A DNA stretch of 64,000 nt from Gammaproteobacteria bacterium (GCA_025359205.1 JANYHD010000039.1:80292-144291), one strand, 5' to 3'. Positions 1 to 64,000 are shown, counted from the stretch's first letter. Notes: generated by a model not told the origin, from the letters alone. A program made the numbers and translations.

Positions 1-2
1 CG

Positions 3-305
3 ATGGAACACGGGCTGGTGTGCTGGAAATGCGGCGGGGATCTCGCAGCGCTCACGCTGCCGCTGTCGCGGCTTGATGAATGCTCACGCTGCCGCGCCGA
101 GCTGCACGTGTGCCGGATGTGCGTGGAATATGACACGGCAGTCGCCAAGCATTGTCGCGAACCTACTGCGGAAGAGGTCAGCGACAAGCAGCAAGCGAAC
201 TTTTGCGACTTCTTCCGGCCTCGCCCCAAGGCCTGGGTGCCGCCCGACACGGCCGCTGTCGACAGCGCACGCGCCGAGCTCGAGCGGCTGTTCGGAAAGC
301 GCTAG
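3..305 (+). CDS. small Cys-rich zinc-ribbon protein (conserved hypothetical)
   Basis: 100-aa ORF with ATG at nt 3. It carries paired CxxC motifs (CWKCGG, CSRCRAE, CRMC) typical of zinc ribbons, and GC3-rich codon usage. The true start could lie upstream of the window. Confidence 0.5.
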   Translation: MEHGLVCWKCGGDLAALTLPLSRLDECSRCRAELHVCRMCVEYDTAVAKHCREPTAEEVSDKQQANFCDFFRPRPKAWVPPDTAAVDSARAELERLFGKR

Positions 306-320
306 GCGCCGACGCGCGCT

Positions 321-710
321 CTAGCTGTTGCCGAGGCGCTCGGCGAGGCGGTTGATCAGCCGGCCAAAGCGCGAGCCACTGGGTGTCACGGCCGTCTTGC
401 GTTCACGGCGCGAGGCGTCGTTGATCAGTTCGCCGCGACCGTTGTCCACCTGCAGTTCGCCGGCGCCGAGGATTTCCAACGTCTCCTCCAGCGACAACGG
501 CCGATTGTGCGTCGGGCGCTTGCTGACGGGCCGTGTGCCCTGCGCAACACGCAGCTTGGCGCGCTTGCCGCCGGGCGATGCGCGGTTCGACACGCCCACC
601 GCATCCATCGCAGCCCGCACCGCCGGCGTAATTTCCGGCTTCGCGCCCAGGACGTCATCAGGCAACTGCAGCGCCGGGCGGCTGCCGCTGGTCGCGGTGT
701 CGGTCGGCAC
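321..710 (-). CDS. hypothetical protein, or displaced C-terminal part of the upstream SPOR-like gene
   Basis: Protein-like reading frame with native codon usage (..PTDTATSGSRPALQLPDDVLGAKPEITPAVRAAMDAVGV..LSLEETLEILGAGELQVDNGRGELINDA..RLINRLAERLGNS). The only nearby start is a GTG at 710, 5 nt after the stop of the upstream gene, with no clear SD. The same frame stays open upstream to 1112, inside the SPOR gene. Confidence 0.35.
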   Translation of the reverse strand: MPTDTATSGSRPALQLPDDVLGAKPEITPAVRAAMDAVGVSNRASPGGKRAKLRVAQGTRPVSKRPTHNRPLSLEETLEILGAGELQVDNGRGELINDASRRERKTAVTPSGSRFGRLINRLAERLGNS

Positions 711-714
711 GTCT

Positions 715-1917
715 TCAATGAAATTCAGTTCCGGACCAGTGCGCTTGGCCGAAGATATCGCGGGCAGCGGCTTCGCAGTCGCGGCACCGGCGCGCGCGCT
801 CGCGCACGCTGACCGGCACGACGGAAACCGAGGTGAATTCGGAGCGCACGTAGTGCGCCACCTGCTTGGCCGAGACGGCATCGGTGAAGAAGCCGAGCCG
901 CAGGCCGTACCAGCGCCGGCCATCGCGGTTGCCTTCCGCGCCGTAGAGCGTGTAGGCGCTGAAAATGGCGAGCTGCGGCACCTTGCCCATGTCGATCGGC
1001 TGCACCGACCAGAGCAGCTGCACCGCGAACAATGCGGGTTCCGCGCGCGGCGGCGCGGATACTGCCGAAGGCGCCGACCGCGCCGGCACCGGCGGCTGCG
1101 GCCGCGTGGCAACCGCCTTCGGCGGTGCGGGCGGCGCTATCCGCGCAGCGGTTGCAGGCCGCGCGGATTCGAGCAGTCGCAGCAGGGCCGCGCCCTCGAG
1201 CGCCGCTGCGCCTGCGGTAGCGGCTGGCTGTGTGGACTGTGCAGGCGGCGCGTCGCCGAGTGAATCGATGGTCGCACGCACCTGATTCAACGAGCGCGTG
1301 GCGCCGTCGTTGGCGGCTTCGAGTTCGGGTATGGGCGCGGGTATGGCGCGCGGCCGATCGGGAACGAGTTCCAGCTTGACTGTAGCAACAGCCACAATCG
1401 GCGCCGGCGCCGCTGCGGCCTGCGGCGCTGCATACAGCACCGGCGGCTGCCGTGTCGCCACCCCCGCGGGTGCCATTTCAGGCTCCGCCACGGCGGCGGT
1501 TGAATTTGCTGCCGGAGCATTTCCAGCTGCGGTACCGGTAGCCGCGAGCTCAGTCGCCGCAACATCCGCAGCCGCATCGTCGGACGCCGCGGCGCGTGCC
1601 CGCAGCTTGATGCCTGGCGCCGCGCCCGCCCAGGCAGCGGGGTATACGTCGCGCACCAGGTCGAGAATCTTCTCGGCCTCTTCCTGGGTTTCGAAATAGC
1701 CCATGTGCAGGCGGAAGCGCTCGCGTCCCTCTTCGAGCCGACGCGAGACAAAGAACGTGAATCGCTTGAGGCCGGCATGGCTCGGCTGCACCAGGCCGAC
1801 CGGCGTAGTCGAGGCGCAAAGATTGATGACGAAGCGGGGGGCAGCGGCGGCAGGCGGCAAGATATTGCCGTTGGCGGAGACGACAACTCTACCGATCGAA
1901 CTGCTGGCCTGCTGCAT
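715..1917 (-). CDS. SPOR-like domain protein (two SPOR-like modules separated by an Ala/Pro-rich linker)
   Basis: 400-aa ORF. Module 1 reads RFTFFVSRRLEEGRERFRLHMGYFETQEEAEKILDLVRDVYPAAW. Module 2 reads FAVQLLWSVQPID..RRWYGLRLGFFTDAVSAKQVAHYVRSEF. A long low-complexity A/P linker separates them. The last ~30 aa (RRCRDCEAAARDIFGQAHWSGTEFH) look non-native (see finding). Confidence 0.6.
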   Translation of the reverse strand: MQQASSSIGRVVVSANGNILPPAAAAPRFVINLCASTTPVGLVQPSHAGLKRFTFFVSRRLEEGRERFRLHMGYFETQEEAEKILDLVRDVYPAAWAGAAPGIKLRARAAASDDAAADVAATELAATGTAAGNAPAANSTAAVAEPEMAPAGVATRQPPVLYAAPQAAAAPAPIVAVATVKLELVPDRPRAIPAPIPELEAANDGATRSLNQVRATIDSLGDAPPAQSTQPAATAGAAALEGAALLRLLESARPATAARIAPPAPPKAVATRPQPPVPARSAPSAVSAPPRAEPALFAVQLLWSVQPIDMGKVPQLAIFSAYTLYGAEGNRDGRRWYGLRLGFFTDAVSAKQVAHYVRSEFTSVSVVPVSVRERARRCRDCEAAARDIFGQAHWSGTEFH

Positions 1918-2193
1918 TCAATGATCCCCGCTGCGCTGCTGAATACCCGATTCTGCAACCGGTCGCGCGGGGGTCGACACTCGGCCTTGAAGCCGGGTGG
2001 CAACCCCGCTATCCCCGCTACAAATCAGGGGACCGGAAGCTTTGCGTCCCTGTCTTACAACAGGTATGCCAATCGATGAACGTGACGAAGTTTGGCACGG
2101 TGACGCTGTAGGTCAAGCCTGGGGTTGGAGAGCCAGTTCACAACTGCTGCAAGCCGGTGAACCCGGTCACAGTTCTGTCAAATTCGCTTAAGT

Positions 2194-4986
2194 TCAACCC
2201 GTCGCGCGCCAGTTGCCGCTCACTGCGAGGCTGCGTCCCTCGAGCAGCGCGGTGATGTCGGCTGCGGCGGCAGGACGCGCGAAATAGAAGCCCTGTGCGT
2301 AGTCGCAGTGGCGTGCGCGCAGGAACTCCAGCTGTTCCATCGTCTCGACGCCCTCGGCCACCACGTGCTTGCCGAGCGCATGCGCCATGGTAATCATGGT
2401 TTCGGCCAGCGTCGCCGCGGTGACGTTGTGGGCCACGTCCTCGATGAAGGAGCGATCGATCTTGATGGCCTGCACCGGGTGCGCGCGCAGGTAACCGAGC
2501 GAGGAATAGCCCGTGCCGAAATCGTCGAGCGACAGGTGCACGCCGAGCGAGGCCAGCCGGCGCAGCGTCGCCAGCGCCTCCTCGTCGGCGAACACCGATT
2601 CGGTGAGTTCGAATTCCAGCTTGTCTGGCGCTACGCCGGCCCGTTCGAGCGCACGCCGCACCAGCTTCGGAAAATCAGTCTGGCGCAGCTGGTGCACCGA
2701 CACGTTGAGCGCCAGCCGCGGCGGTGCGATGCCCGCCGCGGTCCATTCGGCCATCTGCGTGCAGGCAGCCTCCAGCACCCAGGCGCCGATGTCGACGATC
2801 AGCCCGCTTTGCTCGGCTGCCGGCACGAACTGGCTGGGGTAGCGCATGGCTTCCCGCGGCGGCTGCCAGCGCAGCAGCGCCTCGAGCCCGGAGAGCCGGC
2901 CATCGGCGAGCGCGTACTGCGGCTGATAGTAGAGCGAGAATTCGCGTCGCTGCAGCGCGTTGTACAGGCCGCTCTCCGCCGCCAGGGCCGGCATGCGCTG
3001 CATCGCGCGGTTGTAGAACACCGCGCGCGAACGCCCGTCTTCCTTGGCGCGGTACATGGCGAGGTCGGCGTTGCGCATCAGCTCGTCGAGCGCGCTGCCA
3101 TCGTCCGGAAACAGCGTGATGCCGATGCTGGCGCGCACGTAGTGGTCGCGCCCGCCGATGTTGACTGCTTCCTGCAGCACTTCGATCACGCGCGCCGCGA
3201 CTCGCTGCGCGCTTTCAGCCGTGCCGACGCTGCGCAGGATGATCGTGAATTCATCGCCGCCGAGCCGCGCCACGGTGTCGCCTTCCTTGACGCAGGCGCG
3301 CAGGCGCTGTGCGACGATCTGCAGCATCTGATCGCCGGCACTGTGGCCAACTGTGTCGTTGACCTTCTTGAAGTGATCCAGATCAACGTACAGCAGCGCG
3401 CCACGCTGGCGGCCGTCCGCGGCGCTGGCCAGCTCCTGCGACAGCCGGTCGCGGAACAGCAGCCGGTTCGGCAGCGCGGTGAGTGGATCGAAGTGGGCCT
3501 GTCGGTAGAGCTGCTCGCCGCGCGCGCTGTTGGAGAGCGCAACGCCGATGCGGGCGGCGCATTCGGTACCGTAGCCGGCCACTTCGGCCGCGACCTGCGG
3601 CACGTCGCGATACCCTACGGCCAGCACGGCCACCAGCTTGTCCTGCGAGATCACCGGCCAGAGCCAGAAGAATTCCGCGCCCTGCGCACGCAGCGGCTCC
3701 AGCACGCTGTGCCTGCCCGGCTCGAAGCGACCAACCGTGAGGCCTGAATGCTCCTGGCACAACTGCGAGAGCAACAGCGGATCGAGGCTGATACGGCTCA
3801 CCGGGGCGTGCCCGCCTGCGGCTGCCAGGTAGGCGCGGCCGTAGTCGGTGGCGTCCGGATCGAGCAGCGCCAGCATCGCGGCATCGCACCCGGTGATCTT
3901 GCAGATGCGCTCGAGCAGCGGATCCAGGCAGGACTCAAGCTCGGCCGATTCGAGCAGCATGCGGTCGATGTCATTCAGGCTGGCCAGCGCGCGCATCTTG
4001 TCTTCGAGCACGCCGACGGTGCGGTTGAAGGCCAGCGCCACTTCGCGCGGGGCGTCGCGCGCCTCGCCCAGCGGCACGCGCTGGTAGCGACCCTCGGCGA
4101 GCGCAGCGCAGGCCGCGCGCAGGTCCTGCAGTACCGGTTCCCAGTGCGGACGCAGCCAGGAGCACAGCAGGAGAATGAGCAGCGCCGCGAGCAGGGCCGG
4201 CACCGGCAGCAGCGCGCCCGCTTGCGCCCAGTAATCCCACGACGAGGGCATCGGCACGCTCGCGATCACGGTCCAGCGGCCTGCCGACAGGTGCGCCTCT
4301 TCCGGCAGCACCGTCAGCACCGCGCCGCGCCATTCGTGCCGCGCCACGCTCCACGAGCGCAGCTCTGCTGTCGCCTGGGCCTCGGTCGCGCTGGCGTGTT
4401 CGCGCGCAAACATCGACAGCAGGTCGCCAGGCAAATCGTCGCTGGCGCGCAGCAGCGTGCCGCTCCCGTCGAGTACCGCGTAGACTGCCGGCTGCGGCAC
4501 GGCATCGTCGTGGCCCTGCCAGAGCCAGTCCGCACTCAGCTCGAAGTACGCGGTTGCCGTGCCGCCGGCAGCGCGCACGGCGTGCACCAGGTAGATCGGC
4601 GCGCTGTTGCCGTGGCGCGCCCGCGCGCGCAGCAGCGTCTGTCCAGCGCTGAGCGCCAGCGCATCGGCCGCGTAGATCGGCACCGGGCCCGCTGCCTTGC
4701 CCGCAACCGTGACCACTACGCCGCGGAACATGTCGGAACGGAGGATGCGCGCGCGCAACTGCGCGCCGCCGGAACCCGCGTCGTCGCTGGTCACCGTCTG
4801 CACCACGAGTTCGCCGGCAGCCAGCCGCGTGCGCAGCTCGCGCGTGTAACTGCGGCCCAGCACGGTTGCGGCGCTCACGGCCGAGCGCTCGTCCGCCTCG
4901 CGCAGCGCGTGCCCCGCGCCCAGCGCAAGTACCAGCAGCAGCGCAGCCGCCAGCAGCGCCATCGCCACACTCAGGCGCCGGCTCAT
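2194..4986 (-). CDS. membrane sensor diguanylate cyclase/phosphodiesterase (periplasmic domain-HAMP-GAF-like-GGDEF-EAL)
   Basis: Intact RLGGDEFTIIL (GGDEF) and LEALLRW / ELTES / DDFGTGYSSL / KIDRSF (EAL) motifs. Start placed at MSRRLSVAMALLAAALLLVLAL (signal anchor), though the ORF is open to 5052. Confidence 0.9.
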   Translation of the reverse strand: MSRRLSVAMALLAAALLLVLALGAGHALREADERSAVSAATVLGRSYTRELRTRLAAGELVVQTVTSDDAGSGGAQLRARILRSDMFRGVVVTVAGKAAGPVPIYAADALALSAGQTLLRARARHGNSAPIYLVHAVRAAGGTATAYFELSADWLWQGHDDAVPQPAVYAVLDGSGTLLRASDDLPGDLLSMFAREHASATEAQATAELRSWSVARHEWRGAVLTVLPEEAHLSAGRWTVIASVPMPSSWDYWAQAGALLPVPALLAALLILLLCSWLRPHWEPVLQDLRAACAALAEGRYQRVPLGEARDAPREVALAFNRTVGVLEDKMRALASLNDIDRMLLESAELESCLDPLLERICKITGCDAAMLALLDPDATDYGRAYLAAAGGHAPVSRISLDPLLLSQLCQEHSGLTVGRFEPGRHSVLEPLRAQGAEFFWLWPVISQDKLVAVLAVGYRDVPQVAAEVAGYGTECAARIGVALSNSARGEQLYRQAHFDPLTALPNRLLFRDRLSQELASAADGRQRGALLYVDLDHFKKVNDTVGHSAGDQMLQIVAQRLRACVKEGDTVARLGGDEFTIILRSVGTAESAQRVAARVIEVLQEAVNIGGRDHYVRASIGITLFPDDGSALDELMRNADLAMYRAKEDGRSRAVFYNRAMQRMPALAAESGLYNALQRREFSLYYQPQYALADGRLSGLEALLRWQPPREAMRYPSQFVPAAEQSGLIVDIGAWVLEAACTQMAEWTAAGIAPPRLALNVSVHQLRQTDFPKLVRRALERAGVAPDKLEFELTESVFADEEALATLRRLASLGVHLSLDDFGTGYSSLGYLRAHPVQAIKIDRSFIEDVAHNVTAATLAETMITMAHALGKHVVAEGVETMEQLEFLRARHCDYAQGFYFARPAAAADITALLEGRSLAVSGNWRATG

Positions 4987-5129
4987 CGAGAGTGGGAAAA
5001 TACCGCGGGGAATCGGCATGTATTGGCAGCGGGCTGGAATACTTGAGCCCATTTAACGATAGCCCGGCGGGTGCCAATGCGCGCCAGATCACGCTTACAT
5101 CAATTATGTCCCGCTGTTTGCGATGCGCG

Positions 5130-5825
5130 TCACAGTCGCGGCTTCGGCGGTGCGGTTTGCGCCATGGCCCGCAGCGAGCGCCCGCTGTAGCGCTGTACGC
5201 CGAGCCGGCCCGAACGCGCCGCGGCCCGCATCGCCGCGGCGACGTTGCCTGCGCTGATGGCCCGCCAGCGCTCCATGCGGCCGAGCAGCAGCGGATTGAC
5301 CAGCGGCATGAACACGCGCCCGAGCGTCTCGGCCATACGCCACTGCCGGCGCTGCCCGAGCAGGAGCGAGGGCTGCATCAGGTGCAACGAGCGGAGGCGC
5401 AGGGCTTCCAGGGCCAGCTCGGTCTCGCCCTTGACCTTGAGATAGAAATTGCGCGCCTCCGGCGCGGCTCCGGCCGCGGACACGACCACCAGCGTCTTGG
5501 CGCCAGCAACCTGCGCGAAGCGCGCGAAGCGCAATATCAGGTCATGGTCGACGGCGCGAAACGCCTGCTGCGAGCCTGCCTGGCGCAGCGTCGTACCGAG
5601 GCAGCAGTAAGCATCGTCACAGGCAAGGCCACGCAAGTCATTTTCGAGGTTCTCGAACCGGAGGATGCGGTTCACCAGTCGCGGCGACTCGATCGGCAGT
5701 GGCCTGCGGCTCAGCGCGATCACGCGCCGGTAGTCGCCGCTTGCGACCAGCACGCGCACCAGCTCGGCGCCGACCATGCCGCTCGCGCCCGCCACCAATG
5801 CCACCGGACCGCCTTCTGTCTGCAT
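5130..5825 (-). CDS. NAD(P)-binding Rossmann-fold protein (atypical SDR / NmrA-HTATIP2-like)
   Basis: N-terminal VALVAGASGMVGAELVRVL glycine-rich dinucleotide-binding motif; 231 aa. Confidence 0.75.
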   Translation of the reverse strand: MQTEGGPVALVAGASGMVGAELVRVLVASGDYRRVIALSRRPLPIESPRLVNRILRFENLENDLRGLACDDAYCCLGTTLRQAGSQQAFRAVDHDLILRFARFAQVAGAKTLVVVSAAGAAPEARNFYLKVKGETELALEALRLRSLHLMQPSLLLGQRRQWRMAETLGRVFMPLVNPLLLGRMERWRAISAGNVAAAMRAAARSGRLGVQRYSGRSLRAMAQTAPPKPRL

Positions 5826-5856
5826 GGGGATGGAGCTTAACCCGTGCGGCGCCCGC

Positions 5857-6921
5857 CTACAGCAGCAGATCCATCTGCCCGCTGCCCTGCGGGCGGCAAA
5901 AGCGGCTCAGGTCGAGATCCGGTTCGCGCGAGCCATCGAGGCCGAGCCGCGTGCGCGCCAGCTCGAAGCGCGCGCGCAGCATGGCGGCCCACGGACCTGC
6001 GCCCCGCATCCGATGGCCGAAGCGCGGGTCGTTGTCACGCCCGCCCCGTGCCTGTTGCACCAGCGACATCACGTGCGCCGCGCGCAGCGGCAGGTGCTGC
6101 TGGAGCCAGGCGCGGAACAGGTCTTTCACCTCGTGCGGCAGCCGCAGCAGCACGTAACCAGCGCGGGTCGCGCCGGCGGTGGCAGCGGCTTCGAGGAGCG
6201 ACTCGAGCTCGGCATCATTGACCGCGGGAATCATCGGCGCGGTCAGGACACCGACTGGCACGCCCGCCTGAGCCAACGCCGCGATCACCCGTAGCCGCGC
6301 CTGCGGCGAGGCGGCACGCGGCTCGAGTGTGCGCTTAAGCTCCGGGTCGAGTGTCGTCAGGCTGACGGTGACGCGCACCAGGTTGAGGCGGGCCAGGTCC
6401 TGCAGCAGGTCCAGGTCGCGCAGCACCATGGCGCCCTTGGTGATGATGGTCACCGGATGGCGCGCCTGCCAAAGCACTTCGAGGATATCGCGCGTTACCC
6501 GCAACTGTTTCTCCACCGGCTGGTACGGATCGGTATTGGCGCCGAGCATGATCGGTTGCGGCCGGTATGCGGGACGCGCGAGTTCGGCGCGCAGCAGCCG
6601 CGCGGCGTCCGCCTTGTAGAACAGGCGGGTCTCGAAATCGATGCCGGGCGACAGGCCGACATAGGCGTGGCTGGGCCGCGCATAGCAGTAGACACAGCCG
6701 TGCTCGCAGCCGCGGTAGGGATTAATCGACTGCGCAAACGGGATGTCGGGCGAGTCGTTGTGCGAGATCAGCGTGCGCGCGGCCTCGGGCCGCACTTCGG
6801 TGGCGATGGAATCGGGAGTGGCCTCCTGGTACCAGCCATCGTCCACGGCCTGCTGCCTGGTGCTGGCAAAACGCCCCGCCGGATTGATCGTGGCGCCCCG
6901 CCCTTTCAGTACGCCTGCCAT
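5857..6921 (-). CDS. radical SAM protein (PA0069-like family)
   Basis: CEHGCVYC (CxxxCxxC) cluster motif after an MAGVLKGRGATINPAGRF N-terminus typical of this family; 354 aa. Confidence 0.85.
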   Translation of the reverse strand: MAGVLKGRGATINPAGRFASTRQQAVDDGWYQEATPDSIATEVRPEAARTLISHNDSPDIPFAQSINPYRGCEHGCVYCYARPSHAYVGLSPGIDFETRLFYKADAARLLRAELARPAYRPQPIMLGANTDPYQPVEKQLRVTRDILEVLWQARHPVTIITKGAMVLRDLDLLQDLARLNLVRVTVSLTTLDPELKRTLEPRAASPQARLRVIAALAQAGVPVGVLTAPMIPAVNDAELESLLEAAATAGATRAGYVLLRLPHEVKDLFRAWLQQHLPLRAAHVMSLVQQARGGRDNDPRFGHRMRGAGPWAAMLRARFELARTRLGLDGSREPDLDLSRFCRPQGSGQMDLLL

Positions 6922-6946
6922 GCGCGTACTGTACGGATATACAGTC

Positions 6947-8131
6947 CTAACGCAAGTGCCGCAATTTGCGCAGACCCGGAAACAGCAGCGCCCAGCTGCC
7001 GGCCACCAGCAGCGTCAGCACGCCCCCGATGACCACCGACGGCACCGTGCCTAGCCACTTCGCCGTCAGGCCCGACTCGAATTCGCCCAGCTCGTTGGAC
7101 GCGCCGATAAACATCGAGGTCACTGCGCTCACGCGCCCGCGCAGCTCGTCGGGCGTGGCCAGTGGCACCAGTATGCCGCGCACGTACATGCTGACCATGT
7201 CACCGCTCCCGCTCAGCAACAGCGCGAGCAAGGACAGCGTCATGCTGCGTGACAACCCGAAGACAATCATGCACATGCCGAACACGGCCACACCCCCCAG
7301 CAATGCGCGGCCGGCGTGATCGCGCAGCGGCCGCAACGCCAGCGCCAGCGCGGCCAGTCCGGCGCCGACCCCAGGCGCTGCGCGCAACAGGCCCAGGCCC
7401 ACCGGGCCAGTGTGCAACAGGTCACGTGCGTAGATCGGCAACAGCGCCACCGCGCCGCCAAACAGCACAGCAAACAGGTCCAGTGAAATCACGCCGAGCA
7501 CGAGCGGGCTGTGGCGCACGAAGCGCAGTCCCTGCACGAAGCGCTGCGCACTGCCGATCGGCGGCGGCGCCACGGGGCGCGTATCGGCGCGGATTACGCG
7601 TATGAGCAGCAGTGCGACCCCGAACAACAGCGCGCAGGCCCCGAACACGACCGGCGCGCCGGCCAGGTACAGCACTCCGCCCAGCACCGGGCCCGCCGCA
7701 GCGGCGATCTGGTAGAGCACCGAATTGAGAGCCACGGTGCCAGCGAAGTCCGCGCGTGCCACGAGGCCCGGCAGCATGGATTGCATGGCCGGCGCCCAGA
7801 ACGCGCGCGCCGCGCCGAACGTGCCCACCACCAGGTAGACAGGCCAGGCCTGCCGATCACTGCCCAGGGTCAAGGCAAGCAGGGCCAGCGCGCACAGCAC
7901 CACCACCATGTAGGCGCGGCTTGCCAGCGCGCGGCGCTCCGCGTGATCGGCAGCGTGTCCGCCGACCAGCACCAGCAGCACGAACGGCAGGAACTCACTC
8001 AGACCCACGAGCCCCAGCGCCAACGGATCCCCCGTCAGCGCATACACGTACCAACCCACCGCGACGGCCTGCATCTGCCAGCCCAGCGTGGCGCAGAAGC
8101 GCGCGATCGAAAAGCAGGCGGCGTCGCTCAC
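6947..8131 (-). CDS. MFS transporter (EntS/MFS_3-like)
   Basis: About 12 hydrophobic helices and an ARFCATLGWQMQAVAVGWYVYALTGDPLALG N-terminal pattern. Start placed at GTG 8131, which forms a GTGA overlap with the stop of the upstream hydrolase. The ORF is open to 8218. Confidence 0.8.
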   Translation of the reverse strand: MSDAACFSIARFCATLGWQMQAVAVGWYVYALTGDPLALGLVGLSEFLPFVLLVLVGGHAADHAERRALASRAYMVVVLCALALLALTLGSDRQAWPVYLVVGTFGAARAFWAPAMQSMLPGLVARADFAGTVALNSVLYQIAAAAGPVLGGVLYLAGAPVVFGACALLFGVALLLIRVIRADTRPVAPPPIGSAQRFVQGLRFVRHSPLVLGVISLDLFAVLFGGAVALLPIYARDLLHTGPVGLGLLRAAPGVGAGLAALALALRPLRDHAGRALLGGVAVFGMCMIVFGLSRSMTLSLLALLLSGSGDMVSMYVRGILVPLATPDELRGRVSAVTSMFIGASNELGEFESGLTAKWLGTVPSVVIGGVLTLLVAGSWALLFPGLRKLRHLR

Positions 8132-9030
8132 GCCTGCATCGCCGCGAAACGCTGCAGCGCAATCGCCACCTGCGCGGGCTGCTCGTGCGGCAACAGGTGA
8201 CCCGCCGCGGCGATGCACTCGACGGTCATCGCGGGCATCAGCGCATGCAGGCGCGCAAGCGCATCCGCACCGATCGCACGCTGCATGTATTCCGATTCGG
8301 CCCCGTACATGAGCAGTAGCGGCGCCCGCAGCTGCGCCCAGCAGGCCTCCAGATCGGCCCGCGCGTAACGGATCGGCATCGGCAGCTGCTGGCGCGGGTC
8401 GGCAAGGATTTCGAAAGCCCCGTCGACCGCGCGCGTCCAGACACGCGCCAGGTAGCGCGCATGCGCGGGAGGCAAGCGCGGATTAGCGCGCCGCAACGCC
8501 ACGGCCAGCGACTCCAGGTCCGGATAGCGCCGCGGCGTGGGCGCTGACTTGAGCGCGTCGAGCCAAGCGGCGACCTGCCCGGGAAGCTGTGCGTGCGGGA
8601 GCTCGGGCATGCCGAAGCCCTCGAGATTCGCCAGCCACGCGACCCGCGACGCGCGCACGCCGGCATAGATCGAGGCCACCGTGCCACCCATACTGTGGCC
8701 GATGAGCCGCACGGGCAGGTCCGGCGAGAGCACGCCGGCCAGCCAGTCGAGCTCCGCCAGGTGATTGGCGAACCAGTAGCGATCAGCGCGCCGCGCGCTG
8801 CGTCCGTAGCCCGGCCAATCGACGGCTACCAGTGGCCAGTCGTCCGGCAACTGATCGACCAGCAGCTGCCAGCCGGCGCCGCAGTCCATCCAGCCGTGCA
8901 GCAGCAGGATCGGCGATGGATGCGGCGGTCCCCACTGCGTGAGCGCGATGCGCCCTTCGCGGCCGTCGAACTCGGTAAGCCGAGCCTGACGGCGCGGCAA
9001 GTATTCATCCGCTGGCCCAGCCGCATCCAT
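8128..9030 (-). CDS. alpha/beta-fold hydrolase
   Basis: LLLHGWMDCGAGW oxyanion region, intact nucleophile elbow IGHSMGG, and C-terminal AAGHLLPHEQP (His). Confidence 0.85.
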   Translation of the reverse strand: MDAAGPADEYLPRRQARLTEFDGREGRIALTQWGPPHPSPILLLHGWMDCGAGWQLLVDQLPDDWPLVAVDWPGYGRSARRADRYWFANHLAELDWLAGVLSPDLPVRLIGHSMGGTVASIYAGVRASRVAWLANLEGFGMPELPHAQLPGQVAAWLDALKSAPTPRRYPDLESLAVALRRANPRLPPAHARYLARVWTRAVDGAFEILADPRQQLPMPIRYARADLEACWAQLRAPLLLMYGAESEYMQRAIGADALARLHALMPAMTVECIAAAGHLLPHEQPAQVAIALQRFAAMQA

Positions 9031-9035
9031 AGGCT

Positions 9036-10553
9036 TCAGCCTGCGAGGAAAGTACGGTAAGCGGGATTCGCGGTTTCGTCGGTGTAGGGGTAACCCAGCT
9101 CGCGCAGGTGCCCGAGGAACAACTCTCGGTCGGTGCGTGGCACCTGGATGCCGGCCAGCACGCGCCCGCTGTCCGAGCCATGATTGCGATAGTGGAACAG
9201 CGAGATGTTCCAGTTCGTGCCGATCGCCTGCAGGAAGCCGAGCAGCGCGCCCGGGCGCTCAGGAAATTCAAAGCGGAACAGCATTTCATCTGCGACGCCA
9301 CTGCCCTTGCCGCCCACCATGAAGCGCACGTGGAGCTTGGCCATCTCGTTCGCGCTCATGTCGACCACGCCGTAGCCGGCGGCGCGCAACCGCGCCACCA
9401 CCGCCGCGCATTTTTCCTGGCCTTCGCGCAGCCCGAAGCCCACGAACAGCTGCGCACGCTCCGCACCCTGGTAGCGGTAATTGAACTCCGTGACGCTGTG
9501 CTGGCCGAGAGCGCCACAGAACTTGAGGAAGCTCCCGGGCTGCTCCGGCACTTCGACCGCCAGCAGCGCCTCGCGGCCGGCGCCGATATCCGCACGCTCG
9601 GCGATGTAGCGCAGCCGGTCGAAATTCAGGTTGGCGCCGCTGCTGATCGCGACGTAGCGCTGGCCCGCAGGCGCGCCGCGCGCCACATAGCGCTTCACGC
9701 CCGCGACCGCCAGCGCACCGGCCGGCTCGAGCACCGCGCGCGTGTCTTCAAACACATCCTGGATGGCCGCACAGATCTCGTCGGTGTTCACCAGGATCAC
9801 TTCGTCGACGTAGCGGCGCGCCAGCGCGAAAGTCTCCTCGCCCACGCGGCGCACCGCCACGCCATCGGCGAACAACCCGACACGCTCGAGCGTGACGCGC
9901 TGGCCAGCGCGCAGCGACTCGTACATCGCCGCGGCGTCCTCAGGCTCGACGCCGATGATGCGCACGCGCGGGTGGAGTTGCTTGACGTAGGCTGCGATGC
10001 CGGCGATCAGTCCACCGCCGCCGACCGGCACGAAGATCGCGTCGAGCTCGCCGCCGGTCTGGCGGATGATCTCGACGCCGATCGTGCCTTGGCCGGCGAT
10101 CACGTCCGGATCATCGAAGGGATGCACGAACGCCAGGTTCTGCTCGCGCGCAATGACCAGCGCATGCTCGAAGGCCGCATCGAAGATGTCGCCGTGCAAC
10201 ACCACTTCGCCGCCAAGGTCGGCCACCGCGCGCACCTTGATGTCGGGCGTGGTGCAAGGCATGACGATCACCGCGCGTACCTGGCGCTTGCGCGCCGCGA
10301 GTGCCACGCCCTGGGCGTGATTGCCGGCCGAAGCGGTGATCACGCCGCGCGCCGCCACGCTCGCGCCCAGGTGCGCGATCTTGTTGTAGGCGCCGCGCAG
10401 CTTGAAGGAAAACACCGGCTGCAGGTCTTCGCGCTTGAGCCGCAGCTCATGGCCCAGGCGCTGCGACAGGCGCGGCGCGTGATCGAGCGGCGACTCGATC
10501 GCCACTTCGTACACTCGGGCCGTCAGAATCCGCTGCAGGTAGTCGTCGCTCAT
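9036..10553 (-). CDS. ilvA: biosynthetic threonine ammonia-lyase (threonine dehydratase)
   Basis: 505 aa. PLP-lysine motif FSFKLRGAYN, GGGGLIAG loop, and two C-terminal ACT-like regulatory repeats. Confidence 0.95.
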   Translation of the reverse strand: MSDDYLQRILTARVYEVAIESPLDHAPRLSQRLGHELRLKREDLQPVFSFKLRGAYNKIAHLGASVAARGVITASAGNHAQGVALAARKRQVRAVIVMPCTTPDIKVRAVADLGGEVVLHGDIFDAAFEHALVIAREQNLAFVHPFDDPDVIAGQGTIGVEIIRQTGGELDAIFVPVGGGGLIAGIAAYVKQLHPRVRIIGVEPEDAAAMYESLRAGQRVTLERVGLFADGVAVRRVGEETFALARRYVDEVILVNTDEICAAIQDVFEDTRAVLEPAGALAVAGVKRYVARGAPAGQRYVAISSGANLNFDRLRYIAERADIGAGREALLAVEVPEQPGSFLKFCGALGQHSVTEFNYRYQGAERAQLFVGFGLREGQEKCAAVVARLRAAGYGVVDMSANEMAKLHVRFMVGGKGSGVADEMLFRFEFPERPGALLGFLQAIGTNWNISLFHYRNHGSDSGRVLAGIQVPRTDRELFLGHLRELGYPYTDETANPAYRTFLAG

Positions 10554-10590
10554 GAGGCGAAGCTTAAGGCATCGGCGCCGTGCCGTGCTC

Positions 10591-11892
10591 CTACTTGAGC
10601 AGGAAGCGGAAGGTCGTCTTGCCGAAGGTCACCAGGTCGCCGGGGTTGAGCTGGCGGCGCGCGACGCGCACGTTGTTCACGAACACGCCGTTGGTGCTGT
10701 CCAGGTCCTCGACCGTGGTGCCGCCCGCGGCGTTCAGCACCACGGCGTGGTGGCGGCTGATGTAGTCGGCGTCGATGCGCAGGTCATTGTCGGGCGTGCG
10801 ACCGACCGTGGTGCGGTGACCGAGCGCGTGCACGATGCCTTCATCCCCTTCGGTACGCACCAGGATGCGCTCGCGCGTGTCGGGTGTCGGCTCGCTACTC
10901 TCGAGGCGCGCCTGGCGCGCCGCCAGCTGCGCCAGCTCGCCCTCGCGACTGCGGATCAGGTCCTCGGCGGCCGCGAGGTCACCGCGCAAGGTCTCGTTGG
11001 CTGATTCCACGGTGCGCAGCTGCTCGCGTATCGTGTTCGCGACAGCCGTATGGTCGGCGAGATCGGCGTCGAGCAGTGCCACATGCCGTTGCGCCACCAG
11101 CGCCGCTGCCTGCGCCTCGTCAAGTTCCGCACGCGCGCGCCGCAACCCGGCCTCGAGCTCGTCCGCGCGTGTGAGCGCCGCCGCGCCATCCGTGATCAGC
11201 TGCTGCGTGTGTGCGTGGACCTGCTGGTCCTGCTGCGTCAGGCGCTGCTCCAGCGCTCGCTGCTGCTCGCGCTGTGCGGTCAGCTGCGCGGAAAGTTCGT
11301 CGGCCAGCTGTTCGCGCTCGCGCAGCATCGAATCGAAGATGTAGCGACGCCCTTCGGCGTGCCGCAGCGTTTCCTCGTGGCGCGTGACGCGGCGCTGCAA
11401 TTCGGCGAGGTCGGCCTGGCTGCGCTCCAGCGCCGCTTCCTGTCCGCCAGTTGCGCGCTGCACCTGCACCGGCGCCGGCGCCTGCGCGGACTGCGCAGCT
11501 TCCTGCTGTGCGCGTTGCTGCGTGAGCGCGGCCAGTTCCGCCTGCGACTGCTGCAGCTGCCTGCGCAGCTGCTCGCGCTGCGCGTCGCTCACGCGCAATT
11601 GCTCCGACTGCTCGCGCAGGCGTTGTTCGAGCTGCTGCAGGTTGGCGGTCGCAGCCGCCAGGTTGGCTTCGAGCTGCCGCCGGCTGCCGGTGACGGAGGC
11701 GAGGCTCGCACGCAGGCTGTCGATTTCCTCCTGGTGCGAGCGCAGCACGTCATCGAGCGGCGTAGCGCCCGGGACCTGCGGCACGGCCCAGGTGTCGGTG
11801 CCGGAGGAATCGGCGCCTGCGAGGCCAGGCATCTCCGCCGTGTCGTCCGGATCCGGAGGTGTGTGCAATGATCGGCGCTTATCGGTGCTCAT
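10591..11892 (-). CDS. FHA-domain protein with long Gln/Glu/Arg-rich coiled coil
   Basis: C-terminal FHA signature GRTPDNDLRIDADYISRHHAVV...STNGVFVNNVRV. The N-terminal ~330 aa are heptad-like and Q/E/A/L/R-rich. Confidence 0.85.
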   Translation of the reverse strand: MSTDKRRSLHTPPDPDDTAEMPGLAGADSSGTDTWAVPQVPGATPLDDVLRSHQEEIDSLRASLASVTGSRRQLEANLAAATANLQQLEQRLREQSEQLRVSDAQREQLRRQLQQSQAELAALTQQRAQQEAAQSAQAPAPVQVQRATGGQEAALERSQADLAELQRRVTRHEETLRHAEGRRYIFDSMLREREQLADELSAQLTAQREQQRALEQRLTQQDQQVHAHTQQLITDGAAALTRADELEAGLRRARAELDEAQAAALVAQRHVALLDADLADHTAVANTIREQLRTVESANETLRGDLAAAEDLIRSREGELAQLAARQARLESSEPTPDTRERILVRTEGDEGIVHALGHRTTVGRTPDNDLRIDADYISRHHAVVLNAAGGTTVEDLDSTNGVFVNNVRVARRQLNPGDLVTFGKTTFRFLLK

Positions 11893-11961
11893 GGCGCTTT
11901 CCAGTCTACGCGAAGCTCCGCCGGCCGGAATTGCCGCCGGTGCAAACTGCGATCTGCATGC

Positions 11962-12516
11962 TCATGCAGGCTTGGCGGCGCCGAAAAGCCCAATTAAGTC
12001 ATGCAGCTGTGCCGCCACTGCCTGGGCTGAGAGAGTCGCCTCGGCGGCCTGCGCCAGGCTCACTTCGCGCACCTCGAGGCCCTGCTGGCGCAAGCTATCG
12101 AGCGCGCGCGGCGGCGCCGCAGAGCAGGCCACGCGGCGCAGCAGTGCGCCCGGACGCAAGGCGGCCAGCGCCACGGCGACCTCCGCACCCTCGGCCTGCG
12201 CCAGCACGTCCACGCGCCGCTGACGCAACGAGTCGAGCAGATCAAGCAGCGCGAGCGCGTACTGTTCGTTACCGGATGGACCGATCGGGGCATCGGATTG
12301 GCCGTAGCCCGGCAGATCGGGCGCGTAGATCGAGCGATCGGCGCCCAGTGGCCCCAGCAATGGCTGAAAGAATCGTCCCTCGCCGGCCGCGCCCGGAATG
12401 CACAGCAGCGCCGTGGCCTCGTCGAAGCCCCCGCCCGGTGGAATCGCCTGGTGCACGTGCAGCTGCCCGTAGCGGCAGTCAAAATAAGTGCGCCGCAGCC
12501 GCGCCGCAGGCCTCAC
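11962..12516 (-). CDS. truncated, nucleophile-less alpha/beta-hydrolase-fold protein
   Basis: N-terminal half of the fold is present (CIPGAAGEGRFFQPL..APDLPGYGQSD). The nucleophile elbow reads VLAQAEGAEVA instead of GxSxG, and the protein ends after 184 aa. GTG start with a GTGA overlap to the upstream gene. Confidence 0.6.
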   Translation of the reverse strand: MRPAARLRRTYFDCRYGQLHVHQAIPPGGGFDEATALLCIPGAAGEGRFFQPLLGPLGADRSIYAPDLPGYGQSDAPIGPSGNEQYALALLDLLDSLRQRRVDVLAQAEGAEVAVALAALRPGALLRRVACSAAPPRALDSLRQQGLEVREVSLAQAAEATLSAQAVAAQLHDLIGLFGAAKPA

Positions 12517-12887
12517 TGGCGATCACCGCAGTCGGCGTGCAGGCGGTGCAGAAAGCGGTGCACGAGCGGCGCGGCAATGACGCCAGCGATCGCCAGCACC
12601 GCGATGCCGGAGAACAGCGCATAGCTGCCGGCGAAGATCTTGCCGGCGGTGGTGCCCGGCGAGGCCAGCGGTCCCATGCCCGAGAGGATCATCGCTGCAT
12701 TCTCGTAGGAGTCGATCCACGACAGGCCGACGAGATAGTGATACCCAAGCATGCCCGCGTACAGCGCGACGACGATGAACACCAACCCGATGCCGATGCT
12801 GCGCAATTGCCGGCGCAGATAATCGGGAAACCGCGCGACCGGCTGCGAAATGTGTTCGTACCCTGCTGCATTCTTTCTTGCTGCCAT
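12513..12887 (-). CDS. small integral membrane protein (3 predicted helices)
   Basis: Start placed at MAARKNAAGY (ATG 12887) because the longer ORF (to 13100) would overlap the divergent Omp85 gene. Hydrophobic helices IGIGLVFIVVALYAGML and FAGSYALFSGIAVLAIAGVIAAPLV. Confidence 0.6.
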   Translation of the reverse strand: MAARKNAAGYEHISQPVARFPDYLRRQLRSIGIGLVFIVVALYAGMLGYHYLVGLSWIDSYENAAMILSGMGPLASPGTTAGKIFAGSYALFSGIAVLAIAGVIAAPLVHRFLHRLHADCGDRQ

Positions 12888-12999
12888 GACCTGCGACAAC
12901 TCTCCGCGGCGCTGCGCCGATGGCAAATCATAGGCCAAGCGGCGCAACCGATGTAGTTTGATTGACGCTGGCTCCCGCACAATGGTCACATAGCCGGCA

Positions 13000-14673
13000 A
13001 TGGGAATTTCGCGCGCGCCGTTGTTCGCCGTGTCGTTGCTGCTGGCCGCCGGCGCCGCAGCTGCGCTGGTGCCCGGTGCGCCCGACTTCGCCACGGTCAA
13101 GGATCACTCCGTACTTCCGGACGACGCGGCGCTCGAAGCCGCCGGCGCGCGCATCGGCCAGATCACCATCCGCAGCGCCGAGATCTTCGATCTCAGTGAT
13201 CCGCGCGAGAACCGGAGCCTCTACCGCGTCGCCAACCGCTGGCACATCAACACGCGCGCGGGAGTGATCCGCGCGCAGCTGCTGTTCCGCAGCGGCGAAC
13301 CCTACCGCCACCGGCTGCTGGAAGAGACCGAGCGCAAGCTGCGGCAGCTGAATTTCCTGCGCGAACCGCGCATCCGCCCGCTTGGGTACCACGACGGCGT
13401 GGTCGACATCCTGGTCGAGACTCACGATGTGTGGACACTTCAGCTCGGCCCGAGCTACGGGCGGCGCGGTGGCAAGAACGACACCTCGCTGGAGTTCCAG
13501 GACCACAACCTGCTCGGCTTCGGCAAGACTCTGATCGCCGGCAGCAGCCAGGGAGTGGACCGCAATTCCACCTATTTTGAATGGCGTGACCCTGCCGTGT
13601 TCGGCGGCCGCTGGATCGACTCGCTGCGCTGGGCCAACAACAGTGACGGCCGCGACTGGCGCGTGCAGCTGGCGCGTCCTTTCTACGCGCTCGATGTGCG
13701 CTACGCGGCCGGCCTGACGCTGGCGGACAGCAAGGGCGAGGACACGCGCTACCTGCTGGGCAGCGAATACGACCGCTATCAGCACTCGGCACGGCTGCTG
13801 GACGTTTTGGCAGGCTGGTCGGCGGGCCTGCGCGCCGGCCATGTGCTGCGCCTCTCCGCCGGCTGGCGTGAGGAACGCGATGCCTTCGGCGCGCTCTATG
13901 CGGGCGCACCGCCGCTGCCCGTCACGCTGGCGCCGCTCCCCGCCGATCGCGATCTCGTCTATCCCTATGTGCGCGCCGAATGGCTCACGGACCAGTTCCA
14001 CACCACCCGCAATCAGGACCTCATCGCGCGTACCGAGGACCTGACTTTTGGACTGGCCGCTACGCTGCAGCTGGGCCTCGCGAGCCCGGCATTCGGTGCG
14101 GATCGCCGCGCCTGGGTATTTGCGGCGCGCGCCGACTATGGCTGGGAACTGTCCAGCCGCCAGCAGCTATACGCCGGCGCCGGACTGAGCGGCCGTAGCG
14201 AACAGCGCGGCGCTGTCGATCGGCGCACCAGCGCCGACCTCGCCTGGTACTGGCGCACCTCGCGCCGCACGCTCACCCACGTGCGGATCAGCGGCGATGC
14301 CGGGCACGCGCTCGACCTCGATCACTATTACCAACTGGGCGGCGACAATGGCCTGCGCGGCTATCCGCTGCGCTACCAGTTGGGCGATGCACGCGCCCAG
14401 CTCAAGATCGAGGAACGCGTCTACACCGACTGGTCGCTGTGGCGCCTGTTCAATATCGGCGGCGCTGCATTCTTCGACGCCGGCCGCACGTACGGCAGCA
14501 ATCCCATTGGCGTGCCGCAGCTGGGCTGGCTGCGCGATGTGGGCATCGGGCTGCGCCTCGGCAACGATCGCTCGTCGCTCGGCAACGTCATCCACATCGA
14601 CCTGGCCACGCCGCTCAATGGCGAGCATCTCAGCCGGCTGCAGTTCCTGGTGAGTACCGAAGCGACCCTCTGA
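13000..14673 (+). CDS. Omp85/BamA-family outer-membrane protein (POTRA + surface-antigen beta-barrel)
   Basis: Signal peptide MGISRAPLFAVSLLLAAGAAAA, a POTRA-like N-terminus, alternating beta-strand pattern, and C-terminal ..LQFLVSTEATL. Confidence 0.8.
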   Translation: MGISRAPLFAVSLLLAAGAAAALVPGAPDFATVKDHSVLPDDAALEAAGARIGQITIRSAEIFDLSDPRENRSLYRVANRWHINTRAGVIRAQLLFRSGEPYRHRLLEETERKLRQLNFLREPRIRPLGYHDGVVDILVETHDVWTLQLGPSYGRRGGKNDTSLEFQDHNLLGFGKTLIAGSSQGVDRNSTYFEWRDPAVFGGRWIDSLRWANNSDGRDWRVQLARPFYALDVRYAAGLTLADSKGEDTRYLLGSEYDRYQHSARLLDVLAGWSAGLRAGHVLRLSAGWREERDAFGALYAGAPPLPVTLAPLPADRDLVYPYVRAEWLTDQFHTTRNQDLIARTEDLTFGLAATLQLGLASPAFGADRRAWVFAARADYGWELSSRQQLYAGAGLSGRSEQRGAVDRRTSADLAWYWRTSRRTLTHVRISGDAGHALDLDHYYQLGGDNGLRGYPLRYQLGDARAQLKIEERVYTDWSLWRLFNIGGAAFFDAGRTYGSNPIGVPQLGWLRDVGIGLRLGNDRSSLGNVIHIDLATPLNGEHLSRLQFLVSTEATL

Positions 14674-14678
14674 TCACT

Positions 14679-14716
14679 GCTGCGACTGCAGGCTGAAGCT
14701 GCGACCGCAGGCTGAA
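14679..14716. repeat. 19-bp tandem direct repeat x2 (GCTGCGAC[T/C]GCAGGCTGAA) between convergent genes
   Basis: Read directly: 14679-14697 and 14698-14716 differ at one base. Each copy contains the CTGCAG-type half-palindrome. Confidence 0.9.
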
Positions 14717-14725
14717 ATCGCCTCG

Positions 14726-17700
14726 CTAGGTACTGTGCGCCGCGGCCACCCATCGCCGCCACTGCCGCACGTCATTCAGGTCGCGCACGGCCGCCACCGG
14801 CGAGTCGAGCAACGCGGCGCTCTGCCTGAGCAGCTCCGCGGCATGCGCAGGTTCGGTCAGCGCCTGCGCGTACAGCGCACTTGCCAGGTCTACCGGCACC
14901 CACTGATCGCCGTGGTTCTTCGCCGCCAGCTCGCGGCGGAACTGCACAACGGGCCTGATCAGGTTCGCCGCTTCCGCCAGTCTTCCCTGTCGCGCTACGG
15001 CCATCGCCAGCCAGGTGGTTACCTCGCCGAGGTCGCGCCGATCCGGTATGGCCTGCGTGCCCCAGATCTTGCGCGAGGACAGCGCCGCGCGCATGGCCCT
15101 CTCGGCGGCGGCATAGTCACCCTGCCCGTAGGCGGCGCGACCGGCTATGAACTGGGCAAAGTACAGATTGCCGTAGGTCTGCGAAATCTCGAAGCTCCCG
15201 CTTGGCTTGATGCTGTGGAATTCGCGCTCGGCATCTTCTGCGGATCGGCGCGCGCCGGCGAAATCCCCGCGTTCCAGTGCAATCACCGCCGCGCCGACCT
15301 GGCCAAGCGCCGTGGTGATCACCAGCGATATGCCCTCTGGCCGGGCCTGCTTGCGCAGTTTCTCCAGGTAGAGCCCGCCGCTGGCCAGCGTCGATTCCGC
15401 TCCTGCCAAATCGGCCAGCTGCGCTTGCCGGAATGCTGTGCCGAGCACATCAAATGCCCGGATCATGAAGAACCCCGAACCGCCTACTGTGGCGTGACCA
15501 TAGTCTTCGAGTGAAGTCTGGTAGGCCGCAATCGCCTCGCGGAGCCTGCCGGCCGCCCAGTACGCATCACCCAGGGTCTGCCGTGCGACGCCAAGATTGT
15601 TCATGCTCGTGGTGCTGTCGGGGTCGAGTTTCAGCAGCGTCACCGATACCTGTTCGCCGCGCTGCTGGACGCGCACGGCCTCCAGCGGATTCAGGTCGTT
15701 CTGGGCGACGCTGGCCAGGCCACTCAATATGACCTGCTGCGCGTGCAGCGCGATGCGGTAACCGGGCCGCTGTTCGAGCACCTTGTCGCCGAGCGCCACG
15801 GCAGCTTCGCCGAATTGCCTGGCCTGCTCGTTGCGACCAAGGTTGATGAGCCCGCCCACCAGCCAGGCGCCTGCCTCCGCGTGGAAGGCCGCCATGTTCA
15901 GGTCGCGCAGATCCAGTGCGCCCAGCTCTTCGGCATAGTGCTGCGCCTTGCTGGCCGTGCGCACGGCGTCCTCGTTCTGCAGGCCGGCCCACTGTTCGTA
16001 GCTCTTCCGCACCAGCACTTCGACGTAGGCACGGCGTGCCGCCGCGGATGCGTCGGGCATCTCCGCGAGCGGCCGCAACAGTTCCGCGGCACGGCTCCCG
16101 GCAAGCGGGCCGCCGGGATCGTTGCTGTTGTCGAGTACCTGGGCCCTGGCCGTGTTGGCCAGCGCCAGCGCAATGATCGTGGCCTCCGATTCGTCACCGG
16201 CGGCCCGTTGCTGTTCAAGCAGGCCGATCGCCTCGTTGGCACTGGCGCCCGCGGCGCGCAGATCGCCGAGCACGCGTTTCGCGCGCGCGTAGTGCACCAT
16301 CGCCAGCGCGCCGTTGCGAACCGTCTCCGGTCCCTTAAGCGCCTGCGGCAACCCATGGAAATAGTCGATCTGGCGCTGGGTGAATTCGGCCACCACATTG
16401 AGGCGGCCGAAGCTCTCGAGCTCGCGCACAAAATCGTCGGTGAGGTACCCCAGCAGGTGCTCGGAACCCGCGCGCGCCTGTTCGGCCACCTGTTCGGCGC
16501 GATGCGCCCGCTGGCGGCTCAGATAGGCGATGCCCGCCGCCACGATCGCGCCGGCAGCCAGCAGTACGCACACCGCAGCTACCTGGCGGGCGCGCACCAG
16601 CGCGCGACGTGCAGACTGCTCGCGCGCGCGCTGCTCCGCCAGCATGCGCTCGGTGGCCTCGCGTGCCTCACGCTCCTTGCGCTGGTCGCGGCTGCTCATC
16701 ACCACGCTGCACAGCACGTCGTGCGTGAGCTCGACGCGGCGCGCATCCAGCCGCTCCTCGATGCGCAGCAGGCGGCGATTGACCAGCAGCGCCACCGTAC
16801 CAGGCACGGCTCCGGCAGCGGCAAAGTCGCCGGCCAGGCGCTCTTCGGCAATGTTCTCGCGGTAACCCGAGGCCGTCAGCAACTCGTCCTCGATGATGCG
16901 CCGCACGGCTGCGGGCTGGTCGGCCAGCGCGCGTTCGTAAAAATTGCTGAGGATCGAAGCGTGCGAGCCTGCCAGCAGGTCAAGGGAAATTTCGCTGCGG
17001 ACCTGCGCGATGCGCGCGTCGTTGAGCTCGCGGCAGATCAGGCTGAGGAGCGAGGGTTCGACCTCGGCGTTGGCCAGCTCCGCGCCGCCGGCCACGAAGC
17101 GCACGATGGCTCCAGCCACCTCCTCGGACACCAGTCCCTTGCCCGGCCGCATGACCGCGGTCAGGGCCTGTACGCCCGTCATGGGCGCGAGACGCAAGCG
17201 ATTCTGCGTGATGCTGGGCATCGCCGCCTTCAGGCCCTCGAGCGGCGCCAGGTAATCCTCGCGCAGCGCAATCAGCACGCGATAGTCGCCGCGCGCAAAA
17301 TCAAAGCGCTCGGCCAGGGTATCGTCCGCCTCCAGCCGCTGCTCCACCGCCTTGGGCGCGCGGTTCTCGACGAGGTCGGCCAGGTCCGCGATAAAGGTCG
17401 CGGCCCGCGCGCGGCCGAAATCATCGCTCTGCGCCAGCGTGAAGATTTCCTCGAACTGGTCGAAGATCAGCAGCGGAATGAGCGTCTTGCCCACCTCGTC
17501 GCGCAGCACGTCGTCGCGATGATGCAGGTATTCCCACAGCGATTCGCCCGCAGCCGCCACGCCGACTCGCGTCCACTCGCCGGCGCGGCGCGCGCTGCGC
17601 GCGATCGCCTGCTTGATCTGCTCGGCTGGCTCCGGCGCGTCACGGCCGTAGTCGACGCGCACGTACACCGGGCAATAGCCCTGTTCGCGCAGGCGCGGCA

Positions 17701-17926
17701 CCAGGCCAGCGCGCAGTGTCGAGGTCTTGCCCAGGCCCGACTGGCCGAACAGCACCGTCAGGAGCTTGCGCTGCACGCGGCGCGCGAGCTCGGCCACTTC
17801 CTCGTCACGGCCGTAGAAATAGGCGCGGGTTTCCTCGGTGAACGAGGCCAGGCCCAGCCACGGATTGCGCTCGTCGATCGTCGGTTCGCCCGCATCGGCG
17901 GCGGGAATGGCCGGCAACGCGTTCAT
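14726..17926 (-). CDS. nSTAND-type P-loop NTPase with hydrophobic helix and C-terminal TPR-like repeat domain
   Basis: ATG 17926 overlaps the upstream stop (ATGA). Motifs: FYGRDEEV..LFGQSGLGKTS (Walker A, nt 17720-17746), LLIFDQFEE (Walker B, 17447-17473) and VELTHDVL. These are followed by a charged coiled coil, the helix VAAVCVLLAAGAIVAAGIAYL (16520-16582), and ~590 aa of Ala/Leu-rich TPR-like repeats. The ORF is open to 18127, but that extension overlaps the upstream gene. Confidence 0.8.
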   Translation of the reverse strand: MNALPAIPAADAGEPTIDERNPWLGLASFTEETRAYFYGRDEEVAELARRVQRKLLTVLFGQSGLGKTSTLRAGLVPRLREQGYCPVYVRVDYGRDAPEPAEQIKQAIARSARRAGEWTRVGVAAAGESLWEYLHHRDDVLRDEVGKTLIPLLIFDQFEEIFTLAQSDDFGRARAATFIADLADLVENRAPKAVEQRLEADDTLAERFDFARGDYRVLIALREDYLAPLEGLKAAMPSITQNRLRLAPMTGVQALTAVMRPGKGLVSEEVAGAIVRFVAGGAELANAEVEPSLLSLICRELNDARIAQVRSEISLDLLAGSHASILSNFYERALADQPAAVRRIIEDELLTASGYRENIAEERLAGDFAAAGAVPGTVALLVNRRLLRIEERLDARRVELTHDVLCSVVMSSRDQRKEREAREATERMLAEQRAREQSARRALVRARQVAAVCVLLAAGAIVAAGIAYLSRQRAHRAEQVAEQARAGSEHLLGYLTDDFVRELESFGRLNVVAEFTQRQIDYFHGLPQALKGPETVRNGALAMVHYARAKRVLGDLRAAGASANEAIGLLEQQRAAGDESEATIIALALANTARAQVLDNSNDPGGPLAGSRAAELLRPLAEMPDASAAARRAYVEVLVRKSYEQWAGLQNEDAVRTASKAQHYAEELGALDLRDLNMAAFHAEAGAWLVGGLINLGRNEQARQFGEAAVALGDKVLEQRPGYRIALHAQQVILSGLASVAQNDLNPLEAVRVQQRGEQVSVTLLKLDPDSTTSMNNLGVARQTLGDAYWAAGRLREAIAAYQTSLEDYGHATVGGSGFFMIRAFDVLGTAFRQAQLADLAGAESTLASGGLYLEKLRKQARPEGISLVITTALGQVGAAVIALERGDFAGARRSAEDAEREFHSIKPSGSFEISQTYGNLYFAQFIAGRAAYGQGDYAAAERAMRAALSSRKIWGTQAIPDRRDLGEVTTWLAMAVARQGRLAEAANLIRPVVQFRRELAAKNHGDQWVPVDLASALYAQALTEPAHAAELLRQSAALLDSPVAAVRDLNDVRQWRRWVAAAHST

Positions 17927-19311
17927 TGCTGCCGCGCCCGCATGAAGTCCCGCAGCCGCTCGGAAAAGCCGGCCGGCACCTCGCCACCGGGCAACTGCGT
18001 GATGTGCAGGGCGCGGAACTTTTCGGGCACCTGGGCCCGCGCCGCGTCGGTCCCGTCGATGGCCACCGGCAGGATGAACAGCGCGCCATCGGCCATGTTG
18101 CGCGCGCGGTCGATGGCGTAGCTCCACTCGCGGCGGAAGTAGCCTTCCAGGCGTCGCTGCGTGGTGGCCGAGACCACCGGTATGAAATACGAACAGCGCG
18201 CGATATTGCGCTGGATCATGCGGTCGTAGTCATCACCGCTCTCCAGCCGATCCATGTCGAACCAGGTGGTGACGCCGGCGGCTTCGAGGCTGGCCTTGAT
18301 CTTTTGCACGGCCGGCAGGTCTTCACGCGCGTAGCTGATGAACACAGCGTTGTCCGGCATCTCGCGCGCCGGCGGCATGAAGCGCAGCGGTGCGGACGTT
18401 TGGGTCGCGGCGGTGGCCGGCCTGCGACGTGCGGCCAGGCGATCGTGCAGTTCGTCGACGAAGCGCTCGGCGCCCTGGTAAATGCGCGTACGCACGCTGA
18501 CCTGCTGCAGAAAGGACACCAGCCGCTCGTCTTCGCTAGTGTGATCGTCGGCCATGATCTCGCCCACGTCGCGTGGATCGGACAGTCGCTGCCGCTTGGC
18601 CATACGCAGGAACAGGCGCGCCAGCCAGTTGGTGAAGTTGCTGCCGATGAACAGCAGGTGATTGTGCTCGAGCTCGTGGAACAGCTTTTCCGGCGCCAGG
18701 TGCTCGCTCTGCAGCGCGCAGATGAATTCCAGCAGATCCTCGTCGGAGATCACGTAGGTAGGTGAAGCAGACACCCGGCCAAACAGGTGATAGACCACCG
18801 GCCGCTGCAAGCGATCGCGCTCGCTCGGCAGGTCGGCAATGCGGTTCGGCGAATAGGAGAGCACTTCGGTCGTGGGCGCGCCGGCGAAGCGCGCGCTGTT
18901 GATCGCGTTCTCCAGCAACGGATCGAAGGTCGTGGACACGAACAGGTCGAACTCGGGTATGGCCGCGAGCCGCTGCAGCGCCCGTGGCGGCTCGAAGCTC
19001 GCTTCCTTGAGTATGCTGCGCAGGCGTACGTAGGCTTCTTCGCGCCGGCCGCGTGCGCCCAGGAACCAGCAGACCACGTCGTTGAGCGTGTAAGGTTTCG
19101 GCAACAGGCTGACGTCGACGTTCAGCCGCACCGCGAGCTTCTCCGCGAGCCAGTCGTACAGCAGCCGCGGACCCTTGTCGGTGCTGACCTGCAGCAGCTC
19201 AGGACCGATGATCGGAATGACGCGCCGCTCTTCGATGAAGCTGAGCAGGTCGTCCCACGCGTCGTCGTCGAGCGCGCTGGTCTGCAGCAGGGCGGTGGCG
19301 CTGGTGCTCAA
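17923..19311 (-). CDS. SIR2-like (SIR2_2-type) / TIR domain fusion protein
   Basis: The N-terminal ~270 aa carry the SIR2_2-like motif series VIPIIGPELL, FVSTTFDPLLENA, VVYHLFGRV and LLFIGSNFTNWLARL. The C-terminal ~135 aa are TIR_2-like: AVFISYAREDLPAVQKIKASLEAAGVTTWFDMDRLESGDDY..CSYFIPVVS..RREWSYA. The start is uncertain: TTG 19311 was chosen (MSTSATALLQ..), with alternatives TTG 19329 or TTG 19452. Confidence 0.8.
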   Translation of the reverse strand: MSTSATALLQTSALDDDAWDDLLSFIEERRVIPIIGPELLQVSTDKGPRLLYDWLAEKLAVRLNVDVSLLPKPYTLNDVVCWFLGARGRREEAYVRLRSILKEASFEPPRALQRLAAIPEFDLFVSTTFDPLLENAINSARFAGAPTTEVLSYSPNRIADLPSERDRLQRPVVYHLFGRVSASPTYVISDEDLLEFICALQSEHLAPEKLFHELEHNHLLFIGSNFTNWLARLFLRMAKRQRLSDPRDVGEIMADDHTSEDERLVSFLQQVSVRTRIYQGAERFVDELHDRLAARRRPATAATQTSAPLRFMPPAREMPDNAVFISYAREDLPAVQKIKASLEAAGVTTWFDMDRLESGDDYDRMIQRNIARCSYFIPVVSATTQRRLEGYFRREWSYAIDRARNMADGALFILPVAIDGTDAARAQVPEKFRALHITQLPGGEVPAGFSERLRDFMRARQQ

Positions 19312-19525
19312 GTGATGGCGTCGAGGCAATCGATAGAATTCATTAAGTAAAACCAGTGTACGGGGCCGGCCCCGCTCCCCCTTTGATTGGACGTACTGAT
19401 CGCGTCCGCGCCCGCGTCGATCGAGTTTGCCGCAGCCCCGGAACACAAGCAAGGCAAGGCCGGAACTTCATGACCCACCCGTGGTCGCATGAACCGGTTG
19501 CGATTGAAGCTCACGCGGCCGCATA

Positions 19526-20212
19526 TTGCGGCCTCACCAGGGGCGGCGGTGCAGCGTGCGATCACCCGTTGAGCACAGGATCTCGCGCCGCGTCGCGCTG
19601 CTCGCCGTCATCGGCCTGCATCTGTTGGGCGGCCTGCTGATCAGCAGCGCGTTCCATGCATCGCGAACTCCGCAACCGGCCGGCCCAGCGATGGTATGGC
19701 TAGGCTGGTCGGATTCAGGCGTGGTGAAATCTCTGCGCGCACCGCCACTGCGGCCGCAGCCGCGCATTCCACCTGCCGCGATTGCGAGCGCACTCGTTCC
19801 ACTGCTTCCCGTCCCACTGCTTCCTGCAGCGCCTGCCCCCGCAAGGCCCGCAACCAACTGGAGCCTGGAAGCGCAGCGGGCAGCCGCGATAGTGATCACC
19901 CATTCCGCGGCGGACCAGCAACGCGACGGGGTGATGGGATCTATCCCAAAGTCGCCGTTCAGGACAAGCAGCGCAGGGCCCGCATTTCCGTGGTCGCGCG
20001 AACCGCTCGGCAAACACTTCGACGCGGACCCGCACACCGGGATCGTCAGCCTGCGCGGCAAACGCTGCTCGCTCGCGCTCTTCCTGATCCTGCCTGGCTT
20101 CGGCTGCGCCTTCGGCCCGCTCGATCCCGAACCCGGCCGCGGCGACCTGTTCGACCCCAAGTATCAACCTCAACCGCTCGAGCTCCCGGACTCGCTCGCC
20201 ACGGTGCACTGA
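19526..20212 (+). CDS. hypothetical membrane-anchored Pro-rich protein
   Basis: N-terminal basic stretch plus the helix VALLAVIGLHLLGGLLISSAF, then a Pro-rich region. Third-position GC is somewhat lower than in neighbours. The start is ambiguous (TTG 19526 or a downstream GTG). Confidence 0.45.
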   Translation: MRPHQGRRCSVRSPVEHRISRRVALLAVIGLHLLGGLLISSAFHASRTPQPAGPAMVWLGWSDSGVVKSLRAPPLRPQPRIPPAAIASALVPLLPVPLLPAAPAPARPATNWSLEAQRAAAIVITHSAADQQRDGVMGSIPKSPFRTSSAGPAFPWSREPLGKHFDADPHTGIVSLRGKRCSLALFLILPGFGCAFGPLDPEPGRGDLFDPKYQPQPLELPDSLATVH

Positions 20213-20289
20213 CGCGCCCGCGGACATGCTTGAATTCTGTGCTACGCGGACGACTCTGGATTTTCCGCGTGTGCTTTAGCGCCTGCGCC

Positions 20290-22137
20290 TCAGAACATGC
20301 TCGATGGATCGATATTTCCCCCATCCTTCGGATCGCGCGAGGGAATAAACTCGCCCGTGATCATGGCCTCGTAGCCCTGCCCAGGTCCGACCATCGGATA
20401 GACACCGGCGTCCGGATCAATGATCACCTCGAGGAACGCGGGTCCCTTGAAGGCCAGGAACTCGGCGATCACCGCGGGCACATCCGCGCGCCGATCGAGC
20501 CGGCGCGCATAGCGGAAGCCGTCCGCCTGCGCCGCCTTGACGAAATCCTTCTTGTGCAGTGACTTGTCGCTGCCCGAGAGACGACCCTTGAAAAACAGCT
20601 TCTGCCACTGCTTGACCATGCCGTCGCCGAAGTTGTTGAGCACCACCACCTTGACCGGCAGGTCGTAAGTGGTCGCGGTCTCGAGCTCGCCGATGTTCAT
20701 GCGGATGCTGGCGTCGCCGTCGATGTCGATCACCAGCCGGCCGGGGTTCGCAACCTGCGCACCGATCGCGGCCGGCAGGCCGAAACCCATGGTGCCCATG
20801 CTGCCGGAGGTGAGCCAGCGCCGCGGTGCGCCGAAATCGAACATCTGCGCGGCCCACATCTGGTGCTGGCCGACGCCAGTGGTGATGATCGCCTCGCCGC
20901 GCGTGTGCCGGTTGATCTCCTCGATCACGTATTGGGGCTGCACCATCTCGCCATCGCGCTGGTAATTCATGCCGTAGCGCTGCCTGAGCGCGTCAAGGTG
21001 CGCGTGCCAGGGCGCATAGCTGCGCTGCCGCGCGGCGCCCTTGACCGCCGCAGCGATAGAGCGCAGCGCATCCGGCAGCAGGCCGACGTGACTCCAACGG
21101 GCATTCTTGACCTTGTTGATCTCGGCGCGATCGACGTCGAGATGCGCGATGGTGCGCGCCGCGCGCGCGAACTTCGCCGGATTGCCGGCGACGCGATCAT
21201 CGAAGCGCGCGCCGACCGCGAGCAGGAAGTCACAATCCTCCACGGCGTAGTTGGCCGCGGCCACGCCGTGCATGCCGAGCATGTGCATTGCCAGGCGATG
21301 CGTGGTGTCGATGCTGCCAATGCCCATGAGGGTCGTCACCACCGGGATGTCGAGCGTCTCGGCAAATGCGGTGAGCGTCGCGGCCGCTTCACCGTTGATT
21401 ACGCCACCGCCCGCGTAGATCAGCGGGCGCTGCGACTCAGACAGCAGCTCGACGAACGTGGCCAGCTGTTCGGGGCTGAGCGTGCTCGCGCCGAGGGCGG
21501 CAGTGCGCCGGCGGTAGCCCGGGATCGGCAGCGTGCCCACGCCGCTGAATGTTCCGGCCCAGTTCTGCACGTCCTTTGGAATGTCGACCACGACCGGACC
21601 GGGCCTCCCGCTGCGCGCAATCTCGAAGGCGGTGCGCATCGTCGCCTCGAGCCGCGCCGGGTCGGTGACCAGGAACACGTGCTTGGCCACCGGGCCCATG
21701 ATCGCCGCAACCGGCGCTTCCTGGAATGCGTCGGTGCCGATGGCCGCGGTGGGCACCTGACCGCAGATCACCACGATCGGCACCGAATCGGCCATGCAGT
21801 CGCGCACCGGCGTGACCGTGTTGGTCGCGCCCGGGCCCGAGGTCACCAGGCAAACGCCGACGCGCCCGCTGGCGCGCGCGTATCCGGCCGCCATGAACCC
21901 GGCACCCTGCTCGTTGGCCGGCACGATCAGCGGCACCTCGCGGCCACCGCTGCGGCGCTGGGCCTCGTTGAAGGTGAAAACGGCGTCGTAGGTCGGCAGG
22001 ATCGCCCCGCCGCTGTAGCCGAAGATGGCGGCCACGCCCTCGTCCGCCAGCACCTGGACGATGATCTCGGCCCCGCTCATGGCCTGGCCGGCCAGCGGAT
22101 GCGCCGGGGCTGCAGATTTGGGCAGGGCGTCGTCCAT
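20290..22137 (-). CDS. ilvI: acetolactate synthase (acetohydroxyacid synthase) large catalytic subunit
   Basis: ThDP-enzyme motifs: IFGYSGGAILP, GPGATN, and GSMGTMGFGLPAAIGA..DGDASIRMN..LNN (ThDP/Mg site). The start may be the internal MSGAEIIVQ. Confidence 0.9.
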   Translation of the reverse strand: MDDALPKSAAPAHPLAGQAMSGAEIIVQVLADEGVAAIFGYSGGAILPTYDAVFTFNEAQRRSGGREVPLIVPANEQGAGFMAAGYARASGRVGVCLVTSGPGATNTVTPVRDCMADSVPIVVICGQVPTAAIGTDAFQEAPVAAIMGPVAKHVFLVTDPARLEATMRTAFEIARSGRPGPVVVDIPKDVQNWAGTFSGVGTLPIPGYRRRTAALGASTLSPEQLATFVELLSESQRPLIYAGGGVINGEAAATLTAFAETLDIPVVTTLMGIGSIDTTHRLAMHMLGMHGVAAANYAVEDCDFLLAVGARFDDRVAGNPAKFARAARTIAHLDVDRAEINKVKNARWSHVGLLPDALRSIAAAVKGAARQRSYAPWHAHLDALRQRYGMNYQRDGEMVQPQYVIEEINRHTRGEAIITTGVGQHQMWAAQMFDFGAPRRWLTSGSMGTMGFGLPAAIGAQVANPGRLVIDIDGDASIRMNIGELETATTYDLPVKVVVLNNFGDGMVKQWQKLFFKGRLSGSDKSLHKKDFVKAAQADGFRYARRLDRRADVPAVIAEFLAFKGPAFLEVIIDPDAGVYPMVGPGQGYEAMITGEFIPSRDPKDGGNIDPSSMF

Positions 22138-22230
22138 GGGCAGAGCCTATCAGCTTGGCACGCCCGCACAAAACTCGGCTATTCTTAAGCCTCCCGACCC
22201 CAGGAGCGCTTGGTGGCAGACGTGAAGGCA

Positions 22231-22737
22231 ATGCGGCACATCATCGGCATACTCCTGCAGAACGAGGCGGGAGCGCTCGCGCGCGTGGCCGGCATGTTTT
22301 CGAGCCGCGGCTACAACATCGAATCGCTCTCGGTGGCCCCCACCGATGACCCGACGGTCTCGCGCCTGACGCTGGTGACCACCGGGTCGAACGCCGTGAT
22401 CCTGCAGATCGTCAACCAGCTCAACAAGCTCATCGACGTGGTGCGCGTGGACGACATGACGCGCGGCGAACACCTGGAGCGCGAGCTGGTGCTGGCCAAG
22501 CTGCGCGTCGACCCGGCGCGCCGCGACGCGCTGCGCGGCTACGTGGTGCGCACCGGCGGCCGGGTGCTCGACCCGTCCACCGATGGCTTCGTCGTCGAGC
22601 TGCTGGGCAGCGAGGCCGAGGTCAACGGCTTCATGCGCGAGGTGGCCTCGCACGGCGAATTGCTCGAAGTCGTGCGCAGCGGCGCGCTGGGCATCAGCCG
22701 CAACACGCGGGCGGTACGGCTGGTAGAGCCGGCCTGA
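22231..22737 (+). CDS. ilvH: acetolactate synthase small regulatory subunit (ACT domain)
   Basis: MRHIIGILLQNEAGALARVAGMFSSRGYNIESLSVAPTDD is the canonical IlvH/IlvN N-terminus. GAAGG SD lies 3 nt upstream of ATG 22231. Confidence 0.9.
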   Translation: MRHIIGILLQNEAGALARVAGMFSSRGYNIESLSVAPTDDPTVSRLTLVTTGSNAVILQIVNQLNKLIDVVRVDDMTRGEHLERELVLAKLRVDPARRDALRGYVVRTGGRVLDPSTDGFVVELLGSEAEVNGFMREVASHGELLEVVRSGALGISRNTRAVRLVEPA

Positions 22738-22752
22738 GGCCTGTTGACAGGC
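22737..22752. terminator. hairpin between convergent ilvH and P-II genes (GGCCTG-TTGA-CAGGCC, extendable by CTGAG/CTCAG)
   Basis: Inverted repeat read directly. There is no U-tract, so function as a bidirectional terminator is only inferred. Confidence 0.3.
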
Positions 22753-22758
22753 CCTGGC

Positions 22759-23184
<426 letters not shown>

Positions 23185-23275
23185 CTAAAGCGTCATCGGC
23201 AGGGAATTTGCCTGCTCGCGGCACCATTTTGGCGCGCGCCGCAATGGCGGCTGCCCGCGCTTGGTGCGCGGCGCG

Positions 23276-25639
23276 TCAGGCCGGCCGATTGCGCAGGTTT
23301 GTCAGGCGGCCGTCTTCCGCGGCCGTGTCGAGCACACGCGCGAGCTGCGCTCGTTGTGTGCGGGTCCAGCCAGCCACCTCGGCCGCGGGCATCGGTCGGC
23401 TGATGTAATAGCCCTGCGCGAGATCGCAGCCGAGCCGCAACAGCGCCGCCCACACGTCCGGCGTCTCGATGCCCTCGGCGACCACCTTGAGGCCCAGGCT
23501 GTGGCCCAGCTCGATGGTGGTACGCACGATCGCCAGGTTGCTGGCTGAACGCTCGAGGTTCATGACGAAGGCACGGTCGATCTTCAGCTCGTCCACCGGC
23601 AGCGCGTGCAGCTGTGCGAGGCTCGAGTGCCCGGTGCCGAAATCGTCGATCGCAAAGCGCACGCCCACCGTGCGCAGCTGCTGCATGACCTGCGCGGCAA
23701 GCTGCGGCTCGCGCATGATCGCGCTCTCGGTCACCTCGAGCAGCAGTCGCGTCGCTGGCACCTGGTGCTGGCCGAGCAGCGCCAGGACCCGTCCAGGCAG
23801 ACCGCCATCGGCGAAGTCCGCGGCCGACAGGTTCACCGCCACTTCGAAGTCGAGGCCGGCGCGCTGCCACTCGCCGAGCTGCATGATCGCCTGGTTCAGC
23901 ACCCAGCGCGACAGGTCTGGCAACACCGAGGCACGCTCGGCCAGCGGGATGAATTCGGCCGGCGAGATGTTGCCGAGCGTCTGGTGGGACCAGCGCAGCA
24001 ACGCCTCGAAGGCGAGCGGGGTGCGATCGGTCATGTTCACCAGCGGCTGGTAGTGGAGCGACAGCCCGTCGCCGGCCAGCGCGCGCCGCAGCTCGGCCAC
24101 CAGCAGCACGCGGCGGCGATGATCGGCGTCATGGCTGGACTGGTAGACCACGGCGATGGTCGATTGCTCTTTCGCCTGCAGCAGAGCGACGTCGGCCTGG
24201 CGCAGCAGGTCCTCGACCGGCACGCGCGGCGCGCGCCATTCGCTGATGCCGGCGCGGATGTCCACGCTCAGCCGCAGCTCACCGAGCTGCACGCCCGCGC
24301 GCCACTCGTCGGCCAGCACCAGCAGCCGATGCAGCAGTTCGCTGTCGTGGATGGGCGCGGTCAGCACGAACTGGTCGGCGCCGACGCGCGCGCAGGGTGC
24401 GTGGTCACCGGACAGTGCCTGCAGCCGCGTTGCCAATGCCTGCAGCAGCTTGTCGCCGGCCTGGTGACCGACCGAGGCGTTGATGTCGCGGAAGCGATGC
24501 ACGTCGAGTAGCGCCACGCTCAGTTGCGCGCCGGGCGGCAGCGCCGCGAGGCGCTCGCGCAGGCCCTCGCGATTGGGCAAGCCCGTGAGGGCGTCGTGCG
24601 TGGCCTGCCGCACGATGTGAGCCTCGCGCTCGCGGATACCCTCCTGCATGGAGTTGAAGGTGCCGGCGAGCCGCTGGAACTCCTCGCCACCGTTCACCGC
24701 GATGTTTTCGCAGTAGTAGCCGCGCTCGATCTGCTGTGCGGCGGTCACCAGCGCGCCGAGCGGACGCACCGCGCTGCGACCCGCGAACACGGCCACGATG
24801 ATCGCGCCGAGCAGCGCCGCGCCGCCGATCAGCAGCAGCGCGAAACGCATCTCGCGGAACTGCGCCATCGCCGCGAGCTGCGAGCGCTGCACCACCAGCT
24901 GCAGCGTGCCGCTCTGCGCGCGCAGCGGCGCACTGAGCGTGAGGTATTGCTGGTCGTTAAAGGTCGAGAGTGTCGGTGCGTTGTCGGCGAGGCTGGTCGG
25001 CGGCCGCGCCGCGAGCTGCGACGCGGTCGCCGGCGCGAGCGTGGAGATCGCGCCGCCTGCGCCGCCCGGCTCACGGTAGATGAAGCTGACGTCGGTGCCG
25101 GCCAGGGCGGCGAGCTGCTGGGCCAGTGGCCGATCGAGCGCGAAGCCCAGGGCCACCCAGGCGATGACGTCGGGTGCACGGAGCGGCGCGAACACGATCT
25201 GGTAAGGCCGGCCGCCCACCACGGCAAAGGGCGCAGCCGCGCCCTCATCAGGCAGGTGCAGGCTGGCGCCCGCCTGCTGCGCGAGTTCAGGCGTGGTCGC
25301 GGTCAGCACTCGTCCATCGGGCGCATACAGCACGGCGAGATCGGCGCCCACGCGGCCGGCATGGTTGCTGAGCGCCGACTGCAGCGTCGGCCGGTCGGCG
25401 GTGGCGACGGCCTCCCGAAAGGCGAAATCGGCCACCAGCACGTCGGTCGCGGCCCGCAACAGCCGGGCGCGCACGGCCAGCGTGCGATCGAGCATGGTGC
25501 GGGTGGCCGTGAGCTGGCGAGCCGATTCGGCGCGCACTGCGCCGCGGATCGAACCCAGAGTCAGCACGATCGTCACACCCTGAGCAAGCGCCATCAGGGA
25601 GACGATCAGAATGAGCAGTCGGTTCTTGAAGCTGGTCAA
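23276..25639 (-). CDS. membrane sensor protein: periplasmic domain-HAMP-degenerate GGDEF-EAL (probable c-di-GMP phosphodiesterase)
   Basis: Two TM helices flank a ~240-aa periplasmic region. The GGDEF site reads RVGADQF (nt 24368-24382). The EAL motifs are intact: FEALLRW, EVTES, DDFGTGHSSL, KIDRAF. Confidence 0.9.
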   Translation of the reverse strand: MTSFKNRLLILIVSLMALAQGVTIVLTLGSIRGAVRAESARQLTATRTMLDRTLAVRARLLRAATDVLVADFAFREAVATADRPTLQSALSNHAGRVGADLAVLYAPDGRVLTATTPELAQQAGASLHLPDEGAAAPFAVVGGRPYQIVFAPLRAPDVIAWVALGFALDRPLAQQLAALAGTDVSFIYREPGGAGGAISTLAPATASQLAARPPTSLADNAPTLSTFNDQQYLTLSAPLRAQSGTLQLVVQRSQLAAMAQFREMRFALLLIGGAALLGAIIVAVFAGRSAVRPLGALVTAAQQIERGYYCENIAVNGGEEFQRLAGTFNSMQEGIREREAHIVRQATHDALTGLPNREGLRERLAALPPGAQLSVALLDVHRFRDINASVGHQAGDKLLQALATRLQALSGDHAPCARVGADQFVLTAPIHDSELLHRLLVLADEWRAGVQLGELRLSVDIRAGISEWRAPRVPVEDLLRQADVALLQAKEQSTIAVVYQSSHDADHRRRVLLVAELRRALAGDGLSLHYQPLVNMTDRTPLAFEALLRWSHQTLGNISPAEFIPLAERASVLPDLSRWVLNQAIMQLGEWQRAGLDFEVAVNLSAADFADGGLPGRVLALLGQHQVPATRLLLEVTESAIMREPQLAAQVMQQLRTVGVRFAIDDFGTGHSSLAQLHALPVDELKIDRAFVMNLERSASNLAIVRTTIELGHSLGLKVVAEGIETPDVWAALLRLGCDLAQGYYISRPMPAAEVAGWTRTQRAQLARVLDTAAEDGRLTNLRNRPA

Positions 25640-25660
25640 CTACAGGCGCTCTAATCCGCA

Positions 25661-26338
25661 GTGATTATGGATAGTAGAAGCGCACTGCTGACCGCTTGTG
25701 TGATGGCCTGCACGGTTTTGGCCGTGCCGGGCATGGCGTCGGCTACATCGGCGCTGTCGGTCACGGTCGTGGGGGCCGATGGCAGGCCGGTGGAAGGCGC
25801 CGTGGTGCTGGCAGAGCCCATCGCGGCGCCCCCCCGGTCCGCGGCCGGACTCAAGGCGATCATGGATCAGCGCAACCTGACGTTCGTGCCCGACGTGCTG
25901 GTGGTGCAGACCGGCACCGCAGTCGACTTCCCCAACAGCGACCAGGTGCGACACCAGGTGTACTCATTTTCGAGCGCCAAGCCCTTCCAGCTCGCGCTCT
26001 ATGCAGGGCGCGCGCACGCGCCGGTGGTCTTCGATCACGCTGGCCTGGTGACACTCGGCTGCAACATCCACGACAGCATGGTCGGCTACATCTGGGTCAC
26101 CGACTCACCGTGGTTTGGACGCACCGGCGCGAATGGCACGCTGCAGCTGCGCGATCTGGCGCCGGGCGAATACCGCGTGCGCATCTGGCATGCGCGCCTG
26201 GCCGAATCCGGCCCGCAACTGCAGGCGCGGCTGAACCTGGCTGGCGGCGCGACCGCCAGCGCGGACTTTCGCCTGCGCCAGCCGCTGAAAGCGCCGTTGC
26301 TGAACCACGGAGCGGACAAGAAATGGGCAGACTACTGA
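25661..26338 (+). CDS. secreted cupredoxin-like / carboxypeptidase-regulatory-like protein (often annotated as methylamine utilization protein-like)
   Basis: Signal peptide ..VLAVPGMASA. FPNSDQVRHQVYSF and LGCNIHDSMVGYIWV resemble a plastocyanin-fold His/Cys/His/Met pattern. The C-terminal GEYRVRIWH is a beta-sandwich. Confidence 0.6.
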   Translation: MIMDSRSALLTACVMACTVLAVPGMASATSALSVTVVGADGRPVEGAVVLAEPIAAPPRSAAGLKAIMDQRNLTFVPDVLVVQTGTAVDFPNSDQVRHQVYSFSSAKPFQLALYAGRAHAPVVFDHAGLVTLGCNIHDSMVGYIWVTDSPWFGRTGANGTLQLRDLAPGEYRVRIWHARLAESGPQLQARLNLAGGATASADFRLRQPLKAPLLNHGADKKWADY

Positions 26339-27564
26339 CCGTCATCAGTGCCGCCGGTGCGCTGCTGCTGGCGCGCACTGTTTGCGCCTATGAGTTCGAT
26401 TGGAGCGTGGACTTGCGCGCCGTGTCGAGCGACGCCACGGCGTCGCGTCTCGACGGGGGCTTAGGCAAGCTGCGCTACGACGCGGCGCACGATGGCCTGC
26501 GCTTGGGCGAGGCGCGCTTCAGCTACCGGGGCGATGTGACCGAAACGCTGCGCGTCGCGGCCGACGGCGTGGCCTATGGCGATCACGACGTCAATCCCAT
26601 CGACCTGACTGAATTTTACGCGGACTGGCGGCCGATCCCGCATTCAATCTGGCGCTCGCGCGTGAAAGTGGGCGCCTTCTATCCGGAGATCTCGCTTGAG
26701 AACCGCAAGCGCGGCTGGGGCTCGCCCTACACGCTGACCTACTCGGCGCTCAACACCTGGGTCGGCGAAGAACTGCGCACGATTGGCGCCGAATACAGCC
26801 TGGACTGGCTGGGCCGAAGCAACGGCCACGACTTCGATTTCAGCCTGAATGCCGCCGGATTCGGCTGGAACGATCCGGCCGGCACGGTCATCGCCACGCG
26901 CGGCTGGGGCCTGACCGATCGTCAGACCACGCTGTTTGGTCGCTTTGCTACCGGCGGCCAACCGAACCCGGAACGCACGCTGTTCTACGATGATCTGGAC
27001 AAGCGTGCCGGCTATCACCTCGGGGTCACCGCCAATTACCGCGGCCTGCTGGAACTGCACGCACTGCACTACGACAACCGCGCCAACCTCGCGTCGTTCT
27101 CGACGACAATCCAGGACTCAACCTGGCTCACCTACTTCGACAGCCTCGGAGTCCGCTGGACGCCGACCGCCGAATGGACACTCATCACGCAGTGGTTGCA
27201 CGGCCGCACCTATGCCGGCACCGATCTGCCAGTCAACGCCTGGAGTTTCGATTCCGAGTTCCTGCTGGCGAGCTGGCAACGCGGTGCGATGCGCTACAGC
27301 GCGCGCTATGACCGCTTTGCTTCGCTCCAGACTGCCAGCAATTTCCTCGAATACGCAGACAACACGTACTACGGCGACCACGGCCACGCCTGGACGCTGT
27401 CCGCGGCGCGGCGTTTCAACGAGCACTGGAGCGCCACGCTCGAAGGCATCGAAGTGCAAAGCTGGGTCGCGCAGCGCGCAATTCCGCTCGACTACGGCGG
27501 CCTCGGCACAAACGCCAACGCCACCGAGCGTCAATGGCAGCTGGCGCTGCGCTACGAACGATAG
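26323..27564 (+). CDS. outer-membrane beta-barrel (porin-like) protein
   Basis: ATG 26323 (MGRLLTVISAAGALLLARTVCA signal peptide) overlaps the upstream gene by 16 nt. Alternating-strand, Tyr/Trp/Gly-rich sequence ends ..WQLALRYER (C-terminal aromatic-X motif region). The upstream part of track ORF 25696-27564 is a shadow frame. Confidence 0.7.
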   Translation: MGRLLTVISAAGALLLARTVCAYEFDWSVDLRAVSSDATASRLDGGLGKLRYDAAHDGLRLGEARFSYRGDVTETLRVAADGVAYGDHDVNPIDLTEFYADWRPIPHSIWRSRVKVGAFYPEISLENRKRGWGSPYTLTYSALNTWVGEELRTIGAEYSLDWLGRSNGHDFDFSLNAAGFGWNDPAGTVIATRGWGLTDRQTTLFGRFATGGQPNPERTLFYDDLDKRAGYHLGVTANYRGLLELHALHYDNRANLASFSTTIQDSTWLTYFDSLGVRWTPTAEWTLITQWLHGRTYAGTDLPVNAWSFDSEFLLASWQRGAMRYSARYDRFASLQTASNFLEYADNTYYGDHGHAWTLSAARRFNEHWSATLEGIEVQSWVAQRAIPLDYGGLGTNANATERQWQLALRYER

Positions 27565-27570
27565 AAATCG

Positions 27571-30500
27571 TCAGGCGAGCACGACCAGCAAATCCTTGGC
27601 ATCGACCTGGCTCGAGACCCGCACCAGCACCTCGCTCACCTGGCCGGCGCTCTCGGCATGCACCGCAGTCTGCATCTTCATCGACTCCAGCGTCACCACG
27701 ACATCGCCGCGCGCCACCTTCTGACCGACCACGACGGCGACAGTCGCCACCGTGCCCGGCATCGGCGCACCGATGTGCCGCGGGTTGCCCGGCTCGATGC
27801 GGCGCTGCGGCGGGCGGCTCGGCGTCGCGGCTCGATCGAGCACGCGGATTTCGCGCGGCTGGCCATTGAGTTCGAAGAACACCGTGCGCGTGCCATCCTC
27901 GTGCGGCTCGCTGCGCGTCACGTAGCGCACGATCAGGGTCTTGCCAGCCTCCAGGTCGATGCTGATTTCCTGGCCTGACTCGAGCCCGTAGAAAAACGCC
28001 ATGGTCGGCAGCTGCGCGACATCGCCGAAGCGCCGGCGCCCGGTGTCGTAGTCGGCGTACACCTGCGGGTACATGAGCCAGGAGGCGAACTGGCGATCGT
28101 CGATGTCATGGCCGACCTTCGATTGCGCAGTGGCCCGCAGCGCCGCCAGGTCGGCCGGCGGCAACTCTTCGCCCGGGCGCTTGGTCAAAGGCGCTTTACC
28201 TTTCAGCACCTTGGCCTGCAACGCCGGTGGAAAGCCGCCGTAAGGCTGGCCCAGCTCGCCGTGGAAGAACTGCTCGACCGAGGATGGAAAGGCGACGGCG
28301 TTTTGCGGATCCAGCACGTCGGTGCGCGTCAGGCCGCTGCTGACCATGAACATCGCCAGATCGCCGACCACCTTGGAACTCGGCGTCACCTTGATGATGT
28401 CGCCGAACATCTCATTCACTTCGGCGTAGGCCTGCGCCACTTCCGGCCAGCGCGTGTCGTCGATGCCGAGCGAACGGGCCTGCTCGCGCAGGTTCGTGTA
28501 CTGCCCGCCGGGCATGCCGTGCACATAGACATCGGAAGTGCCGGAGCGGATGTCGCTCTCGAAGGCCGCGTAGTAGTTGCGCACCTGCTCCCAGTAATGC
28601 GAGATCAGTCGCAGCTTGGCCGGGTCGAGCTGCGGATCGCGCTCGCTGTAGCGCATCGCGGTGGCGATCGAACCCAGGTTCGGCTGCGAAGTGAGGCCAC
28701 TCATCGCATCCATCGCCGCATCGACCGCGTCGGCGCCCGCTGCGACCGCCGCGAACACGCTGGCGGCGCCGATGCCGCTGGTGTCATGCGTATGGAAATG
28801 CACGGGCAGGCCGATTTCCTCTTTCAGCGCCTTGACCAGCGTGTAGGCCGCCTGCGGCTGGCACAGGCCGGCCATATCCTTGATGCCGAGCACGTGCGTG
28901 CCCGCGGCCTTGAGCTGGCCGGCCAGCTTCAGGTAGTAATCGAGCGTGTATTTGCGTTCCTGCGGGCTCGAAAGGTTGCCCGTGTAGCACACCGCCGCCT
29001 CGCACAGCTTGCCTGATTCGAGCACCGCGTCGATCGCCACGCGCATGTTCTCGACCCAGTTGAGCGAATCGAAGATGCGGAACAGATCAATACCGCCGGC
29101 GGCGGCCTGGCGCACGAAGTAGCGCACGGTGTTGTCGGGATAATTGGCGTAGCCGACCGCATTGGCCGAGCGCAGCAGCATCTGCAGCAGCAGGTTCGGC
29201 ATCGCTGCACGCAAGCACTCCAGGCGCTCCCAGGGATCCTCGCGCAGGAAGCGCAGCGCGACATCGAACGTGGCCCCACCCCAGCACTCCACCGAGAACA
29301 GCTGCGGCAGCAACTGTGCGTAGTACGGCGCGATGCGCAGCATGTCGTAGCTGCGCAGGCGCGTCGCCAGCAACGACTGGTGCGCGTCGCGCATGGTGGT
29401 GTCGGTGAGCAGCACCCGCTTCTGCTCCAGCATCCATTGCGCAAAGCGCTGCGGGCCGAGCTGGTCCAGCAGCTGCTTGCTGCCCGCGGGCGGCGGCGTC
29501 AACGGCAACCGCGGCAAGCGCGGCGTGACCACGCGCACCGGCGCCGGACGGCCGCGTGCCTCCGGGTTGCCGTTGACGATGGTCTCGGCCAGGAAATTCA
29601 GCACGCGCGTCGCGCGATCGCGCCGTTTGGAAGCCACGAACAACTCGGGCGTTTCGTCGATGAAGCGTGTGGTGTACTCGCCGCTGGCGAAGCGCGGATG
29701 CGTGATGACCTGATCGAGGAAGCGCAGGTTGGTCACCACGCCGCGAATGCGGAACTCCCACAATGCACGGTGCATGCGCGCGATCGCCTCCTCCGGCGTC
29801 GGCGCCCAGGTGGTGACCTTCACCAGCAGCGAATCGTAAGAGCGCGTGATCACGGCGCCGGCGTAGGCCGTGCCCGCATCGAGCCGCACGCCGAAGCCAG
29901 CGGGACTGCGATAGGCAGTCAAGCGGCCGTAGTCAGGCACGAAATTGTTTTCCGGGTCCTCGGTCGTGACCCGGCACTGCAGCGCGTAGGCATTCAGGCG
30001 GATGTCTTCCTGCCGGGGCACGCCGCTGGCGGGCTCGCCGATGCGCGCACCGCCCGCGATGCGGATCTGCGCCTTGACCAGGTCGATGCCGGTCACCATC
30101 TCGGTGACGGTGTGCTCGACCTGGATGCGCGGATTGACTTCGATGAAATAGAACTTGCCGGTGTCGGCGTCCTGCAGGAATTCGACCGTGCCGGCGTTGC
30201 AGTAGTTCGCGGCGCGGCCAATCTGCAGCGCGGCGGCGCACAGCTCGGCGCGCTGTGCCGCGCTGAGAAAGGCGGCGGGCGCACGCTCGACCACTTTCTG
30301 GTTGCGCCGCTGCACGGTGCAATCGCGCTCGTACAGGTGCACCAGGTTGCCGTGCGAGTCGCCGAGCAACTGCACTTCAATGTGGCGTGCGCGGCGCACC
30401 AGCTTTTCGAGGTACACCTCGTCGTTGCCGAATGCAGCGCGGGCCTCGGCGCGGGCCATCGGCAGGAGTTCGCCGAGCGCGGCTTCATTCTCGATGATGC

Positions 30501-31017
30501 GCATGCCGCGCCCGCCGCCGCCCCAGCTGGCTTTGAGCATCACGGGGAAGCCCACGGCGGCCGCGTATTTTGCGCAGGCCTTGAAATCAGCCGGCAGCGG
30601 CGGCGTCGCCGGCATCACCGGCACGCCGGCGGCAACCGCCAGATCGCGCGCCGCGACCTTGTTGCCGAGCGTGCGCATCGTCGCGGGCTGCGGGCCGACG
30701 AAGACGATGCTGGCGTGCGCGCAGGCCTCGGCGAATTGCGGGCTCTCGGACAGGAACCCGTAGCCCGGGTGGATGGCATCAGCCTTCGCGCGCAGCGCCG
30801 TCGCGACAATCTCCTCGATATCGAGATAGGCCTGCAGCGGACCCTTGCCCTCGCCGACCAGGTAGGCCTCGTCCGCCTTGGTGCGATGAAGCGAGAAGCG
30901 ATCCTCCTGCGAGTAGATCGCCACCGTGGCCAGCCCCAGCTCGTTGGCGGCGCGCATCACCCGGATGGCGATTTCGCCGCGATTGGCGATCAGTATTCGT
31001 TTCAAGGTCTTCCGCAT
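27571..31017 (-). CDS. pyc: pyruvate carboxylase (single-chain: biotin carboxylase + carboxyltransferase + BCCP)
   Basis: 1148 aa. N-terminal ILIANRGEIAIRV, ATP-grasp, a TIM-barrel carboxyltransferase (HFHTHDTSG), and a C-terminal biotinylation motif LESMKMQT. Confidence 0.95.
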   Translation of the reverse strand: MRKTLKRILIANRGEIAIRVMRAANELGLATVAIYSQEDRFSLHRTKADEAYLVGEGKGPLQAYLDIEEIVATALRAKADAIHPGYGFLSESPQFAEACAHASIVFVGPQPATMRTLGNKVAARDLAVAAGVPVMPATPPLPADFKACAKYAAAVGFPVMLKASWGGGGRGMRIIENEAALGELLPMARAEARAAFGNDEVYLEKLVRRARHIEVQLLGDSHGNLVHLYERDCTVQRRNQKVVERAPAAFLSAAQRAELCAAALQIGRAANYCNAGTVEFLQDADTGKFYFIEVNPRIQVEHTVTEMVTGIDLVKAQIRIAGGARIGEPASGVPRQEDIRLNAYALQCRVTTEDPENNFVPDYGRLTAYRSPAGFGVRLDAGTAYAGAVITRSYDSLLVKVTTWAPTPEEAIARMHRALWEFRIRGVVTNLRFLDQVITHPRFASGEYTTRFIDETPELFVASKRRDRATRVLNFLAETIVNGNPEARGRPAPVRVVTPRLPRLPLTPPPAGSKQLLDQLGPQRFAQWMLEQKRVLLTDTTMRDAHQSLLATRLRSYDMLRIAPYYAQLLPQLFSVECWGGATFDVALRFLREDPWERLECLRAAMPNLLLQMLLRSANAVGYANYPDNTVRYFVRQAAAGGIDLFRIFDSLNWVENMRVAIDAVLESGKLCEAAVCYTGNLSSPQERKYTLDYYLKLAGQLKAAGTHVLGIKDMAGLCQPQAAYTLVKALKEEIGLPVHFHTHDTSGIGAASVFAAVAAGADAVDAAMDAMSGLTSQPNLGSIATAMRYSERDPQLDPAKLRLISHYWEQVRNYYAAFESDIRSGTSDVYVHGMPGGQYTNLREQARSLGIDDTRWPEVAQAYAEVNEMFGDIIKVTPSSKVVGDLAMFMVSSGLTRTDVLDPQNAVAFPSSVEQFFHGELGQPYGGFPPALQAKVLKGKAPLTKRPGEELPPADLAALRATAQSKVGHDIDDRQFASWLMYPQVYADYDTGRRRFGDVAQLPTMAFFYGLESGQEISIDLEAGKTLIVRYVTRSEPHEDGTRTVFFELNGQPREIRVLDRAATPSRPPQRRIEPGNPRHIGAPMPGTVATVAVVVGQKVARGDVVVTLESMKMQTAVHAESAGQVSEVLVRVSSQVDAKDLLVVLA

Positions 31018-31040
31018 GGGGTCGGTGTAAGCCCGCTCAG

Positions 31041-32639
31041 CTATGCAAGATTGGGGCCGAGCGTGCGGGCCAGATATTCGGCAAAGCTGCCACGATCGGC
31101 GCGCTCGGTCGCTGCCTGCTCGTCCAGCGAAGCGGCCGCTTCCGCGGCGAAGCCCGCCAGCACCGCGGGTTCGTGGCCCCGCACGTCGAGCAGGCGCGCG
31201 CGATGCTGCTCCGAAAGGGTGCGCGTGTATTCAGCAAATCCCGCCGCGGAGCGCCGCAGCTCCCGCAGGTGTCGCGCCGACGGCGTCAGTTCCGCATCGC
31301 GCAGCTTTTCAAGCTGGCGATCGAGCGTGCGCTGGTAGCGGCGGGTCGGATCGCCGGCGTCGAGCAGTTCGCAGATGCCGCGGAGCTGGTCGAGCAGCTC
31401 CGCGCCCCATTCCTGCAGCGCGACCGCGCGCCCGGAGCGCTGCAACTGCAGGCCCGGTTCACGCCCGCGCCGCGCCACCAGCAGGTGGTTGTGGTCCAGC
31501 TGTTGCTGCGCCGTGGCATCGAATGCTTCGCTCTCGCGCAGCAGGCACAGCGCCAGGAAGGCCTCCATGAAATGCATCTCGTCCATGCACACGCCGGTGG
31601 GTTCGAAGATGCAGATGTCGAGCGCGCGCACCTCCACGTACTCGACCCCACCGCGCGCGAGCGCGCGCATGGTGCTCTCGCCGGCACGCGGCGCGCGCTT
31701 CGGGCGGATGTTGCTGTAGTACTCGTTCTCAATCTGCAGGATGTTGGCATTGAGCTGGCGGTACTCGCCGTCCACGCACACACCGAGCGCCGCAAACGGC
31801 GGGTGCACGGTGTGCGTAGCGTGCTGCAGGTCGCGCAGGTAGTCCGCCAGCGAATTGACCGAGACGTTGACCGCAGTCTGGTCGCGGTTGCGGTAGCCCA
31901 GGTCGCTCATGCGGAGCGAGGTGGCATGGGGCAGGTGCAACGTACCCGCACCGAGCGGCTGCAATTCAGGATCGCGCGGCGCGGGCGCGAAGCTGGCGCA
32001 CAGGGCCGGTGAGACGCCGAACAGATAGAGCGCCAGCCAGCCGTGGCGACGGTAGTTGCGCACCAGATCGAAGTAGCAGGAGGAAATGAAGGCGGCGTCC
32101 ACCGTACGCGCCTCCAGCAACTCGGCCCACAGCGGCCAGAAGCGCTCGGGAAACGAGTAATTGAAATGCGCGCCGGCAATAGCCTGCATCAATCCGCCGT
32201 AGCGGGTCTGCAGGCCGCGCCGGTACACCTCTTTAAAGTGTCCGCGGTGCGAGCGCCCGTAGCGCGCGATGGGCACTTCCGCCTCGCCAGCGATCTCGCC
32301 CGGCATTGAGCCGGCCCACAGCAGTTCATCGCCCAGGTGGCGCGCCACGAAGTGATGCAGGTCGCCGAGGTACTGCGAAAGCGCGGCGTTGTCGGTGAAG
32401 GTGGGCGTGACCAGCTCGAGCAGGGCCTCGGAAAAATCCGTGGTGATGTGCGGGTTGCTCAGCGCGCTGCCCAATGGCTGTGGATGCCCCTGTTGCGACA
32501 CGCGTCCGGAAGGGCTGACCCGCAAACCCTCGCGCTCGAGGCCACGGCGCCCGCCCACGAGCGCGGCGCCGCGTTCGCGGGTGTTGACGAGCGCCGCCAG
32601 GCGTCGCTCAAAAATGCGGTCGATCACCGCTCGCACCAT
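31041..32639 (-). CDS. gshA: glutamate--cysteine ligase (proteobacterial type)
   Basis: RGLEREGLRVSPSG..HPQPLGSALSNPHITTDFSEALLELVTP aligns with the E. coli GshA N-terminus. Start placed at MVRAVIDRIF (ATG 32639); the longer ORF would overlap the divergent thiolase gene. Confidence 0.9.
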   Translation of the reverse strand: MVRAVIDRIFERRLAALVNTRERGAALVGGRRGLEREGLRVSPSGRVSQQGHPQPLGSALSNPHITTDFSEALLELVTPTFTDNAALSQYLGDLHHFVARHLGDELLWAGSMPGEIAGEAEVPIARYGRSHRGHFKEVYRRGLQTRYGGLMQAIAGAHFNYSFPERFWPLWAELLEARTVDAAFISSCYFDLVRNYRRHGWLALYLFGVSPALCASFAPAPRDPELQPLGAGTLHLPHATSLRMSDLGYRNRDQTAVNVSVNSLADYLRDLQHATHTVHPPFAALGVCVDGEYRQLNANILQIENEYYSNIRPKRAPRAGESTMRALARGGVEYVEVRALDICIFEPTGVCMDEMHFMEAFLALCLLRESEAFDATAQQQLDHNHLLVARRGREPGLQLQRSGRAVALQEWGAELLDQLRGICELLDAGDPTRRYQRTLDRQLEKLRDAELTPSARHLRELRRSAAGFAEYTRTLSEQHRARLLDVRGHEPAVLAGFAAEAAASLDEQAATERADRGSFAEYLARTLGPNLA

Positions 32640-32745
32640 GCCGATGGCCCCAAGACTTTGCCCAGGCCGTGCAGATCCGGCCGCAAGCTGGCATTCTACG
32701 CGACCAGCCCCGCTCCCGGCGGCGCCCTCGATCCCGGAGGCCACC

Positions 32746-34041
32746 ATGCTGACTCTCGCAGCGCCCAGACGTGTCGCCATCGTCGGCGGCACCCGCATTC
32801 CCTTTGCCCGCTCGCACGGCGCCTACGCCGGCCAGGGCAACCAGGACCTGCTCACTGCGGCACTGCGCGCGCTGGTCGAGCGCTACCGGCTGCAGGGCCA
32901 GCGCCTGGGCGACGTGATCGGCGGCGCGGTCATCAAGCATTCCCGCGATTTCAATCTGGTGCGCGAAGCACTGATGTCTACGGAGCTCGACCCGCAGACT
33001 CCGGGGCTCGACATCCAGCGCGCCTGCGGCACCGGGCTCGAGGCGGCGATCCTGGTTGCCAACAAGATTGCGCTCGGCCAGATCGATGCCGGCATCGCCT
33101 GCGGCGTTGACACCGTCAGCGACCCGCCGGTGGTGTTCCCGAATTCCTTCCGCGAGATCCTGATGAAGAGCTACCGCGGCCGCAGCTTCGGGCAGCGCTT
33201 CGCGCCCTGGCTGAAGCTCCGGCCGCGCGATCTCAAGCCGATCCTGCCGGCGGTCATCGAGCCGCGCACGGGTCTGTCGATGGGCCAGAGCTGCGAGCTC
33301 ATGGCACGCACCTGGAACATTACACGCGCCGAACAGGACCGCGTCGCCTGCGAAAGCCACCTCAAGGCCGCGGCAGCCTGGAAAGCGGGCTTCTACGACG
33401 ACCTCGTGGTGCCCCACGCGGGCTTGCAGCGCGACAACAACGTGCGCCCGGACACCACGGTGGAGAAGCTCGGCACGCTGCGCCCGGTGTTCGACACCAC
33501 CACCGGCCAGGGCACGCTCACGGCCGGCAACAGCACGCCGCTCACCGATGGCGCGGCTGCGGTGCTGCTCGCCTCCGAGGAGTGGGCGCGTGAGCGGCAG
33601 CTCCCGGTGCTGGCGTACCTGCGGGCCGGCAAGAGCTGGGCCGTCGATTTCGCCAGCGGCAAGGAAGGCCTGCTGATGGCGCCCGCCTATGCCATATCCG
33701 CGATGCTCGCCGATGTGCAGCTCTCGCTGCAGGACTTCGACTACTACGAATTGCACGAAGCCTTCGCCACGCAGATGCTGTGCACACTGCGCGCCTGGGA
33801 ATCGCCGGAGTTCTGCCGCGAGCGACTGGGCCGCAATGCGCCACTCGGCGCGATCGCGCCCGGAAAGATCAATGTCAAGGGCGGCAGCGTGGCCCTCGGG
33901 CATCCCTTCGCCGCCACCGGCGGACGCATACTCGCGGCGCTCGCCAAGCTCCTCGCCAGCGACGCGCAGGCCCGGCGCGGGCTCATCTCGGTATGCACGG
34001 CCGGCGGCATGGGCGTGACCGCCATCGTGGAGCGCGCCTGA
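32746..34041 (+). CDS. acetyl-CoA C-acyltransferase / thiolase
   Basis: [15 protein letters not shown], active-site [10 protein letters not shown] (Cys), [19 protein letters not shown] and VCTAGGMG. Start at ATG 32746 (MLTLAAPR). Confidence 0.9.
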
Positions 34042-34430
34042 TGCCGCGCCAGAATTTCGCCAGCGGCTCGCCCTGGGAGCCGATCGTGGGCTACTCACGC
34101 GCGGTGCGCGTCGGCGACTACGTGCACATCGCGGGCACGACCGCCACCGATGAGAGCGGCAAGATCGTCGGCATCAATGACGCTGGCGCGCAGACCGTGC
34201 AAACCCTGAAGAACATCGAAGCCGCGCTGCGTCGCGCCGGCGCGACGCTGGCGCAGGTCGTGCGCACGCGCATGTACGTGGTCAACATCGCCGACTGGGA
34301 ACAGATCGGCCGCGCGCACGGCGCGATGTTTGGCGCGATCCGTCCCGCCACGTCGATGGTGGAGGTGAGCCGGCTGATCGCTCCAGAAATGCTGGTCGAG
34401 ATCGAAGCCGACGCCTGGCTTGGCGACTAG
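34041..34430 (+). CDS. RidA/YjgF-family (Rid) protein
   Basis: 129 aa. [42 protein letters not shown] pattern. The ATG overlaps the thiolase stop (TGATG). Confidence 0.85.
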
Positions 34431-34440
34431 GCTGGCTACG

Positions 34441-35112
34441 ATGGCGACTGGACGCTGGGAAACCCTGATGGCGCGCGACGGGCACGAGTTCTCTGCCTAT
34501 CTCGCGCGTGCGTCCGGCACGCCGCGCGGCGCAATCGTCGTGCTGCAGGAAATCTTCGGCGTCAACGCGCATATCCGCGCGGTGGTCGAGCAGTATGCCG
34601 CGGCCGGGTTCCTGGCGATCGCGCCGGCCCTGTTCGATCGCATCGGCCGCAACATTGAGCTCGGCTACTCGCCCAAGGACATGGAACAGGGCACCGGCTA
34701 CCGGCTGCAGGTCGACGAAGCCAAGGCGCTGCTCGACATCGGCGCGGCCATCAACGTCGTCAAGCACGCCGGCCGCGTTGCACTCGTCGGCTACTGCTGG
34801 GGCGGGCAGCTCACCTGGATCGGCGCAGCGGCGCTCCCGGTGAACGCGGCCGTCGGTTACTACACCAGCCGCGTCTGGGAAAAGCTTGAGCGGGTGCCCA
34901 GCTGCCCGATCATGCTGCACTACGGCGAGCGCGACCAGAATATTCCGCTCGCACGCATTGAACAGGTGCGCGCAGCTTGTCCTCAGGCGCAGATCCATAT
35001 CTATTCGGCAGACCACGGCTTCAATTGCGACGCGCGTGCCAGCTACGATGCACCGAGCGCGGCGCTCGCCTGGCAGCGCACCCAGGATTTCCTCCTGCAG
35101 TACATAGGTTGA
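34441..35112 (+). CDS. dienelactone hydrolase family protein
   Basis: VVLQEIFGVNAHIR, nucleophile motif LVGYCWGG, and C-terminal ADHGFNCD. The start is ambiguous (TTG 34420, ATG 34441 or ATG 34468). Confidence 0.85.
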   Translation: MATGRWETLMARDGHEFSAYLARASGTPRGAIVVLQEIFGVNAHIRAVVEQYAAAGFLAIAPALFDRIGRNIELGYSPKDMEQGTGYRLQVDEAKALLDIGAAINVVKHAGRVALVGYCWGGQLTWIGAAALPVNAAVGYYTSRVWEKLERVPSCPIMLHYGERDQNIPLARIEQVRAACPQAQIHIYSADHGFNCDARASYDAPSAALAWQRTQDFLLQYIG

Positions 35113-35119
35113 ATCGATC

Positions 35120-36586
35120 ATGAAACTGAGCGACCCGAAACTCCTGCGCAGCCAGTGCTACGTCAATGGCCAATGGCTGGACGCGGCCGATGGGCGCACG
35201 ACGCCGGTGCACAACCCGGCGACCGGCGCGCCGCTGGGCACCGTGCCGCAGTTGGACGGCGCCGCCACGCGCCGTGCGATCGAGGCGGCCGCGGCCGCGT
35301 TTCCGGCGTGGGCCGCGCAGACCGCCAAGCAGCGCGCCGTGGTCCTGCGCCGCTGGTTCGACCTGATGATGGCGAACCAGAGTGACCTGGCGCAGCTGAT
35401 GACCGCCGAGCAGGGCAAGCCGCTCGCCGAGGCGGCCGGAGAGATCGCCTACGCGGCCGCCTACGTCGAATGGTTTGCGGAGGAAGCGCGGCGCGTTAAT
35501 GGCGAGATCATTCCCGGCCACCAGCCCGACAAGCGCATCCTGGTGCTGCGCCAGCCGGTCGGCGTGGTGGCCGCGATCACGCCCTGGAATTTCCCGGCCG
35601 CGATGATCACGCGCAAGGCCGCGCCCGCGCTGGCCGCCGGCTGCACCTTCATCGTCAAGCCCGCCGGCCAGACGCCGCTGTCGGCGCTGGCGATGGCCGA
35701 GCTCGCCGCGCGCGCCGGCGTGCCGCCGGGCGTGTTCAACGTGATCACCGGCGCCGCCCGTGAAATCGGTGCCGAGCTCACCAGCAGCCCTATCGTGCGC
35801 AAGCTCACCTTCACCGGCTCGACGGAAGTGGGCCGCGTGCTGATGGCGCAATGTGCACCCACGCTGAAGAAGCTGTCGATGGAGCTGGGCGGCAACGCAC
35901 CATTCATCGTGTTTGCTGACGCCGATCTCGACGCCGCGGTACAGGGCGCGCTCGCCAGCAAGTATCGCAACACCGGTCAGACCTGCGTGTGCGCCAACCG
36001 CCTGCTGGTGCAGGACGAGATCTACGATGACTTCGCCGCGCGGCTGCTCAAGGCCGTCAGCACCCTGAAAGTGGGCGACGGACTCAAGGGCCCCACCGAC
36101 CTCGGACCGCTGATCGACGCCGCCGCGCTCGCCAAGGTGCAGGAACACGTGGCCGACGCCCGCGCCAAGGGCGCCAAGGTGATCCTCGGCGGCAAGCCGC
36201 ATGCGCTGGGTGGCACGTTCTATGAACCGACCATCATCACGGGCGCGACGCCGGCAATGCAGTTTGCGCGCGAGGAGACCTTCGGTCCGGTCGCGCCACT
36301 GTTCCGCTTCAACACCGAGGTCGAGGCGATTCGCATGGCCAACGACACCGAGTTCGGTCTCGCCTCCTACCTGTACACGCGCGATCTGGCGCGCGCCTTG
36401 CGTTGCGCCGAAGCGCTCGAGTACGGCATCGTCGGATTGAACACCGGCATGATCTCGACTGAAGTCGCCCCGTTTGGCGGCGTGAAGCAGTCCGGTTTCG
36501 GCCGCGAGGGCTCGCACCACGGCATCCTCGACTACACGGAGCTCAAGTACCTGTGCATCGCCGGCATCACGCCACTGCCGGGCTGA
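35120..36586 (+). CDS. gabD: NAD(P)+-dependent succinate-semialdehyde dehydrogenase
   Basis: 488 aa aldehyde dehydrogenase with ITPWNFP, the catalytic region LELGGNAP..GQTCVCANR and EETFGP. The N-terminus is typical of GabD. Confidence 0.85.
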   Translation: MKLSDPKLLRSQCYVNGQWLDAADGRTTPVHNPATGAPLGTVPQLDGAATRRAIEAAAAAFPAWAAQTAKQRAVVLRRWFDLMMANQSDLAQLMTAEQGKPLAEAAGEIAYAAAYVEWFAEEARRVNGEIIPGHQPDKRILVLRQPVGVVAAITPWNFPAAMITRKAAPALAAGCTFIVKPAGQTPLSALAMAELAARAGVPPGVFNVITGAAREIGAELTSSPIVRKLTFTGSTEVGRVLMAQCAPTLKKLSMELGGNAPFIVFADADLDAAVQGALASKYRNTGQTCVCANRLLVQDEIYDDFAARLLKAVSTLKVGDGLKGPTDLGPLIDAAALAKVQEHVADARAKGAKVILGGKPHALGGTFYEPTIITGATPAMQFAREETFGPVAPLFRFNTEVEAIRMANDTEFGLASYLYTRDLARALRCAEALEYGIVGLNTGMISTEVAPFGGVKQSGFGREGSHHGILDYTELKYLCIAGITPLPG

Positions 36587-36602
36587 TCATGCCCGCGATT
36601 GC

Positions 36603-37574
36603 ATGCTCGGCGTAGTCACGGTCAACACCGGCACGCCCGACGCGCCGCAGGCGCGCGAGGTGAGCCGGTTCCTCAGCCGCTTCCTCGCCGATCCGCGCGT
36701 CGTCGAGCTACCGCGAGCGCTGTGGCTGCCGCTGCTGCGCGGGGTGATCCTGCCGCTGCGCTCACCGCGCAGCGCGCGCAATTACCGGCGCGTCTGGATG
36801 GACGGCGGTTCGCCGCTGGCCGTGCACTCGCAACGGCTCCGCCAGGCACTCGAACTCGAACTGGAAGTGCGACTGCCCGGCGCGGTCGTGGTCGAGAGCG
36901 CGTTCCTGTATTCAGAGCCGTTCCTGCCGGCCACGCTGAGTAAGCTCCGCGCCGCCGGCGCGCGCCGCATCGTCGTGCTGCCGCTGTTTCCGCAGGCCAG
37001 CGGCACCACCACCGGACCGGTCTACGATCAGGCCAGTGCGGCCTTGCGCGAGTGGCGGGCACTTCCCAGCCTGCACCTCATCGGCGATTACCACGCCGAT
37101 GACGCTTACATCGACGCGCTCGCCAACAGCGTGCGCGAACACTGGCAGCAGCATGGGCGCACCGCGCACCTGCTGATGTCCTTCCACGGCATTCCGCAGC
37201 GCTGCGTCGATCGCGGCGACCCCTACGGCGAGCAATGCCGCGCCACTGCGGTGCGCCTCGCCGCCGCGCTCGGCCTGGGCGCCGCCGAGTGGACGCTGTC
37301 ATTCCAGTCACGTTTCGGCAAGGCTCGCTGGCTGGCGCCGGCCACCGATCGAATGATGGCGGAGTTCCCGGGCAAGGGCGTGCGCTCGGTCACGGTGATT
37401 TGCCCCGGTTTCGCGGTCGACTGCCTCGAAACGCTCGAGGAAATCGCCATCGGCGGCCGGGAGACCTACCTGCACGCCGGCGGCGAGCAATTCCAGTACG
37501 TGCCTGCGCTCAATGATCGGGGCGATCACGCGCGCGCGCTGGCGCGGCTGGTGCTGGCCAACGCGGGCGGATGA
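36603..37574 (+). CDS. hemH: ferrochelatase
   Basis: VTVNTGTPDAPQAREVSRFLSRFLADPRVVELP, LLMSFHGIP, and CPGFAVDCLETLEEI. Confidence 0.92.
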   Translation: MLGVVTVNTGTPDAPQAREVSRFLSRFLADPRVVELPRALWLPLLRGVILPLRSPRSARNYRRVWMDGGSPLAVHSQRLRQALELELEVRLPGAVVVESAFLYSEPFLPATLSKLRAAGARRIVVLPLFPQASGTTTGPVYDQASAALREWRALPSLHLIGDYHADDAYIDALANSVREHWQQHGRTAHLLMSFHGIPQRCVDRGDPYGEQCRATAVRLAAALGLGAAEWTLSFQSRFGKARWLAPATDRMMAEFPGKGVRSVTVICPGFAVDCLETLEEIAIGGRETYLHAGGEQFQYVPALNDRGDHARALARLVLANAGG

Positions 37575-38293
37575 ACGTGTTCGGCCGCTTCCTCGAGCTC
37601 AGCCTTAACACCAGCGACATAGCCGCGTCAGTGCAGTTCTACGAGCGGCTGGGATTCACGCAACTCATGACCGGCGACACCTGGCCGCATCCCTACGGCG
37701 TGCTCAGCGATGGGCGCCTGTGCATCGGGCTGCACCAGCGGCACGGCACCTCGCCGCTGCTGAGTTTCGTGCGCCCGGAGCTGGCGCGGCACCTGCCCGA
37801 ACTGCGTGCGGCCGGTTTCGAGCCACACTACACACGCCTGGGTGACAGTGATTTCCACGAACTGCAGTTGCATGACCCGACCGGCCAGGGCATCGCGCTG
37901 CTCGAGGCGCGCACGTTCTCGCCGGCCCGGCGTGCGCAGGCGAGCTCGCTGTGCGGCTGGTTCAGCGGCTACAGCATGCCGGCCATCGACACCGAGGCAG
38001 CGCAGGCTTTCTGGGAACATGCCGGCTTCGTGGCGCTCGACCTGCCCGACGAGCCGCTCATGCAGCTCGCGCTCACCAGCGACACGCTGACGCTGACGCT
38101 GCACCGTCCGCGCGTACTGGAGTCGCCCCTGCTCGTGTTCACTGATCCCGAGATGCCGGAGCGGCTCACCCGGCTTGCGAGCATGGACATCCAGGGCAGC
38201 GGCGATCTGCCGCGCGGGCTGGACCGGCAGTCCAACGCGCTGCTCGAATCGCCCGAAGGCACGCAGTTGCTGCTGCTGCAGGCTGAGAGCTAG
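37571..38293 (+). CDS. VOC (glyoxalase/bleomycin-resistance/dioxygenase) family protein, two-module
   Basis: FLELSLNTSDIAASVQFYERLGF is a typical VOC beta-alpha-beta start. 4-nt overlap with the hemH stop. Confidence 0.65.
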   Translation: MNVFGRFLELSLNTSDIAASVQFYERLGFTQLMTGDTWPHPYGVLSDGRLCIGLHQRHGTSPLLSFVRPELARHLPELRAAGFEPHYTRLGDSDFHELQLHDPTGQGIALLEARTFSPARRAQASSLCGWFSGYSMPAIDTEAAQAFWEHAGFVALDLPDEPLMQLALTSDTLTLTLHRPRVLESPLLVFTDPEMPERLTRLASMDIQGSGDLPRGLDRQSNALLESPEGTQLLLLQAES

Positions 38294-38317
38294 GGCCCAG
38301 ACGCGATCGCAACTGCC

Positions 38318-39571
38318 ATGCGCCTGCAGATGAGCCAGCTGATTGCCATCGCCGTGGCCTGTGGCGTTGGCTTGCTGGTCGGAATCGAGCGCGAACGGCG
38401 CAAAGGCAGCGGGCCGCAGCGGGGCGCGGCCGGCGTGCGCACCTTCCTGATCGTGGCACTGGTGGGCGTGATCAGCGCTTTGACGGGCGGGCCGGTAATG
38501 CCGGTCATGATGGCGCTCGCGGTGGGCGCACTGGCGGTGAGCGCCTACCGCCGCGACCACTCGGGCGACCCGGGCATGACCACCGAGGTTGCGCTGTTGG
38601 CGACCTTCCTGCTCGGCGTGCTCAGCCAGAGCGCGCCGACGCTGGCGGCCGGCATCGGTGCGCTGCTTGCGATTGCGCTGGCCGCGCGCGAGTGGCTGCA
38701 TCGTTTTGTCCGTGCGCAACTCAGCGAGCAGGAGATCCACGACGGCCTGTTGCTGGCCGCCTGCGCGCTGGTGGTACTGCCGCTCGTGCCCGATCACGCC
38801 ATCGGTCCCTACGGCGCATTCAACCCGCGCACAGTTTGGAAATTCACCGTGCTGGTGATGTCGATCAATGCGCTCGGTTATCTCGCCCAGCGCATCCTCG
38901 GCGCGCGCCGGGGTTTGCCGCTGGCCGGACTCGCAGCAGGCTTCATCTCGAGCTCCGCTGCGCATGCCGCGATGGGGGCACGCGCCCGCTCGCAGCTGGC
39001 GCTGCGCGCCAGCGCACTGGCGGGTGCGGCCTGGTCATCGGTGGCGACTTTCGTGCAGCTCCTGTTGGTGCTGACGGTGGTCAGCCCCGCGCTGCTGCGC
39101 CCAATGTTAGTGCCGCTGCTGGTTGCAATGCTGGTCTGCACGCTGAACGCGTTGTTGCTGACTGCGCGCAGCAAAGACGAAGCACAGCCGGCGGCCGAGC
39201 CACGCGGGCGGGTCTTTCGCCTGCGCGAGGCGCTGCTGATCGGCGGCCTGATCGCGGTGGTGCTGCTCGTGACGACGCTCGCCGCGCGCTGGTTCGGCGC
39301 CCGCTATGCCGTGGCCACCGTCATGCTCGGCGGCTTCGCCGACGTGCACTCCGCGACCGCATCGGCGGGCATGCTCTGCAACGGCGGTGCTCTTACGCCG
39401 CAACGCGCCGCGCTCGCCATTGTGTTGGCGGTCACCGCCAACACGGCGACCAAGCTGGCGCTCGCGTGGCGCAGCGGCGGCAAGGGGTTCGCGCTGCGCC
39501 TGGCGCCCGGATTGCTGCTGTCCATCGCCGCCGGCGCGCTCGCCTGGCTGCTGCTCAACCGCGCGGCGTAG
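38318..39571 (+). CDS. MgtC/SapB-family N-terminal + DUF4010-type polytopic membrane protein
   Basis: IAIAVACGVGLLVGIERERRKG..GVRTF is the MgtC-family signature, followed by about 10 further helices. Confidence 0.75.
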   Translation: MRLQMSQLIAIAVACGVGLLVGIERERRKGSGPQRGAAGVRTFLIVALVGVISALTGGPVMPVMMALAVGALAVSAYRRDHSGDPGMTTEVALLATFLLGVLSQSAPTLAAGIGALLAIALAAREWLHRFVRAQLSEQEIHDGLLLAACALVVLPLVPDHAIGPYGAFNPRTVWKFTVLVMSINALGYLAQRILGARRGLPLAGLAAGFISSSAAHAAMGARARSQLALRASALAGAAWSSVATFVQLLLVLTVVSPALLRPMLVPLLVAMLVCTLNALLLTARSKDEAQPAAEPRGRVFRLREALLIGGLIAVVLLVTTLAARWFGARYAVATVMLGGFADVHSATASAGMLCNGGALTPQRAALAIVLAVTANTATKLALAWRSGGKGFALRLAPGLLLSIAAGALAWLLLNRAA

Positions 39572-40235
39572 CGCCTGTCTGGCGCGCGACCAGCACGAAG
39601 CGCGCGTGAATCTCATCCGCGACGCGCAGCGCGCCTAAAAGCAGGCTATAGGGCTCCAGGCCCGCCTCGCTCTGTTTGAAACTGAATTCACCGCTCGCCT
39701 GCAGAGTGTTGCCCTGCCGCTCCCACTGCAGTGGTACGGTGAGGTGCGATTCGTGATCGCGCAGTGTAACCGTGAGCTCAATTGACATCCCATCGGGCGT
39801 GGCCGTCAACCGCAGGCAACGCAGAACGATCGCCCGAAAGCGCGTGGCATCAAGCTGACGTTCGCCGAGCATGTGTGTGCGCGTGCCTTCGCGGTCCGCC
39901 GCAGCGAGCGGCTCGGCAAACTCGCCGCCGGCGGCAGCGCGCTCCTGCGGGTCGTCGACCACGAAGCCGGCCACTGGAACGCGCAGCTCGCAGGCGGAGC
40001 GTTCGGGCTGCGGCTGCAACCAGACATCACCCTCGATGCCGTGCGCGCTGATCACGTGACTGTGGCCGACGCGGGCCAGCGGACCGTCAGCGTGCAGGTA
40101 GAAGCGCATTTGCGACGCGCCGGCATCGACGCGAAACAAGCTGGCTCCGGCCGGACCTGCGGCCGCCGGCACCGGCAGGCGCACCGCAGGCTGTGGCCGG
40201 CACGCGGTCAGCAATAGCAAGACGCCAATCGCCAT
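39555..40235 (-). CDS. YceI-like periplasmic (lipo)protein
   Basis: Lipobox-like MAIGVLLLLTAC. FRVDAGASQMRFYLHADGPLARVGHSHVI and ..ASGEFSFKQSEAGLEPYS.. are typical of the YceI fold. The ORF is open to 40367. Confidence 0.65.
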   Translation of the reverse strand: MAIGVLLLLTACRPQPAVRLPVPAAAGPAGASLFRVDAGASQMRFYLHADGPLARVGHSHVISAHGIEGDVWLQPQPERSACELRVPVAGFVVDDPQERAAAGGEFAEPLAAADREGTRTHMLGERQLDATRFRAIVLRCLRLTATPDGMSIELTVTLRDHESHLTVPLQWERQGNTLQASGEFSFKQSEAGLEPYSLLLGALRVADEIHARFVLVARQTGATPRG

Positions 40236-40471
40236 TGCGGCAAACGGCCGCACGGAGATCAACAGCCTTTGACTATCGCCGCTTGTTGCCAATGATCTGC
40301 TCCAGTTGTTGCCCATTATACGGTGGGTGGTGCGTGCAGCCGTTCCGGTTCTGCAGGACCGAACCATTCAGTTTTTCTGATCTGCGCATCAGGCAATGCG
40401 TTTGCTGGCAACGCCCCATCGGCCGAGACTTGCACAGGCAGAAAACACCCTACACACACAGGAGTACCCCT

Positions 40472-40651
40472 ATGAACGCGCGCCGATTGCTTGAGGTGCT
40501 GGTTGCGGCACGCAGCCGCACGCGCTGGATCGCAGTGCCCGCCCAGCTGCCGGAATTGCGCGCCCTGCAGCGCCGCGTGGTTGCAGCACGTCTCAGCGGC
40601 GACTCCCGGCCGGTGAGAGCCGCACGCGCGCCATTTGACGACGTGCAGTAG
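40472..40651 (+). CDS. possible small basic protein (59 aa)
   Basis: AGGAG lies 8 nt upstream of ATG 40472. No recognisable motif, so this could be a chance ORF. Confidence 0.25.
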   Translation: MNARRLLEVLVAARSRTRWIAVPAQLPELRALQRRVVAARLSGDSRPVRAARAPFDDVQ

Positions 40652-40654
40652 CGT

Positions 40655-41122
40655 TCAGGCGCGCACGGCCTGCGCCGCGTAGCAACCCGGCCGCGCGTTG
40701 TGGAGGTGCACGAGGGCGACTCGCGCATCATCGAGATAGCGACCGAGGAGCGGAGCCACGTCGGCGCCAGCGCTGACTTCAGCGTCCACCATCATGCCGG
40801 CGGCGTCGAAGGCGCGCACCGACAGCAGCCGCGTGGCCAACACGGCGGGTATTTCATTGACGCCGGGCACGCATTCGACCGCTTGTTCGCGCACGTAGAT
40901 GGCATGGCTCGAGCGATAGGGCCCCGGTGACGGCAGGTGCTCATAGTTCAACAGCAGCAGCGATTCGCCAGGCGCGGCATCGCTGAGGCTCACGCGGCAG
41001 GGAAACCCGGGCTGCCGGTCGGCGATCACGCGGCGCACGCCGCGTGCGGCCAGCATGGCCTCCGGCAGCCCGAACAGCGGCGCAAATGGCGCGGCTGGCA
41101 GTGCGACGATCCTGAAATCCAT
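40655..41122 (-). CDS. DUF1203-like protein
   Basis: MDFRIVALPAAPFAPLF..PGFPCRVSL..LLLLNYEH..PYRSSHAIYV pattern as I recall for that family. Start at ATG 41122. Confidence 0.6.
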   Translation of the reverse strand: MDFRIVALPAAPFAPLFGLPEAMLAARGVRRVIADRQPGFPCRVSLSDAAPGESLLLLNYEHLPSPGPYRSSHAIYVREQAVECVPGVNEIPAVLATRLLSVRAFDAAGMMVDAEVSAGADVAPLLGRYLDDARVALVHLHNARPGCYAAQAVRA

Positions 41123-41283
41123 GCTCCGTACTCCCGTGGCGACCTGGCTGCAGCATGCGGCACCCCGGCATGCGCCGCACTCCGGATCTTGCGCGTCAAT
41201 TCGCCGCTGGCGCCGACAGCGGCGGCCGCGCCCTTGATATCCGTAAGCACTTACGGATATTCTGGGAAGCGGAGGCAACGACG

Positions 41284-42228
41284 ATGACGGACCTGCATGG
41301 CTACGGAACGCTGCTGCTCGCTGCGCGGCTGCGCAAGGTCAGCGAGACCCTGTACGCGGGCGTCGACGAGGTATACCGCGGCGAGGGCGTCGAGCTGCCC
41401 TCGCGATGCTTTCCAATCCTGTTCCTGCTGCGCGACCGCGGCCGGCTCGGCATCTCGGAGCTGGCGCTGCTGCTGGGCCAGAGCCATCCGGCCGTGAGCC
41501 AGATGAGCCGCAAGCTGCTCCGACACGGCGTGGTGCGCGAATGGCCCGACCCGGACGATGAGCGCAGGCGGCTGCTCGGCATGTCGCGCCGCGGCGCCAA
41601 ACTCATGCAGGGGCTCGAGCCCGTCTGGAAGGCCATCGTCGCGGCGGTCGCCGAGCTCGAGGCCACGCAACCAATCTCCGCGCCCTTGACCGCGCTCGAT
41701 GCCGCGCTCGCCACGCGCAGTATTGCGGCGCGCATCCGCGCGCACCTCGATACCGGACACGCGGTGCAGATTTTGCCGTTCGCACCGCGCTACGCCGAGG
41801 ATTTCAAGCGCCTGAACCTCGAATGGCTGCAGAAATTCTTCCGCGTCGAGCCGATCGACGAACAGGTGCTCTCCCGCCCGCAAGACATCATCCGCAAGGG
41901 CGGCGCTATCTACGTCGCGCGGCGCGATCGCAAGATCGTCGGCACCTGCGCGCTGATCAACGATGGCGACGAGGTCTACGAGCTGTCCAAGATGGCAGTC
42001 ACCGCCGACTGCCAGGGACTTGGCATTGGGCGGAAGCTCCTGGCCGCCGGTATCAGCGCGTTCCAGGCGCGCCGTGGCCGCCGCTTGATCCTCGAGACCA
42101 ACAGCATCCTGAAGCCCGCAATCAAACTCTACGAATCGGTCGGCTTTGAGCATGCGCCCGCGCCACATGCTTCCATGTACGAACGCGGTGACGTATACAT
42201 GGTCTATCGCGGCAAACCCAAGGGTTGA
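41284..42228 (+). CDS. fused MarR-type HTH regulator / GNAT N-acetyltransferase
   Basis: The N-terminal winged helix reads LGISELALLLGQSHPAVSQMSRKLLRHGVV..DERRRLL. The C-terminal GNAT motif A reads VTADCQGLGIGRKLL..LYESVGF. Confidence 0.8.
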   Translation: MTDLHGYGTLLLAARLRKVSETLYAGVDEVYRGEGVELPSRCFPILFLLRDRGRLGISELALLLGQSHPAVSQMSRKLLRHGVVREWPDPDDERRRLLGMSRRGAKLMQGLEPVWKAIVAAVAELEATQPISAPLTALDAALATRSIAARIRAHLDTGHAVQILPFAPRYAEDFKRLNLEWLQKFFRVEPIDEQVLSRPQDIIRKGGAIYVARRDRKIVGTCALINDGDEVYELSKMAVTADCQGLGIGRKLLAAGISAFQARRGRRLILETNSILKPAIKLYESVGFEHAPAPHASMYERGDVYMVYRGKPKG

Positions 42229-42530
42229 ATGCCATGGCAGGCGAACGCGCGCAGGCGGCGGCCACGGTACGAATCGACGAACCGCAGGTGCGCGCCACGG
42301 AATTCCGCTTCGCGCCCGGCGCCGAGACCGGCTGGCACCGGCACGGACACGACTACGTCGTGGTGCCGCTCCTGGATGGCAAGCTGCTGCTGGAGGAGCC
42401 CGGCGGCAACTCGCGCATCGCGGAACTGCGCGCACACCAGCCGTATGCGCGCCTCGCCGGCGTCGAACACAACGTGGTCAATGCCAATGAATTCGAATTC
42501 GCGTTCCTGGAGATCGAGCTGCTGCGCTGA
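42225..42530 (+). CDS. cupin-domain protein
   Basis: 101 aa with PGAETGWHRHGHDYVVVPL..GVEHNVVN cupin motifs. ATGA-type 4-nt overlap with the upstream gene. Confidence 0.75.
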   Translation: MNAMAGERAQAAATVRIDEPQVRATEFRFAPGAETGWHRHGHDYVVVPLLDGKLLLEEPGGNSRIAELRAHQPYARLAGVEHNVVNANEFEFAFLEIELLR

Positions 42531-42549
42531 GCATGCGCCGCGCTCTGGC

Positions 42550-43224
42550 GTGCGCGTCCTGGCCACCCTGTGCGCGATGCTGCTGTCCAGCGGAGCGGCA
42601 CGTGCGCAGCAGGCCATTGCCTTTCCGACCAGCGACGGCGGTCTCATTCACGCCGACGTCTACGGCGCCGGCGCCCGCACGATCGTGCTGGCGCATGGCG
42701 GGCGTCTCGACAAGGAGAGCTGGCGCAAGCAGGCCGACGTCCTGGTCGCTGCAGGCTATCGCGTGCTGGCCTTCGATTTTCGCGGCATCGGCCAGTCGCG
42801 CGGGCCGGGGCAGTCCGATCTCGAGACCGCGCCGCTGCAGCTCGACGTGCTCGCCGCCATTGACTACCTGCGGCGCACCGGCGCGACCTCCGTCGACGTC
42901 ATCGGCGCCAGCATGGGCGGCAGCGCCGCGGCGGATGCGGTTATCGCTTCGCCCCCCGGCCTGGTCCGCAGGCTGGTGCTGCTGGGCGCAGCACCCGACG
43001 GGCCGGCCGGGCGACTCAAGTGTCCGACCCTGTTCATCGTCGCACGCGACGACGCAAGCGGCGACGGACCACGGCTCCCGGGCATACGCGCGAAATTTGC
43101 GCAGGCGCCGCAACCGAAGCGGCTGGTGATCGTCAAGGGATCGGCGCACGCGCAGTTTCTGTTCCAGACCGATCAGGGCGCCCGCGTCCTGAAAGAGCTC
43201 ATGGACTTCCTGCAGGCCCGCTGA
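42550..43224 (+). CDS. secreted alpha/beta hydrolase
   Basis: GTG 42550. Signal peptide VRVLATLCAMLLSSGAARA, HGGRLDKESW, nucleophile elbow IGASMGG, and C-terminal GSAHAQ. Confidence 0.7.
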   Translation: MRVLATLCAMLLSSGAARAQQAIAFPTSDGGLIHADVYGAGARTIVLAHGGRLDKESWRKQADVLVAAGYRVLAFDFRGIGQSRGPGQSDLETAPLQLDVLAAIDYLRRTGATSVDVIGASMGGSAAADAVIASPPGLVRRLVLLGAAPDGPAGRLKCPTLFIVARDDASGDGPRLPGIRAKFAQAPQPKRLVIVKGSAHAQFLFQTDQGARVLKELMDFLQAR

Positions 43225-43259
43225 GCAGCCATCGTTCCGGGCCGCGCGCCGGGATCACA

Positions 43260-45464
<2,205 letters not shown>

Positions 45465-45609
45465 GGCATGCCTGCCCGGTGGTTTTACGGCTTAGAATAC
45501 CGCAACACCAGAGGCCGTCATACGTCGGGTTCTGAGATACGTAGTGTTACTGGGGCGCGCACCTGCAGGTCCGGTACAATTGCGATTCGTTCCGAAGGAG
45601 TAATGAGCG

Positions 45610-45969
45610 ATGAAAGATCTGTTGTCGCGCCGCGAGGCGCTCAAGGGACTCGCCCTCGGCGCGGGCACGCTGCTGGTGGCGGGCGCCGTTGCCGCAGACG
45701 CGGCCAAGCCCGCGGCCGCGCCGGCCCCGGCGGCAGCGCTGCCGCACGTCGCCGCGAGCGACCCGATGGCGCTGGCGCTGGCCTATGTCGAGAGCGCCAA
45801 GAGTGTCGACGCGAAGAAGTTCCCGAACTTCAAGCCCGAACAGAAGTGCTCCAACTGCCTGCAGAGCAAGGGCAAGGAAGGCGACGCGTGGGTGGGCTGC
45901 GCCCTGTTCCCGGGCAAGCTGGTCAACGCGCAGGGCTGGTGCAAGGCCTACGTTGTGAAGAAGGCCTGA
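45610..45969 (+). CDS. high-potential iron-sulfur protein (HiPIP) with Tat signal
   Basis: SRREALKGLALGAG twin-arginine leader. The cluster Cys pattern C..C (CSNC)...C (GCALF)...GWC is typical of HiPIP. AGGAG SD upstream. Confidence 0.85.
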   Translation: MKDLLSRREALKGLALGAGTLLVAGAVAADAAKPAAAPAPAAALPHVAASDPMALALAYVESAKSVDAKKFPNFKPEQKCSNCLQSKGKEGDAWVGCALFPGKLVNAQGWCKAYVVKKA

Positions 45970-45980
45970 GCCCCTCAGGC
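45964..45980. terminator. perfect 7-bp stem hairpin (GCCTGAG-CCC-CTCAGGC) spanning both convergent stop codons
   Basis: Read directly. It embeds the TGA of the HiPIP gene and the TGA (minus strand) of xni. No U-tract. Confidence 0.3.
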
Positions 45981-46862
45981 GGCCAGCCGGGCGATGCGCT
46001 CGGCCTGGCGCGGCAGCATCGCGCCGAACCCGTGCAGGTTGCAGAACTGCGCCAGCTCGGGCAGCGCGGGGCTGCGGCGGCGCAGCGCCTCACGATCGGC
46101 GGCGAGCGGCGCGTCGCAGTGGATGCGCGTCAGCGAACGCGCAAGAAAAGCCGCGTCGCGGTGCATTCGCAGTTTTTCGGGCAGGCGCGAGGCGCCGCGC
46201 AGCGGCAGGAACGCGACGCGCTCCAGATCTTCGTACACCGCTTCCAGCGTCGCATAGCGGCTCATGAGCGCGGCGGCCGTCTTCGGGCCCACGCCCGGCA
46301 CGCCCGGTATGTTGTCGACCGCATCGCCGGTGAGCGCAAGGTAGTCGGCCATGCGTTCCGGGGCCACGCCGAAGCGCGCGGCAATCTCCTCGTAAGCGTA
46401 TTCGGCCGCGTCGCTGTAGTCCCAGAAGCAATCGCCGGGGCCGACCAGCTGCGACAGGTCCTTGTCGCGTGTCACCACCGTGACGCGCAGGCCGTCCGCA
46501 CGCACGCGCGCGGCCAGCGTGCCGATCAGGTCGTCCGCCTCGTATTCACGGCTCGCGAACTCGGCCACGCCCAGGTGGCGGCAGAACTCGCGGCACAACG
46601 CGAACTGGCGCTTGAGCTCCGGGGGCGCCGGGTCGCGATTGGCCTTGTAGGAAGGCAGCAGTGCGTGGCGGTGGCCGGCGCCGTGGCTCTCATCGAAGGC
46701 CACCGCCAGGTAGCGCGGCGTGCGGCGCTCGATCAGATCGCCGAGGAAGCGCGCAAATCCATAGAGTGCATGCGTGGGGTTGCCCGCCGCGTCGCGCGCG
46801 TCCGAGCTTTGCGAAAACCAGGCCCGAAAGATGTAGACCGACGCGTCGACCAGATAGACCAC
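45975..46862 (-). CDS. xni: 5'-3' exonuclease / flap endonuclease (Xni/ExoIX, Pol I N-terminal-domain-like)
   Basis: VYLVDASVYIFRAWF, AFDES, YKANR, EADDLIGTLA, VTRDKDLSQL and DNIPGVPGVGPKTAA (H3TH). There is no in-frame ATG, so the start is placed at GTG 46862. The ORF is open to 47195 but overlaps the upstream HNH gene. Confidence 0.85.
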   Translation of the reverse strand: MVYLVDASVYIFRAWFSQSSDARDAAGNPTHALYGFARFLGDLIERRTPRYLAVAFDESHGAGHRHALLPSYKANRDPAPPELKRQFALCREFCRHLGVAEFASREYEADDLIGTLAARVRADGLRVTVVTRDKDLSQLVGPGDCFWDYSDAAEYAYEEIAARFGVAPERMADYLALTGDAVDNIPGVPGVGPKTAAALMSRYATLEAVYEDLERVAFLPLRGASRLPEKLRMHRDAAFLARSLTRIHCDAPLAADREALRRRSPALPELAQFCNLHGFGAMLPRQAERIARLAA

Positions 46863-46885
46863 GCGCCCGGAGTCCAGTCGCGCCG

Positions 46886-47557
46886 TCAGCTGAGCCAGCG
46901 CAGGATGCGCGCGTGCAGCGGGCTGCTGCGCGGAAAATGCGCCTGCAGGTATTCCATCTGGTCGGCGAGCACGCGCCGGCCCTTGAGGAAGATGTACTCC
47001 GCGTAGGTCGGCTGGAACGGCACCGCAATCAGCTGCAGCTTCGCCTGTTCGGGCGTGCGCCAGGCCTTGAAGTTGTTGCAGCTGCGGCAGGCCGCGACCA
47101 CGTTGGTCCACACGTCGCGCCCGCCCTGGCTGAACGGCCGCACGTGATCGCGCGACAGCTCGCGGCTGTGGAAACGCCCGCCGCAGTAGAGGCACAGGTA
47201 GGCATCGCGCCGGAACAGCGTCTCGTTGTTCAGCGGCGGCACGTAGTCATGGCGCGTATTGCCCGGGTTGCCGGTGTGGCCGACCGTGGCCACGATCGAG
47301 TTGACCTCGACCACGGTGCGATTGCCCGAGCGCGCGTTGACGCCGCCATAGAGGCTGTAGACGAGCGAGCCGCAGGTGTAGGCAACCTGGTCCTGGTGAT
47401 ACAGTCGAGCCGCCTCGCGGTAGTCGATCCATTCGAGCGGCATGCCCGCGATGTCCGTGCGCAGCACCATCTGCGCCAGCCCGTGCGCAGCCGAATGCAG
47501 CACCAGGCGCGTATCATCATCGGCGGATTGCCGGCCATGTAGGACCTTAAGAGCCAT
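46886..47557 (-). CDS. HNH endonuclease-domain protein
   Basis: CLYCGGRFHSRELSRDHVRPFSQGGRDVWTNVVAACRSCNNFK (HNH with 2x CxxC). Start at ATG 47557 (MALKVLHG). The upstream part of the track ORF (to 48019) is antisense to pntAA. Confidence 0.8.
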   Translation of the reverse strand: MALKVLHGRQSADDDTRLVLHSAAHGLAQMVLRTDIAGMPLEWIDYREAARLYHQDQVAYTCGSLVYSLYGGVNARSGNRTVVEVNSIVATVGHTGNPGNTRHDYVPPLNNETLFRRDAYLCLYCGGRFHSRELSRDHVRPFSQGGRDVWTNVVAACRSCNNFKAWRTPEQAKLQLIAVPFQPTYAEYIFLKGRRVLADQMEYLQAHFPRSSPLHARILRWLS

Positions 47558-47633
47558 CCGTGCAAGATTAGGCAGCCTTGTGCGAGAATTCAACGGATAG
47601 GGCTCCACAGGCCCACCCAATTGGGAGTTTTTC

Positions 47634-48764
47634 ATGCCCGTGACCATTGGCGCGCTCCGCGAAAGCGTGCCCGGCGAAACCCGCGTAAGCATCGTGCCCG
47701 AGGTGGCCGGCAAGCTGGCCGCGGCCGGGGCGCGCGTGCTGATCGAACGGGGAGCCGGCGTCAAAGCCCAGTTCCCGGATGCCCTGTACCAGAAAGCCGA
47801 GTGGGCCGACTCGGCCGCCCAGGTCCTGGCGCAGGCCGACATCCTGCTGACCGTGCAGCCGCCGGACCTGGCGCTGATTGGCGCCCTGCGGCCGGGCAGC
47901 GTGGTCATCGGCTTCATGCAGGCGCATGCGCGCAGCACGGAGGTCAAGGCGCTGCGCGACCGGCGCGTCACCAGCTTCGCGATGGAACTGGTGCCGCGCA
48001 TCTCGCGCGCCCAGTCCATGGACGCGCTCTCCTCGCAAGCGGCGATCGCGGGCTACAAGGCGGTGCTGATCGCAGCCAACACGCTTGATCGCTTCCTGCC
48101 GATGCTGACGACCGCGGCCGGCACCATTCGTCCGGCGCAGGTGCTGATCGTCGGCGTCGGCGTCGCGGGCCTGCAGGCGATCGCCACGGCGCGCCGCCTC
48201 GGCGCGATCGTCGAAGCCTATGACGTGCGCAGCGCGACCCGCGAACAGGTCAAGTCGCTGGGCGCAAAGTTCATCGAGACCGGCGTGTCGGCCGAAGGCA
48301 CCGGTGGCTACGCGCGCGAGCTCACCGCGGAAGAGAAAGCCAAGCAGCAGGAAGTGCTCGAGGGACGCATCGCCGTGGCCGACGCCGTGATCACCACGGC
48401 CGCCATTCCAGGACGCCCGGCGCCGCGCATCGTCTCGCGCGCCGCGGTCGAGCGCATGAAGGCTGGCGCGGTGATCGTCGACATCCCGGCCGAATCCGGC
48501 GGCAACTGCGAACTGACGCGGGCCGGCGAGACCGTGGTGCACAACGGCGTGAAGATCGTGGGTCCCGTGAACCTGCCCGCGCAGCTCGCCTATCACGCCA
48601 GCGAAATGTATTCGCGCAACCTGCTCAACTTCCTCAAGCCCGCGCTCGACAAAGACGGCGCGCTGGCCATCGACTGGAACGACGAGGTCTTCGCGCAGTC
48701 CTGCCTCACGCACGACGGCGCCATCAAACACGAAGCCACGCGCAAAGCCGTGGAGGGAACATGA
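47634..48764 (+). CDS. pntAA: NAD(P) transhydrogenase subunit alpha, part 1 (dI domain)
   Basis: 376 aa, alanine-dehydrogenase-like fold, VLIVGVGVAGLQAIATARRLGA Rossmann motif. GGGAG SD upstream. Confidence 0.93.
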   Translation: MPVTIGALRESVPGETRVSIVPEVAGKLAAAGARVLIERGAGVKAQFPDALYQKAEWADSAAQVLAQADILLTVQPPDLALIGALRPGSVVIGFMQAHARSTEVKALRDRRVTSFAMELVPRISRAQSMDALSSQAAIAGYKAVLIAANTLDRFLPMLTTAAGTIRPAQVLIVGVGVAGLQAIATARRLGAIVEAYDVRSATREQVKSLGAKFIETGVSAEGTGGYARELTAEEKAKQQEVLEGRIAVADAVITTAAIPGRPAPRIVSRAAVERMKAGAVIVDIPAESGGNCELTRAGETVVHNGVKIVGPVNLPAQLAYHASEMYSRNLLNFLKPALDKDGALAIDWNDEVFAQSCLTHDGAIKHEATRKAVEGT

Positions 48765-49081
48765 CCCCCATAGTTGCCATCACCGGCATCGTTGCCCTGT
48801 ATATCTTCATGCTGGCGGCGTTCGCCGGCTACGAAGTCATTGCCAAGGTGCCGGTGATCCTGCACACGCCACTGATGTCCGGCTCGAACTTCGTGCACGG
48901 CATCGTGCTGGTCGGCGCAATGGTGGCGCTCGGCGGCGCGCACACGACGCTGGAGAAGATCATCGGCGCCGTGGGCGTGTTCATGGCCGCGGGCAACGCG
49001 GCCGGCGGCTACGTCGTCACCGAGCGCATGCTCGAGATGTTCAAGTCGAGTGGCGCCCGCAAGAAGCCGGGAGGCCACTGA
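48761..49081 (+). CDS. pntAB: NAD(P) transhydrogenase subunit alpha, part 2 (membrane)
   Basis: 106 aa, three TM helices, HTPLMSGSNFVHGIV motif. 4-nt overlap with pntAA. Confidence 0.9.
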   Translation: MTPIVAITGIVALYIFMLAAFAGYEVIAKVPVILHTPLMSGSNFVHGIVLVGAMVALGGAHTTLEKIIGAVGVFMAAGNAAGGYVVTERMLEMFKSSGARKKPGGH

Positions 49082-50484
49082 TGGAGACCTCGCTGATGGG
49101 CGCCGATGGCAGGCAGTGGCTGATCCAGATCAGCTACCTGGTCACCGCGTTCCTGTTCATCATGGGCCTCAAGCGCATGAGCTCGCCGGTCACGGCGCGC
49201 AGCGGCATCGTCTGGGCCGGCGCCGGCATGCTGGTGGCTACGCTATTCACTTTCCTGTATCCGGGACTTGGCAACTTCGAGTGGCTGCTGCCGGCGATCA
49301 TTGCCGGCACTGCGCTTGCCTGGTGGAGCGGGCAACGCGTGGCGATGACCAACATGCCGCAGATGATCGCGCTCTACAACGGCTTCGGCGGCGGCGCCGC
49401 GGCGGCGATCGCCGCAGTCGAGCTGTACCGCGGCGAGCACATGACGGCGACCATGTCGACGCTGGCGGTGGTTGGTGCGCTGATCGGCGCGATCTCGTTC
49501 AGCGGCAGCCTGGTTGCCTTCGGCAAGCTGCAGGGCCTGATCAAGCGCTCGTTCCGCTTCAATGGCCAGAACATCGTCAACCTGCTGGTGATTGCCGCGA
49601 CCGTGACGGTCGGCGTGTTCATCGCCAGCGGCTGGCACGCGGACATGTTCCACGTCACGCTGTTCTTCCTGCTGGCGCTGCTGTTCGGCGTGCTGATGAC
49701 GCTGCCGATTGGCGGCGCCGACATGCCGGTCGTGATCTCGATGTACAACGCCTTCACCGGCCTCGCGGTCGCGTTCGAAGGCTTCGTGATGCAGAACGCC
49801 GCGATGATCATCGCCGGCACGGTGGTCGGCTCGGCCGGCACGCTGCTGACGCAGCTGATGGCGCGCGCCATGAACCGCTCGCTCGGCAACGTGCTGTTCT
49901 CGGGCTTCGGCGATACGGGCGGCGCAGCCGCCGCCGGCGGCACGGTGAGCGGCAGCATGAAGCCGATCGAGGCCGCCGACGTCGGCGTGATGATGGCCTT
50001 CGCGCAGAAGGTGATCGTCGTGCCGGGCTACGGCATGGCGGTGGCGCAGGCGCAGCACAAGGTGTGGGAGCTGTGCCAGCTGCTGATCGAGCGCGGCGTG
50101 ATGGTGCGCTTTGCGATCCATCCGGTGGCAGGCCGCATGCCCGGTCACATGAATGTGCTGCTCGCGGAAGCAGGCGTGCCTTACGATCTGATCGCCGACC
50201 TCGATGAAATCAACGCCGAGTTCGAGACCGCGGACGTGGCGCTGATCATCGGCGCCAATGACGTGGTCAACCCGGTCGCGCGCAACGACAAGTCCAGCCC
50301 GATATACGGCATGCCGATCCTGAACGCCGACAAGGCCAAGAATGTGATCGTCATCAAGCGCGGCCAGGGCGCGGGTTTCTCCGGCATTGAGAATGCGCTG
50401 TTCTATCTCGACAACACGCGCATGCTCTATGGCGACGGCCAGGCCGCCGCCAGCCAGCTCATCCAGGCCGTCAAAGCCGCCTGA
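49081..50484 (+). CDS. pntB: NAD(P) transhydrogenase subunit beta
   Basis: 467 aa. N-terminal polytopic domain plus C-terminal dIII (VPGYGMAVAQAQH, HPVAGRMPGHMNVLLAEA, GANDVVNP). TGATG overlap with pntAB. Confidence 0.95.
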   Translation: METSLMGADGRQWLIQISYLVTAFLFIMGLKRMSSPVTARSGIVWAGAGMLVATLFTFLYPGLGNFEWLLPAIIAGTALAWWSGQRVAMTNMPQMIALYNGFGGGAAAAIAAVELYRGEHMTATMSTLAVVGALIGAISFSGSLVAFGKLQGLIKRSFRFNGQNIVNLLVIAATVTVGVFIASGWHADMFHVTLFFLLALLFGVLMTLPIGGADMPVVISMYNAFTGLAVAFEGFVMQNAAMIIAGTVVGSAGTLLTQLMARAMNRSLGNVLFSGFGDTGGAAAAGGTVSGSMKPIEAADVGVMMAFAQKVIVVPGYGMAVAQAQHKVWELCQLLIERGVMVRFAIHPVAGRMPGHMNVLLAEAGVPYDLIADLDEINAEFETADVALIIGANDVVNPVARNDKSSPIYGMPILNADKAKNVIVIKRGQGAGFSGIENALFYLDNTRMLYGDGQAAASQLIQAVKAA

Positions 50485-50486
50485 TC

Positions 50487-50506
50487 GCCCGCTCGCGTAC
50501 GCGGGC
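50487..50506 (+). terminator. weak hairpin after pntB (GCCCGC-TCGCGTAC-GCGGGC)
   Basis: 6-bp GC stem read directly, followed by TGGTTG (poor U-tract). Confidence 0.25.
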
Positions 50507-50684
50507 TGGTTGACGCAGGCGTCCTCGCTGTGGCGCGGCGCGGTGCCGCCTGACACCGCGCTGTAATAAAAATCTTTCAGCGAAGCTGCAACCATTCGCG
50601 CGCCCGCGAGTATCAAAGCTAAGGCAGCAGATTGCTGCACGACACTGAAACTCTTCTAACCATGCCGAAGTCAAGGAGGCTGGT

Positions 50685-51020
50685 ATGTTGCGACCTGAAT
50701 TTTCCCGCCCACTGCTGGTGGGCCCATTGGCGGCACTGATGATTGCCCTGGCTCCAGCCGGCGCATCGGCAGGCGAGACTGCGATGATCCAGAAGTCCGT
50801 CACCGTGCGCGTGGCGGATCTCGACCTCAACAAGCCCGCTGATGCAGCGAGGCTGCAGCAGCGCATCCGCCGCGCCGCCGCGATGGCCTGCAGTGACGGG
50901 CTCACGCCTGGTTCGCCGGGCGCGTCGGAACCAGACCGCGACTGCATGGCAAGTGCCATCGCCACTGCGCTCGCCAACGTCAAATCCGCAGCCGTGGCGT
51001 ACGCGCCGAGGAGCAAGTAA
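50685..51020 (+). CDS. UrcA-family secreted protein
   Basis: Signal peptide, then VRVADLDLNKPADAARLQQRIRRAAAMAC...C pattern (UrcA motif as I recall it). AGGAGG SD upstream. Confidence 0.7.
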   Translation: MLRPEFSRPLLVGPLAALMIALAPAGASAGETAMIQKSVTVRVADLDLNKPADAARLQQRIRRAAAMACSDGLTPGSPGASEPDRDCMASAIATALANVKSAAVAYAPRSK

Positions 51021-51436
51021 TGAAAGCCAGTAAATTTGCACGCCTGGCGGGCTTAGGGCTGCTCGCCATCGGCGCCACGATCGTGCAGGCCTCGTTCGTC
51101 AACGCTGCGTCTGCCGGCGTGCCGGCGGGGCAGCTGGCGGTCCGCATCAGTGACCTCGACCTCAACAAGAGTGCGGACGTCGCGCGACTCTACAAGCGCA
51201 TCCGCGCTGCGGCCGAAACCGCCTGCGGCGTTGACTCACTCACCGGCACGCGGCTGCTCAACAACGGCCAGCGCAACTGCGTCGAGGAAGCTGTCGGCAC
51301 TGCGGTGGCGCAGGTACACAACGAGCAGTTGTCGGCCTATCACCAACTGGGGCCGAAGGGCCTCAAGGCAGTGGCACGCCCGGGCTCAGCCGGCAAGGAC
51401 AGCCTGTCCGGCGTCACCCACCGCGACCACGATTGA
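51020..51436 (+). CDS. UrcA-family secreted protein (tandem paralogue)
   Basis: Signal peptide, then VRISDLDLNKSADVARLYKRIRAAAETAC..NCVEEAV. The ATG overlaps the previous stop (TAATG). Confidence 0.7.
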   Translation: MKASKFARLAGLGLLAIGATIVQASFVNAASAGVPAGQLAVRISDLDLNKSADVARLYKRIRAAAETACGVDSLTGTRLLNNGQRNCVEEAVGTAVAQVHNEQLSAYHQLGPKGLKAVARPGSAGKDSLSGVTHRDHD

Positions 51437-51479
51437 TTCCGAAGCTGACTGCGGCGGCACCGGCCGCGGCTTACGCTTT

Positions 51480-52034
51480 TCAGCGCAGGTCGCGGCGGTG
51501 CTCGCGCCGCTGCTCGAGCCGCTCACGCATGTGCGCGCGCTCCGCGGGCGTTGCCTCGAGCCAGCGCCGGCGCAGCATGCGACGCTTCCACGGCGGCAGC
51601 TGCGCGTAAGCGCGGAAGTTCTCGCGCACCAGCGCCTGCGAGTCAGGATCGAGCTGCTGGAAGCGCTCCCAGCGACGCCGGATCAGTTCGCGCCGCTCTT
51701 CCGGCAGCGCGCGCCAGGTCTGGAAGCGCTCACGCGCCTGATCGCGCTGCGTCGGATCCATCTGCAGCCAGCGCTTGGCACCGCGCGCTAGCGCGTGCTG
51801 CCGCGCAGGCGCCAGCGTGTCCCAGTCCTGCGCATGGCTCTGCAGCAGCTGCCGCTGTTCCGCGGGCAGCGATTTCCACGCCAGCGGCGCCGGGGGCACG
51901 GGCGTGGCGGGCGCGAGCGGTCCGACTGCAGTCTCGGGAGCCGCAGCATCGCCAGCCGCGTCGGCCCAGGCAACTGGCATGCCGCCGGCGAGCGCGAACG
52001 ACGCGCACAGTATCCACGGATGTTTGAACTTCAT
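51480..52034 (-). CDS. DUF3106-like secreted protein (repeated W..L....R helical motifs)
   Basis: Signal peptide MKFKHPWILCASFALAGG. Repeats: WKSLPAEQRQLL, RWLQMDPTQRDQARERFQTW, RRRWERFQQLDP, RRRWLEATPAE. Confidence 0.7.
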   Translation of the reverse strand: MKFKHPWILCASFALAGGMPVAWADAAGDAAAPETAVGPLAPATPVPPAPLAWKSLPAEQRQLLQSHAQDWDTLAPARQHALARGAKRWLQMDPTQRDQARERFQTWRALPEERRELIRRRWERFQQLDPDSQALVRENFRAYAQLPPWKRRMLRRRWLEATPAERAHMRERLEQRREHRRDLR

Positions 52035-52327
52035 GACTGCTTCACCTTGCGAGGCACGTTCAGGGCGGGCGGCGGATTGGCGGGCGCCGCCGGTTGCGCG
52101 GGCGTTGCCGGCTGCAAGGGCGGCCCAGTAGGGTGCGCGGCTGCCGGCTTGACCAGCTTGTCGACGTCGGTGGAGGCGAGGTAGTCATGCCAACCAGCTT
52201 CGTTCGAATCCACCGAACCGAGATATTCCAGCAGGTCGGCGTCCGTCGCCTTGTCGGCGGCGTGCAGCGGCGCCACCGCGAGCGCGCTGCCGCACACCAG
52301 GCCGAGCGCCTGCCATGCCAGTTTCAC
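52031..52327 (-). CDS. small secreted hypothetical protein
   Basis: Signal peptide MKLAWQALGLVCGSALAVAPLHA and a Pro-rich C-terminus. 4-nt overlaps with both neighbours. Confidence 0.6.
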   Translation of the reverse strand: MKLAWQALGLVCGSALAVAPLHAADKATDADLLEYLGSVDSNEAGWHDYLASTDVDKLVKPAAAHPTGPPLQPATPAQPAAPANPPPALNVPRKVKQS

Positions 52328-52764
52328 GAGCCGACTCCCGGGCCGGCATCATCCTGCGCGGCACTCACGGCCCAGGCGTAAAACTCGTAGTCGACGTCGG
52401 CGTCGGCATCGGCGGTGCCCTGATCCTGCGCGAGCGCGAGCGCGTCGCGGTCGACGAGCAGCTCCAGGTCGTCGCCAGTGGCCACGCCCGTGACGCTGGC
52501 CTGCTGCACTTGCGGAGCATGCGGCGCAGCAACCAGCAGCAGCACTCCCAGCACCGCAGCCGACACGGCGCCGGCTGGCAAAGCGCGCTGCCACAGTGCG
52601 CGCGTGCCCGCCGTGCGGACGGCCGCGTGCTGTTCGAGCGCGGCATAGCGCGCCCGCGTCAGGCGCGAGCGGGTGCGCGCGGGCAGCGCGGCGGCGCTGG
52701 CTTCGAGCAGCTCGCGCGTACGCCGTGCAAATTCGGCACTGGCCGGATCCAGTTCTTCGCTCAT
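52324..52764 (-). CDS. DUF3619-like membrane protein (putative anti-sigma/regulatory partner)
   Basis: Start at ATG 52764 (MSEELDPASAEFARRTRELL), single TM AVSAAVLGVLLLVAA. 4-nt overlap with the sigma factor gene. Confidence 0.65.
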   Translation of the reverse strand: MSEELDPASAEFARRTRELLEASAAALPARTRSRLTRARYAALEQHAAVRTAGTRALWQRALPAGAVSAAVLGVLLLVAAPHAPQVQQASVTGVATGDDLELLVDRDALALAQDQGTADADADVDYEFYAWAVSAAQDDAGPGVGS

Positions 52765-53384
52765 GCCCAATACTCCCCGAGCTGCGCGCGCAGTGCCTGC
52801 AGCGCGCGGAAATAATGCGTCTTTACGCTGCCCGCCGAGCAGCCCATCGCCTGCGCCGTCGCCTCGACGTCGAGGCCTTCGAAATTTCGCAGCAGGAACG
52901 CCTGCCGTTGCCGCGCCGGGAGCGCCGCCAGCGCCACCTCGAGCGCCTGCAGCGTCTCGCCCGCCTGCACGCGATCCTCCGGCAACGGGGCCGGATCGGG
53001 CGCCTGCTCGAGCGGATCTGCCGCGTCTTCGTCGCCGCCGCCGCCCGCCCACGGCAACCAGGACATCACGCGGCCGCGCACCGTGCGGCGTCGCTGCGCG
53101 TCGCGCACGCAATTCTCGAGTATCCGGTAGAAAAGCGGCGCCCACTCTTCCGCCGGCCGCCGCGCATAATTACGCACCAGGCGCAGCATCGCGTCCTGCA
53201 CCGCGTCGAGCGCGTCGTCTTCATGACGCAAAGCGATCTGTGCGATCCTGAACGCCTTGCGTTCGACGGCGGCCAGAAAGCTCTCCAGCGAGCGGGTTTC
53301 CTGCTGCGTCGATTCCAGCAAATCCGTATTCCTGAGCGCGAGGAGGCTCGTGGTGTCGGCCAGCAATGTAGCAAACGCGTTCAT
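52761..53384 (-). CDS. ECF-type RNA polymerase sigma factor
   Basis: Region 2 (DALDAVQDAMLRLVRNY..W..LFYRILENCVRD) and region 4 (LPARQRQAFLLRNFEGLDVEATAQAMGCSAGSVKTHYFRALQALR). Confidence 0.9.
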   Translation of the reverse strand: MNAFATLLADTTSLLALRNTDLLESTQQETRSLESFLAAVERKAFRIAQIALRHEDDALDAVQDAMLRLVRNYARRPAEEWAPLFYRILENCVRDAQRRRTVRGRVMSWLPWAGGGGDEDAADPLEQAPDPAPLPEDRVQAGETLQALEVALAALPARQRQAFLLRNFEGLDVEATAQAMGCSAGSVKTHYFRALQALRAQLGEYWA

Positions 53385-53665
53385 GGCTGATTAGCAGAAC
53401 GGGTCACAGGGCTGGCGGTTGACAGGGGACAGTCTTGACCGGAGTTTGCGCCAGAATCATCCACTTACGCACCTCAGCGCAGGTCGGTTCGCGACGGCGG
53501 CGCGGCGCCAGGCGATTTCTGGCCGCATGGATTTCAACTCAATGAATTTATTGACATTTCCAACCCAGTTTTCGTGGATTTCCGGTTCCAGCAGGCTGGC
53601 GGGAGCGCTTTGGGCCGGTTTTCAGCGTGGCTCCGTCCACAGACTTATCCACATGCCGGGCCACC

Positions 53666-55951
<2,286 letters not shown>

Positions 55952-56010
55952 GCTTATCGATGCAATGAGGCTGGCCATACGATGACGGATATCCTTAAAC
56001 TGCGCGCCCT

Positions 56011-57768
56011 ATGAAAACCGAGCTGGAAGAACTGCTGGCGCAGGCGCTGGCGCGCCTTGAGGGAAGCACTCTTGGCGTACCGGTGGACCGTTCGACCATC
56101 GTCGTCGAACGCGCGCGCGACGCGCAGCACGGCGACTACGCCAGCAACATCGCCATGCGGCTGGCGAAGGCCGCGGGTCTCCGTCCACGCGAACTGGCCG
56201 AGGCGATCGTGGCCGCGCTCCCGGCGAGCCCGCTGCTGGCGAGCGTGGAGGTGGCCGGCGCCGGCTTCATCAATTTTTATCTCGCGCCCGCGGCGCAGTT
56301 CGACACGCTGCGGTGCGTGCTCGAACAGGGCGAGCGCTATGGAACCAGCGATGCAGGGCGCGGCCAGCGGGTCATGGTGGAATTCGTGTCCGCGAACCCC
56401 ACCGGCCCCTTGCACGTGGGCCATGGCCGGCAGGCGGCCTACGGGGCGACGCTGGCGAACCTGCTGCGGGCCACGGGTCACGCCGTGCAGCGCGAGTACT
56501 ACATCAACGACGCGGGCCGCCAGGTCGACATCCTGACGGCGAGCGTGTGGGTGCGCTACCTGCAGGCCGCCGGCTCAACGCTGCCGTTCCCGCAGAACGG
56601 CTACCGCGCTGATTACGTCAACGCGATCGCGGCGAGCCTGCGTGCGGCGCGCGGCGCCACGCTCGAGCATTCGCTGGCGGACGTGCTCGAAGGCCTCCCG
56701 GCGGACGCGCCGGCGGGCGACAAGGAACTCTATATCGACGCGCTCATCGCGCGGATGCGCGCACTGCTCGGCGCGGCCGACTACGAGGCCGTTCTGGAGC
56801 TGTCGCTCGCGGCGATGCTCGCCGACATCCGTGCGGACCTCGCCGCCTTCGGCGTGGAGTTCGAACTGTGGTCCTCGGAACGCGCGCTGGCGCGCTCGGG
56901 CGCGGTGGAGCGCACGCTCGCGCGCCTCGCCGCGCTGGGCCAGACCTACGAAAAGGACGGCGCGCTGTGGCTGCGCACCACCACGCACGGCGACAGCGAA
57001 GATCGCGTGCTGGTACGCGCCAACGGCGCGCAGACCTATTTCGCGCCCGACCTCAGCTACCACATCGACAAGCGCGCGCGCGGCTTCGAACTGATGATCG
57101 ACGTCTGGGGCGCCGACCACCACGGCTACGTTGATCGCATGCGCGCCGGGCTGGTCGCGCTCGGCGAGCCGGGCGAGTGCTTCGAAGTCTGCCTGATGCA
57201 GTTCGTCAGCCTGTACCGCGGCGGGGAAAAGATCCCCATGGGCAAGCGCGACGGCCAGTTCGTCACGCTGCGCCAGCTGCGCGAGGAAGTCGGCAACGAT
57301 GCCTGCCGGCTGTTCTACCTGATGCGCAGCCACGACCAGCACCTGGACTTCGACCTCGAGCTGGCCAAGTCGCGCAGCAATGACAACCCGGTCTACTACC
57401 TGCAGTACGCGTACGCGCGCGTCGCCAGTGTGATGAAGCAGCTCGCTGCGCGCGGTCTTGCCTACGACGCGACTGAGGCACTCGCCAATCTCGGCCGGCT
57501 CGACGGCCCGCACGAAGCGGCCATACTCACGGCCCTGCGCGGCTACCCCGACGTCATCGCCATGGCGGCCGCGAACCGCACGCCGCACACGCTGGTGCAC
57601 TACCTGCGCGAGCTCGCGCAGGCCTTCCACACCTGGTACAACGCCGCACAGTTCATCGTTGACGACGGCGCGACCCGCAACGCGCGCCTGGCGCTGGCGC
57701 AGGGCGTGCAGCAGGTGCTGCGCAACGGACTGGCGCTGCTCGGCGCGAGCGCGCCGGAGAGCATGTGA
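56011..57768 (+). CDS. argS: arginine--tRNA ligase
   Basis: FVSANPTGPLHVGHGR (HIGH) and MGKRDGQ (KMSK-like). 585 aa with an ..SAPESM C-terminus typical of ArgS. Confidence 0.95.
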   Translation: MKTELEELLAQALARLEGSTLGVPVDRSTIVVERARDAQHGDYASNIAMRLAKAAGLRPRELAEAIVAALPASPLLASVEVAGAGFINFYLAPAAQFDTLRCVLEQGERYGTSDAGRGQRVMVEFVSANPTGPLHVGHGRQAAYGATLANLLRATGHAVQREYYINDAGRQVDILTASVWVRYLQAAGSTLPFPQNGYRADYVNAIAASLRAARGATLEHSLADVLEGLPADAPAGDKELYIDALIARMRALLGAADYEAVLELSLAAMLADIRADLAAFGVEFELWSSERALARSGAVERTLARLAALGQTYEKDGALWLRTTTHGDSEDRVLVRANGAQTYFAPDLSYHIDKRARGFELMIDVWGADHHGYVDRMRAGLVALGEPGECFEVCLMQFVSLYRGGEKIPMGKRDGQFVTLRQLREEVGNDACRLFYLMRSHDQHLDFDLELAKSRSNDNPVYYLQYAYARVASVMKQLAARGLAYDATEALANLGRLDGPHEAAILTALRGYPDVIAMAAANRTPHTLVHYLRELAQAFHTWYNAAQFIVDDGATRNARLALAQGVQQVLRNGLALLGASAPESM

Positions 57769-58421
57769 GCAACCGCCGCCTGACCGCGCGCGATTACAAG
57801 GGCGTGCGCCGCGGCGGCTTCAACCTGGGACGCTGGCGTGACCTGGGCATTGGCTGCGGCGCCGGGCTGCTGGTGGCGTTGGTGGTCTACGTCAGCGACC
57901 ACCGTGGCGCGCAGGGCGCCGCCGAAGCCGGTAGCACGCCGACGCCGCGCCATGCCGCCACCCGCAGCGCGGGCACGACGGCCGCCGATGCCGGCGCCCT
58001 GGATGAAGCGCGCACGGGCGCAGGTACCGAGGGCCCTGCGGGCGCTGAAGGTACTGCGGGTGCCGCAGGTGCCACGGGCGCGGCTGAGAAGTACGATTTC
58101 TACGACGGCCTGCCGAAATTCGAAGTGCTCGTGCCCGAGAAGGAACACGGCACGCGGGTCGATGCCGCAGCACGCGTCAGCCGGCCCGGCACCTACTTCC
58201 TGCAGGCCGGGTCTTATCGCAACGTAGAGGACGCCAACCGTGTCCAGGCACAGCTGGCCCGCCAGAAGATCAGCGCCAACGTGCAGCGCGTCGCGCTCGA
58301 CGCCGACGTCTGGTACCGCATCCGGATCGGGCCCATCAGCGAACTCGACCAGCTCAATCGTGTGCGCCAGCAACTGCAGGCCGCCAAGATCGTCTCGCTG
58401 GTGATCCGCGTCGACGACTAG
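57765..58421 (+). CDS. SPOR-domain membrane protein
   Basis: GTG overlaps the argS stop. TM LGIGCGAGLLVALVVYV, a Gly/Ala-rich linker, and a C-terminal SPOR (YFLQAGSYRNVEDANRVQAQLA..WYRIRIGPI). Confidence 0.85.
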   Translation: MSNRRLTARDYKGVRRGGFNLGRWRDLGIGCGAGLLVALVVYVSDHRGAQGAAEAGSTPTPRHAATRSAGTTAADAGALDEARTGAGTEGPAGAEGTAGAAGATGAAEKYDFYDGLPKFEVLVPEKEHGTRVDAAARVSRPGTYFLQAGSYRNVEDANRVQAQLARQKISANVQRVALDADVWYRIRIGPISELDQLNRVRQQLQAAKIVSLVIRVDD

Positions 58422-58593
58422 GGAAGCCGCTCGACATTTGAACTGCTGGTGCTGGGCTTCCATCAGCATCTCGAGGATAGCGATAGGCGCGACGCTTTGC
58501 GGCTGGCACAACGCTAAACACAGATCTGGTACGCTGAGCCGGTGTATTAGGCGGCTTTCCAGATTGTCGGCCGCGCCGACCAGGAGAAGAAGT

Positions 58594-59172
58594 ATGTCGC
58601 AGTCCTGTGCACGTAAAGCGGTGTTGATCGCCGCGCCCTGCTTCGCGATGCTCACGGCGTCCAGCCAGGGAGCCAATGCATCACGTCTGGCTGACCCCAA
58701 TGCCACGCTCACTGCACCCTTGCCAGTGCCGGCGAATATGTTGCGGAGCAGGCCGACGCCGCTGCTCGCTCCGTCCGTGAGCAGCTGGATCGAGGCTGAG
58801 GCGCGCGCGCTTCTCACGCGTAACCTTCCCGCCGACACCATGATCCAGGTGGCGCGGGCCGACGTCATTGCGCGCTTTGCCGGACAGTCCTACACGCGCG
58901 CTGACGCCGAGACGCTGGTGCAGATGGTGATGTCCGCGGCCGCTGCGGACGCTCAGAACGACCTCGGCAATTTGCGGGCTGCGCTTCAGGCGGGCAAGAC
59001 AGGCGGGGCACCACAAGATTCAACGACGGCGCAAATGAGCGATATGAGCACGGCGGATCAGCTGAAGCTGCAGATGTACATGGAACGCAGCAACAATGCG
59101 CGGCTGGCCCTGAGCAACATCATGAAGCAGACGAGTGACACGCAGAGCACGATCACAAGCAATCTGAAGTGA
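58594..59172 (+). CDS. secreted hypothetical protein
   Basis: AGGAG lies 6-7 nt upstream of ATG 58594. Signal peptide MSQSCARKAVLIAAPCFAMLTASSQGANA. Codon usage has visibly more A/T-ending codons than neighbouring genes. Confidence 0.55.
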   Translation: MSQSCARKAVLIAAPCFAMLTASSQGANASRLADPNATLTAPLPVPANMLRSRPTPLLAPSVSSWIEAEARALLTRNLPADTMIQVARADVIARFAGQSYTRADAETLVQMVMSAAAADAQNDLGNLRAALQAGKTGGAPQDSTTAQMSDMSTADQLKLQMYMERSNNARLALSNIMKQTSDTQSTITSNLK

Positions 59173-59199
59173 CGGGGACGCGCTGCGGATGGCTCACGG

Positions 59200-61365
59200 T
59201 CAGTCCGCAACTTCAATGGTGACCGAAGTGGCCGCCCAATCTGCAGGTGCGGCCGCCGGATCATGAGCCGCTGGATCGGCCACGGTCGTGATGCCGCGCG
59301 TAGCCAGGCCCGCGAGTTCCCCGCGCAGCGTGCCCAGATCCTCTGGAATGCCGCGGGTCTGCACGTTGCCCCGGCTCTGGTTCGCCAGCTGCTGCAATGA
59401 GCGGATGCGCCGTCGAATCGTTTCGGCCGTGGCCAGGTCGGTGCTGGCGAACACGCGCACCGTGTCGGTGCCGCGCGGTGGACTGTAGTCCCAATGGAAG
59501 CCGGCGCGATTTCCGGTCTGCAGCGAATCGGGAATCAACACCCGTTCGCCGGCGCGGACCGCCCCGTTGGGGTAGAAATCCCGCTGCTGGTAGTCGTTGG
59601 GGAACAGCACGTTCATGCTCCCCTCGGGATCGACATCGACGATGGTGATATAGGCATCGGCATTCACGCCGATGTCCAGTTGCAGGCTGTTTTGCGCGCT
59701 GCGCGCTTCCTCCTGATGGCGGCTGTGCAGTTGCGCCGGTCCGGTGGCCGTGACCAGGCGGATGTCACGTGTGTCCACAGGTTGAGCACCCGCGACGCGC
59801 ACGCTCACGACCAGTTGTGACGAGGGGTTGTCGAGCGTCAGCAGCTCGGCGGCCTTGGCTGAGCGCGAGGCGACGCGCGCCAGGTCGGTGGCGGATTTGT
59901 CGTCGCCCAGCACGAAGCGTCCCATGACGCGCAGGCCGTCGGCGCTCAACAGCCGCACCGTCTGACCCTGCAGATCGACGAGAAAACGCGCGGGCTGATC
60001 GGCGGCCACCAGCACCAGGTTTTTGATGTTGCGCCGGAGCGTGCTCTCGATGCGGCTCCGGTCCGCCGCAGGCATCTCGAGGATGTGTATCGCGACGCGC
60101 GACACGGAAGGCGCAGGCATCAGGGCCACGGCACGCGATTCAGCCTCGATTGCGCCGGTCTGGTTCGTTAGGCTGGCGCGCGCATCCTTACCCGCAAGCT
60201 GCGTCACCGTGGCGACCGCCAGCGCCTGCCCGGGGGCGAACTGCCGCTCGCCACGTCGATAGATCGCCCAGCTCGAGCCCGGCGTGGCGCCGAGCAGCAC
60301 ACCGTTGATGAGCGTGACCTGACCCGCCGCAGACGGCGCGACGCTGAGCCACGCGAGGCGCGGCCCCGGTTCCGCGCTCACCGCACCAGCCGCCGACGCG
60401 GGCGCGGATGCGAGTGCAGCGAACAGCGGCAGATCCAGCGCTTCCGGTGGCGCTTCGAGTTGTGGCTCCGGCATCGAGGTACGGCCGAAGCTCGTCTGTA
60501 TGCGCCCAAGCTCGCGGGTCACGGCGGCGAAGACTTCGCGCGGCGACGCACTGCTGCCCGCGGTCGTGAAAGCGCGCGACAGCGCATAAGTGAAGAAGCC
60601 GTGGAAATTGCCGTCGACCGGTCCGTCCAGTGCCTCTTCGTTGGCGGCCGCGCCCCCCATGACCACAAAGCGCGAACTCCTGAGAGGCACGATGCCGCGC
60701 GTGGTGATGCCAGTCACGCCCGCCCGGTACAGATCGATGCGCATGTCCTGCGGCACCGAGCGGGCACGAATGTCGATGGCGCGCGTCGCGGTGCCGGAAT
60801 GGCAGGAGTCGAGCACGATCACGACGCTGCGCGCGCGCAAGCGCGAGAAGATCGCGTCGAGCTCGTCATCGACGATATCCGGCACATTGCCGCTGCGCCC
60901 GTCCTGGGGAACTATGGTCTCGTCCAGGCCATCGTCCTCGTCGCCGTTCAGGTCCTGAACCTGCGAGCCATGGCCGGAATAGTGGAAGTAGACCGTGTCG
61001 TCGGGCCCGGATTCCTGCACCAGCTGATTGAGTGCCGCCAGCATCTTTTCGCGCGTGGCACCCTCATCGGTAAGCATCTTGATATTGCCCGCGGCAAAAC
61101 CCCAGCGCGTGGTCAGAATTTCACGCATGGTCTCGACGTCGTTCACCGAGCCCTGCAGGCCGGGTACCGCTTTGTAATGATTGATGCCGATCAGCAGCGC
61201 ACGCTTGACGCCAGCGGCCGGCGCCGCGCCTACCTGGGCGCCAGCGACGCCGATCAGGCCAACGTACAGCAGCACGCACATGGCGGCATAGCGCTGGAGC
61301 GAATGTCTCGTGTTCCTGACGCGCATTGCCCGGATTGAGTCGACGTGCAAACGACCAGGGTTCAT
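59200..61365 (-). CDS. secreted caspase-fold (peptidase C14, orthocaspase-like) protein with C-terminal DUF4384-like domain
   Basis: ATG 61365 forms an ATGA overlap with the upstream stop. Signal/anchor AAMCVLLYVGLIGVAGA. Motifs RALLIGINHY, His motif YFHYSGHGSQ (H codon 60970-60972), and Cys motif VIVLDSCHSGT (C codon 60802-60804). The C-terminal DAYITIVDVDPEGSMNVLFPN..RAGERVLIP..TDTVRVFAS spans 59443-59691. Confidence 0.85.
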   Translation of the reverse strand: MNPGRLHVDSIRAMRVRNTRHSLQRYAAMCVLLYVGLIGVAGAQVGAAPAAGVKRALLIGINHYKAVPGLQGSVNDVETMREILTTRWGFAAGNIKMLTDEGATREKMLAALNQLVQESGPDDTVYFHYSGHGSQVQDLNGDEDDGLDETIVPQDGRSGNVPDIVDDELDAIFSRLRARSVVIVLDSCHSGTATRAIDIRARSVPQDMRIDLYRAGVTGITTRGIVPLRSSRFVVMGGAAANEEALDGPVDGNFHGFFTYALSRAFTTAGSSASPREVFAAVTRELGRIQTSFGRTSMPEPQLEAPPEALDLPLFAALASAPASAAGAVSAEPGPRLAWLSVAPSAAGQVTLINGVLLGATPGSSWAIYRRGERQFAPGQALAVATVTQLAGKDARASLTNQTGAIEAESRAVALMPAPSVSRVAIHILEMPAADRSRIESTLRRNIKNLVLVAADQPARFLVDLQGQTVRLLSADGLRVMGRFVLGDDKSATDLARVASRSAKAAELLTLDNPSSQLVVSVRVAGAQPVDTRDIRLVTATGPAQLHSRHQEEARSAQNSLQLDIGVNADAYITIVDVDPEGSMNVLFPNDYQQRDFYPNGAVRAGERVLIPDSLQTGNRAGFHWDYSPPRGTDTVRVFASTDLATAETIRRRIRSLQQLANQSRGNVQTRGIPEDLGTLRGELAGLATRGITTVADPAAHDPAAAPADWAATSVTIEVAD

Positions 61366-61925
61366 GGCGGCGCGAGTTCGAGCGTCAGCAGCACATCGCG
61401 GCGCGCGCGGGCCGCAGCGAGTTTCTCGCCAAGCTGCCGTGGATCGGCCGTTGGCAGCTCGATCACGTAGCCGCCGGTCGGCGTGGGGCCGTCGACGATG
61501 CGGGCGCCGAGCACGCCCAGCAGATCGCGAATCTGCGCAGCCGTTGCCAGCGGCTTGAACGCCACGCGCAACCGGGTCGCATGCGTTGGCAGCGCGCGCG
61601 TCGTCACCGCGGCAGTTGGGTTCGTCTGGTCCGGCAACAGGTAAAGCAACGCGGCTCCCTGAACGAGAATCAGCAGCATCGCTGCGGCCGGCGCCCAGCG
61701 CGGCACCAGCGGCGCGCGCAGCCACGCCGACAGCTGCGCCAGCAAGCCCACACGATTGTCCGATTGCTGCGCGTGGATGTGCCTGAGCACGGCAACTCTG
61801 ACACGCGGCGCTGGCCCGGGCTCGGCATCAAAGGCAGCGCGAATCGCACGCTGCAAGTCTTGCATCGACGCGAACTCGCCGGACTCCGGGTCAGTGCCTG
61901 GCGGCGGTTGCCCGGACGCGTTCAT
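61362..61925 (-). CDS. single-pass membrane protein, putative anti-sigma factor
   Basis: Positioned between the ECF sigma and caspase genes with 4-nt overlaps on both sides. TM WAPAAAMLLILVQGAALLYLL. No HxxxCxxC zinc motif. Confidence 0.55.
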   Translation of the reverse strand: MNASGQPPPGTDPESGEFASMQDLQRAIRAAFDAEPGPAPRVRVAVLRHIHAQQSDNRVGLLAQLSAWLRAPLVPRWAPAAAMLLILVQGAALLYLLPDQTNPTAAVTTRALPTHATRLRVAFKPLATAAQIRDLLGVLGARIVDGPTPTGGYVIELPTADPRQLGEKLAAARARRDVLLTLELAPP

Positions 61926-62500
61926 TGCGCCGACTCCAGGCCGAGCTTCTCGAGGCAGCCCTTGAGCTGTTGTTTTGCATAGAACACGCGCGTCTTCACG
62001 GTGTTGTCCGGAATCTCCAGCAATGCCGCGATCTCGGCGTAGGGCAGATCTTCATAGAACGCCAGCCGCAGGATTTCCTGATGGTCAGCCGACAAATGCG
62101 CAATAGCTCGCTGCATCAGTTGGGCGTTGCGCTTGCGATCGATGTCATCCGCTGGACCTGCGGCGGGGTCGACCAGCGCCGCAGCCTGATCGAGCTGCAG
62201 GTCTGCACCCTGCCGGCCGGCCTTGCGTACCGCATCGAGTGCCTTGTGTCGCGCGATGCCCAGAATCCAGGTGGACACCCGTGAGGCCTGCACATAGGAG
62301 CGCGCCCCGTGCCACACCGCCAACATGGTATCAATGACCACCTCTTCGGCGAGCGCCGGCTGGCGCACGAAGCTGCGCACATAGTTGTATACGCGACGTT
62401 CATAGCGGTCATAGAGCAGCTCGAAGGCCGCCGGGTCGCCCGACGCGGCGGCGGCCAGCAGGTCTATATCCCTCGCTGCTGCTTGGTCAGATAAGTCCAC
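61922..62500 (-). CDS. ECF-type RNA polymerase sigma factor
   Basis: FELLYDRYERRVYNYVRSFV..AEEVVIDTMLAVW (region 2) and LSADHQEILRLAFYEDLPYAEIAALLEIPDNTVKTRVFYAKQQLK (region 4). Start placed at GTG 62500; the ORF is open to 62587. Confidence 0.88.
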   Translation of the reverse strand: MDLSDQAAARDIDLLAAAASGDPAAFELLYDRYERRVYNYVRSFVRQPALAEEVVIDTMLAVWHGARSYVQASRVSTWILGIARHKALDAVRKAGRQGADLQLDQAAALVDPAAGPADDIDRKRNAQLMQRAIAHLSADHQEILRLAFYEDLPYAEIAALLEIPDNTVKTRVFYAKQQLKGCLEKLGLESAQ

Positions 62501-62544
62501 GGCGAGGTTCAATTGACGGGCTGTGCACCGCGATCTTCTGTGCC

Positions 62545-62572
62545 TTGAACGAATCTTGCGGTGTCGCCGACA
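62545..62572 (+). promoter_or_regulatory. possible ECF-type promoter (TTGAAC-N17-CGAC) upstream of the divergent YP-repeat gene
   Basis: Read directly: TTGAAC at 62545-62550 and CGACA at 62568-62572, about 50 nt before ATG 62623. Similarity to the generic ECF GAAC/CGTC pattern is only approximate. Confidence 0.3.
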
Positions 62573-62622
62573 TACCGGCAGGAGCATACTGCGGGGGCAG
62601 GTGCGCTGTTGAGGAAATCACC

Positions 62623-64000
62623 ATGAAGCAAGGCAGACGGATCCAGGACACGTGGACGCTCAGGGTCGTCGCACTCGCAACCGGCGCGCTGATGGCCTCT
62701 GCGGCATTCGCCCAAGGCACGCCAACGCAGGGCTACCCGACTCAAACACCAAGCTATCCAGGGCAAACGCCAAGCTATCCGGCGCAAACGCCAAGCTATC
62801 CGGCGCAAACCCCGGCCTATCCTGCTTACCCGGCGACCGCGCCAGCAGCGCCGCCGCGGTCGCACGCGATTCGCGACCTGTTTGCCGGGACGATTGCCAC
62901 CGTGCTGCAAACCGCCACCGGCGGTCTGGCCAACGCACTCAGTGGCTCCATTCTGAATTGGTTCGCGAAGAAGCAGGCGCCCAGCGCGGCAGCAGGCTAC
63001 GCCGCCACGCCGTATCCTGGTACGAGCTATCCGATGACGGCTTATCCGTCACAGAATACGCAGAGCTACGACACCAGCACCTACCCGACAACCAGCGCGT
63101 ATCCGCCAGGCACCGCGTCAACCTATCCCACGTCCCCGGCCACCTATCCGAGCGGCGGCGCTCAATACCCGGGCAATGCCAGTACCGCAGCTCGATATCC
63201 TGGCGCGGCGGAGCAGTATCCGGGTGCGACGTACCCGACGACTCCAGCCACGACTTCGGCCACAACGGCTCAGGTATACGGGTCGACGGCAGGCAGCTAC
63301 GGACAGCCGGGCAACCAGACACCGAGCAGCGCCTACTCCGCTTCCACCGCCAGTGCTTATGGCACTGCGCAGGTTTACGACGCGCGCACCGGGCAACTGG
63401 CCACCGGCGGCGCCAACCCCTATGCCACGCCGGCCGGCGGCTATGACGGCACGCTGTACGCGGGCATCGCCTATGAAGTGCACGCGCTGGGTGCCGACGG
63501 GAGTTCGACGCCGATCAATCCGGCTACTTACGTGTTCAGAACCGGGGATAAGTTCATGGTCTATTACCGGCCATCGCTGCCGGGGCGCATGGAGGTCTAC
63601 AACATCAACCCGGCGGGACAACAGACGCTGATCGATTCGAGCAACATGGCCGCGGGACAGATGACCACGCTCGGGCCGTACCAGTTCACCAACCTCACCG
63701 GCGATGAATCGCTGCGGCTGGTGCTCTCGCCCTGCTCGAGCCCGCAGTTACTCGCCGCCACGCGCGACATCGTGCGCGCGGACTCGTCCTATCCGATGAC
63801 ACCAAAGACCTCACCGACGGCGAGCAGCAGCGGCCAGCTCTCGACCTGCGGCGCGACCACCACGCGCGGCCTGGACGTGCATACGCGCGATATCCAGAAA
63901 GTCGCGGTCGATGGCATGACCAGCTACGCGCTCGATCCGGTTTCACAGCATGAGCTGACTACGGGCCAGGTGACAGCGCGCGAAGCGAACATCGTGTTAC
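62623..64000 (+). CDS. secreted Tyr/Pro-repeat protein with DUF4384-like domain (3' partial, runs off window)
   Basis: Not in the supplied ORF track because no stop lies inside the window. GAGGA lies 7-8 nt upstream of ATG 62623. My own translation: MKQGRRIQDTWTLRVVALATGALMASAAFAQGTPTQGYPTQTPSYPGQTPSYPAQTPSYPAQTPAYPAYP.., many further xYP repeats, then YAGIAYEVHALGADGSS..FRTGDKFMVYYRPSLPGRMEVYNINPAGQQTLID..GDESLRLVLSP. The frame is open for all 459 codons. Confidence 0.75.
   Translation, partial: MKQGRRIQDTWTLRVVALATGALMASAAFAQGTPTQGYPTQTPSYPGQTPSYPAQTPSYPAQTPAYPAYPATAPAAPPRSHAIRDLFAGTIATVLQTATGGLANALSGSILNWFAKKQAPSAAAGYAATPYPGTSYPMTAYPSQNTQSYDTSTYPTTSAYPPGTASTYPTSPATYPSGGAQYPGNASTAARYPGAAEQYPGATYPTTPATTSATTAQVYGSTAGSYGQPGNQTPSSAYSASTASAYGTAQVYDARTGQLATGGANPYATPAGGYDGTLYAGIAYEVHALGADGSSTPINPATYVFRTGDKFMVYYRPSLPGRMEVYNINPAGQQTLIDSSNMAAGQMTTLGPYQFTNLTGDESLRLVLSPCSSPQLLAATRDIVRADSSYPMTPKTSPTASSSGQLSTCGATTTRGLDVHTRDIQKVAVDGMTSYALDPVSQHELTTGQVTAREANIVL
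62743..62826 (+). repeat. four tandem 21-bp coding repeats (CAAACGCCAAGCTATCCGGCG and variants; QTPSYPx heptads)
   Basis: Read directly. Copies 2 and 3 are identical; copies 1 and 4 have diverged. Confidence 0.9.

Follow-up and report, generated by a model that had tools for sequence, protein, structure and literature searches.

Which kind of system is encoded by two overlapping genes, of which one joins a SIR2-like and a TIR domain in a single protein and the other specifies a STAND NTPase followed by a long repeat region? The question is raised by a minus-strand locus in a 64-kb stretch of DNA, here called the window, for which the initial annotation had proposed a pair of sensor and NAD-processing effector. 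The features of the locus are as follows.

17923..19311, minus strand: gene 1, 462-aa SIR2-like/TIR fusion protein; TTG start, TGA stop within the ATGA overlap (ORF and Pfam)
18421..19269, minus strand: SIR2-like domain of gene 1, residues ~15-297, defence-sirtuin fold (profile alignments, column counts in 65 homologues, Foldseek)
17929..18354, minus strand: TIR domain of gene 1, residues ~320-461, with Glu E395 (codon 18127-18129) (Pfam TIR_2, alignments, conservation)
17923..17926, minus strand: ATGA stop/start overlap coupling both genes (sequence; also in L001 and L002)
14726..17926, minus strand: gene 2, 1066-aa protein with nSTAND1 NTPase, transmembrane helix and TPR-like solenoid (ORF and Pfam)
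16622..17863, minus strand: nSTAND1 NTPase module of gene 2, residues 22-435 (Pfam nSTAND1, motifs in 61 partners)
16517..16582, minus strand: single transmembrane helix of gene 2, residues 449-470, VAAVCVLLAAGAIVAAGIAYLS (hydrophobic helix, charge bias)
14729..16402, minus strand: C-terminal TPR-like alpha-solenoid of gene 2, residues ~509-1066, probable sensor (AlphaFold2, Foldseek, divergence)

Both open reading frames and their overlap, as originally described, were confirmed from the sequence: positions 17926-17923 read cagcaATGAacg, and the TGA of gene 1 shares 4 nt with the ATG of gene 2. The 4-nt overlap is also present in the called genes of the related loci L001 and L002. With the TTG at 19311 as its start gene 1 encodes 462 aa, its relatives being 450-474 aa long (mostly 460-462), and in P0015 the homologous position is occupied by an ATG. 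The two genes are real and conserved, because 4324 proteins match gene 1 at E ≤ 1e-5 and at least 1373 clusters (50% identity) do so at E ≤ 1e-30. The GC content of the pair (0.65-0.69) is the same as that of the remainder of the window, and the neighbouring genes are ilvA, those for an FHA protein and an alpha/beta hydrolase, and ilvIH. Mobile-element flanks around the pair were not found, nor was any tRNA in the 64-kb window, in agreement with the reported absence of integrase, transposase and tRNA; the codon positions given earlier for E395 and H175 (18787-18789) are also correct.

Among GTDB species representatives the gene 1/gene 2 family occupies at least 396 loci. The proposed coupling to the NTPase neighbour holds among homologues. 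In 81 of 82 loci, spread over Pseudomonadota, Verrucomicrobiota, Acidobacteriota, Thermodesulfobacteriota and Eremiobacterota-type MAGs, gene 1 is followed immediately downstream on its own strand by an nSTAND1 gene, and the cultured Paraburkholderia caribensis MBA4, with a relative of 28% identity, shows this arrangement too. Gene 1 and the NTPase module have diverged in lockstep (r = 0.95; mean difference 0.0 ± 2.3 identity points; 46 loci), and P0206 is annotated as a single polypeptide nSTAND1 + SIR2_2 + TIR_2.

The C-terminal domain of gene 1 is a TIR_2 domain, as had been called, with a Pfam match over residues 323-441 (E 2e-19, 70.7 bits against a cut-off of 28). It is closest to enzymatically active TIRs, namely SPARTA TIR-APAZ, PdTIR, AbTIR, SARM1/tir-1 and Cat1, and profile matches to the first three have E-values of 1e-9 to 1e-11. 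The Glu singled out initially, E395, aligns to E77 of SPARTA TIR-APAZ and is invariant in 65/65 homologues together with F324, S326, Y327, D352, G359 and S381. Gene 1 therefore possesses both the TIR fold and a conserved Glu at the catalytic position, a feature of enzymatic TIRs, and because E395 is invariant the TIR domain is likely to be the sole enzyme of the protein. The least probable of the readings considered here is that the TIR is not enzymatic and serves as an adaptor or a SLOG-like nucleotide receiver, activity residing in a non-canonical SIR2 or an unlinked effector. This would be consistent with the superposition of the whole gene 1 protein on ThsA (SIR2 + SLOG) over ~530 columns (Foldseek E ~4e-12) and with the lack of an obvious third effector gene in most loci, the window included. 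The invariance of the Glu and its surrounding motifs argues against it, as do the sequence profiles, which match TIR enzymes and not SLOG proteins, and the SIR2-like domain, whose catalytic residues are missing.

The SIR2_2 call in gene 1 is likewise upheld by Pfam (residues 123-257, E 3.4e-13, 50.3 bits against a cut-off of 24.5) and by structure, the AlphaFold2 model of the protein (pLDDT 92.4) having ThsA, Avs5, KomC and DSR2 as its best Foldseek matches. Such a defence-type fold, found next to a TIR_2 domain that also exceeds its Pfam threshold, agrees with the model of the initial annotation, in which the NTPase, a cytoplasmic sensor, switches on an effector whose SIR2 and TIR are both active, and so causes NAD+ depletion. 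So do the retained nucleotide-binding-motif residues G36, D130 and G178 (G223 is also retained), and a His, H175, kept in 12/12 members of A3, the subfamily of the window's own gene 1. The catalytic positions are, however, against it. These were aligned using BcThsA, SeThsA and KomC as templates (ThsA 6lhx/8bto/7uxt, KomC 9v0g), and conservation was taken from column counts over 65 diverse homologues. In the profile alignment N112 of ThsA falls on T128 of gene 1, and both H152 of ThsA and the catalytic H146 of KomC fall on F177. Position 128 is Thr in 52, Ser in 5 and Asn in only 4 of the 65 homologues, and position 177 is Leu (30), Phe (25) or Met (10) and His in none of the 65. The SIR2_2 fold is present and the canonical catalytic Asn and His of defence SIR2 NADases are missing; judged from the alignments, both are lacking family-wide, and the claim of two active NAD-processing enzymes in one polypeptide is not supported. 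H175, earlier taken as the SIR2 His for mutagenesis, sits two residues ahead of the canonical sirtuin position, aligns to K150 of ThsA and is His in only 43/65 homologues. It may be a shifted catalytic His in the A3 subfamily; being distinct from the canonical one, it gives way in the mutagenesis plan to E395 of gene 1 and K67 of gene 2 as the relevant residues. An effector with two active domains under a cytoplasmic sensor is accordingly rated very unlikely, the more so as the transmembrane helix of gene 2 speaks against a purely cytoplasmic sensor. Since defence SIR2 domains build filaments in ThsA and Avs5, the SIR2-like domain is more likely an oligomerisation or docking scaffold than a second NADase; another possibility is that it binds NAD/ADPR and has a regulatory role.

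Gene 2 begins with the NTPase. The initial assignment to nSTAND and TPR-like modules was right, Pfam nSTAND1 (PF20703) matching with E 3.9e-32 and 112.8 bits (cut-off 27.1) over profile positions 1-370 of 379. Walker A (G61-S-G-L-G-K67-T-S69) and Walker B (D156-Q-F-E-E160) are intact and identical in 61/61 partner proteins, and all NTPase residues listed, including R222-E-D224, R243 and the MHD-like T401-H-D403, are kept in 59-61 of them. Together with the exceeded curated threshold, the STAND-type helical/winged-helix extension and the superstructure-forming repeats at the C-terminus, this places the protein among the nSTAND1 NTPases. The hydrophobic helix that follows had been noticed before, and its existence stands; what had been missed is its transmembrane nature and its presence at the equivalent place in 61/61 full-length partners. 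The 15 residues before the helix carry a net charge of +3.9 and the 15 after it one of +1.3, a positive-inside bias, and the helix is a single transmembrane segment that is conserved.

The remainder of gene 2 was modelled as an all-alpha solenoid of ~13 helix pairs (AlphaFold2 of residues 444-1066, pLDDT 92.6), for which Foldseek returned TPR superhelices, while Pfam TPR matches at residues 750-1005 were all under the gathering score. When each is compared with relatives, the solenoid falls on average 37 identity points short of the NTPase; its best homologue anywhere is 63% identical, and in relatives WD40 or WD40+Ank repeats take the place of TPR. Because the transmembrane helix separates the NTPase from the solenoid, the repeat sensor probably lies outside the cytoplasm, most plausibly in the periplasm. 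A point against this topology is that WD40 and ankyrin repeats of the canonical kind are rarely extracytoplasmic.

About one third of the related loci add further genes: SLATT-like/PGDYG genes are found in 9 loci and TPR-S+Guanylate_cyc genes in 18, so that candidate receivers occur in 27 related loci. The SLATT-like membrane protein comes with a PGDYG partner. In Thoeris VII and VIII canonical cADPR made by the TIR is received by SLATT and TPR-containing effectors (bioRxiv 10.64898/2025.12.03.692087), and by analogy the TIR output is probably read by the added receiver gene in this third of the loci. No SLATT- or TPR-S-type receiver gene was detected in the 64-kb window, which has the core pair only.

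A cyclase-type accessory gene could also suggest a messenger relay that regulates physiology, and it is conceivable that the periplasmic repeats sense an envelope or environmental cue and signal through STAND to a TIR messenger with no killing of the cell. Such a non-immune role is in line with the six gene-called contexts, which are mostly metabolic or housekeeping and not of the defence-island kind (the window, L001, L002 and L083-L085 included; that of L083 has two additional TIR-TPR genes). The cytoplasmic parts are 83-95% identical among more than 100 clusters and highly conserved within Steroidobacteraceae-type genomes, as would befit a stable physiological function, and the family had no match in 50,697 phage records and one distant match only in 72,556 plasmids. 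On the other hand, the sensor changes very quickly in sequence, and TPR, WD40 and Ank repeats replace one another in it; Pseudomonadota and Opitutaceae copies are ~70% identical, which implies recent horizontal transfer; the position and orientation of the pair differ among close relatives; and some genomes carry several copies (L054 and L057 in one MAG, tandem paralogues in L013). Among relatives there are fusions to a caspase domain or to an additional TIR domain; like the SLATT-like pore partners, these are typical of conflict systems. A non-immune role is on these grounds unlikely.

The reading we prefer, with confidence slightly better than even, is that of a two-component conflict signalling module. 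Gene 2 would be a single-pass inner-membrane STAND switch with its nSTAND1 NTPase in the cytoplasm, the solenoid beyond the membrane serving as a rapidly diversifying, probably periplasmic ligand sensor. Bound ligand would make the NTPase modules exchange nucleotide and oligomerise, and this would cluster the separately encoded, translationally coupled gene 1 protein. Once clustered, the TIR domains could assemble into active sites for NAD+ cleavage, in the manner of plant TNL resistosomes, SARM1, SPARTA and TIR-SAVED, the output being NAD+ depletion, a cADPR-type signal or both; in some loci this output would be read by a receiver, either the SLATT-like membrane protein with its PGDYG partner or the TPR-S-cyclase protein. 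The conflict is most probably with phages or competitors, a trigger that we infer.

A more tentative and rather doubtful generalisation is that such pairs are widespread bacterial transmembrane pattern-recognition receptors, in which a hypervariable periplasmic TPR/WD40/Ank ectodomain acts through STAND on a TIR carried by a dead-sirtuin scaffold, with SLATT pores or nucleotide cyclases taking up its cADPR-type product. If true, a TLR-like outside-in logic would be built on an NLR-like switch and act before the invader enters the cytoplasm, and the threats perceived could include phage adsorption or ejection proteins, bacteriocins, contact-dependent effectors or predators. If confirmed, the pair would serve as a tractable bacterial model of outside-in sensing in immunity or conflict, would show the SIR2 fold put to new use as a scaffold or regulator without catalysis, and would connect STAND switches with cADPR signalling of the Thoeris type via optional SLATT and TPR-S receivers.

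How does the pair compare with known systems? The earlier statement that no defined system matches agrees with PADLOC-DB v2, in which gene 2 has no match at E ≤ 0.1 and gene 1 has TIR-piece matches only, those to ThsB models being weak and partial (E 3e-4 and 0.013). Our literature search found no published description of a SIR2-TIR/nSTAND1 gene pair. Conflict systems centred on nSTAND1 have been predicted computationally (Kaur, Burroughs, Iyer, Aravind, eLife 2021, PMC8195603). They have in common with the present pair the NTPase clade, a TIR-type NAD-targeting effector and C-terminal TPR/WD40 repeats, and differ in that the pair has a separate overlapping effector gene and no Death-like or EAD adaptor; term searches of that article gave neither a SIR2-TIR fusion nor an nSTAND1-linked transmembrane segment. 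In the family described here a membrane anchor is inserted between switch and sensor, and the partner of the switch is a TIR enzyme joined to a sirtuin domain devoid of catalytic residues.

The Avs proteins known to us each consist of one cytoplasmic polypeptide in which the SIR2 is active. The pair described here, in contrast, is split into two proteins; its SIR2 is devoid of the catalytic Asn and His, it has a TIR in addition, and a transmembrane helix stands between NTPase and sensor. A STAND switch controlling an NAD-directed effector is shared with Avs5 (SIR2-STAND; PDB 9jap, 9nc9; Mol Cell 2026, PMC12931631), whose SIR2 fold, of the defence type, ranks with the best structural matches of gene 1. 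The pair would be expected to be activated as Avs is, through oligomers or filaments. Membership in Avs/AVAST was rejected in view of the separate effector gene, the intervening helix and the PADLOC result for gene 2.

Thoeris type I also combines SIR2 and TIR in one system (ThsA plus the TIR protein ThsB), and ThsA (SIR2-SLOG) resembles gene 1 over its full length, both having a SIR2 at the N-terminus and a Rossmann-like domain at the C-terminus. Gene 1 instead has a C-terminal TIR with the catalytic Glu in place of the SLOG receiver and a degenerate SIR2, and its STAND NTPase partner is lacking in Thoeris. Assignment to Thoeris was discarded as well: the adjacent gene encodes a STAND NTPase, the 64 kb hold no receiver and the ThsB models fit poorly. 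As to the related loci, the 9 with a SLATT/DUF4231-like membrane protein by the TIR gene recall Thoeris VII (TIR + SLATT ThsH), and the 18 with a TPR-S-containing enzyme recall Thoeris VIII (TIR + TPR-containing ThsI), although the enzyme fused to TPR-S is a nucleotide cyclase and not a CMP hydrolase. The window differs from both types in having neither receiver, and its TIR protein has a SIR2-like domain and a STAND partner.

In plant TNLs oligomerisation of the STAND (NB-ARC) module assembles TIR NADase sites, and TLRs combine an extracellular repeat sensor, one transmembrane helix and cytoplasmic TIR signalling. Both are conceptual analogues of the pair, with no common descent of the architecture implied, and they differ from it in two respects: the TIR of the pair belongs to a separate protein, and its NTPase stands between membrane and TIR. 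STAND-plus-TIR immunity is known from plants, animals and bacteria, and the bacterial examples known to us, Avs and bNACHT, detect their triggers inside the cytoplasm. The gene pair appears to be an uncharacterised variant of STAND-plus-TIR conflict systems.

Two open reading frames (ORFs) on the minus strand fill the window from 14726 to 19311, and the initial annotation had described their sequence correctly, down to the codon positions of E395 and H175 in gene 1. The SIR2_2, TIR_2 and nSTAND domains it recognized were borne out by Pfam profile matches, and gene 2 belongs to nSTAND1 as this class is defined.

17923-19311, minus strand: gene 1, 462 aa, TTG start
Gene 1 residues 123-257: SIR2_2 (Pfam E 3.4e-13)
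Gene 1 residues 323-441: TIR_2 (Pfam E 2e-19)
17926-17923, minus strand: ATGA in the sequence, gene 1 stop overlapping gene 2 start
14726-17926, minus strand: gene 2, 1066 aa
Gene 2 residues 22-435: nSTAND1 (Pfam E 3.9e-32)
Gene 2 G61-x-S-G-x-G-K67-x-S69: Walker A, essentially invariant
Gene 2 D156-Q-F-E-E160: Walker B, essentially invariant
Gene 2 R222-E-D224 and R243: NTPase motifs, essentially invariant
Gene 2 T401-H-D403: essentially invariant, recalling the MHD motif of NB-ARC proteins
Gene 2 residues 449-470: hydrophobic, uncharged helix VAAVCVLLAAGAIVAAGIAYLS

The related contigs L001 and L002 show an identical 4-nt overlap between their called genes. Gene 1 relatives are almost all 460-462 aa long, and in one database homologue, P0015, the corresponding start codon is ATG. 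The GC content of the pair is unremarkable. The initial annotation had proposed that lack of a match to a defined defense system would speak for novelty; in PADLOC gene 2 matches nothing, and gene 1 matches through its TIR part only, to components of different systems (Ago-associated TIR, PDC-S66, SAVED-TIR and ThsB).

Proteins with the SIR2-TIR architecture form a large family. Gene 1 is matched by at least 1373 clusters (50% identity) at E<=1e-30; nearly all of the top 150 are full-length proteins of 440-480 aa. A scan with a 12-sequence alignment confirmed at least 396 relatives in GTDB species representatives. The 80 retained loci are spread over Steroidobacteraceae, Usitatibacteraceae, Casimicrobiaceae and other Burkholderiales, Rhodanobacteraceae, Lysobacteraceae, Opitutaceae, Acidobacteriaceae, Holophagae, Methylococcales, Nitrosomonas, Thermodesulfobacteriota and Baltobacteraceae. 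Copies in Opitutaceae (Verrucomicrobiota) are approximately 70% identical to the window protein, implying horizontal transfer. The proposed coupling of the two genes was upheld, as in 81 of 82 loci gene 1 is directly followed, in the same orientation, by the nSTAND1 gene; the exception stops at a contig edge. The same gene order occurs at 28% identity in cultured Paraburkholderia caribensis MBA4 (NZ_CP012748.1, 370055-387356, with the distant homologue at about 378-380 kb), where a weak TPR-S-like match lies upstream of the pair and the PLSDB record carries no annotation. Across 46 loci, gene 1 and the NTPase module show closely matching identities (r = 0.95, mean difference 0.0 +/- 2.3 points), while the domain following the membrane helix is on average 37 points lower; the compared sequences are distant enough for synonymous sites to be saturated. 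The closest database relative of that domain is 63% identical vs. 95% for gene 1, and WD40, WD40 plus ankyrin or canonical TPR repeats make up the sensor of more remote loci. Two loci occur in one MAG, and NTPase paralogues stand in tandem at one locus. Fusions among the database proteins comprise nSTAND1+SIR2_2+TIR_2 (P0206, which could be a gene-call or frameshift artifact), caspase+SIR2_2+TIR_2 (P0236) and TIR+SIR2_2+TIR_2 (P0197). On seven long-read MAG contigs (L025, L027, L031, L049, L061, L063, L064) the NTPase gene is truncated or split across frames, reflecting possible sequencing frameshifts or real pseudogenization. At L062 (4596-8834) the SIR2-TIR match extends only to residue 289, with the NTPase gene upstream on the opposite strand, an apparent rearrangement with its breakpoint inside gene 1.

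Over its full length the AlphaFold2 model of gene 1 (pLDDT 92.4, pTM 0.78) is most similar to ThsA (E ~4e-12), followed by Avs5 (SIR2-STAND), KomC and DSR2; as modeled, the SIR2-like fold is that of a defense sirtuin. A single-sequence search of PDB sequences with gene 1 returned TIR domains and no SIR2 match, and alignment of the SIR2 part required a family profile built from 22 diverse N-terminal halves, which reaches ThsA (6lhx, 8bto, 7uxt) and KomC (9v0g). In all four alignments T128 is the counterpart of the TTNYD Asn (ThsA N112, which is Ala in 8bto) and F177 that of the K-x-H-G His (ThsA H152), with high posterior probabilities at both motifs. The KomC His aligned to F177 is presumably the residue altered in the H146N entry 9xvc. 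Among 65 full-length homologues (36-51% identity), position 128 is Thr in 52, Ser in 5 and Asn in 4, position 177 is Leu in 30, Phe in 25 and Met in 10, never His, and the GAG loop is cut down to G36-x-E/D38. These residues make enzymatic activity of the SIR2-like domain improbable. The initial annotation had proposed H175 as the SIR2 His to mutate; this residue corresponds to ThsA K150, is conserved as His in no more than 43 of the 65 homologues, and is not the canonical His, whose position is F177. Since H175 is invariant in the 12 closest subfamily members, a shifted catalytic His keeps some slight possibility there. That both halves of gene 1 process NAD, as first suggested, is nevertheless distinctly improbable with T128 and F177 at the catalytic positions.

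The TIR domain, on the other hand, looks active. Its profile matches are enzymatic TIRs (SPARTA TIR-APAZ, PdTIR, AbTIR, tir-1/SARM1 and Cat1), E395 aligns with E77 of SPARTA TIR-APAZ (numbered by residue count of the alignment), and E395, F324, S326, Y327, D352, G359 and S381 are invariant in 65/65 homologues. By predicted fold and Glu, gene 1 belongs with the catalytic-type TIRs; a non-enzymatic TIR is very improbable in view of this invariance and of these matches.

Gene 2 is predicted to be a single-pass membrane protein. A like helix is found at the equal position in 61/61 full-length partner proteins from other genomes, with a net charge of +3.9 in the 15 residues before it vs. +1.3 in the 15 after. 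The nSTAND1 NTPase module has to be cytoplasmic, which would place the C-terminal domain beyond the membrane. The AlphaFold2 model of residues 444-1066 (pLDDT 92.6, pTM 0.88) consists of one long helix (membrane segment plus stalk) and then approximately 13 helix pairs, and its Foldseek matches are generic TPR superhelices, including periplasmic LbcA and a Campylobacter periplasmic motor scaffold. The description of these repeats as TPR-like is thus supported by the model, whereas TPR matches in Pfam stay below threshold.

All that goes beyond the anatomy of the pair we infer. An extracytoplasmic ligand would bind the solenoid, upon which the STAND module would exchange nucleotide and oligomerize; the partner protein would be clustered via its degenerate SIR2-like domain, allowing the TIR domains to form active sites that cleave or cyclize NAD+, and the product would be read by downstream receivers, where present. 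We consider this mechanism as a whole slightly better than an even chance.

Possible receivers are seen in relatives. Overlapping spurious ORFs of the high-GC DNA made all-against-all clustering of the neighboring ORFs noisy, and two recurrent accessory families were retained from it. In nine loci the NTPase gene is directly followed by genes for a PGDYG protein and for a DUF4231/SLATT_1-like protein of 345 aa, the latter with three hydrophobic helices (L001 and, in the same arrangement, L003, L005, L013, L025, L033, L052, L060 and L065). In 18 of 82 loci, and also in L084 and L085, a TPR-S + Guanylate_cyc protein of 630-700 aa is adjacent; TPR-S was reportedly defined by Burroughs and Aravind in J Bacteriol in 2020.

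L001 14670-16167, same strand, after the NTPase gene: PGDYG (~150 aa) and DUF4231/SLATT_1-like (345 aa)
L014 12324-14405: TPR-S + Guanylate_cyc
L029 5990-8104, minus strand: TPR-S + Guanylate_cyc
L084 6410-8425, minus strand: TPR-S + Guanylate_cyc
L085 13353-15242: TPR-S + Guanylate_cyc

The middle region of the TPR-S-cyclase protein has, by eye, a GxxxSGAD-type Rossmann-like motif and could be a nucleotide-binding module. The 1.13-Mb contig L083 encodes two more TIR_2 + TPR proteins (13238-15163 and 16179-17915, minus strand) within 6 kb of a SIR2-TIR/nSTAND1 pair. According to a 2025 preprint, SLATT effectors of Thoeris VII and TPR-containing effectors of Thoeris VIII respond to canonical cADPR from TIR partners, and its authors equate the Thoeris VIII TPR domain with the domain for which Burroughs and Aravind predicted a part in TIR signaling (10.64898/2025.12.03.692087). 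Such neighbors support a signal-producing TIR in the SIR2-TIR family. No PGDYG, SLATT-like or TPR-S-cyclase homologue was found within the 64 kb, so that a third effector gene was rejected for the window and its output would be NAD+ depletion itself or pass to an unlinked receiver.

The window is chromosomal DNA of an ordinary kind (pyruvate carboxylase, gshA, acs, priA and ilv genes), the pair being flanked by ilvA, an FHA protein, an alpha/beta hydrolase, ilvI/ilvH and a GGDEF-EAL protein. The absence of a neighboring tRNA, noted at first, extends to the whole window, and no flanking repeats, Rfam families, promoters or terminators beyond chance were detected around the pair.

13000-14673, plus strand: 557-aa ORF convergent on the NTPase gene, signal-peptide-like N-terminus, weak Omp85 match (E 0.004)
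19526-20212, plus strand: 228-aa ORF in the ~1-kb gap upstream of gene 1, hydrophobic helix and proline-rich stretch
59200-61725, minus strand: 841-aa protein, caspase domain (Peptidase_C14, E 3e-27) + DUF4384

The first two ORFs were rejected as parts of the system, ORF and DNA being absent from all 82 related loci; the 228-aa ORF, with no Pfam match, may not be a real gene. The caspase protein is another conflict-system-type gene, unlinked to the pair. The two convergent stop codons leave a gap of 52 bp, within which a 19-nt unit is duplicated in tandem in perfect register (14679-14716, GCTGCGACTGCAGGCTGAA / GCTGCGACCGCAGGCTGAA, repeat family D15). Compared with L002 (1.67-Mb contig, 9731-14629), window positions 12862-20289 have collinear flanks and an inverted two-gene cassette, with no inverted or direct repeats flanking it to explain the inversion; segments 12862-14725 and 19312-20289 are missing from L002 and unmatched in any related locus. 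With L001 carrying the pair at a different place, a strict core gene pair fixed at one locus was rejected. The six gene-called contexts read are mostly metabolic, the phage collection gave no match, and the plasmids gave a single, distant one. This is atypical for a classic defense-island system and keeps alive a physiological, non-immune signaling pathway, which we regard as unlikely.

Our literature search retrieved no paper describing a SIR2-TIR + nSTAND1 pair, and the pair falls outside Thoeris, Avs and the active SIR2 NADases as these are defined. Its closest described kinds are the computationally predicted nSTAND1 conflict systems (PMC8195603), Avs5 with its SIR2-STAND architecture, and Thoeris, in which ThsA resembles gene 1 in shape and types VII and VIII resemble the accessory genes of the relatives. 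The likeness to plant TNLs and Toll-like receptors would be a conceptual one only.
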